The translations under genes were made by a program, and so were the position numbers. The notes under the pieces are model-generated. The model saw nothing but the letters and a program-made list of their open reading frames with translations. It was not told the origin of the DNA and made no database searches. DNA of 64,000 nt from Salpingoeca rosetta (lineage: Eukaryota; Protista; Choanoflagellata): NCBI GenBank assembly GCA_033442325.1, contig JAWQFM010000002.1, forward strand, positions 2,039,044-2,103,043. Reading direction: 5' to 3'. Positions 1 to 64,000 of the stretch are shown here, one piece after another. Every line of letters starts with the position of its first letter. Position 1 is the stretch's first letter.

Positions 1-150
1 ACGACAAGTGAGGTTCCCCACGTGGTCTGCGCTCTTGGCCGTCAACGCTTGTACACGAGCAATCTATGCTGCACCACTCATCATTACTCAAGCATGAACA
101 CGCGCACACACACACTCACACGCGCACACACTCTCTCACTCCCTTGTCAG

Positions 151-557
151 GTCGCGCCCTGATCCTGCACAGGCCAGCGTGAAGCGTGCAAAGCAGCTCG
201 AGGAGGTGCATGTTGATGTGCATGTGTGGCTGTGCGTGGCTGTGCGTGGCTGTGTGCGAGCGTTTGCGCGTTTGTATGGCGCTATGATGCCAGAGATCAA
301 AGAACGCGGCTTGCTACGCCCTGTCCTTGCTCACATCACCACCACCATTGTTGTCGCGGCAGGTTGGCTACCACGTGCACCCGATGCTCCGTGACACATC
401 GAGCGATGCAATTGCGAGAGATGACTTTATCAAGTCCATTCGCAACTTCCGGCCCTCGCTCACCGTGTTTGAGGTCAACAAGCACGCAAACGACTCCCTC
501 CTCACCATGATGACAAAGAAGAGGTTAGAGATAGGGCGTGGCAACAAGAGAGGTTCC

Positions 558-612
<55 letters not shown>

Positions 613-2699
613 TATCTGTGTGTGTGTGTGCGTGCGTGTGTGTGTGTGTGTGCGTGCGTGCGTGTGTGTGTGTCTGTGTGTGTGTGCGTGCGTGCGTGTG
701 TGTGTGTCTGTGTGTCCGTCTGTGTGTGTCCGTCTCTCTGCCTCTCTGTCCGTCCCTCTGTGTCTCTACCCCTGAGTATATGTGTGTGTATGTGTGCTTT
801 CTCCGTTCGTTCGTTCCCTGCGTTAACGCACACGCACCATTCCGGCACTGTCACTTGTCCCATCTGCTGTGCCACAGGGCAAAGGATCAGTCGTATGTCT
901 GGGATCGCACTGAGCGCATGAAGGAGCTGCTGGGCGCAAAATCGCTGACGTCGCACACACGCGAGGCGCAGCTTGAGGCGAGCACATCCGAGGAAATCAC
1001 GTCCGCTTTCTCAAACATCATTGCGCCCGGGAGAAACAAGGCCGGCCTGCTTCCAGGAACAGCCGGTGCCACTGTCCTCGGAACAGCACAGCCCTCATCT
1101 TCATCGTCATCGTCGTCATCGTCATCCAAGAGCGTGATGTCGCATGGGCAGCGGGTGACGGTGTCGCACTCGAGCAGTGCTGGCGATGCAGGGGAAGATG
1201 CGGAGGTGTACATCCCATACAGGCGCGGGGATGATGAGGATGAGCAAGGGTACGCCATCAACAACGGGGCGTCGTTTACGCGCGAGGCCGAGAGCGCCAC
1301 GTTTGCTCTTGACGGCGACGATATCCAAGACATGCACAAGTCCTCACAGCGGAAGAAATGGTGTGTGTGTGTGTATTGTTTGTGTGTATGGTTTGTTTGT
1401 TTGTTTGTTTGTTTGTTTGTTTGTTTGTTTGTTTGTATTGTTTGTTTGTTTGTTTGTTTGTGTGTATGGTTTGTTTGTTTGTTTGTGTGTGCGTGTGTAT
1501 TGTTTGTGTGTATGGTTTGTTGTTTGTTTGTTTGTTTGTTTGTTTGTTTGTTTGTTTGTTTGTTTGTTTGTGTCTGTGTGTACTTATTTATGTCTCTGTG
1601 TCCGTGTTTGTCCGTGCGTCTCTCTTTGTCTGCGCACGCCTCTCTGTCTGTGTGTATGCATGACCATTTTGTTTGCCGGCCAATGTTGTCTTCCTACCTC
1701 GACCTTGCCCGGGCGATGTGAACTCACTCATCTTCGTGCCCGTCGTGGCCCTGCTGTTGCCCCCCCCCCCCTTTTTTTTCGTGTACAGGGACCGCAAGAA
1801 GAAGAAGTTTGTTGGAGAGAGCAACAACACGAAAATGATCCGCACAGAGAGCGGGAACAAGGTGCCGGCAACATTCAAGTCGAACCGCTACAAGGAGTGG
1901 TCTGCCAAGAACCACGTCTCAATGTACGTGCCGCCAGCGCACCAACGGCCAGGCTGTGGGTTTGCTGTCGTCACTTCTGTTCTGGTGTTAGCGCACTGTT
2001 TTCGTCTCTGCGCTTGAGTAACCTTTACCCTGCTGATTATCTCACGGCGTTGCGCGTGTCACCGCGTTTTGTCACACACTTTGTCTGCCTCTTGCTCGTC
2101 GTTGATGCCTGCAGGCAACACGTTGGTGAAGAAGAGGATTCGCAAACTGTGAGCAAGTTTGAGATCAGGCGGAAAAGGTGAGAGCTCGCCGGCCGTTTTC
2201 ATTTTGTGTGCATGTTGAGCTGCCCAGATGCATGTGCTGTGTGTTGCATCACGGCTGCGATCATGCACGTTTGTCATGCCTTCTCGACACCCACGTACGA
2301 CGCTTTCATCTCACACTGCATCTATGTGCGTGTGCGTGTGCGTGCAGGCGTGGATGGCACACGAAGACTGCTGACGATGAGCTGAAGGCGAAGGTGCGTG
2401 CATGCTGGTGGTGACAAATCTGCTGGGTACAGCTGATTGTGTGATGCGTTCTTTGGGTTGCTGCATGTTTGCAGTTCGATCCACGCTCACCACATTTGTG
2501 ACACGCTCACCACAACAACTCTGCTCATTGCACCACCCATCACATCACGCGGCAGGCTGCGAAGCGCGGCGGCGAGCTGAAGCACAAGTCGCAGATTATC
2601 AAGGAGCGCAAGCGCAAGCAGAAGCTGCAGGACCAGATGAAGCGGCGGGCACAGGTCAACGCAGTCCGCAAGGGCAAGAAGGCAAAGGGGAAGAAGTAA
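151..2699 (+). CDS. DDX54: DEAD-box RNA helicase DDX54/Dbp10, C-terminal part (5' end outside window; multi-exon)
   Basis: Spliced exons give [20 protein letters not shown]...[21 protein letters not shown]...GYAIN...[17 protein letters not shown]...KKW|DRKKKKFV...[21 protein letters not shown] (DBP10CT-like domain) and a basic tail [15 protein letters not shown]. Stop TAA at 2697-2699. Confidence 0.88.
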
Positions 2700-3342
2700 C
2701 AACCACACAACTCCTTGCATCTGTGTGTCTGTCTGTCTGTAAGTTTGGTTGTCTGTCTGTCTGTAAGTTTGGTTGTCTGTCTGTCTGTAAGTTTGGTTGA
2801 CTGGCTGTCTCTGATGCCTGGCTTCAGTCAGTGTGTCTCTCTGTCTGTGCCCTAATCTCTGTGTACGCGCCCTTGCCGAAACCTTGTTTGTCTGGGCGCA
2901 TGCTGTATTCCGTTTCGACCCACTGCCACATGCCCCTGTTTCAACGCCTTCTCCCCCCCTCCTGGATGATTGTGCATCCATCATACATGTGTACACGGTA
3001 CGACCTTGGTCCACTCTTCTGCGCTGTCAAGCTCATTCTTCGGTGTTGGTTGCGTTTATGGGAGTATGCGGGTGTTGCTGAAGTGGTTTGGACGGCCGCA
3101 ATGGCTCAGAAGAACATGTGGTGGGCGCAAGCAGTGCAGGGGTGTTGGCTGGCTGACACGCAGAGCAGGATGATAGCACATAACAAAACAAAACAAGGGC
3201 ATGGTGGAAACAGGGACCAGGGCAAGGGAGAAGGAAGCGGGCAGGCGCAACGAATCAAGTGGACTGCTGTGCGCAGTTACAATATGTTACTTCTGCATTC
3301 CTTGTTTTGTGGCGTTTCCCCCTCCCCGTGCTTCATGTCACG

Positions 3343-3581
3343 TTACTCGAGGCGCTTGATAATGTGGGAGCCGGAGTCTGTGTGCACGACGTCGCTCATT
3401 TCGCCAGGCTTGAGCTTGATGAACGCCTCGAAGAAGGGCGCCTGGATCTCCTCCTGGGTGAACTCTCCAATGTTGCCTGCAATTGTCACAATGGCATGAT
3501 GACAATCATGTTTGCATGTACAAGTTGTTGTCATGAGTTGGGGCGTAAGGGGCAGCACTAAGCTGAAGCAACGGAAGCATA

Positions 3582-3619
<38 letters not shown>

Positions 3620-4456
3620 TGTGTCTGTGTCTGTGTGTGTGTGTGTGTATCTGTGTCTGTGTGTGTGCACGTTGGGTGTAGGCACGCGCACACACACACG
3701 CGCGCGCACGCACAAAACATGCAACATGTTTGTTTGTTCGCAGTGCTAGGTTGGTCATGGCTGTACCTACCTCCTTGAGCGGCAGAGCCGCAGTCGGACT
3801 CGACGCGCGCAATGTCCTCGAATGACTTCTCGCCCGCCTCAATCCTGTCGGACAGAAAGATTGGGGGGGAAGGCAACGAATGATGAGCTGGGGATGGGTG
3901 TAGCATCGTTGCCTTTCGCAGCAAACACAACATACACAGTAAAACACACGCACAAATAAGCATGCAAGCACACATGCACAAATAAGCATGCAAGCACACA
4001 CAAGCACACACGTGCACAAATAAGCATGCAAGCACACATGCACACACATGCACACATGCACACACACAACATGATTACGTACTGGCGCTTGAACTCGCGA
4101 AGCATGTCGTCGGCCTGCTCCTTGGTGCGCGATCGGATCGTCTTGCCCTCTTCGTCCTTCCAAGACGAGCAACGGCGAGACTCCTCGTGCTTCACGAGGA
4201 TGTGCATGGCTACATGGGCAATCACAGCACCACGAACACAACACACGTACCAGTTGTTGCCAGCCACAGTCAGCCACAGCCATCGCAACGACAACTGGAC
4301 ATGGAACACGCTGTCACTCCCACCACACAAGTGCACGCACATGCGCACACACATGCACAAATGCACACACATGCACACATAACACCAGCAACAACAACGC
4401 CAGCAGCAGCAACGCCAGCAGCAAAAACAACGACAGCACTCACCGCGGTAAGGCAT
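3343..4456 (-). CDS. PIN1: Pin1-type parvulin peptidyl-prolyl isomerase, single domain (exons ~4456-4444, 4209-4083, 3844-3772, 3476-3343)
   Basis: Splices to MPYRAMHILVKHEESRRCSSWKDEEG...RTKEQA...SFEDIARVESDCGSAAQGGGNIGEF...LKPGEMSDVVHTDSGSHIIKRLE*. It has the Pin1 phosphate-binding K/RR loop and the SDCxSA motif. GT-AG sites have matching phases. Confidence 0.85.
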
Positions 4457-4547
4457 GATGTGATGGTTGCACTGGCTGCTCCTGTTTGCTTCTTCTCTTG
4501 TCGTTTGTTTTGCTGTTGCGGTTGTGGAAAAGTATGGTAAATTTTAC

Positions 4548-5573
4548 ATGGCATTCGACACTTGGCGGAACAAGATGAGATGTGCTGTGGTGGCGGTGGC
4601 AGCCGTCATGGTCGCCGTCGTCAACAATGCAGATGGAGTGATGCGGGCAGCAGCAGCTGCTGCTGCTGATCCAGAGCAGCTAGAGACAACAAGACCAGAG
4701 CACCAAGAATTGCACCAGTGGGCTGTGTTTCATCGGCCGTGGTCGTGCCCGTCCCGGCAAGCTGATGGTCGGGGCAGTGATAGTGATCGTCGGAGTGACA
4801 GCCAGAAAAGTGGTGGTGGTGGTGGTGGTGGCAGTGGTGGCAGTGGACGGCCTCTCCCCGCTGCTGGAAGTGAACGCCCTCTTGTCGCTGAGAATCGCGG
4901 GGAGAGCATACCCGTCTTTGCGGCAGACAGCAGCGCCACGTTTACTGCGGGAACTGTGGCGTGGCGAAAGACGGAGATGCTGTTTGGGCTGTCTGTACAG
5001 AACAAACACGGGACCACGGTGCGCAACATAACGGAGGCCGAGTTTGAGCGGTTCATGGCGCTGTCCGTGCTGCCGCGGTTTCCAAACGGCACCACGGTAA
5101 CGAACGCAACTGGGTCCTACCTGAGCCGTGTCACGCACACGGACGTTCGCGAGCGATCCAAGTACCTCCTCGTCTATCACCCCGACACCCCAGTTTTCGC
5201 TGAGCGCATCCAGGCCATCACACAAGACTACATGCGCGACTACCAGCAGGAATCCGTCCTGTACACGAGCATTCCAGCCACCGTCTGTTTCAGCGACTGC
5301 GGATGCGTGGACCTTGGTGGCAGGGCGCAGAGCCGTGCGCAGCGTATGCCTGTGTCTTTACCGCCGTCACATCAGCAGCAGCCGCTGCTGTCAGGCACAC
5401 CGGCTTCAATGCTCGTGCTTCCTGGCCTGCCTGCGCAAGTGGTGCTGCCTGCATTGTTGGCGCTAACCCTCCTAAACACCATCGCCGTAGTCTACATCCT
5501 GTTGAACAAGAGCCAAGGCGCCAGCAGACGATCGAAACACAAGGCGGCACTCACACCTGCAATTGCAACATGA
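4548..5573 (+). CDS. Intronless type I membrane protein with a DUF3574-like domain (start may be 4575)
   Basis: Signal peptide MRCAVVAVAAVMVAVV. Core TEMLFG...EAEFERFM...VLPRFPNGTTV...G...VRERSK.LLVYHPDTP...I.AI...Y...YQQESVL...ATVCF matches my recollection of bacterial DUF3574. C-terminal TM VVLPALLALTLLNTIAVVYILL followed by a basic tail. Confidence 0.75.
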   Translation: MAFDTWRNKMRCAVVAVAAVMVAVVNNADGVMRAAAAAAADPEQLETTRPEHQELHQWAVFHRPWSCPSRQADGRGSDSDRRSDSQKSGGGGGGGSGGSGRPLPAAGSERPLVAENRGESIPVFAADSSATFTAGTVAWRKTEMLFGLSVQNKHGTTVRNITEAEFERFMALSVLPRFPNGTTVTNATGSYLSRVTHTDVRERSKYLLVYHPDTPVFAERIQAITQDYMRDYQQESVLYTSIPATVCFSDCGCVDLGGRAQSRAQRMPVSLPPSHQQQPLLSGTPASMLVLPGLPAQVVLPALLALTLLNTIAVVYILLNKSQGASRRSKHKAALTPAIAT

Positions 5574-6512
5574 ACAGCAACGGCAACCACATCAGCTCTC
5601 CCTTAGCTTGACTAATGATCAAAAAGGCTGTTCCAAGAGTATTCCTGTTACATTAGTGCGCGTGTGTTTGTTTTGCATGACGTGCCTTGCGATTCTGGAC
5701 AACTGTTGGGACAGCTCTGAATAAATGACCCACACCTTCCGACTGGATGCCGAGTCGTACGACACGCACACACACACACACACACACACACTCACTCTCT
5801 CACACGCACACACACACGCACACACACACGCACACACACACACACTCACACTCACACTCACACTCACACTCACTCACACTTACACTCACACTCACACACA
5901 CACACACACTCACACTCACTCACTCACACTCACTCACTCACACTCACTCACTCACTCACTCACTCTCTCGCACTCGGTCAACTTTGGTGCTGTCGTGATG
6001 ACGGGCGGATCGTTTACATTAGATGCATGCCGCAAATGAAACGCACTACACAAACAGGAGACACAATAGACACGAGCCAAGAAGGATCAACAGAAATCAT
6101 CGCAGGCATTCAACAGTTGAGAGAAGGAAAAACACATGGGAAGTGCACACGAGCACACAGACACGCACACGAGACCACGCAAGCACAAGCCATTCGATTC
6201 AAACAAACAAATACACGGCAGCTCCCGAGGCAGATAACAGCAAGACCCCATCGCACGGCACCAATCACCCAACACACACACGCACACACACGCACACACA
6301 CGCACACACACGCACGCACACGCACGCACACACACACACACACACAGACCAAGACAACAGAAACATCAGGCAAACGATTTGAAAAACAAAGCTAGAGTTC
6401 TGAGAAGAGCAGCAGTGGTCGGCGAGCCAACAACGTCTTCAGTGATGGCATTTTCTTTCAAGCACACGCATCGCGCGTGTGCAATAAACAAAGCTCATGT
6501 CGCCGAACAGCG

Positions 6513-7670
6513 CTAGACCGTGATGTCCTCATCGTCGTAGTGGCGTGCCACGTACTTGCCGTTCCTCATGGCCACCAGCTCCGCCTGTGCGCGCCTGTGC
6601 GCTGCATCCGTTTCCCGCCGCCGCCTCTGGTCGTAGTCGTAAATTTCGTCATGCTCGCCGTCGTGGAAGCGCGCCACCATGCGCCCGTCCGTGTCCACAA
6701 GCACGCCGTCCTTTGTGGTGACATAGTCCTCGGCCTTTTGCATCGGGTCCTCCTCGTCCTCCATCTCGCCCAGGTCGTAGTAGCGCGGCTTGAGGCGGCG
6801 GCGGCGGCGCGGCAGCCCGTCGGTGCCGTTGCTGCTGTCATCGGTCGACGTCTCAGACTCCAGGTCGTCCTCGCTCAGCTTGAGCACGGGAATGACGGGC
6901 ACGGGCGTGTCGTACTCGGCGCCAACGCCGCTGTTGTCCAGCGTGGGCTTGCTCGACAGCGCGTGCTTGTTGCACGAGGCAAACAGCACCACAAACGCAA
7001 TGAGCGCCAGCACGCCAACCACGGCGATGATGATAATCTCGGTGAGGTTGAGCGGAGGGTCGCCGTCCGACGCCGGCGGTGGCGGTGGCGAAATGGGCAG
7101 GTTGTCGCGGATGGCCTGGACAAGCGGAGATCCGTACAGGAAGTCGTCCTGGTCAATGGACCACACCATGGCGCCACCGAGACCCTGCGAGAGCGCAAAC
7201 TCGGCCTTGAGCTTGATGGTGAAGGGCGAGTCGTGGGAGAACCACTGGTCGCCGTAATATGTGTACATGGTCTGCGTGAGGTTGTCGAAGCGGGTGATGA
7301 AGCCCGCCTGCTCAAACTCCAGCACCTCGTAGTAGGCAAGCAGCCCGGCCTCGTCCGTGTATGGGCCGGGGCGAGATGGGCTGGAGGCGGGTGCGCCAAT
7401 GGCGTGGTTGGCCGGCGAGTCGAGGGTCCAGCCACGCGCGTGGGTGCCAAAGCCAAGCAGCAGCTTCTGGCGCGGTGTGCCTTGCTCCAGCCAGAAGGCG
7501 ACGCTGTCCTGCACGTCAATGCCATCCGTGGATGACAGCGCGGTGTGGGCGCCAGTTTGGGGCTGAAGAGAAAACAAGAGGGTGAAAATAGGGGTCGTGA
7601 GCAGTGTGCATGTGTGTGTGTATGTGTGCATGTGATTGTGTGTGCGCGTGTGATTGTGTGTGTGCGCGCG

Positions 7671-7732
<62 letters not shown>

Positions 7733-8979
7733 GGGAGGGTAGAGGTGATCATGCGCGCGTTGTTGCAGTTGAAATGAGCACACCTGTGTGCATGTGTGTG
7801 CATTGTTGTGTTGTTGGCAGCAAGTCATGTTCAAGAGCTGTTGTTGGCGCTGTCGTTTCGTGCAATAGTAACGCAACACTAACCTCCCAGTAGCCGTGCA
7901 AGTCGTAGGAGAGGAGGTTGATAAAGTCAATGTACTTGTGCATCTCGCGAATGTGGTAGGCCTGCTCTGCAATGCCCCTGTACGCGGACACGGCCACGGT
8001 GACAATAAGCGCATCCTTCTGTGTGACCTCGCTGTTCACGGCCTGGCGCAGCTCCTGCAGGAACGTGAGGAAGTTGTCGCGGTCCTGTGGGCTGCCGCCG
8101 TTCTGCAGATAGCCCGGGAACTGGTGGTGGTTTGTTCGAGATAGGGGGGGGGAGGGTTGCGATGAATGGTGAGGAGGGAGGGAACAAAGAAGGGCGGAGG
8201 CGGAAACTAAACAGGAGACACGCAGCCACTGGAGCGCGAGCATGCGCCAGCTCACACATTTGAAATTGCCACCCAGTTCCCAAGTCACACATGCACACAC
8301 CTTGCACACACATGCAAGTAACTCACGACATGAAGGCACACATGAACAACACATTGTCAAAGTACAGCACACAACACACGTGCAGCACAGCACAGACGCA
8401 CACACACACACATACACACACACACTCACACTCACACACACACACATACACACACATATACACACACTCTCGCACTCACACTCACTCACACACACACTCA
8501 CACTCACACACACTCACTCACTCCTTACTCACTCCTTACACACCTCCCAGTCGATGTCGACGCCGTCAAAGTCGTGTGTGCGGAGGAACGGGATGAGGGA
8601 GGCGATGAAGGTGGCGCGGCGCTGCTGCGATGCGACCATGGTGGAAAAGCGGTACTGCGTGCGCGAGTCTGCGTTGAAGGTGTAGCCGCCAACGCTCAGG
8701 AGCGTCTTGATGTTGGGGTTGCGCTGACGCACGTGCGTGTGAAAGAGGGCGTACCGGCCGCCATCCACGTCCACGGCTTCGCCAGGCATGATGGTGTAGT
8801 CCGCATCGATGCCCGCAAACGCATAAGCGAGGTGGGTGTACTTGCCGGCGTCAATGTGCTCAATCATGAACGTGTATGGCGCAGGGCGGTGGTACGACCA
8901 CGAAGCGAAGTAGCCAAGCACCACCATGCAGCCAGACTGATCCTCGTCGTCACAGGGAAGGCCTGCATGGGTGCGTGTG

Positions 8980-9051
<72 letters not shown>

Positions 9052-10916
9052 GTGTGTGTGTGTGCGTACGATGTGTTGTGTGTGTGTGCGTACGATGTGT
9101 TGTGTGTGTGCGTGTGGGTGTGCGTGTGTGTGTGGGTGAGCTGACAGATGCGGCAAGTCAAGCAAAGAAAATTGTGCAGTGCGGTTGCTGCTGCTCTTGG
9201 TGTTCATGTGGGTGCATTAAACGTTTGAGGCGTACATATCGCCACACAGAATGGTATTTGATGTCAAGCAGACGCATGCACCTGTGAACTGTGAGCTGCG
9301 TACCTTGTGGGTTGTCTTGGGGAAGAAGGGCAATATCGGCACAGCCCCAAAACTCCTCGGGGAACACATCTCCACACGCGGGCTTGTTCTTGTCAATGCC
9401 GTACTCTGCTGGAAAGCCGAACGACACATACCCGTGAGGCAGACACTCGCCTGCACCCACAAAGTGCCACTGAACAACACACATTGCAACATATACAAAG
9501 TCTTGTGAGTAACGGCCACCTTCCAAGCACACAAACAAACACACAATCAAACACGCACAAGCAAGCATTTGCACACACCGCACAGAGCACGCACAGGCTC
9601 ATGCTCACCTGAAGCACGCAGTGGCTGCATGTGAGCTGTTCCGGCATGTGAAATGTCGGGTGGTACACGCCGAAACCTGGCTTGACGAAGAAGCGTTCGT
9701 CCCAGCTAAAGTCAATCAGGTTGCCGTCTTCCACGCGTCGCAACAGGTGTTCGTTGAAGCACTCCTGCGACACATTGGTTGCCCCTGTGTATATGTACGT
9801 GTGTGTGTATGTGCGTGCGTGTGTGTGTGTGTGTGTGTGCACGTGCGTGTGTGTGTGTGTGTGTGTGTTGTGTTGTGTATATGTACGTGTATGTGTACGT
9901 GCGTGTGTGTGTGTATGTGTGTGTGCATACATATGTGTACATGTATGTATATATGTGTGTACAGAGACAGACACACACAAGTCAAGAGAGAAACGGGCAA
10001 TCAAAAGCGTGAGTGTGGCTGTGATGATGATGCGAGCAAAGTGACAAAACACACAAACTGAAGCAGACGCGCACACGCGTCGGCCACACCATGGCACACC
10101 GATCGCACAGCCCCCCTCAGACGTACGATCGCAGATGCTGAAGACCACGTGTCCGGGTGGCGTGTCCTCGTCGGTGATGAAGGTCATGTTGAGGGTTTGC
10201 CCCGGCGTGAGGGTGGCAGACACCGTCTCTGGGGTGAGAAAGTCTGGCACACTGCCGGCAACACCGCCGCAGTAGCCGTAGCGGGCAGCGGTGTACGCAC
10301 TGTCGCGTGAGGGCCACACATCGTTTGGCGTGTTGTTCCGCACAACATCTCGTCCGCCCGCATCAAAGCGCCCGTTCCAGCTGAGAAGAAAGGAAAAAAA
10401 AAAAGAAAAAAACAGGGAAGGAGTTGGTGTGAGTTGTGGATGTCATTGGAGGGAGGACTGAGGTGGGACGGGGCGATGGCAAAGGGGGAGGAGAAGAGGG
10501 AGGACGAGGCAAGCAGAACACACACGCGTACACGCACACGCAAGCACGCACACAACACACGCGTACACGCACACGCAAGCACGCACACAACACACGCGTA
10601 CATGCACACGCAAGCACGCACACAACACACGCGTACATGCGCATGCAAGCGCGCACACAACACACGCGTGCACACGACCAGGGAACGAAACAGCAGGCAC
10701 CAAAACGCACTTGAAGTCGAAGTTTCCGGGATCGCTGCGGGTGGTGGGCCATGCAAGATATGGGCCGCCACCACGCGGTGGAAGCGCAGCCTGTGTTGGC
10801 TCAGGTGTACATCCAGCAAGGACTGTCAGCACCAACGCTGCTGCCGCTGCGGACCACCCCATAGAGGAACCTGATGACCAGTGTGGTTGGTGTCGTGACC
10901 AGCCCCTCTTCTGCAT
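6513..10916 (-). CDS. Membrane-anchored GH18 chitinase with N-terminal AA15/LPMO-like domain (exons 10916-10711, 10380-10127, 9784-9609, 9469-9304, 8962-8544, 8120-7884, 7562-6513)
   Basis: GH18 motifs: GYFASWS, YTHLAYAF, KTLLSVGG, intact FDGVDIDWE|FP (DxxDxDxE), SYDLHG, GLGGAMVWSIDQDD. N-terminal domain has GYCGG, GHVVFSIC, SQECFNEHLL, LTCSHCVLQW, EEFWGCADI. TM IIIIAVVGVLALIAFVVLFASC. All six introns are GT-AG with consistent phase. Confidence 0.9.
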
Positions 10917-11289
10917 GATGGAGTCTTGGAGTGGCTGAGTGGTTCGGATGTGGGTCTACTGCTCTAATATGTATGCCTCGGTGCCGGTCGGGGATGAACG
11001 GATGGATGAAGTGGGCTGCAAACGCATCATGTACATGAGGGCATCAGTGATGGGGTGATTGAGTGATGGGGCCATGGAGAGATGGAAAGGGATGCGCACG
11101 CCAACGTGAAATCACAACCAAAACACAAAACAACATCAAGAATGACACGTAGCAAAGTTGGCAATCGCATCCTCTCAACACATGACACAGAGAAGACAAC
11201 AAACAAACGCGCATCGCCATCGATTGTGGTGGTCGTCGTGGCGGAGGTGGTGGTGTTGGTGTTCTGTTGTTGACGCCAGGACGCCACAC

Positions 11290-11344
<55 letters not shown>

Positions 11345-12160
11345 ACACATATACACACACACAAGAGGAGCAATAGCGACACTCACCCGCTGTGTATTAT
11401 GATTGGATGTGTGAATGAATCAATGCAAGGCGAGCTCGCGCCCGACGTGTCTGTAAGGTGTGTGTTTGCAGGGAATTGAGAGGGGGAAATGAAGAGTGCA
11501 AGGCGTGAGTCGGTGAGCGAGTGAGCGAGCGTGTGAAGGAGGGAGAAGGTTTGGTTGGTGTGGTAAAGGCATGGCAGACTACGAAATGGAGAGACACAAG
11601 AAGCTTGCTTGCATGGGACAGTCACCAGCGTGGACCACTACGTAGCCCCCATTTGCTGTCCTCAGCAAGCAACCTTACAGACAGACTGACAGACAGAGAG
11701 CAACGAACAGGTGTACGAACAAACAGAGAGACAGGCCACCCACAACAAGAAGTCTGCGGGGCAAGCCCATCCAAGTTGGGGGAGGGGGGTCGCAACAATC
11801 AAGCCAATCAGGCAGTAGTACAACCAACGCGAACAACCAACGCATGCGAGGGGCGACTCTTCACTCTTACCTTGCCAGCAATTGGTGCTGCAGAAGCCAA
11901 GGAAGGGAAAAAAAAGACAGGGGGCAGAGGGAGAAGAGGGCAGGGGAGAAGAATATGGCAGCCCCCAGCAGAGCAAGCAACGGCCGATCAATTGCCAAGC
12001 AAGCGATGGGTATCGTGTTGCTTTGGCTGGATACGACGTGGGTTCTCGTGCAATGGCGCGTGGCCCAGGAATGTGTGTGTGTGTGTGGGGGGGGGGGACG
12101 TGGGACTTTGCTTGCTTGCAGGCAAACAAAGCGAGTCAGGGAATGAGAAGCAGTGAGATG

Positions 12161-12223
<63 letters not shown>

Positions 12224-13782
12224 GATGTGTGACAGGGAGAGTGTGGTTGACCAAGCCACCCACACAAACAAACAAACAAACAAACTGGCTTGACGCAAAC
12301 GCAGTCAGCGCTGAATAACAGACAGAGAGAGAGGGAGAGGGCGCGTTCGGCAAATATGTCTGCTGCATGCGTGCCGTTGACGCCAAGCGGTTGGGGGACA
12401 AGCAAACAAGCCAGCACAACAGATGCAAGTGGTGAAGACGAAAGAGGTCTTGCTTGCTATGCTTCGCTTTGCTTTGCTTTGCTTCGCTTGTTCTTGGTGG
12501 TTGTCTGGGAGTGGTTCACATTGTTAGCATATCTCCATGCAACAGCGGCTGTTGTTGTGGTGCGTTTGCCATTCCAACGCTTCGCGCCCTCGCCACCCGA
12601 AACGCGTGTTTTGCCCACGCTTGGCTTGCCCGCAAAACCCTTTCCTTTGCGCACCAAAGACCTTCAAGGAGAGGCAAATTCGCTCCATTTCGTGCTGTTT
12701 CGAGGCAGCGAACGCATGCGGGGCATTCCTGCCTGCCAACTGACAAAGTTGCCATGCCTCCAGTGGCAGGAGCTGAGGCAACCTGCCAGCTCGCATTCCA
12801 CACACCCCTCCACCACAGTGTTGGCGTGCCAACACTGGCATCTCCCAAAGAACCATGCGCACGCACACACACAAGACGCAGAAGCAAAAACTTACGCAGC
12901 ACTGCCAGTCACAAAACGCCACAGAAACCCGGCAAGCAAGCAAGCAAGGCACAAAGCAGGAAAAAAAAGTGCGATTGGTATTTGGCGAATGCGTGCGTGC
13001 CTGCGCTTCTTGTACTGCCATTCCATCCATCCTGCCTCGTTCCTCAGCCTCGTCGTCGTCGTGGGCGTCGTTGCAGGCACACGCACCTCAGTTTCTCTCC
13101 ATCTATCTCAAGTTGCTGCTGACAACAGAATCACCACCCTCACTTTCCTTTGTTCCGCCTTCCCCTTGACACCACCACCACTTTGTTTTGTGCGCGTGGT
13201 GCAGCGCCATCTCCCCACACACTCACGGTTCACATCTGCCCCCCCCCCCCGATCAAATCATCGATCACACCACCCTAATCAACAACAGCAGCAACAGCAG
13301 CAACAGCTACAACAACACCTCTACTCTACTTTCACCACAAACAACCACTTGGGTGCTTGTTGTTGGTTTCACCGCAGCGCACTCCTCCCTCTCTGTTCCA
13401 CGCCAAGTGAGAGCCAAGAAGAGAGAGGTGAAGGACGCACATCCCTTCCTTCCCTGTTCCAGTCCCCTCAACACCGTGAGTCCCCTGTGTGGTGTTGTAT
13501 TGTGATGGTGGGATATGGTGGTGTGGGTGACGATGATGTGGGTGGGTGACGATGATGTGGGTGGGTGATGGTGATGGTGGGTGATGGTGTGGGTCCACTT
13601 GTTGCGGCTGCTTGCATGCACTTGTTTGTGCTCTATTTTGCTGCTCGCAAACACTAGTTTGCTTCTTTCAATTCATTGCTTGCAAGCACCCATGATAATA
13701 GTTTCCAACCATTCATTCCCTCACTCACATCCCCCGTTTCCATTTCCCGACCACCCTTCCCTTCTCCTTCCTTCTCTCCACT

Positions 13783-13962
<180 letters not shown>

Positions 13963-14133
13963 CTTTCTCGTTTACTCTCTCTGTCAAACTCTTCATTTCA
14001 CGTCATCTCTCGAAGAACGGGCACTCAACTCAAACACAATAAAAATTTCGTTCTCATTATCTACAGCTACCCATACTATTCTGATAATGGATCTTTCTAC
14101 AAAACTAAACACAAGCCACAAACGTAAGCAAGA

Positions 14134-14339
14134 NNNNNNNNNNNNNNNNNNNNNNNNNNNNNNNNNNNNNNNNNNNNNNNNNNNNNNNNNNNNNNNNNNN
14201 NNNNNNNNNNNNNNNNNNNNNNNNNNNNNNNNNNNNNNNNNNNNNNNNNNNNNNNNNNNNNNNNNNNNNNNNNNNNNNNNNNNNNNNNNNNNNNNNNNNN
14301 NNNNNNNNNNNNNNNNNNNNNNNNNNNNNNNNNNNNNNN
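14134..14339. other. Assembly gap (N run)
   Basis: Run of n characters followed by (CT)n. Confidence 0.99.
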
Positions 14340-14413
<74 letters not shown>

Positions 14414-14439
14414 TTCCTCCCTCTCTTCCGCCCTGATAG

Positions 14440-17400
14440 ATGAGCAACCCTGGTGGCCGTGGCCGCAAATCAAGCTCGGCCGATTCGCGAGCAACCAGCA
14501 TGGATAAGCAATCCAGCCTGCACTCCATCACCAGCGCCCAGCTGGACACCGCCCTCTTTGGCCAGGAGGACGCCCGCTCCTCCGCCTCCCACCAACACCA
14601 GCACCAGCAGCACCAGCCCCAACGCGCAGGCAGGCCCATGTCCTTTGCCTCGCAGCCGCAGCAGCCTCTGAGGCACCGCGACTCGGCCGCTTCCTCCAGC
14701 GCCTACCAGCAGCGCCGCACCTCCCTCGACTGGACCCGCCTCAACGCCGAGGCCGCCCACGCCCCGCGCAGCATGCCGCCCACGGACGTGCCGGAGCCGC
14801 CAGAGAACCCCGACGTGTTCTCCCAGCGCACCAACTACGTGACGGAGGAGGACTTCCTGCGCCAGCGCGAGCAGGACCGCGCAGTCGCCTCCAGCGGCAA
14901 GAAGAACCCGGCAGACACGGGCTACATCAGCAGCCTCGTCACGGGCGTGCGCGTCGACAACATCAAGACCAGCCTCATCCGCAAGTCCCAGCGCGACAAG
15001 CCCAAGAAGGACGGCGCCATCCAGGAGGAGGACGAGGACGAGGACGAGTATGACGACGACGGCGAGGATGACTACGTGGACGGACACACCAACCCCCGCG
15101 CCTCGCGCCTACATAGCCACGCCACCGCCGCCTCCGCCTCTGCCGCCGCCGGTCGCAGGCACACGGCCGCTAGCCACAGCGCTGACCATGCCTCCGTCCG
15201 CAGCGGCGGTCACAAGTCCTCCTCCTCGTCGCAGGCGTCTTCTTACGCCATCCTCTCCGAGCGGGGCGATGACTCGCACGCCCAGGGTTATGCCTCCGTC
15301 GCCACCGGGGACCACGCCCTGGACACGAGCGGCAGCAACAACGCGGCGGTGCTCACCCTGGACCACCAGCAACACACTGGCGGTGACAGCGACGTCGACG
15401 CAGCGCGCTTCGACGGCAACGGCGCCGCCCACAGCGCGCTGGAGATGGCCATGCAGGATGTCTCTGCACAGCTCCTCGACAGCCAACAGCAGGACCAACA
15501 CCAACACCAGCAGCAGCAGCCACAGGCCGCGGTGTTCTACGACAACGTGACACAGTCTGCGCTGGAGCGCAGCGGCGCCAGCGCCGGCGATGACGGCGCC
15601 AACGACAACAACTCGCGGCGCGCCATCAACCAGACATACGCCAGCACCTCTCCTGCCAACAGCAGCGCCACACCCGGGTCCCGCGCCGCTGGCAAGCGCC
15701 ACCCCATGCTCATCAACGCCGCCGTCAACAACACCAACCGCCGTCCCTTTGCCAACAACAACAACAACACCTCCGCCATCATGGCAGCTGAGGACGACAA
15801 CAACACGCTGCAGGGTGGCTTCTCCCGCAACAACTCGTACCAGCGCGCGTCGTACCGCCCGCCGTCGTCCCAGCCCTCCTACCGCGGGCCGGGTGAGATG
15901 ACGCTCAAGCGCCGCCACTTTGGCGGCAAGGACCGCGGCTTTGTCACCAAGGTGCACAAGGCCGTGACGGACGGGCAGGTGGTGATCCCGGACCCGCACA
16001 CGCTGCGCAGCCCCGTCACCACGGTGTACGCGCGCCACGAGGATTTCTACGCCGACGGAAACAAGTCGTACTACGTGCCGGACAGCCGCAAGAAGCGGCG
16101 CATGTGCTGCGTCGTGCCGTGCTACAACGAGCCCAGCGACGCGCTCCGGCGCACGCTGACCTCGCTGCACGGCCAGCTGGACAACCTGCGCAAGCTCGAC
16201 TTTGACTTCCACGTCGTCGTCATCATGGATGGCTGGCAGCTCACGTCCGAGTCCATGCGCACGTACCTGCAGACCATCTTCGACATGCCGGAGAACGTGG
16301 AGAACGAGGGCCCCACGTGGTGGGACGACCTCAACACGCTCGAGGGCAACCCCTCTGTGGAGACGTTTATCATCCAGAACGTCAACATTGAGACGTGGAC
16401 GGTGGAGCCCGTGTTCATCGAGCCCGAGGAGTTGCCTGGCGCGCGCATGCACATCACGCTCATTGTTAAGCGCGACAACCGCAGGAAGCACAACACGCTC
16501 GAGTGGTTCTTCCGCTCCTTTGCTGTCGAGTACGGTGCAGAGTACAGCTTCACCACGGATTGCGGCACCCTCTTCCAGAACGACACCATCTACCACCTGG
16601 CGCGCCACCTGGACCTATTCCCGCGCTGCGGTGGCGTGACAGGCCGGCAGCGTGTCATGTCTGCCAAGCAGCAGGGCGTGGACCACGAGAGCTGGTACTC
16701 CGCGTGGATGCGCAGCGTGCAAGGTTTCGAGTACGAGGCGACGTATGCCTCCTATGTCGGTGCCTTCTCCATGGCGGGCATGCTTCCCGTGATTCCGGGC
16801 CCCTGCGGGCTCTTCAACATGAAGCACCTCAACGGGCAGGGTGTGGAGTTCTTCTTCGACAAGGTCAAGCAGGACCCCGACACGGCCGGCCTGTTGCTGG
16901 GTAACGGCCTCCTGGCTGAGGATCGCTTCCTTTCCTACGCCGCCGTCGTGTCCACGGGCAAGCCCACCATCACTGAGTTTGTGCCGGAGAGCGTGTTCTT
17001 CTTCGAGGCAGAGACCGAGCTGCGCACGTTTGTCTTCCAGCGTCGTCGCTGGAACAACGGCACCTTTGCTTGCTTCGTCTGGCTCATGCTCAATCTCGAC
17101 ATCATCCGCAAGTCCCCCCACGGCATTGTCTTCAAGCTGCTCATGCAGTTCCTCGTGAGTTCACTTTCTCAGCCTGTGTTATATGCCGTGCTGCACTGTG
17201 CTGCACTGTGCTGCACTGCACTGCACTGTGCTGCACTGCACTGTGTTGTGTTGTGTTGTGTTGTGTTGTGTTGTGTTGTGTTGTGTTGTGTTGCGTTGTG
17301 TTGTGTTGTGTTGTGTTATGTTGTGTTGTAGCGTGCTGTGCACGTGTATCGGTGTTCTTTCTGTGCACACGCGTGTTGATGTGCTTTCTGTGTACAATTG

Positions 17401-17626
17401 TGTCGTGACCATCAGCATCAGCACCGATTCCAGCACCAACACCGCTTGTTCACGTGACTCACCAAATGCCTGGCTTGCTTGCGCCTTGTTCCTTTCTTGT
17501 AGATTGTGTGGCAGGTCATCTGGCTTGGCGTTTCCCTGATTGCCCCCGCTCTGTTCCTGGTTTTGCTTCGTCTCGGTGTTCGACATACCTTCCCTGCCAA
17601 CGAGGAGGGGGTACGTTTTCAGCACT

Positions 17627-17687
<61 letters not shown>

Positions 17688-18613
17688 GTGTGCGTGGGTG
17701 TGTGTGTGCGTGTGTGTTATCAGGTTTGAGGTGCGGAGTCCCGAGCACATGTCCCACTGCCGAACTCTCTTTCCGTTTTGTTTTCCCTGTTTAACTCACA
17801 GTCCGCTCCACTCCACTCCACCCCACTCCACTCTCTTCCATCCTGCACAAACAGGGGTCCAGTTTCTGGGCAGACATGATTTGTCTCGTGTACATGGTGC
17901 TCTATGTGACGTTCATTTCGCAGCACGTCCGGTCCAAGTTTGAGGCGTGGCTGTTCCACGTGTTTACGCTCATACACGGCATCGCAGTGCTGTTCATCAT
18001 CTCGACGTTCATCCACGCAGCTGCGACGCGACGTGACCACGTTGTCGACCTCACCCTCTACCTCTTCGCCGTGTACCAGGGCGCGCCCATCCTGCTGTCC
18101 CTGATTGTGAGCCCGCGCTCGTGCGGGTTCCTTGTCAAGTACTTTGTGCCCTACATGATCTTCCTGCCGACGCACACCATGACCTTCTGGACGTATGCGC
18201 TCACGCGCACGTTTGATCTCACGTGGGGTAACCGCCCCACAACCCACAAAGTCCCCAAGAACGAGCGCAACCTCATTGTGGAGAAGCTCAAGAGCAGCGC
18301 CGTGTCGCTGATTGGCTTTGTGGCCTGCATCAACCTCCTCATCGCCGTGGTGCTGCTTCAAATTGCCGTGTCCGGGCGAACGCTGTGGATCATCTGGACC
18401 CTCGTGTCCCTCATGATCTTCTCCGGCGTGCAGATGGCGCTGTCGTTCTGCTTTGCGCTGGAGTACCATCTCATCCGCCGCGTCCGCCGCTGGATCCGCA
18501 TTGGCCGCCTCAACCTCGCCCGCCACAGGCGCAAGAACAAGCGCAAGCTCCCCGATTCAGGCCAGAGCCAGGCACAACTCCTCGAGTGGGACAACACTGG
18601 TGTACCAAAGTAA
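14440..18613 (+). CDS. CHS: Chitin synthase (GT2; exons 14440-17154, 17503-17610, 17855-18613)
   Basis: Motifs VVPCYNE, IMDG, KRDNRRKHN, TDCGT, QGFEY, VIPGPCGLF, LAEDRFL, QRRRW, and C-terminal DLTWGNRP among multiple TM helices. Phase-0 GT-AG introns. Confidence 0.93.
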
Positions 18614-19349
18614 CAAACCAAACGAGGAGCCACGACCGCGCAGTACACCAGCACTGCTGCTGTGGCGGTACCCTGCTCGCAGTTCCCTTTCCTGGCTGCT
18701 GCTCTTCCTCTAATTGCTTCTCTTCTTTTCTTTGGGCTTGTGGCGAGATTTGGGTGGCGTGCGCGTGATATCATCATTGAGCGATGTGTGTATGTGTGTG
18801 TGTGTGTGATATGATTTGATTTGAGTTGATTTGATTTCAGTGGCGTTGTGCCTGCTTCTTTTCTTGGCTCCTGTTCTGCGTCCCCTCTCTTTTGCTTTGC
18901 TGTCTTCTCTTTCTTTCTTCTTTCTCTTGTCGAGCGAGAGAACTGACTTGACTGATTTATCGCGCGAGCACGGCTCGTGTGTTTTGATGTTCGGTTGACT
19001 TGTGCCCGTGCCGGGACACAGTGCGCGTTGTTGTTCGTTGAACAAATCAAATGAACCATCGAAACAAACGAAACCAACAAACATAATTGTAAGGAGACGG
19101 GGAGAGATGGAGAAAGTGGGAGTTGGGGGGAAGGAGGAAGACTTGGGGGATTGGGTGGTGGTAAGCAAAGAGAGGAGCAAAGGAGCAAAAAGAGAAGCGT
19201 GCAAGCAAGCAAGCAAGCAACAAGTCAAGTGGGAAGGACCACGACGGACTTGTTTTACGACATCATAAATTGAAAGCGCTGACGTGTTTCCCAACCGGCC
19301 GGTGATGAGAAGTGGAAGCGGAAGCGGAGTTGGTCGAGCAGCGACAACA

Positions 19350-20304
19350 ATGGCGGCCACCGCGCTGCTCGCTGCTGTCGTTGTCGTCCTGTGCACTGCG
19401 ATACAAGATGGTGAGCTTGAGGGAGCGTGTATGCATGCGTCTGGGTATCTCTGTGTGTATGCATATGCTTGTGTGTCTGTGTGTGTGTATGCACGCGTAT
19501 GCCTGTCTGTGTTTGCATGTGTGTGTCTGTGTTTGCATGTGAGTGTCTGCGTCTGTGTGTGTATGTATGTATGTGTGCTGCTTACTGGCACACTGTGGTG
19601 CAGGGTGGCTGACGACGCTAAACTGCAACAAACAAACACTCGCACATACTCACACACGTATGCACTCACACTAACTCACTCACCACTCTTACCCCCTCAC
19701 ACCCTTACACAACCAGTATCGGCTGAGCTGAGCGTCGCGGATCACCTGGCCACGGGAGACAAGCACCTCGCCGCGGGAGAGCTGTCGACCGCGCTTGACC
19801 ACTACCACAGCGCTTGCGGTGAGACGGCGGCGTTTCTGCTTTGGTGCTGGTTTGCAGTGCGCCCCGCGTGTTGCGGCTGTCGCTGTACCTGCGTCTTGTC
19901 ACTGCACCAGCCGTTTGCTAACATGTCGGTACTACGACTGCTGCTGCTGCTGCTGCTGTGGTGTAGATGGTGCACCGAATGACTACAGCCCGTACTTCAA
20001 ACGGTCCATTGCGTACCTTGCACTCGGCCGCCTTCGCCAGGCCTCAAAGGACCTGGACCGCGTCTTGGAGCTCAAGCCAGACTTTACACAAGCACGCTCC
20101 AAGCGCGCTGAGATTCTCCTCAAAATGGGCCAGCTCTCCTCTGCCAAGGAAGATTTTGTGGCACTGGTGAGGGCCTGTGCATCTCTATTTCCGCGTGTGT
20201 TGGGGGGGCAGCGATATGGGCGCCCCTCAGTCCCTTCCCTCTCCCACCTGCTCTTTGGCTTCGCTGCGTCTGTTCGTGCTTGCGCATGTGCCCGTGGCCT
20301 TTTG

Positions 20305-20358
<54 letters not shown>

Positions 20359-20697
20359 CACAACACACAACACACAACACACAACACACACACACACGCA
20401 CAACTATGCACACAACTATGCGCACACAGGGCGATACGGAACAGGCCGCAAACATTGACCGGCTGGCGGCAACGCGGGAAGCCGCAGATACAGCAGCAGA
20501 ACAAGAGCAGTGGCAAGAAGCCCTCAACCTCTACACACAAGTCATCGAGGTTCGTGTACAGCTGCTTGCTTTCCACCGAATCAGCTCATTCCCCCCCCCC
20601 ACACACACACACACACACTCGTTCCTGTTGTTACATTTCACTCCATATTCTGCCGCGTGTGTAGACGCGTAAACTTATACCTGCTCACTCAATGATG

Positions 20698-20729
<32 letters not shown>

Positions 20730-23310
20730 CAAACACACACACACGCACACACAAACACACACACACACACAAACACACAAACACACAAACACCACACTGT
20801 CCATGCACCAACGACACGCACGTTGGCGCTTCCTGTGCTGGCTGACATGCCGCTGCAGACGGTTGGCAGCGACGCTGACCTTCGCATGAAGCGTGGCAAG
20901 GTGTACATGCACTTGGGCATCATGGGCGAGGCCATGGCCGACGTCAAGTTAGTTACATGTGCGGGTGTCTGCGTCTGTGTGCATGGGGTGGGTGTCTGCG
21001 TCTGTGTGGGTGTGGGTGTGGCTGCTGTGCAAGCTAACTCCCCGCATCGCTTCGGTCTTGAATGCCACATGCCAGGCGTGCGACGGTGCTGAAGAGCGCA
21101 AACACAAAAGCCTTCTTCCTCCTCAGTGAACTGGAATTCAAGGTGCCTATGCTCGCAATTTCGTGGCCAACAGCACGTCACATCACAGCCCCTCAGAACC
21201 ACTCTTACCTGTATCCTTCATTCGACATTCACTCACTCACGCACATGCGCGCGCACACACATACACACACACACGTTCACACAGAGCGGCAACTACGAGG
21301 GGGCGTTGGAGCAGATTCGACAGTGTGTCAAGCTTGACGGCGACGACAAAGCGTGCTTTGATTTCTACAAGAAGCTCAAAAAGTTTACCAAACTCGCCAA
21401 CAAGGCTAAGGAAGTCCTCGCAGCCAAGCGGTGCGTATGTGTTTGCTTGCTTGCCAGCTTGCTTGTTTGCTTGCTCGTGTATACATGCATCTGCGCGTGC
21501 GCGTCTGCACGATGCTTTGAGTATGGGCAGCGGACTTTGCGTTGGGCTTGTGTTTGTTGTGTGCTCACATGTGCGCTGCGATGCTTGTATGCCATGCTGC
21601 TTGTACGCGTTGGCTTGCCAGCTACGCCGAGGTGATTATGAACGTGGAGAAGATGGAGAAGCTTGATGTGCAGGAGCCCTTCTACTTGGCCTGGTTTGCC
21701 AAACTGCGCTGCGAATGCCTCAGCAAACTCGCAAGAACAGCACCTGCCTTGGAGGTACAGTCTGACGCAACCAATCCTCACGACAACACGCCTTGCGTGT
21801 GTGTGTGTGTGTGCTTGGATGTGCGTGCGTGTGTGCGTGTGTATGTGTGTGCGTGCGTGTGTGCGTGCGTGTGTATGTGTGTGTGTGCGTGTGTGGATGC
21901 GTTTGCGACGTGATACGCTTCGTCTGTGTTGCACATGTGTCATGACACATGGGCCTGGTGAACAGCGTCGCTTGGTGGTGACTCACACACACGCTCACAC
22001 ACACACACACTTGTGCAACACGCATGCACGTGCGCAGGCTTGCAACACTGCGGCAGAGCTCGACCCGAACGATGCGTTTGTGTTTGTGCACCGGGCAACT
22101 GCGTATGAGCAGCTGGAAGACCTTGAGGCGTGCGTGCAGAACTATCAAAAGGCCGCCGAACTGAACCAGGACAACAGAGAGGTGTGGACGACACTTTCTG
22201 CATCTGTTGCCAATCACCGTTGCCACTTGCACGCGCAGTCTCGCGCACGCCTACTTACGCCCGCCCACATGCACCTTCACATACACATACACACATACAC
22301 ATACACACACATACACACACATACACACATTCGCTTACACATACACACACATACACATACACATGCACACATTCACATACATTCACATACACATACACAC
22401 ACATACACATACACATACACACGCATGCACACACGCACACATACACATACACACGAATCACGTACACGTCCACTGTTCAGATTCAAGAGGGATTGAAGCG
22501 GGCGCAGCGCTTGCTCAAGAATTCGAACAAACGCGACTACTACAAGATTCTGGGCGTCTCTCGAACGGCGTCAAAGAAGGACATTGTCAAGGTATGAACG
22601 ACCTGAAATGAAACCCATACACCAACCCCACCACATGCGCAATGTTGATGTCTGCTCACCACCGCAACTGCTATTGGCACTACATCAGACCACAGCTCTG
22701 TGACGTCTGCGTCAACCTCCACACTCCCTCCACACTCCCTTCTTCACTCCCTCCCCCACTCCCTCCCTCACTCACACGCGCTCACTCACTCATACACTCA
22801 AACGCCACGCATACACATCCCCACACATTCATACACACATGCATCACACGTTTGCCTCGCCAATGCGCCACAGGCGTATCGCAAGCTTGCTCAAGAGTGG
22901 CACCCGGACAAGTTTGAAACTGAAGAAGAAAAGGCACAGGCCGAGAAGAAGTTTATGGACATTGCCGCCGCCAAGGAGGTGCTCTCGGACCCGGAGAAGC
23001 GTCGCATGTTTGACAACGGTATGCTCAAATTTCTTACAAAGCCTATGCGTACACCTTTGTGGTTCCACGTGCACTTGGGCGGCTGTGTGTGTGTGCTTGA
23101 ACGTACTCGATTCATCCCTCAGACAGAGCGACGCAATCACACGCACTCAAACGCACATACGACACGCATGCGCTTGCAATTGCAATTGCAGGAGAGGATC
23201 CACTGGATGCAGAGGAGGAGCGAGAGCGCGCACAGCACCGTGCCAACCCCTTTGGACAAGGCTTCAACCCCTTTGGCGGCGGTGGCCGGTTCCACTTCCG
23301 CTTCCAATAA
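19350..23310 (+). CDS. DNAJC3: ER co-chaperone DNAJC3/P58IPK (signal peptide, TPR repeats, J domain), multi-exon
   Basis: Signal peptide [15 protein letters not shown]. TPRs ([20 protein letters not shown]...[12 protein letters not shown]), [16 protein letters not shown] domain RDYYKILGV...WHPDKF...[19 protein letters not shown], and end GEDPLD...FHFRFQ*. Confidence 0.93.
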
Positions 23311-23388
23311 CGCAACTATACTCGATACACAGTCACAAACATACACTCACACACACACACACACTCACACACAAACGCACGCACACAC

Positions 23389-23501
<113 letters not shown>

Positions 23502-24213
23502 CACACAAACGCACACCCTCAGCCCCCCCCCATCCACCATTGCCCCAGCACTGCTTGCAACCTCCCCTCTTCCCTCCTCCGGCTTGTTTGATTCGCTTGT
23601 TCGGCAAGAAGCGTGTGGCAACCCCCTATCTCATCGTGTGCACGTGCGCTGGTGTGTGTCGTTGTGTCTTTTGTTGGGATGTGGCATTGTTCAACGTCTG
23701 GCATCGGCAAGCCGCACTGTCTGGCCTTGGACTGTCATTGGCCGCGTGGAATTTTCGCTTGCGCATTGCGATATTTCCGTGCATGAAAATAAAAGGTGCA
23801 AACGCCACCTCAACCTACAGTCACTTCCCCGGGCTGTACACCGCCAACGGCTGACCTTGCTCCCTTGATCTTTCGCTTGCCCACTGCTTTGTTTCAAAAA
23901 CCAAAAAGCGTGAACGGTCGCACCCGGTACCGCCAAGCACCGCGTTTGCCCAGCCACAGGAGTATGTATGAATGCCCCACTGCATGCGCTCGTTGCTTGG
24001 TGGGATCGGTGTTGCACTCAGGACCAAAAGACGTGCACACGCAGACGCTTGCCGTGCGCACAACAGTTCCACTTCCCCTGCATTCGCTCGCTGCAGCACT
24101 CACATTGCCCGCACGCGTGCACATCACTGCCTTCACCGCTGATCACACGCTTTCCTTCTCGCGCCCCCCCCCCACCTTCAGTTTGACCCACGCGTCATCC
24201 CCGTTCTCTCGCA

Positions 24214-25811
24214 ATGACGCGGCTGGCATGGAGCGCCGCCGCAACGCTGGCTCTGCTGCTCGTAGCGGTTTTGGCGCCAGTTTCAACTGCCGCTGATGGT
24301 GAGCCACGTACGCTCTGAACATGTCGTTTGGCGCCAACATCATCACCCCCGCGTGCAGTGACAGGGCACAGCATCAGCCACAAAGTCACGCGCCCCGCGG
24401 GCACGCATGTGTTCGTCACGCCACAGCCCTGCTTCTTCTTCTTCTTCTTCTTCTTCTTCCCTTTCGCTCGTTCTCACACACAAAATGCACACGCACACAC
24501 ACACGCTTCCACTCCTTGTGCTCAACACCCACTTTCCCCTCTTCAACAACAAACGCACACACACGCACACACGTACACACACACGCACACACACACGTAC
24601 ACACACACGCACACACACACGCACACGCACACATACATACACACGCACACGCACACACGTATACACACACACACACACTCACAACAGTTTCGACGAGGGC
24701 ACGTCGAAGCATGGCCCAGGCTCCAGATGTTGGCCCTGAGCGAGATGCGACCGACACCTTTGTGCTTCTGCCGTTTGCGCGCATCAACTGCGGCGGCAAC
24801 AGCACCAACAGTGTCGACGGCAGAGAGTGGTTGGCAGATGCCTACTTTTCATCTGGAACGCCCATCACGTACGCCAACATCTCCAGCAACACCCTGCTCG
24901 GCTCTGCCCGCGGCTCTGAGCCTGGCGTGGACGAGGTTGAATACCTCATCCCCACTGCCTCCGGCAGAGACTACCTCATGCGCATTCACCTGGCACAACC
25001 GACGTTCGTGGCGCCAAGCACGGACGTGGCCGACTTTTATGTCAATGATCGCCGCATCTTCGCCTCCTTCGACTACAACCTCCTATACCGCTTCCCTGGC
25101 CAGGCCTTCGCCCTCGAGCGTGTCGTTGAGAACGTGACCTTCCCACTACGCGTGATTGCGCGTGCCCGGAAAGGTCAGGCACGCATTGGCGCGCTCGAAC
25201 TGCAGCAGGCCCTTGAACTCCCATGCCGCAACAACGACTTCTGTGAAAACGGTGGTGAGTGCGAAAACGTGCTGGTCGCAAACACCATCAATGGCACGTC
25301 TACAGCCATGACCACGGCTGCTCCCTTGCGCGAAGACAGCTTTGAAGCAGTCTGCAAGTGTCCAACAGGCACGAGTGGAGAGCGTTGTGAGATTATCATC
25401 ACGACCACAACGACAACCACCGCGTCAGATCCAGGCGTAACAACAACCACGAGCACAACTACAACTACAACCACCACCACCACCACAACTACAACGAGTA
25501 CAACAACAACAACGAGTACAACAACAACAACCACCACAACAACCACCACAACAACAACCACCACAACTACAACGAGTACAACTACTACTACTACTACAAC
25601 TACTACTACAACAACTACAACAACAACTACTACCACAACCACGAGCACAACAACAACAACAACAACAACAACAACTACAACTACAACAACAACGACAACT
25701 ACTACTACTACTACTACTACTACCACGAGCACAACAACAACTACAACAATTACAACAACTACAACAATTACAACAACCACAACAACAACCACCACAACTA
25801 CAACGAGTACA

Positions 25812-25852
<41 letters not shown>

Positions 25853-25865
25853 CACTACCACGACC

Positions 25866-25911
<46 letters not shown>

Positions 25912-26126
25912 CCACCACCACAACAACAACAACAACAACCACCACCACAACAACAACTACAACAACTACAACAACAACAACCACGAGCACGAGTACAGCG
26001 ACAACCACCACCACCACCACCACAAGCGCTTATCAGACAACTTCGAGCGGAAGTGGTACAGCGACCATGTCAACTGCAACGCCAGTTGCACCCACCACAA
26101 CAACCACTACCACCACCACCACCACG

Positions 26127-26157
<31 letters not shown>

Positions 26158-26273
26158 CGAGTACAGCGACCACCACCATAACAACATCATCATCAACGAC
26201 GACGAGTACTTCTACAACCACGAGTACTACAACAACCACGAGTACTTCTACTACGACCACAACTACAACGAGC

Positions 26274-26363
<90 letters not shown>

Positions 26364-26585
26364 TTGACGACAAGCACGAGTACAACGACAACCACCACCA
26401 CCACAAGCACTTCTCAGACAACGTCGAGCGGAAGTGGAACCGGAACCATGTCAACAATATCGTCAGCAACAACAACAACAACAACAACAACAACAACGAC
26501 GACAACGACGACAACAAACACAACAACAACAACAACCACAACCACCACCACCACCACCACAACAACAACAACAACAACAACAACA

Positions 26586-26674
<89 letters not shown>

Positions 26675-26768
26675 AACAACAACAACAACCGCCTATCAGA
26701 CGACTTCAAGCGGAAGTGGAACAGTGACTATGTCAACTACAACACCCGTCACGACCACTACCACGACC

Positions 26769-26867
<99 letters not shown>

Positions 26868-26992
26868 TCCACCTCGAGCAGCGAAAGTGGAAGTGGCAGT
26901 TTCACTTCCACGACCACAACTTCAACCACAGCTTCGGCCACAACGTCGTCCGAATCTGGTAGTGGCAGTACCATCCTGTCCACGCCAACAGC

Positions 26993-27059
<67 letters not shown>

Positions 27060-28877
27060 CTGCCTGTGCTGCCGGTAGAGTTTCCAGCAGAGGATGACGG
27101 CTACGAGGTCACGTTCACGCCGGTATCTGGGCGACGGTTTGATACTGCGTTTGATCCTGCGGCAGCGCTTGCACCGGCCTCGAGCGTTGACGATTGCGTG
27201 ATTGTGTGCAATGAGGAGCCAACGTGTGAGGGCCTCTTCATCTACCTGCTCTCCAATGCGTGGGTGTGCATCCCGCTCAACGACACCGGTTCCGTCAACG
27301 GCACCATCTCGCTCTTCCCCAGCTACAGCCTCGTCTACTCGGGCTCCGTTTCACCGACCGTGGCGGGTTCGCAACAAATCGCCAGCATCGGTGATTGGCA
27401 ACTGGCAGTTGTCTTGCTGGCCGTGATGCTGTGCATCATCATCGCCCTCGCTGGCTACGTTCGGCGGGCCACTCGACCCGTCACGTTTGAGGTGGTAGTG
27501 GAGCGCAAGCAGCCCTACCGCATCGACGCGACAGATCACCCCTGGACTGGCCGCGGCAGTGATCAGGGCTACTCCATTCGCAAGGTTGGCAGCAAGGAGG
27601 ACTTCGTCCCCGGCCGAGACATTGAGCTGGTTCGCGGGCGCACGTACCACTTCAGGATGTGCAACGTCCCCAAGGACTACCCGTTCTACATCACCTACTC
27701 TGACGTCGGTGGCGGCAACGGCATCATGGAGTACCTGCGCGGTGTGAGCAACACGCCAGCGGCTGAGAACGACACCGTCGTCTTCAAGCCACCCATGGAC
27801 AGCCCCGCCATCTTGTACTACCAGTGCACCAAGCACAAGTGCATGGGCTACAAGATCTTCCTCCGCGATCCGGAAACGCGCTCGCACGGTGGTGGCACCT
27901 ATGTGCTCGGTGAAGGCCGCGAGTCTATTGTTACCATCACGGACACGTCCGGTGTGTTTGCTCCCAACGACACCGGGGATGATGACTTCCAGTCCGACCT
28001 GACAGAAGGCGAAAGCCCCACACACCAAACGTTTGCGCGTTCAGTGGTCAACTTCGTCTACGACAGCGAGGGGCTCGACCGACCCGAAGAGGGCGCTGAC
28101 AGCAGTGAGGCTGGTGGGAGCGGTGGTGTTCCCGCAGCACGCAGGCGCGACGTGACCAAGTTTGGCAGCGGCGACGACGACCACAGGGGCGCAGCGCTCC
28201 GCCGCAGCACGTCCACGGCCAGAAATTCCCAGCACAGGCGTGGGTTCATCGGCAATGAGGATGACGCAGACATGCGTGCTCTGCAAGAGAAGCTGGAATC
28301 AGCAGCATCTCGGGGTTTGACCGTCGGCGATGACGCGGGTGACGGCGGCGAAGGTGAGGGCGATCTGGCAGAGCCAGAGTATCAGCCGCCCCCGCCTTAC
28401 GCGGCTGCCAGGGCGTCGTTGCTCACCCTCAAGCCACCGGGGCTGGATGCCCTGCTGGGCAACGATTCTCGCGCGGCTCCGGGCTACGCACCGCCACCGC
28501 AGTACCCGCTGGCCGCCCAGTACAAGGGGTCTCGAGTTCGGGAGCAAGTGATGACGGCAGTGTATCGGCCACCGCCTCCGTATCTTGTCGCATACGACAT
28601 TGAGCGGCAGCAGGCGAGGCAGCAGACGGCAAAGGAGGTGGAACTGGCCCCGACAGACACGTTCCTCATCGACACGAGTGCCGATTCCCTGCAACACACG
28701 GCGCTCCAGTTCAAAGGGCAGCGGAGTCTCATCGATCCCATGGAGGTGCACGAGGACGACGTTGCGGTTGCCGTTACCATGGACGACGTTGCGGTTGGGC
28801 GTGGGCAGGCGGTGATTCGCGTGCTCAGGCAGAAGAGTGATGAACTGCTCGAGTTCACCGAGGACTCATCTGCATAA
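24214..28877 (+). CDS. Single-pass cell-surface mucin-like protein: signal peptide, malectin, EGF, ~550-aa Thr-rich stalk, PAN/apple-like domain, TM, cytoplasmic cupredoxin-like domain and PPxY motifs (exons 24214-24298, 24688-28877)
   Basis: Exon 1 MTRLAWSAAATLALLLVAVLAPVSTAAD splices in phase 1 to VSTRARR. Malectin ARINCGG...DGREWLAD; EGF PCRNNDFCENGGEC...CKCPTGTSGERCE; PAN-like CVIVCNEEPTCEG; TM WQLAVVLLAVMLCIIIALAGYV. Confidence 0.85.
25401..27060 (+). repeat. Coding ACN trinucleotide tract (poly-Thr mucin stalk)
   Basis: Blocks of ACA/ACT/ACC/ACG codons in frame within the 24214-28877 gene. Confidence 0.95.
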
Positions 28878-28954
28878 TTGAATGCCATGGTTGACATGGG
28901 TGAGTCAAGATGACGCTGCAAGCAAGTCATGAATGGAATGGCATGTACGTTGTG

Positions 28955-29030
<76 letters not shown>

Positions 29031-29643
29031 GCCATGTGTACTGGAGGGGCGTTGCCATGCTGCAGTCTTAATGCACATTTCACACATCACATCACCCTTA
29101 CATGCGCCATGTATTTTGCTGTGTCTGTTGTTCACTATCAGTTGCAGACACGTTTTCTTCGCATGATTCCCCGGGAGCTTGAGGCATCCGCTGCACGGCG
29201 TGCTGTCTCATCCCATGTAGATGAATCCTTGTGATTGTATGTGGCACACTTTGACGTGTTTGGTTGTGGTGCTTTGTCGCGTCGTCTCCTGTGTTGAACG
29301 TGTGATCAGAGGGAAAGAGGGAGTGTGTGCGTGTGTCTGTGCATGTGTGCGTGTGTGTGTCTGAACATGTGTGTGCGCGTGTGTGCATGCATACGTGTCC
29401 ACTGACGGGATGTGCTCACACGTGTGGACGAGAGTTGCGTCATGTCTTTGTGTTTAGTCGAAACAGCACACTACAACAATACATTGATTAATTACACAAA
29501 CCAGGTTCGGCTTCAAGTTAAGCTGGCGTGTAACACAAACATGGAAGACACACGAGGGTCGGCTAGCAATAATCACAGAGAATTAACGAGCATCACTGAT
29601 CAATCCAACAACACACTCATGCATCACCACCACCACCACCACC

Positions 29644-29675
<32 letters not shown>

Positions 29676-29695
29676 CATCATCGTCATCAGCATCG

Positions 29696-32600
29696 TCATC
29701 GTGGGTTGGGAGGAAGGCGAAGCGCCATTGTTCTGAGTTCAGCCACAAACCACGCAGGTGGGTCAGATTGAAGCGCCAGCTGCAACGAGTCCAGAATAGC
29801 TTTCGGGGTCTCGTGAGAGCCGCCTTGTCGACATGCACTACGACGGTGTAGGCGCTGCTGTTTTGAGGCAATCCAGGAGAGGGCCGTCTCTGTGTCTGCC
29901 GGCAACAGCCGAGTGGTGCTGACGAGCGGCTGCTGCTTCAGAATCGCCGTGAACTTGGCGAACGCGGGCGACGATTCCCCACCCAATATTGTCGGCAGCA
30001 CCTGCGGATTTGGCGTGGCCTTCGCGAATGCCCGCAGGTGCACAAACAAAGAAAACTCCACAAGCGACTCCGGGGTTGCGGCTGAAGCAAGGTTGCCCAC
30101 AAACGTGGTCAACTGAGAGCACCAACAAAAAAAAAAAAAAATTCAGGCATGACAACGGTGGAGGTCAGCGGCAATGGAGTGAGTGATGAGCTACACCATC
30201 GCTAAACAATTGATTGTATACGTGTGTGCGTGAGTGTTTGAAGTGTGTGTGTGTGTGTGTGTTTTTGTGTGTGCGTGATGTGTTTGAAATGTGTTTGTGT
30301 GTGTGCGAATATGCGCGTACACATGTACGCTGCTGTCTCACCTGAGCAACTGCGTTGTCATCGAGGGTGATATGCCCAAAAGCAACCAAGAGGGAGTGGC
30401 ACGCTGCCATGAGCATGCCACTGCCCGCAAGCGTGGCACTCGCTTGAATGACGTGCTCAAACAAGGACGTCACAAACGGGCTATTCTGAAATGTGGGCGA
30501 GCTAACCATGGCAGAGAGGAGCTGCGCCACCGCAACCTGCACCAACAGCGTTGCGGGTCAAAAACAACACAATGTAGTGAGCTGGTGTGTGAAGCAGTGC
30601 GCGTACGCGTGTGTATGTGTGCGTGCGTGTATGTGTGTGTATGTGCGTGCTTGTGTATGTGCGTGCTTGTGCATGCGTGTGCTTGTGTACAACAATAATG
30701 TACAGGTGTGTATGGGTGTGATGTGAGTTATGATCGACAAGGGCTTAGGGTTCACACCTGGAGGCTCAGGTTGGCCGGGTGGGCCTTTGCAGCCTGGTCC
30801 AGGGCCATGATATGCGCTTCAATCAGCCCGCTGGCCGCCAGCCACGGCACAAAGTTGGCGATGACGAGCGCGCAGTCTGCCAACGCCACGACATCGTCTG
30901 CGGGTGGAACAGGGGACGGAAGGGCCGACGCGAGGATGGCATCTGCTTTGCACGACGCAGCAAAGGGGGCAAAGGACACAAGGCGCCAGGCACTCGAGCG
31001 AACGCTGCTCGCCTCAAAGCGGCTGCACAGGGCCAAAGCGTCCCCGCCAATGGAGCTGACATAGCGATAGATGAGGCGGTTGGTGAAGGGAACCAGGGCA
31101 AAGTGTGCGCCTTTCTTGCCCTTTCCTGGTTTGCTCAAAGCCTGGTCCTCCAACTCGCGCTGTCGCTGTTCATCTGCCATGTGAACCAGCAACTGGATGT
31201 GGTTCTCCATCACATGCAGGGAGAACGCCGGGCAAAGGGACAGCCACATGTCGTGCACCAGCAGTCGCGTGAAGAATCGTGCATCCGTCTACAGTGTACG
31301 CCAGTGCGCGGACGCGCGTGTGTATGTGTGAGTGAATGCGCGTGTATGCATACATGTGTGTGTGCGTGTACGCGCGCGTGTGTGTGCGTGTGTGCGTGTA
31401 TTTGTTGTGAAATAGTGGTTGTATTGCGCTTGTCATAGAAAGCAAACACAAGCCTTTTTGCAAGGACACACCGCAACACAAAACATGTGTGCCCAGCCAC
31501 ACAAACCACAAACACTCAACATCTCCGCCACACCAGTATACGCAACGCTTGCCCCCCCCCCTCTTGTCCACCTCTCCACCTGAGCCTCAGGCAACACATG
31601 GACTCACCAAGTGGCCAAACATGGCGCGTTCGATGGCAGCAAAGTGCCTCACACTGCAGCCGAGCACGGCAGAGACCAGGGCATTGCTCACGAGGGAGTA
31701 CAGAGGCGTGAGCGTGGGCTCCTGCCCGGCCTTGTAGATGAGTCGTTGCATTGCCGCGTAACAGTTGCCAGCACAGGACAGGATGGTGGTGATGACCGTT
31801 GAGACGAGCGCCTCGTCGTCAAGCAGCCACGATTGCTCCGTCTTTACTGCGCGATGAAATGCTGTGCACAGACACACGAGCGCAGCGGACGCGTTGCCAT
31901 CCGACCTCCCGTCAACTCCTGGTCGCCATCACACACACACACACACATGTGACACACACACACACACACATGACACATACACAGTCATATGACATGCATG
32001 GCACACGTGGCACACAGAACGGTGGATGAGGCTGCACGTCATTGTTGGGCAGATGTGTAAAGGTCAAAAAGCGGCTGTGGTGCGGCATACATGTTAACCA
32101 CTCGCGTTGGTGGTCATCCCGATGTGCAGGGCTCATGTACTTTCCATCGAATCGACTCACCGGATTGTGCCATGAGGCGAAGCAGAAACGCCTTGGAGTG
32201 ACTCAGTGTTCGCGAGAGGAAAGAGCACTGATGAACAATGGTCGCGCGTGAAACGAGCACACATGCACACACAAAGTGAGGTTGCGCAGCTGAAACAAGA
32301 TGACATGGGCAGCTTTCTCGGTCTCTGAGAGGGCAAGGGCGGCAGGTTGTTGTGGAACGGTGCTGCACCACCAGTGCGAGCAAACTTCACAACTGTGCAA
32401 GCAACGGCGATGCAATTTGCGTACCGGCAGCAGCACAACGTTGACGAGTGCTTTGACATCGTCTTCTTGGCGGTTCAGCTCCCGATTTGGCGGGAAACGT
32501 CTGAGATGGTGGTGGTGGTCGTCGTGGTGGTCGTTGACATGAGCGAGCTTACTTGCGTGTCGTCGCTCACAAGTCTGCCAGAGACACACAGACACAGACA

Positions 32601-32921
32601 CACACACGCACATGATGATACATCACAGGCAGCCCTTAAACCACACGCCACAGACGGCACACGGCGCACAAGCGCGGGCTGAGAGGAAGCATACCCCAGA
32701 ACAGTGACGATGGTCTCGGTTATGGCGGGTATGCTGTCCTCCAAGCACCCTGGACACGCGCGCGATCCAAACACCAGCTTGCGCGTGTAGAACCGCAGTG
32801 CCTGCAGAAAAGGGTGTGAGAGGGTGCGTGAGCGACCGAGGAAGAAGAAAGCGAACGAAGGGGGGGGGGAAGGAAGCGGAGAGAGAGTGTGTGTGTGTGT
32901 ATGTGTGTGTCTGTCTGTGTA

Positions 32922-32988
<67 letters not shown>

Positions 32989-33234
32989 ATGCTCTCGCCA
33001 GTAGCCATGCCAAACGTGAAGGGGTGACGCACCATGACGTGCGAGGCAAAGTCTGGCGGTGTGGCGGCGACGGCGGCATCAAAGTGCTGCTGCCACCCCT
33101 GGAGCAGCGCAGTCACTAGCGGCGCAAGCTGTGCATGTGCATGGGTGTCATGGTGTGTCAAAAAGTGCAAGAGAGTGGGAGCGCATTCCGATGTGTGAGT
33201 TGAGTGTACTGACCCAAGTGCAAGAGAGCAAACA

Positions 33235-33328
<94 letters not shown>

Positions 33329-34304
33329 GCGCGCACCGGATGGTTGAGCAGACTAAGGCAACCGAGTAAGTGTGCCAGCCTGTCTGGGAGCGGGATCGTG
33401 GCATCTATCTGCACAGCTTGTTGCCGCTCAAGCAGTGATTGCCACGCAGCTGCAGTACAACGTGATGCAACATGGGATAACTGTTGGGCATTGACGTCAA
33501 AGCATCAAGTGCAAAAGGATAAAACAAGTGTGTGTGTGTGTGTGTGTGAGCGAGTGAGAAACAGCAGCACTGCAACAATTGCAGCAAGCACAACACGTGC
33601 AGCAAGCACAACATGTGCAACACGTGCAACAAGGTGCTGAGTTCATGGTCTACAACACGGGGAGATGCAGCGTCAAGCAGCGGAATCGAGGCAGGCAAAG
33701 TGCATGCATCTCGATACCTTGGCTGTGAGGGCGCGAAACGCCTTTTCTGTGCGATGGTGGGCAAGAAGGGCTTTGCACAGGTCTGAAGCACAACAAACAC
33801 ATAGCACAGTGTGAGTAGAACTGAAGTGGTTTGAGGTTGCAGACAGTGCCAGCGGGGATAGTGTACGTGGAAGAGACAGCACCAGCAGCTTGCAATGTCG
33901 AACACTTGAAGACCAAGGTAAGACATGCGGGGCAAGGCCGTTGGGAAATAAAGAGAGACAGGTGCGCACATATGCGCCAGAAAGCACGCATGAATGCAGA
34001 AAGGGGTCGGCACTTGCTCTTGGCAGGCACATGTGTGATGTGATGTGGCGTAGCTGCTTGAGATTGATAATCGCACCAAATGTGGAGGAGGATGCATCAG
34101 GCGAAGCGACGAGCACGTTCAAGAGTTGTTCTTTGTGTGCATCATCTTGGGCAGCAAACGCTTGTGCAGAGAAGCACTGTGCACAGCGACCTTGTAACGT
34201 GGGTCAGTTGCATTGGATTTGGATTGAGTTGGATTGGATTGTATGGGATTGGGATCAGCACTGCCAAGCGAGATCAGCACTGCCAAGCGAGAGCATGAAG
34301 CGTG

Positions 34305-34335
<31 letters not shown>

Positions 34336-34462
34336 GTCTCGCTTGCTCGCACACACATACACGCAGTCTCTCTTTCCCACCCTCGCACAAGCGACTGGCG
34401 TGTCCACACGTACCAACATCCTTCTGCCCAATTGCATCAGCGAGAGCTGACTCTGTCCCCAT
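29696..34462 (-). CDS. FIRRM: FIRRM/C1orf112 (FLIP, FIGNL1 partner) homolog, multi-exon; start approximate
   Basis: Exon peptides LRFYTRKLVFGSRACPGCL, LYSLVSNALVSAVLGCSVRHFAAIERAM, LLVHDMWLSLC...HVMENHIQLL, HLRAFAKATPNPQVLP and DPPAWFVAEL line up in order with remembered FIRRM segments (RFFANSL, LYQHVCVHL, AMDAWCFL, EAFTQFAEGT, PAWLSME). Confidence 0.65.
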
Positions 34463-34746
34463 CTCCGCTGACACGTGAGAGAGAGAGAGAGAGAGAGTGT
34501 GTGTGTGTGTGTGTGCGTGTGTGTGTGTGTGTGTGTGCCGGCTGCTTGCTTTTGGTTGTTCGTCGTCGCTTCCTCGTTCTCCCGCCAAACGCAGTTGTGA
34601 AGATTGGTGTCGATGTCAACAAATTTCTACAGGCGGACAGTGTCTGCGACGACTGCGCCCACCGCTGCTCTTGTGTCACACCCTTGTCACACTATCACAC
34701 CTCCCCACCCCTCCATCCATTCAACCCCCCGCCCCCTCCCCGGAGT

Positions 34747-43417
<8,671 letters not shown>

Positions 43418-43444
43418 CACACCTCTTGATTGCTGTGTGTGTGT

Positions 43445-43521
<77 letters not shown>

Positions 43522-43869
43522 TGCGCGTGTGTCTGCGTGTCCGTGACGCTGCCTGCATAATCCGTCTGCGCCGTGGGTGCCCCAGTTGCTGCCGTTGCCG
43601 CTGCGCCCTCGCTCTGCTTTGATGGTCGCAGCCTTTGTTCCAGCGCACGAAACAGAGCAACATTTATGCTGGCCCCTCTTCTTCCAACAGTCCTTCCTTA
43701 ATTTGCACCCCTCCCTCTCCCCTGAACACACCCTTGTCACTGCTGGTGCCTGAGGGGGTGCTTTTCATTTACACAGTGCATGTACGCGCAAGAAGCAATA
43801 CAAAGTCTGAACATGACGTGAGAGCTCAAGGCCGCACGACCCAGAGCAAACACCATGTCATGTGTCACA

Positions 43870-44996
43870 TCACGCCTGTTTGGCTTGTTTGGCTGGTGGC
43901 TCCCCTGTGCTCTTGTCCGTGGTCGATTCACCCTCTGCACCCCCTCCTTTCTTGTCCTTCTTGTCTTCCTTCTCTTTCGTCTGCTCGTCTTGTTTGCCCT
44001 TCTCTTCCTTGCCCCGCTCCTCCTTGTCTGCTGCTGTGGCGCTCTGTTGGTTGTCTTCACCACCATCATTGCCATTTGTCTCTTCACTTCCTTCCTCCTG
44101 ATCCTCTTCCTCCTTCCTCCTCTTCTCAGCGGCTGCTTCTGCTGCTTGTTCTTTGCCTGTCTCTCCTTTCTGTCCTTGTTGTTCTGCTTGTTGCTGCTGC
44201 TGCTGTGTTGAGTATGGCCCTGGCGCGTCACCGCTGTTGCCGCCAACACCGTGCAAATCCACAAAGCATTTGCGTCAGCAGAGAGTGGAGACCCTCACGT
44301 GCACAGTGGCCGTTGTATCGCAAACAACGACCGATAATGCGACACACACACACACATGTACACACATGTACACACAAGTACACACACACACACAAACACA
44401 AACACAAACACACACACACACACAAGTACACATACGCAACGCCAGGCCTTACCGCAGCTGTTGCAGCTTCATCTCAAACAAGGCAATCCTTCGCGAGGCA
44501 CTGTCGTACGTGTGAATGTGTGTGTGTATTTGTGTGTATGTGTGTGTATGTGTGTGGCAGACAAGGTAAGGAGTGAGAGACAGCTGGGGAGCAAAGAGGC
44601 GCAGCAGCAGCAGCAGCAGCAGGACAAGCGATGATCATGCAAGAGTAAACGCAATGCGGTGGTGGCACGACGCACTCGAGTGGCATGTTCTCTTCTGCTG
44701 CGGCTGATGAGAGCGAGTTTGAGGACGACTGTGACTGGTTATACACGCGCTCGTGCGCGGGACTGACGACGATGGCTCGTCCAAACGCCTTGCGCCCGTG
44801 CAGTTTCGCCACGGCCTCTCTTGCGCTCTGTGTCGTTCCAGTCCAACACGGCACGGAGTGGTGGAAGGTGGTGCGGGCATGCGTACGAGTGTTTAGAACT
44901 AATGTGAGTCGCTTTCAGCAGCAGAGAAGAAGATGGAGCGCGCAAATTAAAAGCATCGCAAACCCTCCTTTTGCATACACACAAACGAGTCCCACG

Positions 44997-45063
<67 letters not shown>

Positions 45064-45891
45064 GCGTGCGCGCATCCACGAACACACACACACACACACA
45101 CAAGCGTGCGCGCATCCACGAACACACACGCGCGCGCACCTATGCAAACACACGCAAACGCACCATAAGCACGCAAACGCACCCAAAGCACCCAACGCGC
45201 CAACACCTTCTCGTTGACTCACCGCTGCGTGCTTGAAGGTGAGGAAGCAGTAGCCACGTGGAAGGCCGCGCTTGGGGCCCACCTTGTTCCACAGGAAGTT
45301 GAGGTTTTCAATCTGGCCATACTTTGAAAACAGCTTGATCAGGTGCTTTCTGTGAAGAGAGAGAGAGAGAGAGAGGTGAGGCAAATGCAGGAGGAGAGGG
45401 ATGAGAACATGGATGAAGTGTGGCGTGTGCAGCCACAAGAAAGGGCCATGCCTGGCACAATGCAAGTTGCTGTTCCAGGCACTGCAAAGGCATTCAACGT
45501 GCGCACAGAACCGCACTGCACTCCACTCACGTATTGACTCACTCAAGCAGTCATTAGCTTACTCACCAGTTCATTCGCACTCACACTCACACACTCTCTC
45601 TATCTCACACACTCACTGACTCACAATCATTCATTCATTCACACACTCTCTCTCACTGACATACACACACACTCTTACATACACACACACTGACACACAT
45701 GCACACACACTCACTCACACATATGCACGGTACGGTACGCACTCTGTGACGCGTGTATCGAGGTTTCCGATGAAGAGACGTGTGTCTGAGACAACCGGCA
45801 TCTCGCCGCCACTACCAAATCCACCGCCCCCACTCTTACCCTGCTGCAACCCACCACCATCACCACCACTGGTGTGCGCTCCACCGCTCAT
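43870..45891 (-). CDS. RBM18: RRM protein RBM18-like, multi-exon, with charged low-complexity C-terminus
   Basis: RLFIGNLDTRVTE|KHLIKLFSKYG...FLWNKVGPKRGLPRGYCFLTF...|AVAKLHGRKAFGRAIVVSPAH, then RRIALFEMKLQQL. Matches the RBM18-type RRM with its GxxxGxPRGY insert. Confidence 0.78.
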
Positions 45892-46072
45892 GTTTCTCGC
45901 TGCTGTCGCTCGCACCACTTTCCTGCTTCTGCTCGCTTGTTGCCGTTTCTCGTTTGACAATTGGTTGGTGTCATCGCCATTTCTCCACAACCAGCATCTC
46001 CCCTCTCTCTCTGCTGCTCTTTGCTCAATCTCTTTTCCCACCACCACCCCACCCACCGACAAGGACCCCTTG

Positions 46073-49000
46073 ATGAGTTGGTCGTCGTCCGTGTGCGGCG
46101 GCGGTGGCGGCGGCGGCGGCGCTGTCACACTGGTGGGGCTACTGGTTGCAGCTGTGGCAGCGAGCATGTGGTTGCCCCTTGAGGTGGGTGCAGACCACGT
46201 TTACCTGTGCCGCATGCCTGGTGGCTCTGGTATTTGCGGCGCAGACGAGCACGGCGCCATCAACTGCTGTGTGCAGGAGGACACGCTGTTTGAGGAGTGC
46301 GCGCCGCTCATCCGCCTGTACGGCTTCACGCCGCAGTCCGTCCCCAGCCACTCCCTTCCCACGTGCGAGTGCACGCCAGCGACAGAAGCATCGGAGGGAG
46401 GAGGTGGCGGTCCCACGCGGCGCCCAATAACAACGTCCCTCACCATCACCACCGCAGAGGGCGACACGGTGACCAACACCACCCATGTCGCGTCTGGACC
46501 GGTCACGAATGACGCCACGTCGAGCCTTGTGCTGGTTCCAGAGCAGCTGGAATTCTTTCGTTGCCACCTGAGTGCGGCAAGCAATCGGACGGTCGCCCTC
46601 ACCTTTCGCGGTGGCGTGGACGCGGGGGTGCGCGACGCCATCTACGAGCTCCTCCCAAGCAACGCCACCATCGACCTCACCTTCTCCTACTTTGTGCACG
46701 CTGACGCGGGTCGCCTGTCCATGCTGTTGCTGCCCTCGCCCGAGAACGGCCTCCAAGTGCACTCGCTCACGGTTGAGCACTCACCAACGCGCGGCATCAT
46801 GAACCTGTTCTGGCAGCGGTGTTTCCGCCTGCGCGTGGTGAACTTGGCCTTGCGCCACTGCCAAATCACCGATCTCTTCCTCTCCGCCAACAATGGCGCC
46901 GAGGACCCGTTTCTCAACTTTGACACCTTCGACGTCAGCTACAACCAGTTCAGCACGCTGCACCGGCAGAGCGCGCGCTACGGCCCCAAGCGCATCATTT
47001 ACGATGGCAACCCGCTCGTCAGCATCACCGACGACTTCCTCTACAACCGCGTCAACGGCCGCCACTTCACGGAGAGCGTGGAGCACCTGTCCATCCGCCA
47101 CGCCACGGGGCCCTTGGACCTGACGGGCCTCCTGTCCATGCCGCTGCCAAACCTCCGCGTGCTCAACGTCTCGCACACGCCGCTCTCGCGCCTCCGCGGG
47201 AAAGACCTCTTCACGGGGATGCCGCGCCTGGAACGCGTCGACATGTCCTCGTGTAATCTTCGTGTGGAGCACCGCAGCGGGCTGGTGTCGCTCGTCTCCT
47301 CCCCGGCCCTCCGCGTCATCCGCCTCAGCGACAACCTCCTCTTCTCTCAACTCGACATTGTCGACTGGCACCTGCGGCAGCTGGACCTGCTGGATGTCAG
47401 CAGCAACACCATCGGCGTGAATGTCACCGGCGACACCTCGCTCGGGGTGCGTGTGCTCAACCTCACCTCCGCTCGCATCGTGCTTGACCTCTCGCCCTCG
47501 CTGTTCCACCACAACATGACGCACCTGCTGCTGTCAGACCTGGTCATTGTTGACCGCTCCCTGGCGCCGATCCCCGGCGTGAACCCGCCCGACATCGACC
47601 CTTTCCTCATCAGGGACAGCCCCAGCGATGGCGCCTACCAATCATCATCAGCATCTTCATCACCACAATCATCAGAGAGCAAGCAGGGCGGCCACAGTGA
47701 CGGGGCTGCCGCTGATGTGACGAGCTGTTCCCGCTTGGTGAACCGTGAGCAGCTGCAGCTGCTGCCAAACCTGCGCGTGGTCACCCTGCGCCGGCTTGGC
47801 GCGTGCCACTTTGGCTCCGCCCCCTTTGCCCCGCTCGCACAGTTGGAGCACCTGGACATGGCGTATGTGCGGCTGCCGCCGGCTCGCCTGCACGACGTGC
47901 TTGCAAGCATCGGCGCCTCCATCCGCCACCTCAACCTGACCAGCACCGCCGTCACCTCTGCCATGCTGGAACAGGTTGCTGCGGCCTGGCCTGACTTGGA
48001 GGTGCTGGACATCAGCAACACGGCTGTCGACTCCCTGCTGCCACTACGCCACACGCCAAAGCTGCGCGTGCTCGACGTGAGCTTCACCCGCATCACCACA
48101 CTCGAGCCCATCACCACGGGCCAGCTGCCGCTGCTGACAACGTTGCGCGCCGCCAACGTGACGCGGCTCACGCACCTGGGCGGGGCGGGGGCGCTGCCGT
48201 CGCTGCCGCACCTGCAACACCTCACCATATCGGGCACCGGGTTGACGCGCATCAGCGACAACGCTTTCGCGGGAGCCTCCAATCTCGTGTCGCTTGAGTT
48301 CTCGTTCAACGACGGCCTGCGCCACGTGTCGCCGTCGCTGCTGGACGCGCTGTCCGCAACGCTGCAGACGCTTGTTCTCAAGTTCAACGCCTTCCCACTG
48401 CCCCGCATTCCCTGCGACCGGCTGCTGGCCCTTGACGTGGCAGGGTGTGTCGGCGCAACGGCGACGCTCCCCGATGTTGGAAGCTGCCGCCAGCTGCGAT
48501 ACTTGGACATATCATCCGCTGGTTTGACGGCATTGCCGGACACGCTCGCGCTGCCGTTCCTGCAGGTGCTGGACATCTCCAACAACGGGATTGGCCCGCT
48601 GCTGCCGGCCGTGGTTCCCCGCATGTTTGCGCTCACGCACCTCTTTGCACAGCACAACGCCATTGAGCTCCTCTCTGCGCAGCAGCTGTGCAACCTGGCG
48701 TATGTGCGACACGTCGACCTCTCGCACAACCGCCTCGCCTACGTGCAGGACGATGTCAGCTGGGACGCGGGCGCAACCGCGGGCGAGGACAACATGTGCA
48801 GCCTGGAGACAGTTGCGCTGCTGCTGCGCGGCAACCCGGCCCTGCGCGACATCCACCCGCTCTTCCGCGTGTTCCCGAAGATTGTGCAGCTGGACGTTGC
48901 TGGCAACGCCGCGCTTCGCCTGACACACGTGCAGGCGAGCGACACGCTGCTGCGCACCCTGCGCGTGCTGGACATCTCTGGGACGCAGTCGGACATGTCG

Positions 49001-50953
49001 GAGAACTGGTGCGAGTCTGAGGACAGCCTGGAGGTGCTCATTGCACGGAACCTGCGGCTGGACGTGTCGCGCAACACCGAGTACCACCGCGTGCGTTTCC
49101 TGGGCGTGTGTTTCCGCCACCTGCGCGTGCTTGACGTGTCGGACAATGCAGACTACATCACGCTGCGCCACCTCCGCTCGTCCATTGGCGCGCTGCGTTT
49201 CAGGCAGGTCTCTCCAACCGTCATGAATGCCGCCCTGACCAGCATGGGCGACACACTCGCAGCTGCTTCGTCGGCGGCGTCTGCTGCTGCGGTCGCGTCT
49301 GCGAGCCGTGGTGATGCCCACACGTCAGCGACGGCAACGACAACGACAACGTCCACAACCCAGGATGCAGCGACGCTTGCCTCTGTGCGCTGTCACGGGG
49401 ATGAGGACAGCACGCCCGGCCGGTTCCTGACGCGGCTGGAGCTGGAGGGCCTGTATGCCACGTGCGCCATCTCGCAGTCGCACGTGCCTGCCATGGTGGA
49501 CCTGTCCTTCCCGCGCCTGTACAACGTGCCTGCGCTCGAGTACACGTGCACGTGCATCCCGGCATACACGGAGACGCGCACGGGCGAGTGTGTGCCGCAG
49601 TCGCAACCGCAGTGGCCGTACGCTGTCGCTGGCTCGCTGGGGACCGTTGCTGCGCTGCTGCTTGGGCTTGCTGTGTGGCGCAGCGCCAAGTACTGGCAGC
49701 AGGTGCACTATGACCTTGACCTGCGCGCAAAGCTCATTGACGAGAAGGAGATGGAGAACCTGCAGCTGCGGGAGGCGTGGGAGGCCAAGGCGGCGGACGT
49801 CGTGCTGCAGCAGCGCATTGACGCCCAGTCCCCAGGCACGTTCAGCCAGGTGTGGCGCGGCATGTGGTTTGACCAGGTTGTGGCCGTGAAGGTGCTCAAC
49901 AAGCACGCGTGCGGCGGTATGCTGGGCAGCACGCTCGGCGGCTGCCTTGCTGACGTGGACGACGACCACGGTGGGCGCGGTGGCGGTGTGGGCGCGGGCT
50001 TCTCGCCCGAGTTTCGGCGGGAGGTTGAGTTCTTCATGACGTCGTGTCGCCACAAGAACGTGGTGCAGTTTCTTGGTGCGGGCCGGCTGCAGGACGACTC
50101 GCCATTCATCATCTTGGAGCTGGTGCCCAATGGGTCGCTGGACGTGTTTCTCGGCACAAGCGTGTGGAAGACGGCGGATAGGCGCAACACGCGGCGCGCG
50201 AGCATCGCTGGTGCTGGCTTGGAGGGCGAAGAGGCGAGGGGTGGTGATGGTGATGATGGTGATGGTGATGGTGATGGTGATGGCACTGCAGCTGAGCAGC
50301 GTCGCGCGGTGGTGTGGGAGCAGCGCATGCGGTTTATGCACGGGATTGCGCGCGGGATGGAGCACATCCACGGCAAGGGCCTGGTGCACCGCGACCTCAA
50401 GACAGCAAACGTGCTCGTGTCCGCACGCCTGGAGCCCAAGATTACAGACTTTGGCACGCTGCGCACACTGTTTGAGGACCCAGCGGTGTCCATGAAGGGC
50501 AGCAGCAACAGCAGCGGCAAGGATTCGCGGCCGAGCGCAGTGTCGCCGTATCTGACCTCTGCAGTGGGCACGCCGCTGTACATGGCACCCGAGGTGCTGG
50601 CTGGGGAGGGCGCATACACGGCTGCGGCAGACGTGTGGTCGTTTGGCGTGGTGGCGTGGGAGCTTGCTGCGCTGCGTGCACCGCTGCTGCTTGAGGAGAT
50701 TGGCAAGTCATCGCGCGGCCCAATCCTGGCCAAGATGCAGGAGGCGCTGCAGGCCGGCAACCGGCTGTCGCTGGACGAGGCGTGGCCCGAGTGGCTGCGC
50801 GGCCTGCTACTGAGGTGCTGGAACAGGGACTGGCAGCGGCGGCCGTCGTTCAGGGAGATTGCGCGCATATGCGACACGCTCCTGGCCAACATTCCTCCTG
50901 CCATGCTTGCTGCGTCGGCCTCGCACGACCACCTCAACACGTCATCCGTCTAG
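46073..50953 (+). CDS. Intronless LRR receptor kinase (TKL-type kinase domain)
   Basis: Signal peptide; many LxxLDxSxN/T repeats; Cys-rich juxtamembrane CTCIPAY...GECVP; TM WPYAVAGSLGTVAALLLGLAVW; kinase motifs VAVK, HRDLKTAN, DFG, GTPLYMAPE, DVWSFG, CW...RPSF. Confidence 0.92.
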   Translation: MSWSSSVCGGGGGGGGAVTLVGLLVAAVAASMWLPLEVGADHVYLCRMPGGSGICGADEHGAINCCVQEDTLFEECAPLIRLYGFTPQSVPSHSLPTCECTPATEASEGGGGGPTRRPITTSLTITTAEGDTVTNTTHVASGPVTNDATSSLVLVPEQLEFFRCHLSAASNRTVALTFRGGVDAGVRDAIYELLPSNATIDLTFSYFVHADAGRLSMLLLPSPENGLQVHSLTVEHSPTRGIMNLFWQRCFRLRVVNLALRHCQITDLFLSANNGAEDPFLNFDTFDVSYNQFSTLHRQSARYGPKRIIYDGNPLVSITDDFLYNRVNGRHFTESVEHLSIRHATGPLDLTGLLSMPLPNLRVLNVSHTPLSRLRGKDLFTGMPRLERVDMSSCNLRVEHRSGLVSLVSSPALRVIRLSDNLLFSQLDIVDWHLRQLDLLDVSSNTIGVNVTGDTSLGVRVLNLTSARIVLDLSPSLFHHNMTHLLLSDLVIVDRSLAPIPGVNPPDIDPFLIRDSPSDGAYQSSSASSSPQSSESKQGGHSDGAAADVTSCSRLVNREQLQLLPNLRVVTLRRLGACHFGSAPFAPLAQLEHLDMAYVRLPPARLHDVLASIGASIRHLNLTSTAVTSAMLEQVAAAWPDLEVLDISNTAVDSLLPLRHTPKLRVLDVSFTRITTLEPITTGQLPLLTTLRAANVTRLTHLGGAGALPSLPHLQHLTISGTGLTRISDNAFAGASNLVSLEFSFNDGLRHVSPSLLDALSATLQTLVLKFNAFPLPRIPCDRLLALDVAGCVGATATLPDVGSCRQLRYLDISSAGLTALPDTLALPFLQVLDISNNGIGPLLPAVVPRMFALTHLFAQHNAIELLSAQQLCNLAYVRHVDLSHNRLAYVQDDVSWDAGATAGEDNMCSLETVALLLRGNPALRDIHPLFRVFPKIVQLDVAGNAALRLTHVQASDTLLRTLRVLDISGTQSDMSENWCESEDSLEVLIARNLRLDVSRNTEYHRVRFLGVCFRHLRVLDVSDNADYITLRHLRSSIGALRFRQVSPTVMNAALTSMGDTLAAASSAASAAAVASASRGDAHTSATATTTTTSTTQDAATLASVRCHGDEDSTPGRFLTRLELEGLYATCAISQSHVPAMVDLSFPRLYNVPALEYTCTCIPAYTETRTGECVPQSQPQWPYAVAGSLGTVAALLLGLAVWRSAKYWQQVHYDLDLRAKLIDEKEMENLQLREAWEAKAADVVLQQRIDAQSPGTFSQVWRGMWFDQVVAVKVLNKHACGGMLGSTLGGCLADVDDDHGGRGGGVGAGFSPEFRREVEFFMTSCRHKNVVQFLGAGRLQDDSPFIILELVPNGSLDVFLGTSVWKTADRRNTRRASIAGAGLEGEEARGGDGDDGDGDGDGDGTAAEQRRAVVWEQRMRFMHGIARGMEHIHGKGLVHRDLKTANVLVSARLEPKITDFGTLRTLFEDPAVSMKGSSNSSGKDSRPSAVSPYLTSAVGTPLYMAPEVLAGEGAYTAAADVWSFGVVAWELAALRAPLLLEEIGKSSRGPILAKMQEALQAGNRLSLDEAWPEWLRGLLLRCWNRDWQRRPSFREIARICDTLLANIPPAMLAASASHDHLNTSSV

Positions 50954-51056
50954 CACACCCATTGTGCGTGGGCAGGAGTTGTGTGTGTGTCTGTCTGTCT
51001 GTCTGTCTGTCCGTCCGTCCGTCCGTCCGTCTGTCTGTGTGTGTGTGTGTGTGTGT

Positions 51057-51106
<50 letters not shown>

Positions 51107-51610
51107 CTGTCTGTCCGTCCGTCTGTCTGTCTGTCTGTGTGTATGTATGTATGTCTATCCGTTTCTCCGTGCCTCCGTGTCGGTTTGTATGACTGAAGAG
51201 GTGCATGCGGCTCGCTTGCACGTGCGCCTCGGCTATGTATTGCTCGTCCGTGTTGCATCCAGCTTCTAGTCAGCGGTTTATGCTCCACAGCTTTGTATGA
51301 ATGTATGTATGATATTCCTATGACTTCCCTACTGCTTGTGTGTGTGTGTTTTGCTTGCGCGCACGCACATTGCCGGCGTCAGCCTCACGATAGCTGTGTG
51401 CATTCACGATTTGACAAGGGAGTACAAGTGGTGCCTTCTGCGGAGTTGTGTCAAGTGTGGTGCTGGTTGTTGGTTCTTTTTCTCAAGTCACCAGTAACCG
51501 GAGAGCCCGGAGAAGAGGACGCTTATGAGATTGGCAGAAACGAGGAGGAGGGGGCGAAGGGGACACGAGCGAGAAAGTTAGGGGAGGAGAACGAGAGAAG
51601 CGAGCGGCAC

Positions 51611-52417
<807 letters not shown>

Positions 52418-52951
52418 CGTAACGGCTGAGGCAAGCCAGGAGGAAGGACACACACGCAGGGCGCACACGCAGGACACACACGCACGCAGACAGCACAAAT
52501 CCACAGCACAACCGCACAAAACACGGCAACGTCAGCCACGAGGTGTGAATGGGTGAGCGGAGCTGAGGGGAAGGACCACCCACAAAAACAAAACCAAGCA
52601 AAGCAAACACACCGGGCACCGCACCACAACAGGGCGTGCTGGGTTTGAGAGCCTCTCACGCAACAGCCTGCTCCTCCACCCCCATCTCCACACCATACAA
52701 CGCCATCCTCATATCAACCATCTCTGCCCCTCCCTCTCTTCCCTCTCTCCATATGCCCACACGTTCGTTGGTGCTTGGTTGCTCGCTCGCACTCACCGGG
52801 TTCGCCTCGGTTGGTCGGTCGGTGTTGTTGGAGTTGTTGGCGTTGTTGGCAGTGGTGGATACGAAAATGTGTGTGTTTTATTGCGCATTTTGTGAGGAGT
52901 TTGGTGCGAGTTGTAGATTGGTCATTGTTTTGTCCTGTCGTGAACAGCTCA

Positions 52952-53003
52952 ATGGAGGACGACTTGCGCTCTGCCGACGTGGTGCTTGTTGGCACAGGTT
53001 GGT

Positions 53004-53096
<93 letters not shown>

Positions 53097-53110
53097 TGTC
53101 TGTCTCTGTG

Positions 53111-53145
<35 letters not shown>

Positions 53146-53197
53146 GTGCCTGTGCGTCTGTGTCTGTCTGTCACACACATACACATACACATACTCC

Positions 53198-53230
<33 letters not shown>

Positions 53231-54430
53231 TTCTGTCTCCCTCACTCACACACACACGCTCTCTCTCTCTCTCTCTCTCTCTCGTTCTATCCATATCTCT
53301 GTCCTCTCCACCTGATCTCTTTTGCACGCACAACTCTCCTCCTTCTCCACCTCCCCCTCTCCTCCTCTTACTCGCCCACCCTGTTTCGTTCCCCTTTGCC
53401 CCAAACAGGCCTGGTGCAGTCGCTGGTGGCGGCCGCCTGTGCCCGTGTCGGCAAAAAGGTGATCCACACAGACGCCTTCCCTTACTATGGTGGCTCATGG
53501 GCAGCCTTGACCATCAACGACTTTGAGGAATTACAAGAGAAAGGAAACACTCAGGCAAGCAGCAGCAGTGAAGATGCACAAGAAGCTGGCATTCGCTTGC
53601 AGCACGGTGTGGAGGATGTCTTGATCTGGGACAGCGGCGTTGAGATTCCTCGCCGCCGTCAAGTCCTGATTGATCTCTGCCCAAAGGTGTGCGTGTATGT
53701 ACGTGTGTGTGTGTACGTGTGTACGTGTGTACGTGTGTGCATGTTCGCGTGCGTGTGTACGTATGTGTGTGTGATACGTGCACGTATGTGCGTGCGTTTG
53801 TGTACTTTTTGCGTATCTGTCCCTGCTGCGTCTATCCCCGTGTCACCTGTATGTTTGATGTTGTCTCAACAATACCGTCTGCCGCCTTCCTCTTTGTCAT
53901 TGTTGTTCACACCTCGAGCACGTCGCAAGCCCACTGCCTCTCACATCTCCTCTCACACACCCCCCCCCCCCCAACACACACACACGCACACACAAAATGT
54001 ACACCATATCCACGGACTGATAGGCCTGCTTTGCGCGTGGAAAGTTGGTGCAGCTGCTGATTTCCTCAAACACGAGCCGCTATCTTGAGTTCAAGGAAGT
54101 GGCCCGCCTCTGCCAACACAACGGCACACTCACCGATGTGTGTGGAGTTGGATGCATGATTACGTTCGCTGCAACAACCTCACGAGTTCTGTCAACAATG
54201 GCGTACTATGCACTGCATATCGCTGTCCATGAGCTTGCCTTTCGTCCACAACCATCACATCATCACTCACTCACTCACTCACTCACTCACTCACTCACAC
54301 AGGTGCCGTGCACAAAGGCGAACCTGATGACCAACAAGATGATATCGCCCATGAGCAAGCGCAAGCTCGTCAAGTTCCTGCAGTTTTGCCTCGAAGTCGC
54401 AAAGGGGGCGGAAGACAAGCAAGTGCCACA

Positions 54431-54508
<78 letters not shown>

Positions 54509-54828
54509 CTCGCTTTGGTGTCATCTGCACACCAAAATTTCAACCAAACCTTGCTTCTCACCCTGGTCGTGCACGTGCACGACTGCTGCTGCCAGACACG
54601 ACCTTTGGGGCGCTCCTCTCGTCCACTTTTGGTCTCGCGCCGGAATTGCAGGAGTACATCCTGAGCTCCATGACCTGGCTCGACGGCACGGCGACGGCCG
54701 AGGAGGGGGTGGCGGCAATGGGACGATTCCTCACGTCCGCTGGCGTCTTCTGCCCAAGCCCGCTCATCTTCCCCGCGTACGGCATTGGCGAGCTTCCACA
54801 GGCGTTTTGCAGGTGCGTCCACCTGCGC

Positions 54829-54862
<34 letters not shown>

Positions 54863-55249
54863 CTTGTTCTTGTTCTTGTTCTTGTTCTTGTTCTTGTTCT
54901 TGTTCTTGTTCTTGTTCTTGTTCTTGTTCTTGTTCTTGTTCTTGTTCTTGTTCTTGTTCTTGTCTAGTGCTTGTTGCGAATGCTGCAGTCGTGCTTTGGT
55001 CTTGTTTCCTCCCGCCTTCGCTCTTTGTGTGCTTCGTTTGTGACTGTTACTTCTTGCGTGCTTTTGGTGCTTGTGAACGCTGGTTGCCCTTGTCCTCCTC
55101 CTTCGACCTCCCTTGTTTCCACGTTGCATTGTCACAAGTTGTGCATCTGCTCACGAACCTCAACGCACCTGCGCTACAGGCTGTGCGCCGTATTTGGAGG
55201 TGTTTACATGCTCAACATGCAGTCCATCGTCGTCTCTACCACAACGCCA

Positions 55250-55309
<60 letters not shown>

Positions 55310-55311
55310 CC

Positions 55312-55389
<78 letters not shown>

Positions 55390-57260
55390 GCAACAGCGAC
55401 AGCAGGAAGACGGCTCGTCTACCGATGCGCCATCAACAGCGACCAGCGTGCGTGGCGTGCGGCTGGGTAGTAGTGGTAGCGGTGATAGTGGTGATGAGTT
55501 TGACATCCAAGCGCCAAACGTGGTGCTCCCCTGCGACACTGCCCCATCTGTTTCGGGCGCCGACGTGTCGCCTCCAATGCTGTCGAAGTTTTCGCGCGCA
55601 GCCTTCCTGCTCAAGTGCGATGAGTGCGAGTACGTGAGTTCGCAGCAGGCGGTGGCCATTGTGAATGTGCCTGCAGCAACGTGCCATCTGGACCACGTGT
55701 GCAGGGCACTCATCTTCTCCTCCAACGCAGGCGTTTGCCCACGCGGTTACGGTGTGTGTGTGTCTGTGTCTGTGTGTGTGTCTGTGTGTCTGTCTCTGCG
55801 TGTCTGTCTGTGTCTGTTTGTGTGTGTCTGTGTCTGTGTGTGTGTGTGTGTGTCTGTCTGTGTCTGTGTCTGTGCGCGCGTTTTGATTGTGCATGCCTGT
55901 GTTGTGTGTAGCCATGTGCAAATGTATGTACCCCTGCGTCTGTGCGTGCGCTTTTTTTTTTTCGCCCGCGGTGTGTTTGTGCCTCTGCTCGTGGTCATCC
56001 CTTCCCCTCCCCCTTGTTTTTTGTTTTTTGTCCTTGGTTCACTGGTCTTGTTTTGTTTCACGGACGCCCGCTCACACACGTGCGCACATGCACGCGCAAT
56101 CCTCACCGTGGCACCTTACTTGCGTGTGTCACTGCCAGTGATGTGCCACCTCATCACGGAGCATGCACGCGACAACGACTGGCAGGATGGTCTTCAGCGC
56201 GTGCTGAGCCTCCTCTTCCCAACTCACACCAAGGCTGCTCCCCAGAAGGACACCGAAGAACAGCCGGGAGCCGAGGGCAAGGACACGGGGCCTGCGCACA
56301 CGCAAGACCAGCAGCAAGACCAACATGAGCAGCCAGATGCACGCCCCGCTGAGGTTGCTGACGTTGCTGACGTTGCTGAGGGTGGTGACACTTGTCCTGC
56401 TTCTGCTGCTGAGGATGTTGGCGACAGTGCGAGCACGCCAGGGAAGGTGCCGCAGCAGCATGATGGCGACAGCGATGGCGGCGATGAAGGCGAATCTGTG
56501 ACGACGAGTAGCGATGGTGTGGTTGGTGATGTTGAAGAACAACAGACCCAGGGCGGTACAGAAGACACACCAGCGCCAGCACCACAGCTGGTGTGGAGTG
56601 TGATGTTCCGTGGCCTCTCCCCGGCTGGCGACTGGACCCGCCCTGAGACACACACCACCAACGTCCACGGCCTCTGGACATGCAGGTGTGGGAATTTGTG
56701 TGATTGTGTGGTGATGTGTGATTATGCGTGTGGGAACTTGTGTGATTGTGTGATTGTGTGGTTATGTGTGTGTGTGGGGGGGGGGGTGTTCATGTACGTC
56801 CATTTGTGTGTACTTTCTGCTGGGTGGCACTGCTTGTGCCATGGTTGCCCATGTCGTGTGCTTACCACAGCCCTCGCCCTCGACTGTCGCACATACACAC
56901 ACACACACACACAGTGGTTTCGGATCGGCGTCGCCTGGCTTTGACGATGCGATTGCAGAGGCCCAGTGCCTCTTCTCCGCCATGTACCCCGGTGAAGACT
57001 TTCTGCCTCGTGCGCCAGACTACGATGAAATTGTGCATGACGACCACGACGGCACCGCCAACGAGAATAGTGATGGTGATGGCGATGGTGGCGATGATGA
57101 TGATGATGATGGTGGTGGTGTTGGTGATGGCGATGATGATGCTGGTGGTGATGGGGCCGACAAGGAAATCGGCAATGTTGTGGACAGCAGGAATCCCGAC
57201 GATGACATGGTTGGGGACGAAGATCGCACAGAGGAAGAGGCGCCAATGTCAAATGATTGA
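52952..57260 (+). CDS. CHM: Rab escort protein (REP1/CHM; RabGGTase component A), multi-exon
   Basis: DVVLVGTG|LVQSLVAAACARVGKKVIH...[52 protein letters not shown], and REP-type tail LFSAMYPGEDFLPRAPDYDEIV. Confidence 0.9.
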
Positions 57261-57388
57261 CGCGCGGTTGACGTTTGCGCGTCAGTGCGTGCGTGTATGT
57301 GTCCGCGTGCATGTGTATGCGTGTGTGTGTTTCTTGGTGCTGGCGCACGAGCCACGACATGATACAACACGCACGCACACACATACAC

Positions 57389-57440
<52 letters not shown>

Positions 57441-58344
57441 ACAACAACAACAACAACCACCACCACCAACAACAACAACAACAACTCGTCACGCTCGTCA
57501 TGCCACTGAATTCAGTGTCTGGAGCATCATGCAAGAGCCTACGGTATATGGTTCGCACCTAATGCGTGTTTTGTGGACAAATAAATGAAGATTTTCACAA
57601 ATCCCCATGACAAGTGGACGCGGTGGATAGTCCTCGCATAATCTTCTCAGCACTGCGCGCAACCACAAACCTGGCTTTCATCATTGTGTGCTGAGACGTG
57701 TGTGGTGAGTGAGGAGCTTGTGTGGGTGTTTGCCTGCTGAATCACGACGCATCATCTCGTGGCTGCCTTCCCTGCCTTGCTCTGTGCAGCCTTGTGCCGA
57801 CCTCCAACCAGCGCTGGCCACACCATCACCACCACGGCTTGCCTTGCCTTGCCTCACCTCACTCTCATCTTCTTGCCACGTACCACACCCCCTTTGCAGG
57901 CGCGTGACCTTCTCCTTTTTGTGTGTGTGCGCGCGTGTGTTGTTTTGTGACCTCCCCTCCAATACTACAGCAACGAACAGGTGGGGTTGCACTGCTTGAT
58001 CGTCCACGATCACGGCACGCTTGAGCTGTACTGTGTTGTGGTTGTGGGTTGTTTCGGTGGTCTCGGATGAGTGTGCACTGCGGTGATTGGGTGGTGTTGT
58101 TCTTTGAATGTTGCCTCCCCCCCCCCTTCCACACACACACACACACGCACACACGCACGCACTCGCTTGTACTGCCACGCCAAGACAGTGCTGTGTGCTG
58201 TGCTGCATGATACCCACGTCAGCACACGTCTGCACGCCACTGCATCCATCACTGCACTCGCTCACCCATGTCCACCTGACTCGTTGCCTCCCCCGCCTCT
58301 CCTCTCTCCCTCTCTCTCTCTTTGTGTCACGCCTGCAGGAGAAG

Positions 58345-61300
58345 ATGATGATGACCGGGCCTCGGATGTGGGGCGCGGCAGCCCTGTTGCTGGTTGCAGC
58401 GTTTGCAACCATGACCATTGACTCAGCGGCTGCGCAGCAAGACAGCTTCTCATGCGCTCCGCGCAACTACAGCGACCCGTGCTTGTCCGTCCCCACCCTC
58501 ACCAACGGCGACTTTCAGCGCTTCCACGCCGGCATCCTCACCGCCGTGTTCCTCATCCTGGGCGCCCTCTTCACCTACCGCCTCATCTACAACTTCCGCG
58601 TCGTGCCCTGGCGCCAGTCGTCCGTCTTCTTCACCTGTGTCCTCGCCTGCATCTTCCACGTGGTGTGGCTCAGCAAGGACGCCAAGAACATCCAGCACCC
58701 GCTTCTCGGCCTCCCCTACGAGGGCCTCGCCGACCTCACCTTCACCATTGTCATCTGCTGCCTCTTTGGCTACATGATGAAGCTCGACGACGAGATTCGC
58801 CAGAACCGCGTGCACTGGCGCATCGTCGTGCAGTGGATCTTCCTCGTGACCGCCGCCATCCTCCAGGTCATCAAGATCTACACTGCCCGCCAGGACCAGC
58901 CTCGCAGCAACGTCTGGATTAGCTTCATCTCCTCCCTCCTCCTCTCCCTCACCACCGCAGACCGCTGCCTCCTCCTCATGAAGCTCCTGCCCCCAACCCA
59001 GCGCAGCACCCACACCTGGTTCCGTAAGGTCAACTTTCTCACCTTCTTCATCTCCGTCTGCCTCTTCATGAACTCGGCCATCATCTTTGCCCACGCCATC
59101 GACGAGGAGGTGTGTGTTGTGCGCCATGTGTGTGTGTGTGTGTGCTTGTGTGGAGTGGGTGTCTTTCAGTATCGTTTGTCTGTCTTGTGTGCTTCCAGGG
59201 CGGGCGTGCATGTGCACAAGCACGCGCGCACGCACACATGAGTCGCCTCGTGTCCATTCAACCCTTCCTGCTTGTCTCTCTCTCTCTCTCTCTCTCTCTG
59301 TGCTTTCCCACCTTCTCTCGTACCCTGACACTCGCCCACACGCAACCACAACCACAACCACAACCACACTTGCCAACGCTCCTCTCCCTCCCCGTCTCAC
59401 ACCCCCCCCCCCACACACACACACACTTTTTTTTTCGTGCCAATCCAACAAACACACAACAGATCAAGGTGGCGTCACGGGACCGCAGCCACACGTACGC
59501 GTGCTTCTACGTGTTTGAGTTCCTCTCCGTGCGCACGGTTGCGCTTGTGGTTGCCCCACTGATGGTGATCCTGACTGGTCTCTGGGACGATCCCCGCACC
59601 ATCCTCGCCGTCAAGCGCCTGGAGAGCCGCAAGTCCCAATCCATCACCTCCCGCGTCGACGCCTTTATCAACCGCTACTGGCGCACCATGGCCTTTATCC
59701 TCGTCATCTCCCTCATCACGCTTGGCCTCGCCGGCTGGGGTGGCTCTGCCACGTGCTACGCCCCCCACGCCCAGGTTGTCCGCATCAGCCTGTTTATGGC
59801 CCGTGTCGGCGCCACGCCCTTCTACATCCTCTTCCCGGCCGTCTTTGTCATGGTGCTCAACGGCTTCAACACCAGCCTGGAGAGCAGCATGCTCGGCAGC
59901 TTCCTGCCCCGCGCAAACGGCTCCCTTGTCATCTACCACAAGTACGTCGGCTGGCTCTGCGTCATTACAATGCTCTTCCACATTGGCGGCCACATTGGCA
60001 CCCTCTTTGCCTACCACCGCTTCATCTCCGACCTCGCCACAAACCCGACCAAGCAGGCCATTGTCGACCAGATCAGCAAAGACCGTCCTGCCGTCCTCGA
60101 ATACTTCTCCGACATTTATCACTTCCGCGGCGGCCCGTGGATGCTGCCCTGGTTCACGGGCGTCTTCATGACCGCCTGCATGATCGCCGTCGTCGCCGTC
60201 TATTACGTCCTCGCCAAGCGCAAGCACAAGCGCTTCAAGAAGTGGCACGTGTGGGCCGCCTACTCCATGCTCGCCGTTGGCTCCATCCACGGCGCCGGCC
60301 GTGTCCTCGGTGACCCGTACCTCTGGGTTGTCTTCCTCGTCGTCGCCGGCATCTCCATTCTCGACTTTTTGTGGTGCCGCCGCCGCAGCGAGAAGGTGCG
60401 CTGCGAGATGTGGGAGCTCACCACCCCTGGCGCCCGCGGCCGCGTCGAGGTTGTCCTCATCCTGCGCTTCCGCTGCAAGAAGATCAAGTTCTTCCCGGGC
60501 GACTATCTCCTGCTGCGCGTGCCCCAGATCTCCGTCAGCGACCAGCATCCCTTCACCATTGTCACCAACGTGCCCGAGGACGAATACGAGCTGCACATCA
60601 AGGTGTCCGACCTCAAGGTCAACGCCTGGACCCGCGCCCTCACCGCCATGCTCGACTTCAAGTACGGCCGCATCATGGCCGGCCACTCGTACCAGGCCAA
60701 CCGCTCTGCCTCGGAGGAAGCTGAGCAGCAGGAGTCGTCCCTGGAGCAGCGCCTCCTCAGCAACCAGGAGGGCGGCATGTCTGGCCTCCTCGACGACGTC
60801 AAGTGCAACGTCGACGCCGTCGTCATTGGCGGCTTCAAGTCCAGCCTTGCCGATAGCGACTTTATCAACGGCGACTTTGTGCTCATGGTTGGCTTCTCCG
60901 TGGGTGCCACCCCCATGTGCGCCTACCTCAACCGCCTGCCCGAGTCGCGCTTTGAGGAGCTGCGCGACAACATCTGGTTCTTCCACCGCAGCGAGTTTTA
61001 CAACAAGCCCGATGGCCAGACCGTCTTTGGCGCCTACGGCGGTTACATCCGCGAGGTTTGCCAGGAGACCGAGAAGAGGGTAAGCTTCCCATATTTTGTT
61101 CTTGGTTTGTGCCTGCGATGGGTACAATTGCCTCCTTGCGCTGCATGCTTTTGCTTGCCTTGCTTCTTTCCTGCTCTTTCTTGTTTTATACATGAGCCTC
61201 ACCAATATGATTGTTTCCTCTCCCTCCCTCCCTCCCTCCTCTCTCTCTCGAACTCTCAACAAACAACACACAACAATTACCATCGCCAGATTGGCCGCGA

Positions 61301-61538
61301 CCCCAACGGCCCGGCAGGTCCCATCCTGCAGGCGGAGGCTGGCGAGCGCCGCGACGTGTTCTGGAACCGCCTGCACAGCCGCGTTGCAGAGTGTCTGCAG
61401 AAGCTTCCCCAGGGCGGCCGCGTGCACATTGGCTACTGCGGCTCCCTGCGCGGTCTCGACTCGCTGTACGACGCCCTGGATAAGGGCCAGCTTGCAGCCA
61501 ACCGCGCCGTTAAGTTCTACATTGAGAGCTTCGGTTAA
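58345..61538 (+). CDS. Fusion of a GPCR-like 7TM domain and an NADPH oxidase (NOX/ferric reductase) module (exons 58345-59109, 59463-61079, 61290-61538)
   Basis: Signal peptide and seven hydrophobic segments, then six NOX-type TMs with heme His pairs (YHKYVG...FHIGGH; KWHVW...SIHG), FAD motifs FPGDY/HPFT/LHIK/WT, NADPH motifs VGATP and YCG, and terminal ESF. Both introns are phase-0 GT-AG. Confidence 0.85.
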
Positions 61539-62161
61539 GAGACTTTTTTCCTCTCACTACCCCCTTCCCTTTCTCTTTTCTTTACACATTGTCGTCGGTT
61601 TTAATGCCCGCCTCCTCCCCCCCCCCCCTACCCAACCCACCATTGGCGTTGTCGTCGTTGTCCTGCTGTTTCACAGTCTATCTCTCCTTCCATACCTCTA
61701 CCTACACATGCTACTGCTTGTTTTTTTCCTTTTACTGCTGTCCCGTCACAAATTGTACCCAACAACCAAACATAGAAGCCATGTTTGCTTGCTTGCTTGC
61801 GTTTTGCTGACGCCTGACTGAACTTTTTGGTCTTGTCCTTTTCCCGTGCGTGTTGTGTGCCCTTCCTTTTCGTCGTTCTTCTTCATCGTGTTCGTTCACC
61901 GCCCAAAGTACCTGTGACCTTGCGCTCTTGCTGTGTGTGTGTGTGTGTGTGTGTGTGTGTCGCTCGCTCGCTCGTCCGCTCTTTGTGAGTGCGAGCTTGG
62001 TGATGTGCATGGTTTGTCGTTGGCGTTGCCGTCGTGCTTGTCTTCAACAAAGTAAATGGCCTTTCTTGATCGGAACGAATTATCATGTGCCCTTTATCTT
62101 GTATTGGCGCAGCTGGCAACCAAGGACGTGGAGCTTGCCGCACACTCACACACACACTCAC

Positions 62162-63600
<1,439 letters not shown>

Positions 63601-64000
63601 CCTGACCAGTCATGGGTGTGATGCACACACACGCACGCACACACAATCACACACGCGCACACACGCACAATCACACACACGCACACACAATCACACACAA
63701 GCACGCACGCACACAATCACACACACGCACGCACAATCACACACGCACACACAATCTCACACGCACACACACGCACACACAAACTGTTATCAAGACCAGA
63801 CTGTGTGTGCACCTTTGTAGATGCGCTTTGTGTTGCTGTATGTGGCTTTGGCCTGAGTGACATAGCTCTGTAATGTGTGACATGATGTGCGTGTGTGACG
63901 TGTGTGTGTGCGTGTGTGGGGGGCAAAGGTGAGGAACGCATGGGAAGAGGGAAGGCGGTGGGTGGCGTTGGTGACTGGTGGGCAGCAGCAGCAGATGGCA

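What the first reader, a model, noticed from the sequence alone, without database searches (positions are those of the whole stretch)
9304..10790. AA15-like LPMO domain apparently lacking the copper histidine brace, fused to an active GH18
Seen: exons 1-4 encode the AA15-type scaffold (YLAWPTTR, AGG, GYCG, GQTLNM, FSIC, SQECFNEHLL, LTCSHCVLQW, EEFWGCADI). However, the position of the obligatory N-terminal His reads ...ALPPRGGGPYL, and the second His site (typically TANHxG) reads DEDTPPG. Known: LPMO catalysis needs His1 and a second His; AA15-GH18 fusions are described in some other eukaryotes. Inference: a pseudo-LPMO repurposed as a chitin-binding or fibril-guiding module on a membrane-tethered chitinase.
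Basis: partly seen in the sequence, partly recalled or inferred. Interest (0 to 1): 0.75.

Follow-up and report, generated by a model that had tools for sequence, protein, structure and literature searches.

The report
Copper-site-less LPMO domain on choanoflagellate chitinase
This Salpingoeca rosetta gene encodes a membrane-anchored chitinase whose N-terminal domain keeps the fold of a copper-dependent chitin oxidase (AA15 LPMO) but has lost both copper-binding histidines. The same loss is conserved in related protists, so the domain is probably a retained non-oxidative chitin-handling module.

Summary
The minus-strand gene at 10862..6516 has 7 exons with GT-AG introns. It is the annotated S. 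rosetta protein XP_004997388.1 (817 aa).

Exons 1-4 (10862..9304) encode an AA15-type LPMO domain:
- Pfam LPMO_10 scores 29.3 bits against a cut-off of 23.
- The AlphaFold model has pLDDT 87.9.
- It matches the Thermobia AA15 structure 5MSZ at Z 19.0, rmsd 2.8 Å, over 176 of 195 residues.

Both copper ligands are gone. The structural His1 position is Gly33, behind an N-terminal extension of about 14 residues or more. The His91 equivalent is Pro125. In an 82-sequence family alignment these columns are His in 72/77 and 77/82 sequences.

The exceptions form one clade (bootstrap 86). It holds three choanoflagellates (S. rosetta, Barroeca, Hartaetosiga) and environmental relatives. Wherever enough sequence exists, these have the same layout: LPMO-like domain, then GH18 with an intact DxDxE motif. 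The transmembrane helix is also seen in S. rosetta, Hartaetosiga and L104.

All 8 scaffold cysteines are kept. The domain is about as conserved as the GH18 domain (45% vs 48% identity), so it is functional and not decaying.

Best reading: a dead LPMO kept as a chitin-binding or targeting module. The function is inferred, not tested. A divergent chitin synthase gene lies next door. This is a new variant of a known kind; interest is moderate.

The parts
10711..10862 (-). Exon 1 (annotated ATG 10862; an in-frame ATG also at 10916). It encodes the signal peptide, the Pro/Gly-rich extension A-L-P-P-R-G-G, then G33-P-Y-L-A-W-P-T-T-R. Gly33 (codon 10766..10764) sits at the His1 position.
   Evidence: exact map of P0001 aa 1-50
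10127..10380 (-). Exon 2: W-N-G-R-F-D-A-G-G, Y-G-Y-C-G-G, and the T-D-E-D-T-P-P-G-H-V-V-F-S-I-C strand. Pro125 (codon 10160..10158) sits at the second-His (His91) position.
9609..9784 (-). Exon 3: S-Q-E-C-F-N-E-H-L-L ... L-T-C-S-H-C-V-L-Q. This is the most AA15-like stretch.
   Evidence: LPMO_10 E=0.049 alone; 5MSZ E=0.0026
9304..9469 (-). Exon 4: W-H-F-V-G-A-G-E-C ... P-E-E-F234-W-G-C-A-D-I. Phe234 sits at the axial Tyr184 position. This is the end of the LPMO-like domain.
8544..8962 (-). Exon 5: linker and the first part of GH18, ending in the catalytic motif D-G-V-D-I-D-W-E389.
7884..8120 (-). Exon 6: middle of GH18.
6516..7562 (-). Exon 7: end of GH18, Pro-rich stalk, TM helix (aa 644-665), and an acidic/basic cytosolic tail of about 150 aa. 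Stop codon at 6515..6513.
14440..17331 (+). Context, not part of the gene: the large exon of a divergently oriented chitin synthase gene.
   Evidence: Chitin_synth_1 36 bits, Chitin_synth_2 32.6 bits

Best explanation
The gene encodes a type I membrane protein with this layout: signal peptide, AA15-derived LPMO-fold domain, active GH18 chitinase, TM helix, cytosolic tail. The LPMO-fold domain is catalytically dead as a copper mono-oxygenase. The residue at the His1 position is Gly33 and is not N-terminal, because an extension of about 14 residues or more precedes it. The second ligand is Pro125. Several second-shell residues that are near-invariant in the family are also replaced: N to S at 43, D to G at 90, H to T at 124, T to G at 199, and N to G at 236. 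The scaffold is under purifying selection. I infer that it has been kept as a non-oxidative chitin-binding or substrate-positioning module. It would hold the membrane-tethered GH18 on crystalline or nascent chitin at the cell surface, probably on chitin made by the neighbouring chitin synthase. Shown here: fold, loss of both His, conservation, architecture, and a clade of orthologues. Inferred: chitin binding, absence of any metal, and the biological role.
For: - Fold: the AF2 model has pLDDT 87.9 and pTM 0.86. The top Foldseek hit is 5MSZ at E=3.4e-9. VIA-align gives Z 19.0, rmsd 2.8 Å, 176/195 residues, model 15..227 against chain 1..195; AA13 and AA10 structures follow at Z 11-13.
- Family: LPMO_10 scores 29.3 bits against a cut-off of 23.
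- His loss: column counts are His 72/77 and 77/82. The only exceptions are P0001, P0002, P0004, P0006 and P0009.
- N-termini: all 74 viral or metagenomic relatives whose N-terminus was recovered start with H-[G/A/S] after the signal peptide.
- Clade: the His-less sequences form one group (UFBoot 86 / SH-aLRT 86). The three choanoflagellates group at 100/94. The clade is nested among canonical AA15s including Choanoeca flexa P0013.
- Same architecture elsewhere: Hartaetosiga P0004 has LPMO_10 + GH18 + TM. Genomic contigs L104 and L105 have a His-less N-terminus, no second His, and GH18 with a D-x-D-x-E motif; L104 also has a TM segment.
- Constraint: S. rosetta versus H. balthica identity is 44.9% in the LPMO-like domain, 48.2% in GH18 and 34.6% in the tail. 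All 8 Cys fall in near-invariant Cys columns.
- Clade-specific conserved residues: Trp52, Pro29 and Gly31 are conserved in the His-less group and absent from canonical members.
- No paralogue: no other AA15-like sequence is found in the genome.
- Neighbour: a chitin synthase gene lies alongside.
Against: - No binding, metal or activity data exist.
- I could not inspect model coordinates. The geometry of the former copper site and the position of the N-terminal extension (pLDDT about 55) and of the Trp52 loop (pLDDT below 50) are unknown.
- From memory, not checked here: in the bacterial chitin-binding LPMO CBP21, mutating the second His weakens chitin binding. Loss of the brace might therefore reduce affinity.
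- Choanoflagellates have no demonstrated chitin structure (PMC6789865).
- Read-level expression evidence could not be obtained.
Confidence: 0.55

Rival explanations
1. The domain is conserved but does not bind chitin. It would serve as a structural spacer, an intramolecular regulator of the GH18, or a protein-protein interaction module, for example with the chitin synthase or matrix proteins.
For: The conservation and architecture are equally compatible with this. The residues that define LPMO surface chemistry are changed.
Against: LPMO-fold domains are polysaccharide-surface binders wherever they have been characterised. Fusion to a chitinase and a chitin synthase neighbour point to chitin. 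A clade-specific conserved Trp52 has been gained in a loop next to the former active face (its location is inferred from the alignment only).
Confidence: 0.2
2. The domain is a decaying relic of a once-active AA15-GH18 fusion, carried along without a function of its own.
For: Both ligands and several second-shell residues are lost. Pfam covers only residues 105-240 in S. rosetta.
Against: It is as conserved as the catalytic GH18 between S. rosetta and H. balthica (44.9% vs 48.2%). All 8 cysteines and the fold are retained. It is kept in at least 5 lineages with open frames. New clade-specific conserved residues have appeared.
Confidence: 0.1
3. The domain is still a metalloprotein or redox enzyme with a non-canonical site. 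Candidate ligands are His128 (G-H), His196 (Q-W-H-F, conserved in all four His-less sequences that cover that region) and the acidic T-D-E-D loop.
For: His196 is His in S. rosetta, H. balthica, L104 and L105, while most canonical members have Tyr or Trp there. His128 is retained.
Against: His128 is equally common in canonical members (62/82), so it is not a replacement ligand. The acidic loop is not conserved across the clade: D-E-D-T-P, D-N-D-Q-P, D-A-S-Q-P, V-D-A-L, P-D-S-T. No free N-terminal amine is available at the site. The geometry was not examined.
Confidence: 0.07
4. The missing brace is a gene-model artefact. On this view the real transcript uses another first exon or a processing site that exposes an N-terminal His, making it a normal AA15.
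For: Read-level splice evidence could not be obtained. An upstream in-frame ATG (10916) adds a His-containing segment before the signal peptide.
Against: The second His is missing regardless of the N-terminus. The Gly33 codon is internal to exon 1. The only upstream AG before it would still give A-A-L-P-P-R-G-G-G-P-Y. The H. balthica Trinity ORF ('type:complete') and the L104 and L105 genomic exons show the same contiguous signal peptide plus G-P-Y.
Confidence: 0.03

Closest known systems
AA15 LPMOs (TdAA15A, PDB 5MSZ; Sabbadin et al. 2018, PMC5823890), including the described AA15-GH18 fusions of Chlorophyta, diatoms and tunicates
   Same: The fold matches (Z 19.0). It shares sequence motifs (C-x-x-C-V-L-Q-W, E-E-F-W-x-C-A-D-I), the disulfide cysteines, a position N-terminal to GH18, and a eukaryotic distribution. 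Canonical AA15-GH18 fusions were also recovered here (L035, L040).
   Different: Both copper ligands are missing (His1 to Gly33 behind an extension; His91 to Pro125). The family-typical C-P-H-C loop is replaced by W-N-G-R. Near-invariant N, D, T and N second-shell residues are replaced. It therefore fails the defining catalytic features.
LsAA9B and related 'Arg-AA9' LPMO-like proteins lacking the histidine brace (Frandsen et al. 2019, J Biol Chem 294:17117; cited through PMC10354095; the paper itself was not readable here)
   Same: These are natural LPMO-fold proteins that have lost the His brace yet are conserved. Their function is unknown.
   Different: They belong to a different LPMO family (fungal AA9, not AA15). 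They are free-standing secreted proteins, not a module fused to a membrane-anchored glycoside hydrolase.
X325 / Bim1-type LPMO-like copper proteins (PDB 6IBH)
   Same: They have an LPMO fold used for a non-oxidative role at the cell surface, and they are membrane-tethered. Structural match Z 9.7.
   Different: X325 keeps a His brace and binds copper. The present domain cannot form a brace.
Canonical choanoflagellate AA15 (Choanoeca flexa P0013; environmental L022)
   Same: It is the closest canonical relative by identity (40.8% identity) and groups in the same part of the tree.
   Different: P0013 has H-G-M-M-T-K-P-A-A-R directly after its signal peptide and I-T-A-H-H-Q-G-H. It has 12 Cys and a Ser/Thr-rich stalk with a TM helix, but no GH18.

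Membership tests
CAZy AA15 / Pfam LPMO_10 (PF03067) lytic polysaccharide mono-oxygenases | Sequence match to the family model above its curated threshold | tested here: met
   P0001 scores 29.3 bits against a cut-off of 23, covering residues 105-240 only. The orthologue P0004 scores 38.1 bits over residues 37-244. PDB 5MSZ is hit at E=1.2e-5. A dbCAN AA15 HMM was not available.
CAZy AA15 / Pfam LPMO_10 (PF03067) lytic polysaccharide mono-oxygenases | LPMO immunoglobulin-like beta-sandwich fold, closest to AA15 | tested here: met
   The model has pLDDT 87.9. 5MSZ matches at Z 19.0, rmsd 2.8 Å, 176/195 residues. The next hits are AA13 at Z 13.3 and AA10s at about Z 11.
CAZy AA15 / Pfam LPMO_10 (PF03067) lytic polysaccharide mono-oxygenases | His as the first residue of the mature protein (His1: amino group plus imidazole ligate Cu) | tested here: not met
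   Gly33 occupies the position, preceded by about 14 or more residues. That column is His in 72/77 relatives. Residues 1-50 contain no His. Signal-peptide cleavage was not predicted with a dedicated tool.
CAZy AA15 / Pfam LPMO_10 (PF03067) lytic polysaccharide mono-oxygenases | Second copper-ligating His (His91 of TdAA15A, motif A-x-H-x-G) | tested here: not met
   Pro125 occupies the position. That column is His in 77/82 relatives.
CAZy AA15 / Pfam LPMO_10 (PF03067) lytic polysaccharide mono-oxygenases | Axial aromatic residue (Tyr184 in TdAA15A, Phe in most relatives) | tested here: met
   Phe234 in E-E-F-W-G-C. Phe occupies this column in 74/78 relatives.
CAZy AA15 / Pfam LPMO_10 (PF03067) lytic polysaccharide mono-oxygenases | Copper binding and oxidative cleavage of chitin or cellulose | not testable with these tools
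   This needs recombinant protein. From the ligand loss I predict both are absent.
GH18 chitinases (Pfam PF00704) | Family model match and catalytic D-x-x-D-x-D-x-E motif | tested here: met
   PF00704 scores 280 bits over residues 264-607. The motif D-G-V-D-I-D-W-E is at 382-389, and the S-x-G-G and Y-D motifs are present.
Non-catalytic carbohydrate-binding module (functional class, not a sequence family) | Binds polysaccharide without catalysis | not testable with these tools
   Inferred from the fold, the loss of the brace, the conservation and the fusion to GH18.

The most novel reading that the evidence does not exclude
A conserved clade in choanoflagellates and related protists has turned an oxidative AA15 LPMO into a copper-free module with a new job. 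In this reading the module handles nascent chitin fibrils at the plasma membrane, together with the divergently encoded chitin synthase and its own GH18. If so, the sister group of animals would build a so far unrecognised chitin-containing structure (theca, stalk or matrix) with dedicated remodelling machinery.
Probability: 0.2. Interest if true: 0.75.

Novelty: new variant of a known kind. Interest (0 to 1): 0.55.

Why it matters
LPMOs are defined by the copper histidine brace. Natural brace-less members are known for fungal AA9 but, as far as my literature searches reached, not for AA15.

This case offers several things:
- It is a clean natural experiment. The fold, the disulfide cysteines and the fusion partner are kept in at least five lineages (three choanoflagellates and two environmental contigs) while the whole catalytic centre is replaced. 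That separates the binding and scaffolding role of an LPMO domain from its redox chemistry.
- It sits in S. rosetta, a genetically tractable choanoflagellate, next to a chitin synthase gene. Choanoflagellates have chitin synthases but no known chitin structure (PMC6789865). The locus therefore gives a concrete handle on that open question.
- It warns against automatic annotation. Pfam or dbCAN would call this an LPMO (AA15), and NCBI calls it 'oviductal secretory glycoprotein'.

Tried and rejected
- Exon-wise Pfam gave only a sub-threshold LPMO_10 hit on exon 3. PF03067 against the genome in six frames found nothing.
- Word-index protein searches were almost blank. Exon 2 within the 349-aa open frame found nothing. 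P0001 region 25-250 found only itself. P0001:25-250 alone found nothing. These blanks reflect the method, because the exhaustive search did find relatives.
- Hits P0003, P0005, P0007, P0011 and P0012 are multi-stretch matches. For P0003 and P0007 Pfam showed unrelated families (e.g. InlB B-repeats). P0005, P0011 and P0012 were not examined further. All five were set aside.
- The first AF2 model, from a 10-row alignment, was poor (pLDDT 57.8). Even so its only strong Foldseek hit was 5MSZ. It was replaced by the 82-row model.
- The search for related loci with the fragment-rich alignment A2 failed. A3 worked.
One earlier call (8) had spanned it. One search returned loci L101-L103 that include it, and I did not use them.
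- I did not type or submit a joined spliced model. The identical annotated protein P0001 was retrieved by searching exon 2 alone, used by id, and checked against the window exon by exon.
- The run table lists about ten runs holding 0.35-0.47 of the sampled words, close to the exon fraction of the stretch. This suggests spliced mRNA contigs, but it is only suggestive.
- PMC6851306 (the LsAA9B paper) is not held.
- Model coordinates are not exposed, so distances in the former copper site could not be measured.

Full report
**What is there**

The region lies in a eukaryotic genome (55.4 Mb, 68 contigs) with GT-repeat-rich introns. On the minus strand I derived a seven-exon model with GT-AG introns.

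An exhaustive HMMER search with exon 2 alone returned a 100% identical 817-aa protein, P0001. The source databases name it XP_004997388.1 / EGD80827.1 / F2U099, 'oviductal secretory glycoprotein', of Salpingoeca rosetta.

P0001 maps exactly onto the window as follows:
- aa 1-50: 10862..10713
- aa 52-136: 10379..10125
- aa 137-194: 9782..9609
- aa 195-250: 9469..9302
- aa 251-389: 8960..8544
- aa 390-468: 8120..7884
- aa 469-817: 7562..6516

I did not type or submit a joined spliced sequence. All whole-protein work used the database entry by id.

**Check of the observation**

- Exon 3 alone matches the only solved AA15, Thermobia domestica TdAA15A (5MSZ), at E=0.0026.
- The domain matches 5MSZ at E=1.2e-5.
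- The full protein passes Pfam LPMO_10 (29.3 bits against a cut-off of 23) and GH18 (280 bits).
- The GH18 carries D-G-V-D-I-D-W-E (382-389). A hydrophobic helix (644-665) precedes a tail of about 150 residues.

The protein is therefore a type I membrane protein with both domains outside the cell.

**Relatives**

The exon-2 search gave thirteen hits. The relevant ones are:
- a full-length orthologue from Hartaetosiga balthica (P0004, 822 aa, transcript ORF marked complete);
- a fragmentary model from Barroeca monosierra (P0002);
- environmental fragments (P0006, P0008, P0009, P0010);
- a canonical AA15 from Choanoeca flexa (P0013).

Pattern scans of viral and metagenome collections added 98 loci. 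These include chlorovirus-sized viral genomes and many marine metatranscriptome contigs. In all 74 of these whose N-terminus could be recovered, the domain starts H-[G/A/S]-x-x-x-x-P-x-x-R directly after a signal peptide.

**The two histidines**

In the 82-row alignment A4, the His1 column is His in 72 of 77 rows. The second-His column is His in 77 of 82 rows.

The exceptions are the same five rows in both columns: S. rosetta (G, P), B. monosierra (G, P), H. balthica (G, Q), P0006 (L, L) and P0009 (S, T). For P0009 the His1-column letter comes from a fragment that starts in intron-derived sequence. The true first exon on its contig L105 reads T-G-P-Y-M-L-Q-P-A-I-R after a signal peptide. L104, the contig of P0010, reads P-P-A-G-P-Y-V-R-S-P-T-T-R.

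Pairwise alignments to 5MSZ fix the equivalences:
- TdAA15A A89-P-H91-I-G-F corresponds to T-P-P125-G-H128.
- Tyr184 corresponds to Phe234. Phe is also the majority residue of the family (74/78), so that change is not specific to this clade.

**Fold**

A shallow alignment gave a poor model (pLDDT 57.8). The 82-row alignment gave pLDDT 87.9 and pTM 0.86.

Foldseek ranks 5MSZ first (E=3.4e-9), followed by AA13, AA10, AA9 and AA11 LPMOs. VIA-align gives Z 19.0, rmsd 2.8 Å, 176 of 195 residues for 5MSZ. The alignment begins at model residue 15 (= Gly33) opposite chain residue 1 (His1).

The structure-based and sequence-based assignments of the His1 position agree. The 14 modelled residues before Gly33 form an extension of low confidence.

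**Could a hidden exon supply His1?**

- The Gly33 codon lies inside exon 1.
- The only AG upstream of it in that exon would give A-A-L-P-P-R-G-G-G-P-Y.
- Residues 1-50 contain no His.
- The in-frame upstream ATG at 10916 adds 18 residues before the signal peptide only.
- The H. balthica transcript and the L104 and L105 genomic exons show the same contiguous arrangement.
- The second His is missing independently of all this.

**Is the domain decaying?**

No.
- S. rosetta and H. balthica share 44.9% identity in the LPMO-like domain, 48.2% in GH18 and 34.6% in the tail.
- All eight cysteines fall in near-invariant Cys columns.
- Positions near-invariant in canonical members are replaced throughout the clade: N43S, D90G/T/A, H124T/S/Q/A, H125P/Q/L/T, T199G/A, N236G.
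- New clade-specific residues are conserved: Pro29, Gly31, and Trp52 in W-N-G-R, which replaces the canonical C-P-H-C loop.

This pattern fits relaxed constraint on the catalytic centre with continued, partly new, constraint on the rest.

**Phylogeny**

With the His columns and the extension removed and six long-branch rows left out, a careful IQ-TREE run was made.
- It groups the five His-less rows (UFBoot 86 / SH-aLRT 86).
- The three choanoflagellates group at 100/94.
- The clade sits next to canonical sequences L024 and L035 (weak support, 81/29) and then C. flexa with L022.

The quick trees agree.

L035 is a canonical-type AA15-GH18 fusion (second His present; its N-terminus is cut off by the contig end). 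Its GH18 is the closest non-orthologous match to the S. rosetta GH18 (39%). The most economical history is one loss of the brace in an ancestral AA15-GH18 fusion. The tree is unrooted and three of the five rows are fragments, so this is an inference.

**Architecture elsewhere**

tblastn of P0001 and P0004 on L104 and L105 shows, exon by exon:
- the W-N-x-R-L-N-[A/G]-G-G motif;
- a second-His region without His (R-G-D-V-G-G-H-F-E-F-R-I-C; P-D-S-T-P-G-H-F-E-F-R-I-C);
- the Q-W-H-F strand;
- a GH18 with D-G-F-D-L-D-W-E or A-G-I-D-I-D-W-E;
- in L104, a TM segment.

The module combination is therefore conserved in at least five lineages.

**Genome context**

No other AA15-like sequence is detectable in the S. 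rosetta genome with single exons or with the family profile. The organism appears to have no canonical AA15.

A chitin synthase gene lies divergently upstream. Its large exon is at 14440-17331 on the plus strand, with Chitin_synth_1 and Chitin_synth_2 hits. An earlier scan note (s1-436019) pointed to this.

**Mechanism**

Shown:
- an LPMO fold;
- no possible histidine brace;
- an intact GH18;
- a membrane anchor;
- purifying selection on the domain.

Inferred: the domain works without copper as a chitin-surface binding or positioning module for the tethered chitinase. LPMO folds bind crystalline polysaccharide through the flat face that normally carries the copper. The clade has gained a conserved tryptophan in a loop adjoining that face. 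The gene partners point to chitin.

Alternatives are listed with odds under rival explanations: a non-chitin structural or regulatory role, a relic, a non-canonical metal site using His128/His196, and a gene-model artefact.

**Comparison with the known**

AA15-GH18 fusions are described (PMC5823890). Brace-less LPMO-like proteins are described for fungal AA9 (LsAA9B; cited in PMC10354095). X325 proteins are non-oxidative LPMO-like proteins that keep the brace.

I found no paper on LPMO-like proteins of choanoflagellates or on brace-less AA15. The library does not cover subscription journals. Choanoflagellates are said to lack known chitin structures although they have chitin synthases (PMC6789865).

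**Limits**

I sent nothing spanning those places to search tools afterwards.
- The run table only hints at spliced mRNA.
- Signal-peptide cleavage was not predicted with a dedicated tool.
- The function is untested.

**Verdict**

The finding is a new variant of a known kind. Interest is moderate (0.55).

Noticed in passing
window 14440-17331 (+) and 17876-18613 (+): A chitin synthase gene (Pfam Chitin_synth_1 and Chitin_synth_2) is oriented divergently from the chitinase gene. Its large exon begins about 3.5 kb from the chitinase ATG. The two genes may be co-regulated.
   Followed up: partly
window about 14150-14330: A run of N (an assembly gap) lies just upstream of the chitin synthase large exon. 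It is flanked by (CT)n/(GA)n-type simple repeats that translate as S-L repeats.
   Followed up: no
window 10862-10916 (-): An in-frame ATG 54 nt upstream of the annotated start would add 18 residues (M-Q-K-R-G-W-S-R-H-Q-P-H-W-S-S-G-S-S) before the signal peptide. Which start is used is unknown.
   Followed up: no
window 8975-9110, 9790-9950, 10520-10665, 11290-11350: The introns and the 5' flank are dominated by (GT)n/(CA)n microsatellites. Intron 1 holds a tandem repeat of about 33 nt in roughly 4 copies. These repeats create long spurious open frames on both strands.
   Followed up: no
L003-L020 (viral contigs, several of 288-369 kb): Large algal-virus-sized genomes encode canonical AA15-like LPMO domains with a signal peptide and H-G-[Y/F]-L. 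They lack the C-P-H-C loop (they read E-Y-D-H-M-S-L-A-G-G-G instead).
   Followed up: partly
L021, L023, L039 (metatranscriptome contigs): Canonical AA15 domains are fused to GH5 cellulase, with or without CBM1 or CBM2. L023 carries a GH18-like segment as well. The modular diversity is wider than the GH18 and GH19 fusions cited in PMC5823890.
   Followed up: partly
L104 6130-6863: In the environmental contig that carries a His-less orthologue, the next gene downstream encodes a DEAD-box helicase. No chitin synthase is visible within the 6.9 kb, so synteny with the S. rosetta locus could not be assessed.
   Followed up: no

Follow-up and report, generated by a model that had tools for sequence, protein, structure and literature searches.

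A seven-helix membrane domain joined to a NOX-type flavocytochrome core in Salpingoeca rosetta

The gene PTSG_01423 of the choanoflagellate Salpingoeca rosetta lies in the window, a stretch of 64,000 nucleotides of genomic DNA, and encodes a seven-transmembrane (7TM) domain together with a NOX-type catalytic core. That the two are carried by one expressed mRNA was confirmed. We regard the product as a real, expressed single-chain flavocytochrome with 13 TM segments, whose 7TM domain most likely gates or tunes the NOX-type core upon a membrane or extracellular cue; we give this reading a probability of about 0.5.

Gene model, transcript and distribution of the fusion

The coding sequence starts with the ATG at 58345 on the + strand, has three exons and comprises 2631 nt, encoding 876 aa. 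Its spliced translation agreed in every residue with NCBI PTSG_01423 of Salpingoeca rosetta, which bears out the single spliced ORF of the preliminary description. The gene is arranged as follows.

58345..59109, + strand: exon 1 (residues 1-255), with the ATG and a GT donor; signal-peptide-like N-terminus, short two-Cys ectodomain and TM1-TM6 of the 7TM domain
59110..59462, + strand: intron 1, 353 nt, GT..AG, between TM6 and TM7
59463..61079, + strand: exon 2 (residues 256-794), with an AG acceptor and a GT donor; ECL3 and TM7, then the linker, the heme domain with its six TM segments, the FAD domain and the larger part of the NADPH domain
61080..61289, + strand: intron 2, 210 nt, GT..AG, spliced joint 61079/61290
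61290..61538, + strand: exon 3 (residues 795-876 and stop); C-terminal part of the NADPH-binding domain, ending ...YCGS...FYIESFG

In the stranded raw RNA data (X21, X22), every one of the three exons was covered by sense reads. The depth on exon 1 was 10-210, and in intron 1 it was 0 at 59179-59440. The joint 61079/61290 was crossed by 91 reads (89 sense) in X21 and by 55 reads (53 sense) in X22; the read depth within intron 2 was 4.9 and 0.16, respectively. We also noticed that intron 2 is in frame and contains no stop codon, and the open frame reads through it.

In addition, we found a 2579-nt contig (X7, record 6; from a 2011 run whose RNA nature is presumed) that matched 58355-59107, 59461-61078 and 61289-61462 and was continuous in its own coordinates; taken alone, it is evidence of the joined form that carries no strand or end information. 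A loose end at 59461 reads ATCGACGAGG, which is the end of exon 1. As this single contig contains neither intron, the intron-less form joins the 7TM part to the NOX part. The junctions, for which a cDNA-type check had been proposed, are thus both covered by one transcript contig, with no RNA depth in intron 1. Exon 2 holds TM7 and the linker together with the entire heme domain and the greater part of the dehydrogenase, in agreement with the original observation.

The same 7TM-NOX architecture was present in four further craspedid choanoflagellates, M. roanoka, H. gracilis, H. balthica and S. infusionum, in each case as a complete transcriptome ORF (Trinity, 843-881 aa). A homolog with 70% identity in the 7TM domain and 81% in the NOX part was found on a Tara Oceans scaffold (L008), where an intron sits at the same codon as intron 1 of S. 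rosetta. When the search for the architecture was extended beyond S. rosetta, the fusion was therefore seen to be kept in five choanoflagellate species and one marine metagenome lineage.

These data bear on the possibility that two adjacent genes, or separate transcripts, were mistakenly fused in the gene model. The depth of X21 on exon 1 was about 5-fold below that of the 3' part, which may point to an extra internal start and equally to 3' bias, but an artefact of this kind is essentially refuted by the contig across both junctions and the zero RNA depth in intron 1, by exon 2 being common to TM7 and the oxidase, by the four independent transcriptomes with complete ORFs of the same architecture, and by the matching intron position on the metagenome scaffold.

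Among billions of proteins, no other instance of the fusion was found outside these choanoflagellates and the Tara scaffold. With the 7TM alignment as query, an exhaustive profile search (1.84 billion representatives) returned only the family itself and one 51-aa fragment; with the NOX module as query (E <= 10), two marginal matches were the sole addition. Sequence searches found no stand-alone copy of either half, and in the S. rosetta genome no paralog of the 7TM domain was found. As far as these searches reach, the family is restricted to craspedid choanoflagellates.

Seven-helix domain, topology and catalytic core

The domains and the residues of interest were placed on the gene as follows.

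58504..59585, + strand: 7TM domain (residues 54-296, split by intron 1), from the AF2 model
59586..59687, + strand: cytoplasmic basic linker (residues 297-330), LWDDPRT.LAVKRLESRK...DAF..RYWR, nearly invariant
59688..60377, + strand: six-TM ferric-reductase-type heme domain (residues 331-560), from the alignment with NOX2 and a MAFFT alignment with the S. rosetta NOX2-like protein and an EF-hand NOX
59937-59939, + strand: codon of heme His H414, invariant
59979-59981, + strand: codon of heme His H428, invariant
59991-59993, + strand: codon of the extra TM3 His H432, invariant
60246-60248, + strand: codon of heme His H517, invariant
60288-60290, + strand: codon of heme His H531, invariant
60378..61535, + strand: cytosolic dehydrogenase domain (residues 561-876, split by intron 2), with FAD_binding_8 and motifs co-linear with NOX
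60546-60557, + strand: HPFT (residues 617-620), FAD site
60891-60914, + strand: GFSVGATP, NADPH site, aligning with GGGIGVTP of NOX

The AF2 model of the 7TM domain (pTM 0.71) was a bundle of seven helices (residues 54-86, 92-117, 119-152, 158-182, 186-214, 224-259 and 272-296), in agreement with the seven TM segments described before. In a fold comparison (VIA), every top match (Z 13-16, aligned over 200-245 residues) was a GPCR-fold or rhodopsin chain, and microbial rhodopsins scored much as class A GPCR chains did. Foldseek of the model against the PDB gave weak generic 7TM matches, all with E >= 0.03, and a shape search of the ESM Atlas reached a best TM of <= 0.52, which was uninformative. 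The term "GPCR-like" of the preliminary description is thus justified for a generic 7TM fold but does not separate GPCRs from microbial rhodopsins. No 7TM family of Pfam matched the domain at E <= 10, and no significant match to any family, transporter families included, was obtained; the Pfam scans likewise revealed no hallmark of any ligand-binding GPCR family, and no sequence relatives were found outside the domain's own family. By its model, the N-terminal part of about 300 aa is an orphan seven-helix domain of the GPCR/rhodopsin-type fold with the N-terminus outside.

Two other identities of this domain were considered. That of a rhodopsin was rejected because TM7 (VFEFLSVRTVALVVAPLMVILTGLW) lacks the Schiff-base lysine. 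A degenerate duplicate of the heme domain was ruled out, since hhalign of the 7TM domain against the NOX module found no relation.

A likeness to THH1/TOM1/GPR137 proteins had been seen by eye. The nearest named language-model clusters were indeed THH1/TOM1, GPR137, PRRT3 and TPRA1 (0.86-0.90), for the S. rosetta and S. infusionum domains alike. These proteins are comparable in 7TM topology and similar in size, but they stand alone with no enzyme module, whereas the S. rosetta domain is fused, and no similarity was detectable by HMMs: PF06454 (THH1_TOM1-3_dom) matched neither in protein scans nor in the S. rosetta genome. What remains of the likeness is a language-model lead with scores of 0.86-0.91, and kinship of the domain to THH1/TOM1/GPR137 is unproven.

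The predicted topology (N-terminus outside, 7TM, linker inside, six TM, cytosolic dehydrogenase) agrees with the distribution of charges, as K and R make up 22% of the assigned cytoplasmic loops and 9.5% of the assigned external loops, following the positive-inside rule, and in the NOX part six more hydrophobic segments come after the seven AF2 helices. The basic linker, too, was borne out, with 8 K/R in 37 residues and invariant alignment columns from W296 to K312. The extreme N-terminus was less uniform. A signal-peptide-like N-terminus occurs in three species (S. rosetta, M. roanoka and H. gracilis) and probably in the Tara homolog; the ORFs of H. balthica and S. infusionum have none. In the ectodomain, which had been described as glycosylated and as having two cysteines, C37 and C46 are invariant, but the NYS sequon is unconserved (NYG in M. 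roanoka, GYS in the Tara homolog).

Judged from its motifs, the catalytic core is divergent but complete: there are six TM segments and two bis-His heme sites, and HPFT and GFSVGATP mark the sites for FAD and NADPH. The "full NOX module" claimed earlier is accordingly a complete NOX/FRE-type catalytic core in a single transcript with the 7TM domain. The four heme histidines, the extra TM3 histidine and the Thr-Gly pair had all been recognised, and each proved invariant (H414/H428/H517/H531, H432 and T487-G488). R369 is invariant as well; in the alignments H432 corresponds to H119 of NOX2, T487-G488 to its T178-G179, and R369 to the TM2 Arg of NOX. The CGS motif and the C-terminal Phe are also invariant in the family. 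In line with the earlier statement on EF-hands, profile scans detected none in PTSG_01423.

Profile matches to the core were uneven. FAD_binding_8 scored above its cut-off in 5/5 members (27 bits in S. rosetta, cut-off 22). Ferric_reduct matched 5/5 members, with a best E of 2.4e-6, and in S. rosetta reached about 22 bits (22.6), below the 28-bit cut-off. NAD_binding_6 matched 0/5 members at E <= 10 in the HMM search. The best sequence match of the core among solved structures was NOX2 (E = 6e-8, 32-35 bits). AF2 modelled the NOX module on its own poorly (pLDDT 51, pTM 0.42), and the Foldseek result obtained with this model, in which the top ten were all DUOX1, NOX2, NOX5 or SpNOX, is a coarse check. 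Over about 480 residues, the Atlas model superposed on NOX/FRE/RBOH clusters with TM 0.71-0.75; in both comparisons the resemblance of fold took in the dehydrogenase domains of NOX. The nearest language-model clusters of the core were a mixture of FRE-type and NOX-type families, with several named ferric reductases.

The heme histidines are spaced x13 in TM3 and x13 in TM5 (H517-H531). In NOX the rule is x13 in TM3 and x12 in TM5, and in yeast Fre x13/x13 (PMC4206789). The control sequences agreed with this: the S. rosetta NOX2-like gene and the EF-hand NOX P0010 had x13/x12, and the bacterial-type FRD P0009 had x13 in TM5. The spacing is no substrate determinant, because the FRO ferric reductases share x13/x12 with NOX (PMC4206789). 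Metalloreductases, on the other hand, have no equivalents of His-119 and Thr-178 (PMC3591440), and the PTSG_01423 family combines the yeast-Fre spacing with these very residues. The original wording "NOX rather than FRE" was too firm: the invariance of H432 and T487-G488 speaks for it, but the TM5 spacing is of the Fre type, Ferric_reduct is below its cut-off in S. rosetta and NAD_binding_6 was undetected.

The protein might be a transmembrane Fe3+/Cu2+ reductase and no oxidase, with the 7TM domain as an accessory or permease-like partner for the reduced metal. The x13/x13 spacing and the ferric reductases among the nearest feature clusters would fit this, and the external residues that are invariant in the family alignment, H61, C269, C353 and H357, could bind metal. 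We consider it quite improbable, as the residues by which Zhang et al. (2013) tell oxygen-reducing NOX from metalloreductases are all invariant, NOX2 is the best match among solved structures and the spacing does not determine the substrate; moreover, the 7TM domain has no significant Pfam match to a transporter family, and its conserved polar residues do not span the full depth of the membrane.

Conservation and possible coupling of the two halves

Invariant positions of the 7TM domain were concentrated on one side of the membrane, with 57/127 (45%) in the cytoplasmic half versus 17/121 (14%) in the outer half (Fisher p = 9e-8). VPWRQS, DDEIRQ, TADR, WFRKVNF and LWDDPRT are the conserved cytoplasmic motifs. 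Conservation that is centred on the linker and the cytoplasmic half speaks for a coupling to the oxidase within the same chain; the conserved face would also fit binding of some cytosolic partner instead of the protein's own dehydrogenase domain. A complex prediction of residues 40-301 against residues 302-876 scored 0.00, run without controls, and bears neither way on the interface.

In the mechanism we propose, electrons would pass from cytosolic NADPH via FAD to the inner heme (H414/H517) and from there to the outer heme (H428/H531), and would leave the protein on its external or luminal side. They would most likely be taken up there by O2, yielding superoxide, because H432, T487-G488 and R369, the marker residues of oxygen-reducing NOX, are invariant. 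The 7TM domain would influence the oxidase of the same chain by way of the linker and of its own conserved cytoplasmic half, and would gate or tune electron transfer from the dehydrogenase to the hemes in place of EF-hands or of p22phox and cytosolic subunits. Gating or tuning seems the most likely function since the domain lies directly N-terminal to TM1 of the heme domain, the site of the EF-hand regulators in NOX5, DUOX and RBOH. The preliminary description had thought of ligand gating or of a built-in maturation subunit, and either role may be envisaged. A receptor-oxidase, in which a stimulus on the 7TM domain switches on transmembrane electron transfer and the release of reactive oxygen species (ROS) in one polypeptide and without G proteins, is possible but rather doubtful. 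Its stimulus might be a ligand, a lipid, pH, redox state or a membrane property, and ROS might be released at the cell surface or in a food vacuole.

The 7TM domain could also sense nothing and act as a built-in partner analogous to p22phox of NOX1-4 or DUOXA of DUOX, stabilising the heme domain or directing the protein, for example, to the lysosome or food-vacuole membrane. Such a role would suit the obligatory fusion, for which no stand-alone copy of either half was found, as well as the tiny ectodomain, the poorly conserved outer half of the bundle and the missing sequence hallmarks of ligand-binding GPCR families. A packing partner would, however, be expected to be conserved over the whole membrane depth, and here conservation lies in the cytoplasmic half and the linker. 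The language-model lead to GPR137 and TOM1, which are lysosomal/tonoplast 7TM families, points the same way as the partner role, but this kinship has no profile support (PF06454 did not match in the genome and the Pfam scans were empty). On balance we find a purely structural partner unlikely.

Comparison with known systems and significance

PTSG_01423 resembles NOX2 and the EF-hand NOXs in the order of its parts, a six-TM bis-heme domain followed by the FAD site (HPFT), the NADPH site (GxxxGxTP) and a C-terminal aromatic residue. It shares with them the x13 spacing of the TM3 histidines and the equivalents of His-119, Thr-178/Gly-179 and the TM2 Arg, and with NOX2 the long outer loop between TM3 and TM4. 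As in NOX5, DUOX and RBOH, the presumptive regulatory module is N-terminal to TM1 of the heme domain, but here it is a 7TM bundle in place of EF-hands or a peroxidase domain. Further differences from NOX are the x13 in place of x12 in TM5, a B-loop counterpart that is not polybasic, a family-specific insert of about 35 aa in the dehydrogenase between the FAD and NADPH subdomains (residues ~660-700), and the changes of CGP to CGS and GPFG to GGFK. The set of domains and the x13/x13 spacing are common to yeast-type FRE, from which PTSG_01423 differs by the His-119/Thr-178 equivalents and the N-terminal 7TM domain.

NOX enzymes are known to be regulated by EF-hands (NOX5, DUOX, RBOH), by p22phox with cytosolic phox subunits, or by DUOXA. 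Both p22phox and DUOXA are membrane partners that NOX-type heme domains require, and the 7TM domain could fill such a role in cis; they are, however, separate polypeptides with non-7TM folds and no sequence similarity was seen, so that the analogy is purely functional.

Another fusion of a 7TM domain with an enzyme is the rhodopsin-phosphodiesterase (Rh-PDE) of S. rosetta. To our knowledge, the known 7TM-enzyme fusions carry soluble enzymes, namely kinases, PIP kinases and phosphodiesterases. GPCR-PIPK and the choanoflagellate GPCR-TKL/K are similar to PTSG_01423 in that the C-terminus of a 7TM domain is covalently joined to an enzyme. In contrast to the GPCR-kinase and Rh-PDE fusions, with their soluble kinase or phosphodiesterase, the enzyme of PTSG_01423 is a six-TM membrane flavocytochrome, and its 7TM domain could be assigned to no catalogued GPCR family and has no retinal Lys in TM7. 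GPCR-kinase fusions have been catalogued in choanoflagellates, and the text of this catalogue mentions no oxidase, reductase or FAD fusion (PMC12716839). In the searchable literature (NOX evolution, the choanoflagellate GPCR catalogue and the S. rosetta iron paper) we found no description of a 7TM-NOX architecture, and no mention of the PTSG_01423 identifier. The earlier statement that no family with a 7TM domain fused to NOX is known agrees with this.

The PTSG_01423 fusion brings a membrane flavocytochrome to a 7TM domain, and a covalent seven-helix domain would add a further mode of NOX regulation. The combination of NOX and Fre signatures lends itself to finding out which residues decide between the reduction of oxygen and of metal. 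Since the family is small and restricted to one clade, it offers a compact system for how a new regulatory module gets grafted onto a NOX core. Should the receptor-oxidase reading be true, it would introduce a new principle into NOX regulation and give 7TM receptors a new class of output, in organisms that are the closest relatives of animals. S. rosetta feeds on bacteria, responds to bacterial cues in its life history and is genetically tractable by CRISPR. The architecture could tie sensing directly to the production of reactive oxygen, and in this sister group of animals an oxidase coupled to a sensor could be relevant to the killing of prey, to signalling or to interactions between cells.

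Gene structure and transcription of PTSG_01423

PTSG_01423 of Salpingoeca rosetta has three exons on the forward strand, separated by two GT..AG introns, and its coding sequence of 2631 nt specifies 876 aa:

58345-59109, + strand, exon 1
59463-61079, + strand, exon 2
61290-61538, + strand, exon 3

Database comparison showed that the product is the same in every letter as the NCBI 'hypothetical protein PTSG_01423', named 'FAD-binding 8 domain-containing protein' in UniRef; no paper naming the gene was found in a literature search. Intron 1 separates TM6 from TM7 in the N-terminal domain, so that exon 2 encodes TM7 and the linker together with all of the heme domain and the greater part of the dehydrogenase. 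This bears out the preliminary description, where TM7 and the NOX part were placed in one exon.

In two stranded raw RNA-seq runs (X21 and X22), sense-strand reads covered all three exons; intron 1 had a depth of 0 (59179-59440) and intron 2 one of 0.16-4.9. The joint 61079/61290 was seen in 91 and 55 reads, of which 89 and 53 were sense; the intron 1 joint was missing among the short-read joints because the read analysis skipped repeats in that intron. A run of 2011 (X7), taken for RNA only by a guess of the read tool, contains a 2579-nt contig that consists of 58355-59107, 59461-61078 and 61289-61462, contiguous in the contig's own coordinates; an intron-less form thus connects the seven-helix and oxidase parts. 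Both junctions are spanned, which speaks against two separate transcripts, and an annotation artefact in which the two parts were wrongly joined is essentially excluded.

Many (CA)n, (CT)n and poly-C tracts occur in the 5' flank (57900-58340) and in intron 1 (59110-59460). Intron 2 (61080-61289; 210 nt) is in frame and stop-free, so that a mechanical ORF (59112-61538) runs through it, and its retention would add 70 aa within the NADPH-binding domain; it is mostly spliced in RNA, with slight intronic depth in one run (X21, 4.9; X22, 0.16). In X21 the depth was several-fold lower in exon 1 and the first part of exon 2 (~10-48) than from ~59965 on (~75-190), whereas X22 was much more even over the region examined (58262-61900); the step could reflect 3' bias or an internal start yielding a core-only isoform. 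Past the stop codon (61537-61900) the sense-strand depth still climbs from 340 to 680, which suggests either that the 3' UTR is long or that another transcript of this strand overlaps the gene or adjoins it downstream. At 61617, in a C-run of the 3' UTR, about one-fifth of the RNA reads (60/327 and 58/288) have one base fewer than the assembly, as does an X7 contig; the cause is either a homopolymer of differing length or an error in sequencing or assembly.

The C-terminal NOX/FRE-type module

Although very divergent, the C-terminal module is a complete NOX/FRE core. FAD_binding_8 was over the Pfam cut-off in 5/5 members of the family, and Ferric_reduct was also matched in 5/5, in S. rosetta at 22.6 bits against a cut-off of 28 bits; the Pfam scan of the members gave no match to NAD_binding_6. 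The best sequence match among solved structures was NOX2 (E = 4e-7 for the single sequence, 6e-8 for the profile), followed by csNOX5 and NOX5. With a poor AF2 model as the query (pLDDT 51), the ten best Foldseek matches were to DUOX1, NOX2, NOX5 and SpNOX over ~600 alignment columns, and the ESM Atlas model of the core matched NOX/FRE/RBOH clusters with TM 0.71-0.75 over ~480 residues. Invariant in the family, and in the same order as in NOX, are HPFT (617-620), GFSVGATP (732-739, opposite GGGIGVTP in the NOX alignment), CGS and the terminal Phe. In contrast to NOX, the family has its own ~35-aa insert in the dehydrogenase region and a B-loop that is invariant but not polybasic.

Marker residues separating oxygen-reducing NOX from metalloreductases were described by Zhang et al. 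(PMC3591440). Their equivalents H414, H432, T487 and G488 are all invariant and correctly aligned. In the alignment R369 falls on the TM2 Arg that is conserved in NOX and that we take, from the NOX5 and NOX2 structures, to be part of the oxygen-reducing centre. The earlier assignment to NOX rather than FRE was stated too firmly: it agrees with the TM3 His (H432) and T487-G488, but not with the TM5 heme histidines (H517...H531), which have the Fre-type x13 spacing instead of the x12 of NOX. Of our controls, the NOX2-like gene of S. rosetta (contig 15) and an EF-hand NOX (P0010) have x13/x12 spacing, and a bacterial-type FRD (P0009) has x13/x13; Nox and FRO are described as x13/x12 and Fre as x13/x13 (PMC4206789, citing Sumimoto 2008). 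The spacing marks lineage and not substrate, for FRO enzymes share that of NOX and yet reduce iron. Given the NOX markers, the x13 in TM5 and the non-polybasic B-loop, we file the core as a divergent NOX/FRE superfamily member with a NOX-type functional signature, claiming no NOX subfamily. Judged from these residues, the probability that it would reduce oxygen is about 60%; a metalloreductase with an accessory 7TM seems quite unlikely.

Elsewhere in the S. rosetta genome (G000) there are four other FAD_binding_8 loci, none close to PTSG_01423. Loci noted on contigs 15 and 11 are:

contig 15, 1402141-1405425, L001, FAD_binding_8 at 77.6 bits
contig 15, 1417734-1421018, L002, FAD_binding_8 at 77.6 bits, canonical x13/x12 heme-His spacing
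contig 11, 529039-532200, L005, divergent NOX/FRE-type dehydrogenase, FAD_binding_8 at 28 bits

The equal scores of L001 and L002, ~15 kb apart, point to a tandem duplication of the canonical S. rosetta NOX2-like gene. L005 has the motifs HPFTVSS, GGIGVTP and CGP, ends in ...HHEVFTF and is unrelated to PTSG_01423 in detail.

The N-terminal seven-helix domain

AlphaFold2 with the five-species alignment predicted seven helices (pTM 0.71):

residues 54-86, 92-117, 119-152, 158-182, 186-214, 224-259, 272-296

Among 48,161 PDB representatives the top fold matches were all 7TM chains (designed GPCR-like folds, class A GPCRs, microbial rhodopsins and heliorhodopsins); their Z scores of 13-16, over 200-245 residues, lie barely above the search tool's stated helical-bundle background and do not separate GPCRs from rhodopsins. 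Every Foldseek E-value for the model was 0.03 or worse, and the Pfam scan of the domain gave no family at E <= 10. A retinal protein is ruled out, since TM7 contains no lysine. The nearest named language-model clusters were THH1_TOM1-3 (0.90), GPR137 (0.86), PRRT3 and TPRA1, both for the S. rosetta domain and for the most divergent one (S. infusionum), such scores being leads only by the tool's own rating. The likeness to THH1/TOM1/GPR137 noted earlier is confined to these features, and PF06454 was matched neither in the scan of the 7TM protein nor in the S. rosetta genome. As the fold matches are generic and no family was matched, the term GPCR-like is justified for fold and topology only and not for a sequence family.

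The share of K+R is 22% in the cytoplasmic-assigned and 9.5% in the external-assigned loops, which fits the topology originally proposed: N-terminus outside, 7 TM, linker inside, 6 TM and a cytosolic dehydrogenase. Of the proposed signal peptide and glycosylated two-Cys ectodomain, the two cysteines (C37 and C46) are invariant, as are C269 (ECL3) and C353 (heme-domain loop A), whereas the signal-peptide-like start and the N-glycosylation sequon are not present in all species. Invariance within the 7TM is strongly concentrated in the cytoplasmic half, with 57/127 positions there and 17/121 on the outer side (Fisher p = 9e-8). The motifs conserved on the cytoplasmic side are:

VPWRQS, ICL1
LDDEIRQ.RVHWR, TM3 end and ICL2
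TADR.LLLMKL...QRS..WFRKVNF, TM5 end, ICL3 and TM6 start
LWDDPRT.LAVKRLESRK, linker

Distribution and probable role of the fusion

Full-length ORFs with the same architecture were found in the transcriptomes of Microstomoeca roanoka (871 aa), Hartaetosiga gracilis (881 aa), H. balthica (843 aa) and Salpingoeca infusionum (860 aa); identity to S. rosetta is 41-67% in the N-terminal domain and 62-80% in the C-terminal module. An uncultured marine relative encodes a further copy, on a Tara Oceans metagenome scaffold:

TARA_SAMEA2622875_METAG-scaffold_13350, 1410-4245, 7TM-oxidase gene with intron 1 positioned as in S. rosetta

Here a 277-aa ORF with 70% identity to exon 1 precedes an intron at the identical codon (…IDEE | IKVA…), after which comes the oxidase exon; the family thus occurs in samples from the open ocean. 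Prokaryote-style gene calling had cut this gene into 277-aa and 605-aa products; such fusions can therefore hide in metagenome protein catalogues. Among 5.8 billion proteins, a word-indexed search gave no further 7TM-oxidase members; a profile search run exhaustively on 1.84 billion representatives gave no further relatives of the N-terminal domain, and the S. rosetta genome has no paralog of it. Within the reach of these searches, the architecture is limited to a few craspedid choanoflagellates.

The preliminary description knew of no family with a fused 7TM, and we found none either. The choanoflagellate GPCR catalogue published in eLife in 2025 (PMC12716839) has 18 families and several GPCR-kinase fusions, and its text mentions no oxidase, reductase or FAD domain; an N-terminal 7TM is not described in the NOX and FRD evolution papers searched, and the sequence file of Zhang et al. 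contains another S. rosetta NOX (F2UDN9) but not the PTSG_01423 protein. We regard the domain architecture as new within the NOX/FRE superfamily, and the mode of regulation probably is as well.

Beyond the architecture, transcript, conservation and cofactor-site residues demonstrated for PTSG_01423, electrons would pass from NADPH through FAD, the inner heme and the outer heme to external O2. The 7TM is placed directly N-terminal to TM1 of the heme domain, the site of the EF-hand regulators in NOX5, DUOX and RBOH. From this equivalent position and the constraint on the cytoplasmic face and linker, we infer that it most likely serves as an in-cis regulatory or sensor module acting on dehydrogenase-heme coupling; a structural or trafficking partner without sensing, analogous to p22phox or DUOXA, is a lesser possibility, though one to be taken seriously. 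While the function of the fusion is wholly inferred, the architecture is surprising and direct tests are possible in a tractable organism.
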